Shown here: in pieces, positions 1 through 64,000 of the stretch
How the letters are laid out: the number at the start of each line of letters is the position of its first letter
How positions within the stretch are numbered: the stretch's first letter is position 1
Source: Eledone cirrhosa
Lineage: Eukaryota
Assembly (NCBI GenBank): GCA_964016885.1
Contig: OZ024746.1
Span: forward strand, 25,296,001-25,360,000
DNA: 64,000 nucleotides
Reading direction: 5' to 3'
Translations under genes and position numbers: made by a program
Notes under the pieces: generated by a model
Told to the model about the DNA's origin: nothing
Database searches by the model: none
Seen by the model: the letters and a program-made list of their open reading frames with translations, nothing else

Positions 1-454
1 CATGGATACATTGAAGCTCCGACGCCTGGCAACTGACTTGGTAAACACCCACAAAATTGTTAACCATCTTGCCAACAACAACTCTGAGTACTTTTTTGAT
101 TTCCATGTGTCTAACACATGTGGGTATGCCCACAAAGTCAGAAAACAGCACAGCTCCCATGACTTTCGGAAACATTTTTTCACGCTCAGAGTTGCTGAAG
201 CATGGAACAAACTACCTGCATCGGTTGTTAGCTGTCGAGACACTGCATCCTTTAAGGCCTCCATGCTTCCCCAGATTCGCCAACACTACACCTAATGTTC
301 CCGCTCCATACACATACACACATGTATATCATGACTCATACACTATTCACTTCCCTGACATTTGTGTATTATTCTATGTACTATACATGCACCTTTGACG
401 AGTTGTATTGCACCTGAGCACTGTACACAATAATTTCATTATTTCATTATTATT
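1..454 (+). mobile_element. 3' fragment of CR1-like LINE (RT C-terminus, 3' UTR, (ATT)n tail), cut by window edge
   Basis: ORF 2..295 (LRRLATDLVNTHK...FFTLRVAEAWNKLP) closely matches the C-terminus of the RT ORF at 31703-33523; ends in AATAATTTCATTATT tail. Confidence 0.9.
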
Positions 455-779
455 AAAAGATAGATAGATATCACCATAGTAACACACTAGATAGCAAGTG
501 ACACTTTCCCTGCCAACCTTTGTTGCTGGCTTGTGTGTTCGTTTCTCGAGACACCATTTGTCACATGAGATGTTTTATGTTCAGAAAAATTGTTTGTGAA
601 CCAATTTGTTTGGGATGAGAGGTGTTCATGAACCAAGGTACCACTGTGCAGGTGACACACAAGAGAAATATGATGGAATGGACCTCTGCCAGTTTCAACA
701 ATGTGTGTTCCAGTTGTTCAATCAAGAAGGCAACTTTGTGAAATCAATGTATAAGTGGGTAAGCATTTCACAGACACGT

Positions 780-883
780 GTACTTCGGCAGTACATATAC
801 TAAAGTTGGAATGATACAGAGAAGATTAGCAAGGCTCCTGCGCAAAGATAATACATAAAATTCCTGAAGCATTCCCTATTTTT
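780..883 (+). pseudogene. U6: U6 snRNA retro-pseudogene, fused to an RTE 3' tail
   Basis: CTTCGGCAGTACATATACTAAAGTTGGAATGATACAGAGAAGATTAGC...TATTTTT is collinear with U6; ACAGAGA box and AGC triad kept; many substitutions in the 3' half; embedded in a SINE with no U6 promoter evident. Confidence 0.9.
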
Positions 884-1349
884 AGTCCTACTCATGCTAG
901 CATGGAAAATGGACGTTAAACGATGATGATGATAATGATCCAATGTACCACAATATGTGATATGACTGGTCCTTTGAATTACAGGTACAGTCCATCTGAT
1001 AGGCTTCCGAACAGTTTAAGTCTACCAAATTCCCCTCCTGAGGCTTGATTCAACCTGTGGATATGATAAAAGACACTTGTCCAAGATTCCATGCAGTATA
1101 TTTTAGTGTATTTCATACAGTGACAAATTTAGACTTAGAGAGGCCCCTACTTTTGGAGGCTCCATAGAAAAAGATTATACCAGTGGCATCACAACAAAAA
1201 ATACTTAATCCACCCTGTAAGGTGCTCATGCTTGTGCGATAACCAAAAAATGCCCTGTCCCTCCTGTAAGGTGGTTGTATTGGTGACATGACAAAAACAC
1301 CAGTCCACCCTACAAGCACTCAGTTGACATATAATTCAATATTTTTTAG

Positions 1350-4300
1350 ATATCCAGATAAATGTCCCAAAGTTTGGAACCATAACCTTGGATGTCAGCT
1401 ATGGAGGAGCATTTTATGCAATTTTACCTGCAAGTCAGCTTGGACTTGATCTCAGCAAATCAAAGTTCCGAGAAATTGTTTCAGCAGCTACTTGTGTAAC
1501 TGGTAAGAAAAATTAACTCTCAATATCCTCCAATGATTTGCCAGAAAATGTATAAAAACAGGTTTAATTTAAATGTATCTTCACTACTGGACAGATCAAT
1601 GTGAAAATTTGTAATATTATCTTTTAACATTCTGTAATGGTTTAGGAGAAAATGTCTAAAAGGAGGTTTGCTGATTCAAATGTTTATAGTAACTTTACTA
1701 GTGAACAGATCGTTATGAAAATTTGCAGTATTACAATAAAGACTTCAATTTTTAATGGGATGTAGTCATAGTGCTGTCATATTCTTTTCAAGAATGTCTT
1801 GCTTATGTGATTTCATTTGATACAAAAAAATATTGCAAAACGGTTACATACTAGCTAGAGTGTTAAGCTTATGATTGTAAAGTTGTGAGTTTGATTCCAA
1901 TATCAAGCAGCACATTGTATCCTTGAGCAAAACACTTTATTTCATATTATTTCAGTCCAATCAGCTAGAAAAAATTAGCAGCATTGACACTGGTGCCAAG
2001 CTGTGTTGGTCTTTGCTTTCAACAAAATTGGTGGTGTGAAAAGGATGACTAGCATGCATGGATGACTGCTGGTCTTTCATAAAACACCTTGTCCAGGCTT
2101 AAAGAGGAACTTTCCTGTTGAAAGCCTTTGGTCAGTCATGACCAATGGGGAACAAATACTATAATGTAGCAGAGATGTCCAAAATATAGCGGCCGATGGC
2201 AACTTCTTTTTCCATCTTTTAAGGGTGTTCACCCTCTTTTATTTTTATAGAATTTCTGTGTTTGAGCACTTTCTTTATACTTATATATATATACATATAT
2301 TCTCAGCACTTCAAAAAGTTGTAAATTCGCCTTCATACTTTATTTGTTTATATACTATAATATATTATAGCAGTGATGACTAAAATATATAGATATATAT
2401 AGCAGTGAGGGCTAAAATCTATGGGTATATACTATAATATATTATAGCAACGATTAAAATCTATAGGTATATTCTATAATATACTATAGCAGTCATGACT
2501 AAAATCTATAGGTTTTCTGTAGTAAACTATAACATCAATGAGTTCATTGGTGGGATTTGAAACTCAGATTGTTATTGCATAGAGAGAAACTTAATTTTTG
2601 AATAATGAACCATATCATTATGTTCTTATAATTTGAAGACAAATAAATTGACTTTTAATCTTTTGTTGTTATTGTTGTTTTGATGATGAGTACTTGACCA
2701 ATGGAACAGCCTTCTTATGAATTTAATGTACAAGTGGCTGTGTATTCCACAGACATGTGTACCCTTAATGTAGTTTTCAATGAGCTTCAGCACAGCACAT
2801 TTTCTGATAAAGCTGGCCCTTTCATTTATAGGTACAACTATTTTTTTTTTCAGTGCGTAATGATGAAGATGTACTGGCTGGAATTGAACTCATAACCTTA
2901 TGATTATGAACTGAATACCTTCACCACTAAAACATGTGCCTTTAATTTTTTAAAACATCTTTTCTAATTGTAGAGGCTGTTAAAGAGCAAGAAAAAATAA
3001 TTCATCCTGATAGCCCAGATCTGAGTTTTCTCTATGGAACCATCCTCACAGATGATATGACCCTAGCTACAGATAGTATGATTCCATCTACAGAGGGTAT
3101 AGTCCCAGCTTCAGATGGCAAAGTAATGGCAACAGCAAATATCTGTATTTTTGCTGATGAAGAGGTACAATTAATATTTATCATATATTAGCAGAGTCAT
3201 TATGGGATCAGATAGAATATGATGTGATGTTTGTTCTGGCTCTCTGTGCTCTGAGTTCAAATCCTGCCATGGTCAACTTTGCTTTTCATCCTTTCAGAGT
3301 TGATGAAATATAAATATATAGTGTTTTGGGTCATTTTATCATGGCACCAGCACTAGAGAGGTTGTCATGTACTCAGCATGAATGAAAAGAGTCCTCTCCA
3401 CCATATATTGTCTCTGTTCAGCCACCTGCCACTTTATAGGGTGTACCAGGTAAATTTTATCATGGCACCAACACTAGAAAAGTTGCCAAATCCTTGACAG
3501 GTCCATACAGTCCCCTCTCTCCCCTTTGTTGCCTTGATCTGTAATGAAGAAGAGGTATAATCAATGTTCATCACAGATATTATTATTTTAAAGGCAGAAA
3601 ACTGACAGCATCATTAGAGCATAGGATAGAATATTTTGTTCTGGTTTTCTGAGTTAAAAGTTCAAATTCTGCTAAAGTCAACTATGCCTTTTATCCTTTC
3701 ATGGTTGATGAAATAAAGTGCCAGTCCATGATGGTGGATTTGTGAAATTATTAAAGCATCAAAAGAGATACTTTGTGGTATTTGTTCTGGTAACTTGTGT
3801 TCTGAGTCTCAAATCCCACCAATGGCCAGGGTTATTCACCTGACCACAGGCAGGACCACAACTAATTATGGCAGCTGCAATGGCTGTCTACTACTGCAGT
3901 CTCACCTATGACCAGGTTTATTCAACTAATTATGGAAGCTGCAATAGGTAGAGGAGGATTGTGTCTGTCTGCTTCTGCAGTCAAATGATGATAATGACGA
4001 TAACTTGATACCTTGGCTTCACATCTATTATCCTATAATTCCACCAAGAGTTCATTACCATGGATGGATATTTTAAATTGAGGTTTTGTAATCCCTGTAG
4101 ATAAATTTCATGCTAGTTTTTACATCATATTTTCATGAAGAAAGGTACAACTTAAACACAATTATATACAGTATGTTTCATTGAAAAATTTCTATATATT
4201 TTAGGTGGATCGCTCACCCACAGGTTCAGGTGTTACGGCTCGCATTGCTTTGATGCTTGACAAAGGCCAGGTGAAAATGAACGAAAAAGTACGTTTTATA

Positions 4301-4456
4301 AGTTCAACAACGAAAGGAGAGTTTACAGGTTGTCCTATCAAGAAGGTAAATGCTGGCGTCTGCGTTGAAGTAACTGGTCAAGCATTTTACTGTGGGCAAA
4401 GCACGTTCATTTATGAAAAGGGAGATAAATTAGGAAGAGGCTTCCTTATTCATTAA
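1350..4456 (+). CDS. L3HYPDH: trans-3-hydroxy-L-proline dehydratase (proline racemase family), last three coding exons; 5' exons lie upstream of the window
   Basis: Exons 1350-1502 (LDVSYGGAFYA), 2974-3164 (HPDSPDLSFLYGTILTD...NICIFADEE), 4205-4456 (VDRSPTGSGVTARIAL...GFLIH*); AG/GT boundaries with consistent phases. Confidence 0.92.
2352..2525. repeat. ~44-bp AT-rich tandem repeat (about 4 copies)
   Basis: Repeated TACTATAATATATTATAGCAGTGATGACTAAAATCTATAGG-like units. Confidence 0.7.
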
Positions 4457-4493
4457 TACTGAAAATGTATTAAACCCAACGTCTCTCATCTAT

Positions 4494-4703
4494 TTAACCC
4501 TTTCATGACTGTAATTTTCATTAAATATGCTTTATTTCAAATAATTAATAAAGAATGTGAGTGGTTCACTAAAATTATTAATTATTAATTATTTCAACTT
4601 AAGAATTATGTTGAAAAATTTTAATTGAAACAGGAACAAATTAAAATTGATTGCTTCATTAGCCGAGAGCCAGTTTTGGGCAGGTTAGTATTATATGGGT
4701 TAA
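4494..4703. mobile_element. piggyBac-like MITE
   Basis: TTAA|CCCTTT...GGG|TTAA ends; internal sequence shared with copies near 28447-28686, 37743-37986, 47267-47495 and 62731 onward. Confidence 0.6.
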
Positions 4704-6882
4704 ATATGAACACGTAGTTTAACAGTCAGTGGCTCAACGCCTGCATATCTAAAAAAAATCTGAATCATGTTTGTGAAAGACATCAACTAATAAACTACAA
4801 AAATAAATATTTTACATAATGTATTAAGTGCTTTTTTTTTCTTTTTTTGTGCAGTAACTCATTAGTTTTTAAAATAGTTAAAATTGGGATATATTTAAAT
4901 CAATTTCCAATTCTCCACCAACACTTTTCAATATAGCTTGAATATATATGCTTCTTGTTTTTAACATTATCATCATCTTTATTTAACGTCGTGGCATGTA
5001 TGGGCTAGACGGGTCATTACAGACTAAGTCAGTACTTGATCAAAATTACTATTTTGGTTTTACCATAGTTTCTACAAATAGATGCCTTTCCTAACACCAA
5101 CCGCTTTACAGAGTGCACTGGGTGCATTTTATTTGTTAGGTAGCAAAGAAAGCCTTTTGATGTCCTAGGGAAAGCCAAATAGACTAAGCTGATGATAATC
5201 TGATAAATCATATCTTTAGCATATGTAACTTAAGATTGTCACCTACTTTTACATTATAGCAGTAAGACCTGGAGCCCCCACTCTACACTTCAACACTTAC
5301 CTTCATATTACAGCAGTGAGATATGAAATCTTTACTGTAGATGAGAGTAACACCTCAACAGTTTCTAACTTCACAGTCTGAGACATATCCTGGTCTGACC
5401 AAGTCAGAAATAATGCTGTTGTGGCATATATCCACACCCAGTCTCATTCTGCTTCAACAATAACATCTCCCCTGGATGGGCCACATATATTGCATGCCAG
5501 ATAGGAGGATCTTGAAAGACTCGCTGTAAGGAGAACTGATCTCCAGGAAAAGAATACAAGGATGTCTACAAGAGAGATATGATGTCTTTAGGAATGAAGA
5601 AAGGTGGGGGTGAATATTAAGTGAGCATTTTGACTGTTGGCTGGAACTAAAGAAAGTTTTGGATACATGAGAGAAGAGCCTGAGGATTACTGCTGCAGAA
5701 AAAGTTCATCGTGAAAACATAGTGTATTGAATGCCTTTTATCATGGCACCAGCACTCCCATTTTACAGGATGGAATGGTTGCGTTTTATTGTGACTCCAG
5801 GACTATCATTTTACGATGTTTTAGGTGCGTTTTATGATGGCACAAGAAATATTTTACAAAATATAAAATGAAATTATAGAAACTATCGGAAATTGCATTG
5901 TTTTCATCGCCTCTGACTAAAACGAAAAATAACCGTTTATACTGTCAATATCGTCAAATGTTTTCTCCATATTTTAAAAAGGTGACACTATTGGAAATCA
6001 CAAAATACGAAATATTTTTATGAAGGGTTATTCCCCTTACTAAGGGTACATAACTATTATTTAAATTCTTAAATTTTTTATTTTATTGACAAGCTCAGAC
6101 ATTTGCTCTTATATGTGACAGACAGTTGCCCTCGACTCTCGAATAATCGCCCTGCTCCGCTTATTAATTTTTCATGTTTTTCCATTCCATTCCCCGCTTA
6201 TCAAATTTTGTTAATCTATCCCCGGCAAAATTTAATTTTAATTGTTAGCATTCCTGCGACAATTAACTTTCTTTATACATTAAAAAACATTATATGATAA
6301 TAAAGTACATTACAAGAAACACCATAGGTTATAAAATAAAGAGGATGGGTTGGTGTTACAATATGTAAACTAAACAACTAATTCTGGTTTTAAAAAAAAA
6401 ATCAACGGAGACACCCAAGGAAAATTACCGACTCCGCCACACTCGTCCACCCCCTCTCCCATTGTATGTAAGAACCTCTGGTAAATCTCCCAAATATTTA
6501 ATCGATCTATCTCTGAATAAATATAATAGTATAAAAGTCATTAAATAAAAACACTACTATTACCACGACACTATTGGGGGGGGGGTATTTGTATGTACGT
6601 ATGTGTGTGTCTACGCATGTATATGTTCTAACAGCCCACAGAATATAAGAACAAACTTTTAAAATATTTGATAAGATTGACATATCAATCGAAACCAGTA
6701 ATATTTTACAAAACTTAATTTCATTTAATGTAACAATTATAAAAATATTTATTCTGTCTGATTAAAAAAAGTAGTCTTTAACTATACACCAGTGCTTTTA
6801 CTTTTTACCTATAATTTTCGATTTGTATCGAATTTTATATATATATATATATATGCGTGTGTGTACATAGAAAATTTCGAGA

Positions 6883-6927
6883 ACCGGAAGTTTGCTTTTT
6901 GTATATTTCTGTTTAGAAGCCACGTGA
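6883..6927 (+). promoter_or_regulatory. PRPF19 proximal promoter/5' UTR motifs: ETS box and E-box
   Basis: ACCGGAAGT at 6883-6891 and CACGTGA at 6921-6927, within 65 nt of the ATG; typical housekeeping-promoter motifs, function inferred. Confidence 0.5.
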
Positions 6928-6945
6928 CTTATCAACACAGTAACA

Positions 6946-25029
<18,084 letters not shown>

Positions 25030-26363
25030 TGACCTTCTACTCTGTATGAATGTGTGAGTCTATGTGTCTGTGTGTGTTACAAGTTTATTATGTGTATTGC
25101 AAGTCATGTCAGTTGTGGTAAAGAGCAAGACATCTTGCTAATGTGGATTTCATCAATATTCTAAATTTGACAAAACATGGAATTTAATAAAACAGTTGCT
25201 GTTATGTGTCCTTCTCCAAACCCCCAAATGATAGGATATTTTGTTTTCTAGAGAACATATATACTTTTCTAAGAGCTTCTTATGTAAACTAGTGATCATA
25301 ATATTAAAACCAATCTTGGAATCTATCAGTATGAAGGTTAAGATCAATTACTTTACATAGTGATCATCTATTCACTCCAGTTCATTCCAGAGATTAAGAT
25401 CAATTACTTTACATGCAGGTCATCTATTCACTCTAGTTAGCTTCAGTTTATTCCAGAAAATGTTAAACCTCTCAAGATATTGCCTAATTTCTTTTACAAG
25501 ACAAACATTTCTTCACTGTGCTTCTTTGTCATTAGATTTAAAAATACAGCCATTTGATATATATGCATCAAGATGATGTTAGGTTTTATATAGTTTTAGA
25601 ATTTTCCACTATATTACTTTCTTCAAATTATTTTTCTACAATTTGTAAATTTATTTTTAAATATAATTCTTGAGCTTAATGATTGAAGTGGATAAAAAAA
25701 AATTCAATCCTGTGTTTGATTGTACAAGTGATTACATTTGGCTAAAATTTATGGATATATTCTGTAGTACACTATATACAAACAAAGTGTTGACATGTCG
25801 ATATATACAGACAAGGTGTTTACATCTCTCTATTCATAGTGTTGGTTAAAATCTATAGATATATTATGTAGTAAAGTGCAGTATGCCTCATGTCTTCTAG
25901 GAATGTTTGTTGTCAATTATATATATACACACATTCCAACCTGTTCTTGAGATAGCTCAATTATTTTGGTAATGGTCTGTGGAATTTTGAATTGGCATAT
26001 CTTTGGCTGATGATATATTACATATTGGTGGTTCAAAATTTTAATAACATTATAGACAATTATTACTATGATAGAGGGCGTTTATATTTTACTTTGTATC
26101 CTAATAATGTCTCCCGTTTACAATATAGCCATGCTAAAATCAAATAAAGAATTTTAAGAATCTTTGAAATATTTGGGAAGTGATTGTTTAGTTTGAAGAG
26201 GCAAAATGAGTTACCTTTGATGTCCAATTCTACAAATATAACAGTTGTTTTAGTTTAACTTTCCACCAATTTCTCCATCATTGGTAAAATTTCATTTTTT
26301 TGATATTGTAATATTTTTTCTTTTATTTTTATTACCTTATTAACAGGCTCATCTATCATCTGA

Positions 26364-26407
26364 AATAAAACTGTTAATTATTATAATAACTTTGTTGTGT
26401 TTTTTTA
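26364..26407 (+). terminator. Candidate PRPF19 polyadenylation signal
   Basis: AATAAA at 26364-26369 followed about 20 nt later by GU/U-rich TTTGTTGTGTTTTTTT; alternative AATAAA near 25186 and 26143. Confidence 0.45.
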
Positions 26408-26567
26408 TTATTATTTCTTCTGTGATGGAAATAGAGCTGGGGACAAAGGTTATGAAGATAAAAGAAGTGAGATGAGGAGCAGAGTGACTGTGTGAGAGGA
26501 GTGATTGAAATTAATTTGGAATGTAATGGAAGACCAAAAATGATAAAGCTAAAGATATTGGGGGAGG

Positions 26568-26600
<33 letters not shown>

Positions 26601-29600
26601 TACAGATGATTGCTGAGTGTCAGGAGATCACAATGGAGGTAGCGAAAGCTGAGATTCACAGAAGAGATTATGGAACGCAATGACTGGATACAATATCAAA
26701 ACAATATTGAAACTATTGATACCCGATGGAAATGATATCGAAACAATATCAATACATTATTGATGCAATAGTAGTGAAGGTGGGTGGTTCAGTGGTTAGA
26801 GCGTTGGGTTCACAATTATGTGTTCGATTCTCAAAGTGGATGGTATGTTGTATCCTTGAGCAAGACTTTATTTCATGTTACTCCAGTTCACTCTCCAGGA
26901 GTTTTGTCATCACTGGTGCCAAGCTATATTGGCTTTTGCTTTTCTCTTGGACAACATTAGTGGCATGGAGAGGGGAGACTGGTATGTATGGGCAACTGCT
27001 GGTCTTCCACAAAAACACCTTGGAAGGGAACTTTCTAAGTGCACAACCCATGGTTCATTCATGACCGAAGGATGTCTTTATCATTTTACTTGTTTTAATT
27101 ATTAGATTGCAGTCATACTGGGGCACCACTATTGCCAACATTCAGTGATGTGAAGATCAGAGACATGAGGTGTTCTGCCAAGCAGTGTATCAGTATGTTG
27201 TATATTATAATATTGACTGAAGCCAGAAAAAAGAATAAAAAAAATTGAAGACAGTTTTAAAAATTGGTTTATTCGTAGGAAATTTTGTTCTTTTTTCCAC
27301 ATTGTTTTTGGAACATCTTTCATTGTAGTTTCTACTTGCTAAATAGACCAAACTAAACAATCAAATATTATACAGTGGCACAATTTGAAAGACTTCAGAA
27401 TATTTCAGCACACAAAAATATATTTTGACTATGATTTACTGGGTTTTTTTTGGACATTATTTTAGGAGGGATGTTTTTAAATCTACCACCATACATAACA
27501 TTTTAATAAGGATGGTTTTAGGTCTATTGCCATTTTAGTAAGAGCAATTTTAAATCTACCACGATTTATATCAACATTTTAAGTAAGGAATTGCAACCAG
27601 TAGATAGTATTAGCAATGGAAACATTGTTTCCTTGGTCAAATATGATAATTGGCTTCTTCCCTATTTTTTTTTAGTAAGATGGGTTTTATAATCTATCAC
27701 TATTCTTAACGTTTTAGTAGAGATGGTTTTAATAAAAAACAATTCATATCAATATTTTGTAAGAACACTTAAATCTACCAAAAATCATAGTTTTAAATCT
27801 ACCACTATTCATAGTAATATACCTACAACCATTTATATATATATATATATTTTAGTAGGGGTAGTCATAAATCTGCCACTATTCATAGTAATATATTTAC
27901 AACCATTTATTTTTGTAGGGGTAGTTTTAAATCTACCATTATTCATAATTATATATATATCTACAACTATTATATCAATATTTTATCATTTGAAAGCTCA
28001 AAGGTCAGTTTATTTTTTTAAAATTATTACTTGGAATTTCCCTGCTAAGTGTTCATATTTTAATGTGTAGAAGTAAAGTTGGCCTTCTCAATTATAGTTA
28101 TATAAAAACTAAATATATTTAAACTAGAAAAATGACTTATTTCTGATAGGATCAGTTCCCATAACTATTTCAAGTTAAAATAGGAGAGAGATTTCAGGAA
28201 GATTTGGCTGCTATTGCTAGTGGTTTGAGGTCCCCTCATAAAAATGGAGAATTATGGTGAGAAAACAATTCACTAACAAGAAAAGAGGAAACATGCAACC
28301 TGGTCTGTTTTGGTTTTAGTTTACTTTTTTATTTTGTCAAGGACATTTCTTGTGTTGATGTCATGATAAAATGCACCTAGTACACTCTGTAAAGTAGTTG
28401 GCATTTGGAAAGGCATCCAGCTGTAGAAACACAGTCAAGCAAAGGGTTAACATTTTCATGACTGCATTTCTAATGAAATACACTTTATTTTAATTAATTA
28501 ATGAAGAATATTGAGGGATTTACTAAAATTATCAATAATTTCATTACTAAGGTAATAACTTAATGTAAGGTTCTTATACAAAATTATGTTGGAAGATTTT
28601 AATTTAAATTGGAAACCTTTAAAATGGGTGGTTTTATTTCAAAGAACCAGAGCTGGTTTTGGCTGGGTTGGTAACTAAAGGGTTAAAAGGACTCTTCAGT
28701 TGTGTCTAGAACATAACCTTTCTGGTTCTGGTGCCATGATATGCAAAGTGGATGGTGATAGGAAGGGCATCTGGCTGTAAAAACCATGCCAAATCAGAAA
28801 GTATGTGGGACATGGCTTCTGGGATGACATAGCTTTGATTAAGAGCTCAACCTGTATCAACCCATCAAATCCATGCTAACATGGAAAAACATTAAATGAT
28901 AATAATAATAATGCTGTTTTGAATGTGAGTTGTTTGGCTCCAGGTCATTCCCAATTAAAAATTTATATAATTAAAGGCAATCTAACTATGACCTTTCCAT
29001 CTATTGTTTTGTCCAGATCTAAGTGTATGTAGTACTACATTAATGTACATGTCCTATATTAAGAGAGGAGGGTTGTGATTTGGCTGCTTTTGTCCTAATA
29101 TTATCACATCAATTTTTATTGATGAGTCAACTTCTTAGCACTACTCTTCAATATCTTAGCACTGCTAGTCAATATTTACTGGTGTTCAATATCTTAGCAC
29201 AGCTAGTCAATATTTACTGGTGTTCAATATCTTAGCATTGGTATTTAATATCTTTGATATCAAGCTATGTGAAACTATTTAAACATATTTATATTTATCT
29301 AAAAACTTTCCATCATAATCCCATGTAAGAACCTCTGTTATGTTTCAAACTCTAAATAATGAGTAAATTAGTTATATCACTAAATCCATCTTGATTATTT
29401 TCAAAATTATTTGAAAATCATAATTACCATCTTTCATTAGAAATATATACCATAACAACACCACCACACCCCAATGTTGGCAATAGGCCTAGGTCAGATG
29501 GAAAATATGTTGGACACCAATACTTGTTAGATCAGGAAGAAGGGGCAGTGCCCATGGCCTTCACAGACAAAACCAACCAGTGATATTGATGTTAGTGATC

Positions 29601-31015
29601 TGTTGTAAATCAATACCTGTAGAAAAGACATGAGCATGGGAGGAAGTTCCAGAGGGATGCTATGCCACTTTAGGCAGGTAAGGACTGGGTGTAGTGGTTA
29701 GTGTGGGACCTGGGAGGGCTGGACACAAAATGGATGATGAGGGTGGAGAGATGAGCGAGTCGGGAGTGGTTGAGTGAAGCTGGCACAAGACCAGCCAGCT
29801 CTGAAGAGCAGAGGCCATTGTAGTTATAGTAGAAAAAGGCATGCTATATAGTATATTAGGTTAGAGGAGGTAGAGTTGAATTGTTCAGTCACATTATGAT
29901 GTAGGGGCCTTGTAGTAATGTGGTTAGGGTATTTAAAGGAGTAATATGGCATTGAGGGTGGGAAAAAAGCAAGGCGACAGATTAGGTGTGGCTAACGTCA
30001 GGGGAATTCTTGACCAGGTCTCATAGAAATGTGCCTTTTTTGAAGGAGAGGAATGAAGACTCAAAAAAGATTAGACCAGTGGTTCCCAACGTTTTCACTA
30101 ATAACGACCCCCTTTTATTTAAATAAATTTTCCTACAGACCCATCCTCCCTCCACGACATTGTTACACAATGGTAATAATAATAAAAAGAGAGAAATGTT
30201 TATATTTAGAAAAGAATGGATACACAATAATGTGTATATGTTTTAATGAGGTACTTGAAATTGTTATAAAGTGAGACTAATAACTGACAGGAAATGAGGT
30301 GGTGATGTGTATAGTAGGAGTGGGGTGTGGTAATAAGGTGGTGGTATGTGCGAGTAAAGTAGAGTGTATGGTAGGAATGGAGCAGAGTGTGATAATGAGG
30401 TAAGGGATATGTGAAAGGGAATAGTTAAGAGTTAATAGGTTCAAACAGGTTCAATAGACATATGTGTGAGTGTGTGTAAAGATAAGTAGCTTAATGGTTA
30501 GGGTGTTCAGCTCACAACCACAAGGTGATGAGTTCAATTCCTGGCAGTTTCTTGTGTCCTTGAGCAAGACACTTTATTTCACTTTCAGTCAACTCAGCTG
30601 GCAAAAATGTGTTGTATCTATAATAACAGGGCCAGTCATGCCACATCCTGTATCATGCTGAATCTTCCTGAGAACTACGTTTAGGGTACATGTTTGTAGA
30701 ATACTGAGCCATTTGCTTGTTAATTTCACAAGTAGACTGTTCTGTTAACTGAAACAACTGGAACACTTGTCAGAACTGACAGAGATCCATCATATATATA
30801 TATATTATAAGAATGGTTTTCTGAAGAGGAAATGAAAGAGATCACAGTTAAATACAGTATTCAATGCATTAAATAGAGAAGGTACATGATTTATTTTAGA
30901 TAGAAATGACTTCTACAGGATTCAAACTATTTCATTCATTTGAAATCACCAGGAAAGTTGTGATGATTTTAAACAAAAGAAACAGTTCTAGTCCTTTCTA
31001 TTTGAAATGAATCAT

Positions 31016-31056
<41 letters not shown>

Positions 31057-31454
31057 TGGAGTGGATGCTTTAAATACCAATGTACTCAAACATTAACTGA
31101 ATGAGCACCAAATATTTATGAGCAGAGTGCATCATTTTTTTTCTGAAGAGAAATATGATAGTGACTTCAAAATATCAACTGTTTCTTCATCTAACAGCTA
31201 GAATAGGCAATAACTGAAACTTCAAAGTCACTGCTACTTTTGTCTTCATATAATTTCATTTAGAAGAGACTTTTACAGTTTTAGTACGATTTCATTTGGT
31301 GATGGATGAGACAGTACTTGTCCTGTATAATTCACATCTAAATGAATAGAATTACGTACTCTTTCTACCTAATGTATAGAGTACCTTATCTCAATTGTAG
31401 GTCCCTTCTGTTCTGTAACAACACGATTCTACTATACACAGACTTTTAAATAAT

Positions 31455-34400
31455 ATAATAATAATAATGAAATTATTGTGTACAGTGCTCAGGTGCACTA
31501 CAACTCATCAAAGGTGCATGTATAGTACATAGAATAATGTACAAATGTCAGGAAAATGAACAGTGTACGAGTCATGATATAATAACAATAACAATAATGA
31601 AATATTGTGTACAGTGCCCAGGTGCACCACAACTCATCAAAAAAGTGCATGTACAGTACATAGGGCAATGCACAAACATCAGTAAAATGAACAGTGCACA
31701 AGTCATGATACACACATGTGTGCATGTGCATGGAAGGGGTACATCAGGTGTAGTTTTGGCGTATTTCGGGAAGCATTATGTGTCTTAAAGGATGCAGTGT
31801 CTCGGCAGCTAACAATTGACGCAGGCAGTTTGTTCCATGCTTCAGCAACTCTGAGCGTGAAAAAATGTCTGCGAAAGTCATGGGAGCTGTGCTGTTTTCT
31901 TATCTTGTAGGCATGTCCACGTGTGTTAGACACATGGAGATCAAAGAGGCGCTCAGGGTTGCAGTTGGCGAGATGGTTAAAAACTTTGTGGGTATTCACC
32001 AAGTCCATTGCCAGACGTCGGAGCTTCAATGAATCCATGCCCAGGGAAGCAAGGCGTTCAGAGTATGGTAGGTGTCTGATGGAGGGTATGCGCTTGGTTG
32101 CACGTCTCTGAACAGTTTCCAGGAGGTCAATGTTCTGAGCAAGATAGGGGTTCCAGACTGATGATGCGAATTCCAAGTGTGGTCGTACCATAGCTGTATA
32201 CAGTTTTAAATAGATGGCTGGAGAGCGGCTAACAAAGGTCTTGCTGAGTGATGCCAAGACACCCTCGGCCTTCTTGACAATCTTAGAGACATGCTTTGTC
32301 CAACGCAAATCGTTGCTGACAGTAATGCCCAGGTCACGTTCACAAGAGGACTTTTTGATATCAGTGTTGTGGAGGGAGTATGTGGACGCTGGATTTTTCC
32401 TTCCAAAATGCATGGTGGTACACTTGTCCACAGCCAGCTTCAGTTGCCAGTCTGTGATCCATTGCTGCATTGTGTCCAGGTCTGATTGTAGGAAAGAGTT
32501 GTAAGTTTCAGGATCAGTCCTTTTGATTTCAAGGTACAGCTTGATGTCATCTGCATATTTTAGTACCGTGGCATTCTGTAAGTTGGCATCTATGTCGTTA
32601 ATATATGCCACAAACAAAAGAGGACCAAGAACAGATCCCTGTGGTACACCAGATGACATCTCATATGGTGAAGAATGCTGTCCTAGAACCGTGACTACTT
32701 CTTTTCGGCTGAGAATGAAGGATTTCAACCAGTCGAAAAGATCATCCCTCACACCCATTGCAGAGAGTTTTGCCATAAGTCTTTTGTGTGGCACAGAATT
32801 AAAAGCCTTAGCAAAGTCAAGGTAAACAACATCCACCCATGAGCCGCTGTCAGTGATCCGGGTGATGTCCTCAAGGAACTCGATAAGCTGATCACAGCAG
32901 CTGGAGTTAGGGATAAATCCAAACGGTGAGGGCCGGATGAGGCTGTGAGAGCTCCAGAAGTTCCAAAGTGTTTCTCTGACACAGGATTCCATCAGTTTGG
33001 CCATACAACTAGTAAGACTGACTGGACGATAGTTGACAGGTGACATGCGGTTGCCCTTTTTGAACAGGGGAATGACACTGGCAGTTTTCCACTGCTCCGG
33101 AGTAGCACCATTGTTGAGACAGTATTGAAAGAAGAAAGAAAGCTGGCGCAAAAGGAAATACCCGCCACGTTTGAGAAGCAGGTATGTCACACCATCAAGA
33201 CCAGGGGAGGCATAGTTGCGCTTATTCTTAAGGTGACGTCGCAACATTGCAGGTGTAAATTCCATAGTTGTTATGGAATTTGATGTTAGAGATGGTGGAG
33301 ATGGTACATTCTGGTTTTCAATAGTAAAAATACTTGCATAGCACTCAGCAATGAGTTCTGCGCATTCCTTGGGATCGTCAGTGATCTGGCTTGTGTGGGG
33401 ATTGCGGAGAGGACCAACTGGAGAGTGAGGTCTCTGCTTTGAATGAACATATTTCCAGAACACCTTACTGTCAGGATTGGTTGCGATGCACTGTTCAAAT
33501 TCAAGCACTGCCTTCTTTGTCACTTGCTTGAGATGGTTAGAAGATTTATTCCGCTTTTTTTGTTGGCATCTGATCTATGCAGTTTATATTCCCGTTCAGC
33601 GTTCCGATGTTCTTTCCTGGCAAGTCGGACCGCTGAAGTTTCCCAAATTGCACTTTTGGGGTGGTTATTTTTCCGCTTCCGTGGCACTGATGCTGCCCAT
33701 GCTATCCATAGTGTCCAGGATGCTCTGGAGTATAGAGTTCACATCTCCAGAGTTATACATCTCATGCCAGTTTGGGCGCTGTAGCTCAGTGCAGTACAAG
33801 TTCCAATCCGCCCTCTTCCAATCAAAGCAAGCAGATTGGAGATGGCTCTGGTTTTTGTTGCTGCCCTCAAGTGCCAGATTGGCAATGATCATAGCATGAT
33901 CAGAGTCGCCTAGTGGTTCCTCAGTAGTACAACTGATAACCACTTCAGGAGTAGTGGTGAAGATCAGGTCCAAAGTGTTGTCACCTCTTGTTGGAGAGGT
34001 GACTACTTGTGACCAGTTTGAGTCCAGCACTAGTTCAAGGAAATCGTTTGCACCTTGTGGCCAACGAAAGGTTTCCCAATCGATCTCAGGATGATTGAAG
34101 TCACCTGCAATAAACACATAAGTGGCTGTTTTCTTGGCAGCAACTCTGAGGATATCGCAAAGCTGTGTGTCCTGATGGTAGTTTGGGGGGCGATAAACAA
34201 CACCAAGCAGAAGTGTTGACATGGTCATACGTATGTCACAGAAAAAAACTTCTTCCTGTGATTCGTTCAAATCAACGCAAGGAATTACCGAAAAGTTTGA
34301 ACGAACGTAGACCATCACACCACCACCACGGCGGTTAATGCGGTCCTTGCGGAAAAGGTTGTACCCAGTAATGCTGAAAACCCCATCACAGAGTAAGGAA

Positions 34401-34612
34401 TGTGCCCATGTTTCCGTGACTGTGATGAAGTCAGGGTCGATGCTTCTGACGTAGGATTCGAACAGATGTATCTTGTTGCATAAACTGCGAGCATTTAAGG
34501 ACAACAATTTGTACCCTGCTCGCAGTTTATGATGGTGTGTAGAGGGTGGCAGGTTGTTCTGGTTTAGTTTCCCAGAGTTGTAGCAGTTTTTACATTGCCA
34601 GTTATTGTGGGT
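31455..34612 (-). mobile_element. Long CR1-like LINE: ORF1 end, ORF2 (APE endonuclease + RT, at least two frameshifts), duplicated 3' UTR
   Basis: EN ORF 33665-34507 (LNARSLCNK, VTETW, VYRPP, GDFN, TLDL, LGDSDH); RT ORF 31703-33523 (NYRPVSLTS, YLDFAKAF, SGVPQGSVLGP, YADD, ERDLG); (ATT)n tail. Confidence 0.95.
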
Positions 34613-35217
34613 AGATCACACTCAGACCAGCTGATGCCAAATTGTTTGAAATCATCCCTAGTGCTATGATACTAAGCTGTTTATTTTAAAGTGTTTATAT
34701 TTATCTATAAACCTAATTTTATGTATGCTCCAAACACCAACTAAATAATTAGAAAGTTAGTTATATTACTAAATACCTCAAAACTTAATTATTTACAAAA
34801 TGATTTGAAAATTATAAGCAATATTTTTCATTAGGAATATGGTAACAAAAGGGTTAAAGTGTTAATATTTATCTAGAAATGTTCCATCAAAATTGTATGT
34901 AAGAACTTTTGTTAAATGTTCCAAATGACAGCTTAATAGTGAGAAAGTTTGTTATATCATGAAATCCCTCAAATTCTTGATTATTTTCACAATGATAGGT
35001 GGTGTCTTTCATCAGAAATATAGTAATGAAAGGGTTAAATTATATATTATATGACTAACTGAAACGGTCATGGTCACTCAACAAATGTACTGAATAAATA
35101 ATCATTTAATATTTATAGTCAAAATATTTCTAGAACCAACTTTACAACTGACAGAATAAACATGAAAGGGAGAATTCCAGAACATTCCGAAGTATTGATA
35201 TTATTATTATTATTATT

Positions 35218-35358
35218 GACCCCGTAAGGATGAAAGGCAAAGTCAATCCCGCCGAGGTTGACTTTGCCTTTCATCCTTACGGGGTCGATAAAATAAAGTA
35301 CCAGTAATGCACTGGGTAATTGCTGGCCTTGTGCCAAAAGTAAAAACAATTATTATTA
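35218..35358 (+). mobile_element. Young SINE 3' half with perfect 29-bp inverted duplication
   Basis: Arms 35218-35246 and 35258-35286 are exact reverse complements; flanked by (ATT)n. Confidence 0.85.
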
Positions 35359-36789
35359 TCATGAAAATAGAATTCTATTATATTTAGTCTGAGTTTGAGA
35401 TCAGTTATAAGATGACTGGTTTACAATACATATTCATAATAATCACTGACACAGTTGGAATAATGGTTTCTAATTTTGGCACAAGGCCAGACATTTTTGG
35501 GGAAAGGGGAAAGTCAATTATATCAACACTAGAACTCAACTGGTACTTTATTTTGTTGACCTTAGAAGGACAATAGGCATTGTTGACCTCAACAGAATTT
35601 TAACTCGGAACAACAAGAGCCAGAATAAATACTGCAAAGTATTTTGTATGATGCTCTGATGATTCTGCCAATCCACTATTGGAATAATGAGAGAATTATA
35701 TCAAGAAGCCAAAGTAGAAGATGAAATGTTTGAGACTAAATAAAAAATATAAAACACAAGAGAATAATAATAAAAATAATATACAGAACAATAGGGAATA
35801 GTTTGTTAGTTTTAACAACTTGAGACAGATTTTAAGGAGCTGATCAGGAAAGATTCAGTTATTGACTTTGATTCTGTTTATCTGCACTTATGTGTTGTAA
35901 ATAATTGTTTCTACTTTTGGCACAATGCCAGCAATTATCCAGTGCATTACTGGTACTTTATTTTATCGACCCCGTAAGGATGAAAGGCAAAGTTAACCTC
36001 GGCAAGGCTCGTAACTATGCGTCAAAGCATGGCGTCCGATCCTCTACCGATACTGCCAATCCACCGCCATGTGTTGTAAATAATAATAATTGTTTCTAAT
36101 TTAGGCGCATGGCCAGTAATTTAGGGGAAGGGGAAAGACTATATCAATTCAAGTAATTGACTGGTACTCTATTTTATCGACCCTGAAAGAATGACAGGCA
36201 AAGTTGACCTCAAGTGGAATTTGAACAAATAATAGTACGCATTTGTCTATGCCAACCTACTGCTCTTGTAAATAATAATAATAATAATATTCCATAATTG
36301 ACCCATAACGCCTGTTTGAGTCATTGTCTTGGGCATTTGAACTTGGGGAGTCCATTCCTTTCCAGCCGATGTTCTCCAGATTTGTATTTCTGCTCCAAAA
36401 AAATTTTTTTAATTTTAATTTCGCTGTGCTGGCTTAAGGACTTAACAATGAGCTATCTTTAGCACTCCTGTTGGCATGGGTATTTTCCAAACAATACAAT
36501 TGATATTTGGTGTATTGATCAAATTTTTTTTTATTTATATATATATATCATCATCATCACATCTCTCTCTCTGGACTGGGATTTTATAATTATCAACCTG
36601 GAAAGAATGCAAAGCAAAGCTGACCATAGCAGAGAGCCAGAACAAATACTGTAAAGCAATTTATTGGTTGTTCTAATAACTCTGCCACCTCCCTGTCTTA
36701 CAGAATATTAGAAGGAAAGAGAAGGAGAAAATAAAGAAATAGTGAAGTGGAGAAAAAAATAATTTTACTTGAATCAGTGAAGTAGTTTT

Positions 36790-37278
36790 AACACACAGAT
36801 GGTATGGTTGGCTCTGAAGACATTAAATGGTATCAGACATGGTATAGTTAGCTATATAGACAACACATACATGGTATGGGGAGCTATGGAGACATCAGAC
36901 ACATGGTATGGCTGGCTATATAGACAACAGACAAGTGGTATGGCTGGCTATATAGACAACAGACAAGTGGTATGGCTGGCTATATAGACAACAGACACAT
37001 AGAAAGACATGCTATGGAAACATCAGACACATGGTACGACTGGTTAGTTATGAAGACACCAGACAAATGGTATGGTTAACTATATAGACCTTAAATAGTG
37101 TAGCTAACTATATAGACATCAGATGGTAAACTATATATACAAACCAGATGATATGGTAAACTATATATACAAACCAGATGGTACTACTAACTATATGTAT
37201 ACCAGATAGTATGGCTGGCTAACTAAGTAGACATCAGACAAATGATATGGTTGGTTACGTATGTAAACACCAGACAGT
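36790..37278. repeat. ~30-bp minisatellite immediately downstream of the GDPD1 stop codon
   Basis: CAGACA(C/A)ATGGTATGGCTGGCTATATAGACAA-like unit repeated about 15 times with divergence. Confidence 0.85.
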
Positions 37279-37297
37279 CTAATTGTTGAGACAAAAT

Positions 37298-60357
<23,060 letters not shown>

Positions 60358-60426
60358 CTATATATCTACCCCTTCTTTTGTGCCCCTGTGGCTAATAAAG
60401 AAATCTATCTAGAAAGCAATAACTAC

Positions 60427-60434
60427 TGACGTCA
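60427..60434. promoter_or_regulatory. Perfect CRE palindrome upstream of the GDPD1 start
   Basis: TGACGTCA about 70 nt upstream of the ATG (60357). Confidence 0.45.
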
Positions 60435-61090
60435 CACACAAGGAACGACTTTCGGGGAAAGTTTTATCAGCTTTATATACCACGACACTAACTGTTTGAA
60501 GTTTTAACTTATATTTGCTTTTAAAAAGCAAATATTAATTACAATTATTTAAGTTATGCGGTCAACCGAAATTTATAGGTATAATGGATTGAATAAGTGC
60601 TGAGTATATTTGCGTGAGAAATTCAGTGATTGTTCCAGGAAAACATATACAATGGATGCCAGACAGGTGCTTGTATCTGATATTAGTTTAACAGAACTGT
60701 CACCTAAAAGGAATCATGTCGTGTAATGCTTCGTTACCTGTTACCTACCCATTTATTCCGGTGTGATTCAGCGCTTATTTATTTGTTTACTTATTTATTT
60801 TCCCAAGAAAGAAACAATGATACGCCAATAATTGGTGGGAATTAATTATCCATTGCTTTACCCCGCCTGCACTCGATTGTCTGTCGCCCCACAACATTCA
60901 GCCTAAATATATAATACTGTATATATTAACTAAAGTAGACTGAAATCGAGAACGGGGTAAATTCCTATAAGCCTTCTATATTAAAGTGAAAATTAATAAT
61001 TCAAAGTAATTCGCTTTTATTAAACGATTCTAGTAAACATACCGTTATGTATATATATATACATAATATATATATATATATATATAAAAA

Positions 61091-61390
61091 ACAAGGACGA
61101 TTGGTTACTCCTTCGTTACGTTTATTGGTTGGTGGACGCGCGTCGTCAGACCCCTTACAATGGTATGGGGTTGACGAGCTGCGAATTACAAAGTCGGGCT
61201 AGATCGATACAGATCGAACCTTGACCTGATCAGTGGCGAAACGTGCGTCACCAACCAATAAACGTAATGAAGGAGTAAACAATCGTCCTTGTCTTATTTT
61301 ACTATAATATACTCTGTCTAGCTCTACACCTCAACACAGAAGTGAACCTAAACATCGAGTGCTCACCCGGGTGAACCTACACTCCCTGAA
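61091..61390 (+). mobile_element. Penelope-like inverted pLTR pair carrying a type I hammerhead ribozyme motif
   Basis: Arms 61091-61154 and 61167-61292 inverted; consensus GGT CTGACGA GCTGC..GTGGC GAAAC GCGC GTC ACC...AATAAAC. Confidence 0.7.
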
Positions 61391-61627
61391 TATATATATA
61401 TGTGCGTGCGTATCCTCATTTAACGTTCGTTTTCCCTGCTAACAAAGGTTAGACGGGTTGAAGTTGTGTTTCAAACATCAGGCTGTTGTTGACAAGTTTC
61501 TCAGTGCTGATGCCGCAATGAAGTGCACCCAATAGACTCTGTAAAGTACGGGAAATGTGAGATGCAACCCCTGATTTGGTTTGTGTCAATTCATCCAACC
61601 TCTGCTAGCAGGGAAAACGATCATTAA

Positions 61628-61819
61628 ATGATGATGGTGGTGGTGGTAGTGGACGTCGTCATCTTGGAAGTGGAGGTGGTGGTGATGACGATGATAGTGT
61701 TAATGATGATGATGGTGATGAGGATGAGGATGATGATGATGATGGTGATGATGATGAGGATGAGGATGATGATGATGATGGTGATGATGATGAGGATGAT
61801 GATGATGATGATAATGATA
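61628..61819. repeat. (ATG/GTG/AGG)n compound microsatellite
   Basis: Direct inspection. Confidence 0.95.
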
Positions 61820-63169
61820 AACACTTTAAAGCAAATAATTTTGTATCATAGAACAATGGATGGTTTGGTAAGGAACGGGTCTAGTCATTCGTTAAGGATT
61901 ATACTACTAATACTGCACATAGCCCACCGTTTATAAAGTTACTAAAGAGTTAGGTGGTGCTGTTAAACTGGGCAATGGATTAAGTCTACCACTCAGGTTA
62001 ACTTTGCCTTTCATCATTACGGGGTCGATGAAATAAAGCACCAGTAATGCACTGGGATAATTGCTGGCCTTGTGCCAAAAGTAGAAATAATTATTAAATA
62101 TACTGGTGCTTTGCAGCATAGAGTTACGTCCCTTTACATTCTGAACAAGGGCAAGATACCAATATCGCAATTGCTATTTCCTCTTCATCACCTATTCATG
62201 TAGTGAAAGGAGCCAATAGTCAGATCAAACCAAGGAAATCATGTTTACAATGGTCTTTCCATTGCTGATATTATGTGTTGGTCACAAATCATGGTTGGAT
62301 TTGAACTTAGAACACACAGAACCAGATCAGATAGCACAAAACATTGAGTCCGACTTTTTAACAATTCCGCCGATCCACAGCCCCTATGATTGGTACTTTA
62401 TTTATCAACCCTGAACGAATGAAAATTTAAACTCAGAACACTTCATTATATATAAACTTTATATAAAAAGTGGTGGTATAGCTACATCCCTTTATGTTCT
62501 GAGTTCAAATCCAACTGAGGTTAGCTTTGCTTTTCATTCTTACGATGTCAATAAAATACCAGTAACACACTGGGGTCGATTTAATCGACTTTCTCCCTAA
62601 ATTGTTAGCCTTATGCCTAAATCAGAAACCTTTATATAAAAACTCTGATGAAATTACATCGATTTTACAAAAGTAAATAAATATCGATTGATTGATTAAA
62701 ATAGTTACAAGTCTTCTACATTGATTAATTAATCCCTTTGATACCAAGCCACCAGAAACCATCCCTGGTTCTACAATACAGAAATGTTTGTTTTAATGTG
62801 TTTATATTTATCTAAAACCCTTCCGTCATAATTTTATGTAAGAACTTTTTCTATGTTCCAAACACCATCGAGAAAGTTAGTTATATTCTTGATTATTTTC
62901 AAAATGATTTGAAAATCATAGACAGTGATTTTTTATTAGAAAGTAGGCAACAAAAGTATTTATATTCATCTTAAAACCTTTCGCCATAATTTTGTCTAAA
63001 AACCTTTGAAATTGTATTCCAAACACCATCTCAGTAATGAGAAAGAACTCCCAAGAAAAGTTGATAATATATCATTATGGACACTAACAGAAAAACCACC
63101 TTTGGGGTGGTTTTCTGCTAGTATGTGTAGTGTGCATATTGATATTATACGCAAATATATATGCTATGT

Positions 63170-64000
63170 CAACTCGCCACTGCCAACAAGATGGTTGAGG
63201 AGCTTGGCCGCCGGGTTCTCCAGGTCAATAGCTCCAAATGTTAGCTCTGGATCCTCAACCACCCGGCTTCCCAACACCAACAGCTAATCGACCTGTTTGC
63301 AGAGCCCTTCCCTTCCATCGCGGTCCCTCCCCCGTCGGCTTGGTGCTCCTTACAAGGCCCAATCACAGACCTTGCCTTCGAGTCAATCTTCCAATCGAAG
63401 ATGGTTAGCCTTGAGCAGCTGCTGAAGAATATTGAGGTTATCGAACCCCATCAAGGTTTCTTCATACTCAGGAACTACCTATCTATTCCTAAGCTTCTGT
63501 ATCTGCTCAGGGTCAGCCCCTCTCACAGATTTCCGTCCTGCCTCCAACGCTTCGACGACCTAATCTTCGAGAGACTCGAGTGCCTGGTCAATGTTAGACT
63601 CTCTCCAGAGTCCCGCGATCAGGCTGCGTTGCCCAAGCGATTTGGTCTTCGTAAGTGTTCGTTCCTCTCTCTCCCCTGCTTCCTTTCCTCCACCTACGCT
63701 TGATCCACCCTGGTGAGCAGCATCCTCTCCTCTCCAACATGGACTAGTTCCAACAGGGAGTTGGGTGAAGCTCTCCAGCAATGGAGTGAGATGGGCTTGT
63801 CTCTTCCTGAGAAGGTGGAGGACAGTCGAAGTCAGAGAACTTGGGACAGCATAAGTTCGAAGGCCATCTTCGTCCAGTCAGATCAGTTTACAAGATGCCG
63901 CTTACTATCTGCCAGCGCCAAATAGTCAGGCGACTGGGTTGATGCCCTACCCGTGGCCAACGTCGGTGGCCTACTCAGCCTGGACGAACTTCGTGTCTCC
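63170..64000 (+). mobile_element. CRE-clade non-LTR retrotransposon fragment (post-RT region), disrupted, continuing past the window
   Basis: GC-richer block; IPKLLYLLR..P, QAALPKRFGL, LSLPCFLSS, SQRTWD, SGDWVDALP...LDELRV resemble CRE-like ORF C-terminal motifs; stops and frameshifts present. Confidence 0.7.

Follow-up and report, generated by a model that had tools for sequence, protein, structure and literature searches.

A decayed inverted Penelope-like insertion in Eledone cirrhosa carries a damaged hammerhead motif, and its relatives probably keep the stems while their cores attenuate

Introduction

The closest described relatives of the element studied here are Penelope-like elements (PLEs) of the Hydra clade, including Hydra-1_Obim (Craig et al. 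2021, PMC8557442). They possess a single ORF with RW(K/R) and DKT motifs, an RT and a CxCX5C linker, followed by a C-terminal GIY-YIG endonuclease with CxxC and CxH motifs, and they target (TA)n. A type I hammerhead is located near their 3′ end, and they show an inverted 5′-truncated copy and a tail at one end, a combination that is a known PLE signature (PMC8557442, PMC3846280). The family described below resembles the Hydra clade in all of these respects. Further marks of the clade are DKT in place of DKG and the lack of the CCHH motif found in other PLE endonucleases. It differs by its unit of ∼4.8 kb, its T/N/H/P-rich stretches and a 3′ region of 0.8–2 kb. Moreover, its stem II region comprises 60–61 nt, compared to a loop 2 of 3–10 nt in the Hydra motifs listed, and its tail 103 nt, compared to the 30–40 bp given for PLEs (PMC8557442). 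The hammerhead of Hydra-1_Obim has an 8-nt loop 2 and, as judged by eye, a different sequence; the Hydra cores listed all begin with CTGA (PMC8557442), unlike most copies counted in the wider group studied here.

The family also resembles the minimal PLE hammerheads (Cervera and De la Pena 2014, PMC4209133; Lunse et al. via PMC6765202), which belong to type I and have a short stem I and a palindromic stem III that is predicted to need a dimer, and which form families with covariation. Such hammerheads also occur in opposite orientation, 100–700 bp apart (PMC4209133, PMC6765202). Their stem II, in contrast, measures 6–8 bp, and the core variant described is U3-A8, not C4/U6 (PMC4209133). PLE pLTRs are known to carry promoters (PMC6765202).

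The role of the hammerhead in PLEs has been called unclear (PMC8557442). Ribozyme mutants of the Anolis PLE still insert, and its hammerhead needs protein (PMC11167929). The behavior of Anolis Poseidon in vitro (Frangieh et al. 2024, PMC11167929) is close to what we propose for our family: two RT start sites bound the tail, both target strands are cut and extended, and insertion occurs without ribozyme cleavage. For Poseidon, no strand bias of the start sites was reported, and priming without target homology was described (PMC11167929). In the genomic pairs of our family, unlike Poseidon, the two arms almost always use one site each, and both sites abut TA-like words.

Two natural core variants affect the same positions of the CUGA turn as those discussed below. 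The U4C variant of a viroid is less active in vitro, yet infectious, and A6C in phage Bcep176 lowers activity, but this hammerhead cleaves with Mn2+; both are isolated single variants (PMC3088659, PMC7151607). Our family, unlike these, combines U4C with A6U in 1,875 exact genomic matches and in two lineages. In a pairwise scan of one type III hammerhead, single and double mutants of CUGA had low activity, with the exception of the C3-G8 swap (PMC9901934). Finally, retrozymes consist of head-to-tail monomers without coding sequence (PMC7229834, 10.64898/2026.07.22.740005).

Anatomy of the window palindrome

The window is the whole stretch of 64,000 nucleotides of the E. cirrhosa genome that was analyzed; it corresponds to positions 25,296,001–25,360,000 of contig OZ024746.1. 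Alignment to family copies identified the palindrome in it as two 5′-truncated PLE pLTR copies, placed head-to-head in (TA)n. Its features are:

61046–61085, no strand: (TA)n tract, left flank, insertion target (from the sequence; family ends abut TA repeats)
61086–61165, minus strand: left arm, an inverted, 5′-truncated pLTR copy with the short 3′ end of the family (model match, 25.9 bits)
61167–61388, plus strand: right arm, a 5′-truncated pLTR copy from stem I to the long 3′ end of the family (99.2 bits)
61167–61171, plus strand: 5′ strand of stem I, GGGGT, pairing with 61250–61252 and then, across a 2-nt bulge, with 61255–61256
61172–61177, plus strand: core box TGACGA without C3 (CTGACGA in most of the subfamily), predicted to be inactive in the window copy
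61178–61237, plus strand: stem II, 60 nt (5 bp + 50 nt + 5 bp), a 5-bp base with an extended interrupted hairpin
61238–61249, plus strand: GAAA (61238–61241), stem III ACGTGCGT (61241–61248) and the GUC triplet ending at 61249, followed by ACC
61303–61388, plus strand: tail between the short and the long 3′ end, 103 nt in the family and shortened by deletion in the window copy
61389–61401, no strand: (TA)n tract, right flank (from the sequence)

The inverted repeat is far beyond chance: its 58-nt arms are 86% complementary, and the fold of the palindrome reached z = −14.3, with none of 200 shuffles equally good. A sequence-only reading of this locus had placed a 12-nt spacer at 61155–61166. 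All the letters it quoted are present, but comparison with a real family copy showed that the arms meet at 61165/61167 and that 61155–61165 is the end of the left arm. The right arm, which scored 99.2 bits with a model made from relatives that excluded the window copy, is 85% identical to the 3′ pLTR of the near-full-length copy L154.

As had been noticed before, neither arm is intact. In the left arm, the core CTGACGA (61149–61143, minus strand) is complete and directly abuts CGCGCGTC (61142–61135); therefore, stem II and GAA were lost by internal deletion. The core of the right arm is predicted to be dead because C3 is missing and the C3-G8 pair is important (PMC11167929, PMC9901934). The combination of CUGANGA, GAAA and UH on one strand is absent from both arms, and the hammerhead of the window copy, damaged in both, is likely inactive. 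Stem III of the right arm differs from the family palindrome ACGCGCGT by a single C-to-T change at 61244, where most aligned contigs of one sample have C, and its predicted self-dimer is less stable (−8.8 compared to −13.3 kcal/mol for the family palindrome). The 50-nt insert had been described as structured. This does not apply to the window copy (z = −0.4 and −0.7), but finds support in other members of the family: stem II alone, not significant in the window copy, folded with z ∼ −2 in two good copies and covaries between lineages (see below). Over the motif, the summed depth in contigs of one sample from three runs was ∼290,000, compared to ∼10 on the flanks, a figure that is not a copy number. 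Taken together, the window locus is an ordinary decayed copy, one among thousands, of a known insertion kind.

Family size and intact hammerhead motifs

A palindrome search of the 3.0-Gb genome yielded 2,075 first-look candidates, 40 of which were scored. One exact 18-mer of the family had 2,148 matches genome-wide, while the control had none, so the family comprises at least 2,148 copies. In the majority line of the 30 best-match loci, a single strand spells out the whole of a type I hammerhead. We then inspected 116 arms spanning the motif, a set that is biased to the subfamily of the window copy and contains a few duplicates. The core box was present in 87 arms, GAAAC..GUH in 79, and both together with stem I in 40; stem III was a perfect palindrome in 49. 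Since 40 of 116 arms carry the whole motif on a single strand, the two window arms are separately damaged copies and not complementing halves. The earlier proposal that a hammerhead is split over both arms must therefore be abandoned. What the letters of both arms spell in combination is without functional meaning, as one arm is on the plus and the other on the minus strand. The canonical CTGACGA is the majority core in the subfamily of the window copy. Among close relatives it is in the minority, which the letters of the window could not have revealed.

An Rfam scan of 59500–63000 up to E = 10 returned no hammerhead family, while the family model recognized both arms with the scores given above. 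As the 60-nt stem II gave no Rfam match, standard searches miss such motifs, and the numbers of PLE hammerheads are likely counted too low. Lineage D (L324–L333 and L339), the fourth, has a mostly canonical core, a GUA triplet and a stem II of 60–62 nt that differs in sequence but retains the helix layout. The flanks of several loci (L133, L143, L105, L114, L094, L136, L141, L149 and L056) contained other hammerhead-like motifs, unrelated in sequence and with 13–53 nt in the stem II region; those of 26–53 nt were single matches. Probably, several more PLE families carry hammerhead motifs. One locus (L106:1–1500; G000:C3:300828500–300830000) contains a tandem array of a 48-nt inverted pLTR fragment beside a whole arm. 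The fragment holds stem I, the core and the start of stem II, but no GAAA; judged from its sequence, this array is a satellite born from an element junction.

The parent element

The parent element has the layout pLTR-ORF-3′UTR-pLTR with ∼4.8 kb per unit and encodes an RT and, at the C-terminus, a GIY-YIG endonuclease; its 3′ region measures 0.8–2 kb. Some copies run upstream through an A/C-rich region into the coding frame. Of 20 loci chosen by the endonuclease-region frame alone, 17 carry the pLTR on the downstream side of this frame and oriented like it. Thus, an adjacent Penelope RT/GIY-YIG ORF, which the sequence-only reading had suggested looking for, is present upstream of the pLTR. In L154, the pLTR tail is followed by an ATG 41 nt on, RWR, ADKT, YRDD, CNCKKRGEC, IIY..YIG, CRLC, NCRH, the 3′ region and the hammerhead, and the tail likewise continues to an ORF start 41 nt on in full-length copies. 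In the family frames, CNCKKRDEC, CRLC and NCRH represent the motifs CxCx5C, CxxC and CxH, respectively. RWR and ADKT were found in L154, L348 and L349, ADKG in none of the seven loci scanned. L347 and L349 contain two direct hammerheads ∼4.8 kb apart with the frame between them. The homologue P0005 aligns with L154 over residues 9–689 of 699 with broken frames. Frames were broken in all copies examined, and the longest open ones (409 and 528 residues) belong to full-length tandem CCGTCGA copies.

The nearest Atlas clusters were HTH_animal, GIY-YIG and RVT_1 with scores of 0.90–0.93. Pfam returned a GIY-YIG match that fell short of its cut-off (E = 0.0056) and two further sub-threshold DUF matches, but no RT family in any piece and no family for six pieces of the element or homologue; PDB sequence searches were uninformative. 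The parent is an autonomous PLE, and its motifs would place it in the Hydra clade, whose published proteins were compared by eye. The unit of ∼4.8 kb, which exceeds the ‘generally <3 kb’ described, counts against this fit. An assignment to Neptune or Naiad was set aside because of DKT, RWR, CxCX5C and the C-terminal position of the endonuclease. We also considered a short SINE-like unit with an initiator just 5′ of stem I. A pattern search based on this idea gave no match, and it was rejected because copies continue further 5′ and reach into the ORF. Low-complexity stretches rich in T/N/H/P separate RT thumb and endonuclease in L154:5800–6450 and L228:1337–2920; they are absent from P0005 and recall the N-rich inserts of rotifer Penelope elements (PMC3846280).

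Covariation of the helices

Covariation between lineages affects all three stems, the 60-nt stem II among them. Between subfamilies A and B, four pairs belonging to stems I and II change from G-C/C-G to A-U/U-A in several copies. Two pairs of stem I show two-sided G-C to A-U changes between subfamilies, and more pair types occur across lineages; in stem III, the palindrome ACGCGCGT is replaced by ACAATTGT. In 41 copies from four lineages, 16 of 28 pairs showed two-sided change, with 115 such cells compared to 44 in shuffles; these cells count related copies and not events, and the independent events are few. Pairing was kept in 83% of cells, compared to 75% in shuffles and 29–39% with slid partners. 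Within stem II, two-sided change affected 9 of 17 proximal and all four distal pairs, although the latter pair in only 71% of cells. The number of two-sided pairs did not exceed that of shuffles (63/500 for the four lineages, 190/500 for A and B). Single-strand folds favored the active shape in none of the subfamilies tested.

These results support most of what had been proposed for the palindrome, namely the pLTR of a PLE with a minimal type I hammerhead, a palindromic stem III and a long stem II, inserted as an inverted pair: the pLTR lies 3′ of the frame for RT plus GIY-YIG, and in the subfamily of the window copy the core is canonical, GAAA is present, the stems covary and signs of a DNA transposon are lacking.

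Copy ends and the origin of the palindrome

Copies stop at two fixed 3′ points located 103 nt apart. Of the 37 head-to-head pairs from biased loci, which had not been chosen by tail, 35 have the short end on one arm and the long end on the other. We repeated this analysis on 53 ordered loci, taken from the 18-mer matches largely in order along C1, with already-sampled or widely spaced loci skipped. They contained 22 pairs (17 long and short, one short and short, four with an unclassified end), so that 17 of the 18 classifiable pairs combine both ends (p = 7e-5); the remaining 31 loci lacked an inverted partner within the 1.5 kb fetched. All six widely spaced pairs were of the long and short type as well. 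A TA repeat lies within 10 nt of 32/33 long ends and 23/35 short ends, and at most of the remaining short ends TA starts a few bases further on. In element sequence, TATAAT or TATATT comes after the short end, and four of five read-through copies have ATAT after the long end. In lineage C (L248–L272), the long end is usually followed by at least one CA unit before the TA repeats, which the RT could have added by template slippage, and the short ends run into TA.

The 5′ ends are variable, and most copies are shorter than 400 nt. Only one of 83 5′ ends falls in the bin of the cleavage site, with no pile-up; cleaved RNA as the template was rejected because the ends do not cluster at the GUC site. 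In 40 pairs, examined for the number of RNA templates behind a pair, rare variants were common to both arms nine times and restricted to one arm 67 times. Tails of four real copies did not fold better than shuffles (z = −0.35 to −1.18).

We propose that the GIY-YIG endonuclease nicks both strands of (TA)n, and that each nicked 3′ end would prime reverse transcription on uncleaved element RNA from its own start site. Priming may be helped by the TA-like words of 4–7 nt located 3′ of both start sites in the RNA. These words are short and lie in an AT-rich region, which weighs against such a role, as does the priming without homology reported for a Poseidon element (PMC11167929). Joining of the two short cDNAs at their ends would then result in a head-to-head pair.

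Shift of the core among relatives

With the same flanks, exact genome-wide searches gave 1,875 matches for CCGTCGA (control 0), 1,278 for CCGAYGA (control 5) and 937 for CTGAYGA (control 4). Thus, 3,153 of 4,090 exact matches to the three core patterns are non-canonical. CCGACGA represents U4C and CCGUCGA the combination of U4C and A6U. A model made from subfamilies A and B revealed lineage C through the copy at 52447–52551 of the window; this lineage is itself abundant (2,316 candidates). Of 72 matches in the C1 sample, which includes seven loci chosen for wide spacing, 35 had CCGTCGA, three CTGACGA and 28 were truncated or other. A census that was not anchored on the core (125 + 43 arms) detected no other common heptamer.

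In a tree from which the core was left out, and which comprised 64 of 171 arms with a limit of seven per group, deep and old copies are canonical. CCGTCGA occupies the tip of the A ladder above CCGACGA, and appears again within lineage C, set off by a branch of 0.75 (support 100/100). A single clade of all CCGTCGA copies was rejected (p-AU 5.6e-9, 42 rows). The two CCGUCGA lineages are 55–59% identical; since they have only the heptamer and two bases in common, no recombination tract is visible. As judged by these phylogenies, CCGUCGA arose separately in two lineages, with stems intact, in the youngest-looking subfamilies. Nearest-neighbor distances of CCGTCGA groups compared to others were 0.044 and 0.060 in A, and 0.019 and 0.064 in C, an age ranking that is rough and, for C, biased by best-match choice.

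The variant subfamilies retain C3, G5, G8, A9, GAAA, U16.1 and H17; GAAAC was itself a search requirement. High-frequency change is limited to positions 4 and 6 and took the same course on both occasions. In young lineage C, A is found at 10.1 in 18/18 copies and breaks a conserved pair. The canonical subfamily of the window copy is nested among U4C relatives; therefore, changes at position 4 have gone both ways, and U4 can be recreated when the CpG there decays from C to T. As predicted from published mutagenesis, cores with U4C and A6U would likely be weaker at cutting. We also considered whether the core changes abolish a misfold in which the core pairs with the cleavage site. This was rejected: such pairing is predicted in canonical A, not in lineage C, and the variant cores are still predicted to be paired. 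A natural A6U or CCGUCGA hammerhead was not found in the literature, a provisional result, as the alignments of Lunse et al. and supplements (PMC4209133, 10.64898/2026.07.22.740005) could contain them.

Possible meaning of the palindrome and the attenuated cores

We consider it highly probable that the window palindrome is one PLE insertion, a truncated pLTR pair in (TA)n with a damaged hammerhead, and that the wider group keeps its stems while the cores attenuate. Two other origins were weighed. The sequence-only reading had also proposed a retrozyme-like non-coding element, that is, a non-autonomous non-LTR retrozyme spreading via a small circular RNA. A type I hammerhead in a short repeat, the small size of most copies (< 400 nt) and a preprint that derives retrozymes from pLTRs (10.64898/2026.07.22.740005) agree with this idea, but it is largely refuted and very unlikely: no head-to-tail monomer repeat occurred in the 53 ordered loci, copy ends lie off the cleavage site, copies continue into an RT-endonuclease frame, and the units of the sole array seen (L106) are 48-nt fragments devoid of GAAA. 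Virtually no weight remains for a miniature inverted-repeat DNA transposon (MITE) with incidental hammerhead letters. Although the repeat is short, palindromic, present in high copy number and flanked by TA, its center varies between copies, its arms are unequal and 31/53 ordered loci lack an inverted partner within the 1.5 kb fetched; it is refuted by the variable junctions and the linked frame, which encodes RT and GIY-YIG.

For the attenuated cores, the PLE reading would imply that cleavage is dispensable or costly for spreading, that the fold of the RNA is retained for some other purpose, probably pairing of RNA via the palindrome of stem III, or binding of the RT, and that attenuated cores are favored, or at least tolerated. 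It is possible, though short of probable, that CCGACGA and CCGUCGA are instead working variant cores, rescued by the length of stem II, the bulge in stem I or an element protein, with the tandem transcript still being processed. Consistent with this, C3, G5, G8, A9, GAAA, U16.1 and H17 are maintained and changes are confined to positions 4 and 6, the same way twice; the U4C viroid is infectious and A6C cleaves with Mn2+ (PMC3088659, PMC7151607), and the Anolis PLE hammerhead requires protein (PMC11167929). On the other hand, double mutants of the CUGA turn were not rescued in the type III ribozyme save for the C3-G8 swap (PMC9901934), and the A at 10.1 breaks a conserved pair in young lineage C (18/18). 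The core changes could also be unrelated to catalysis, reflecting an idle ribozyme, drift in few masters or an overlapping DNA element such as an internal promoter, an explanation we regard as tentative. Since few masters found each subfamily, two parallel changes amount to few events; furthermore, pLTR promoters are known (PMC6765202), and position 4 lies within a CpG and toggles. However, drift does not favor the same two substitutions, apparently in the same order, in lineages that are 55–59% identical and share the heptamer and two bases only, with no visible recombination tract, and it does not explain why the stems keep pairing. Rather doubtful at present is an extended version of the PLE reading, in which the hammerhead is losing its role as a ribozyme and becoming a structural signal: both lineages would have moved independently from CUGACGA via CCGACGA to CCGUCGA as uncut RNA inserts more, and stem III would be an RNA dimerization site that provides an RT dimer with a pair of templates. 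Either of the nicked (TA)n strands would then have a template of its own, primed at a separate site that matches TA, much as telomerase aligns its primer. If true, this would explain the head-to-head insertions with one short and one long end and also why PLEs keep hammerhead folds.

Inverted pairs of PLE hammerheads were already known; new are a stem II that is long and covaries, and a core shift that took place in parallel. The family provides a natural allelic series (canonical, U4C, and U4C with A6U) in otherwise close subfamilies of two lineages, and cleavage rate can therefore be set against copy success. This series bears on the role of the PLE hammerhead, called unclear (PMC8557442) and not needed for insertion (PMC11167929).

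Surroundings of the insertion

An exon (60210–60357, minus strand) encoding MVSVILL...HISHRGG starts at 60357, so that the insertion lies 0.73 kb upstream of the start codon, in agreement with the 0.75 kb given earlier for the start of GDPD1. Later exons of this gene lie at ∼53865, 51334 and 44999 (minus strand). Its motifs suggest a glycerophosphodiester phosphodiesterase of the GDPD1/3 type; a Pfam and PDB sequence search gave no supporting match. An intron of the same gene contains a copy (∼52340–52700) from a second, distant lineage of the same PLE group:

52447–52551, minus strand: hammerhead region of lineage C (37.4 bits, E = 1e-10)

It has the core CCGTCGA, a 61-nt stem II and the palindrome ACAATTGT. 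Beside the window element, two further inverted repeats, 61412–61461/61586–61635 (82%) and 61810–61866/62756–62812 (81% complementary), probably represent other repeats.
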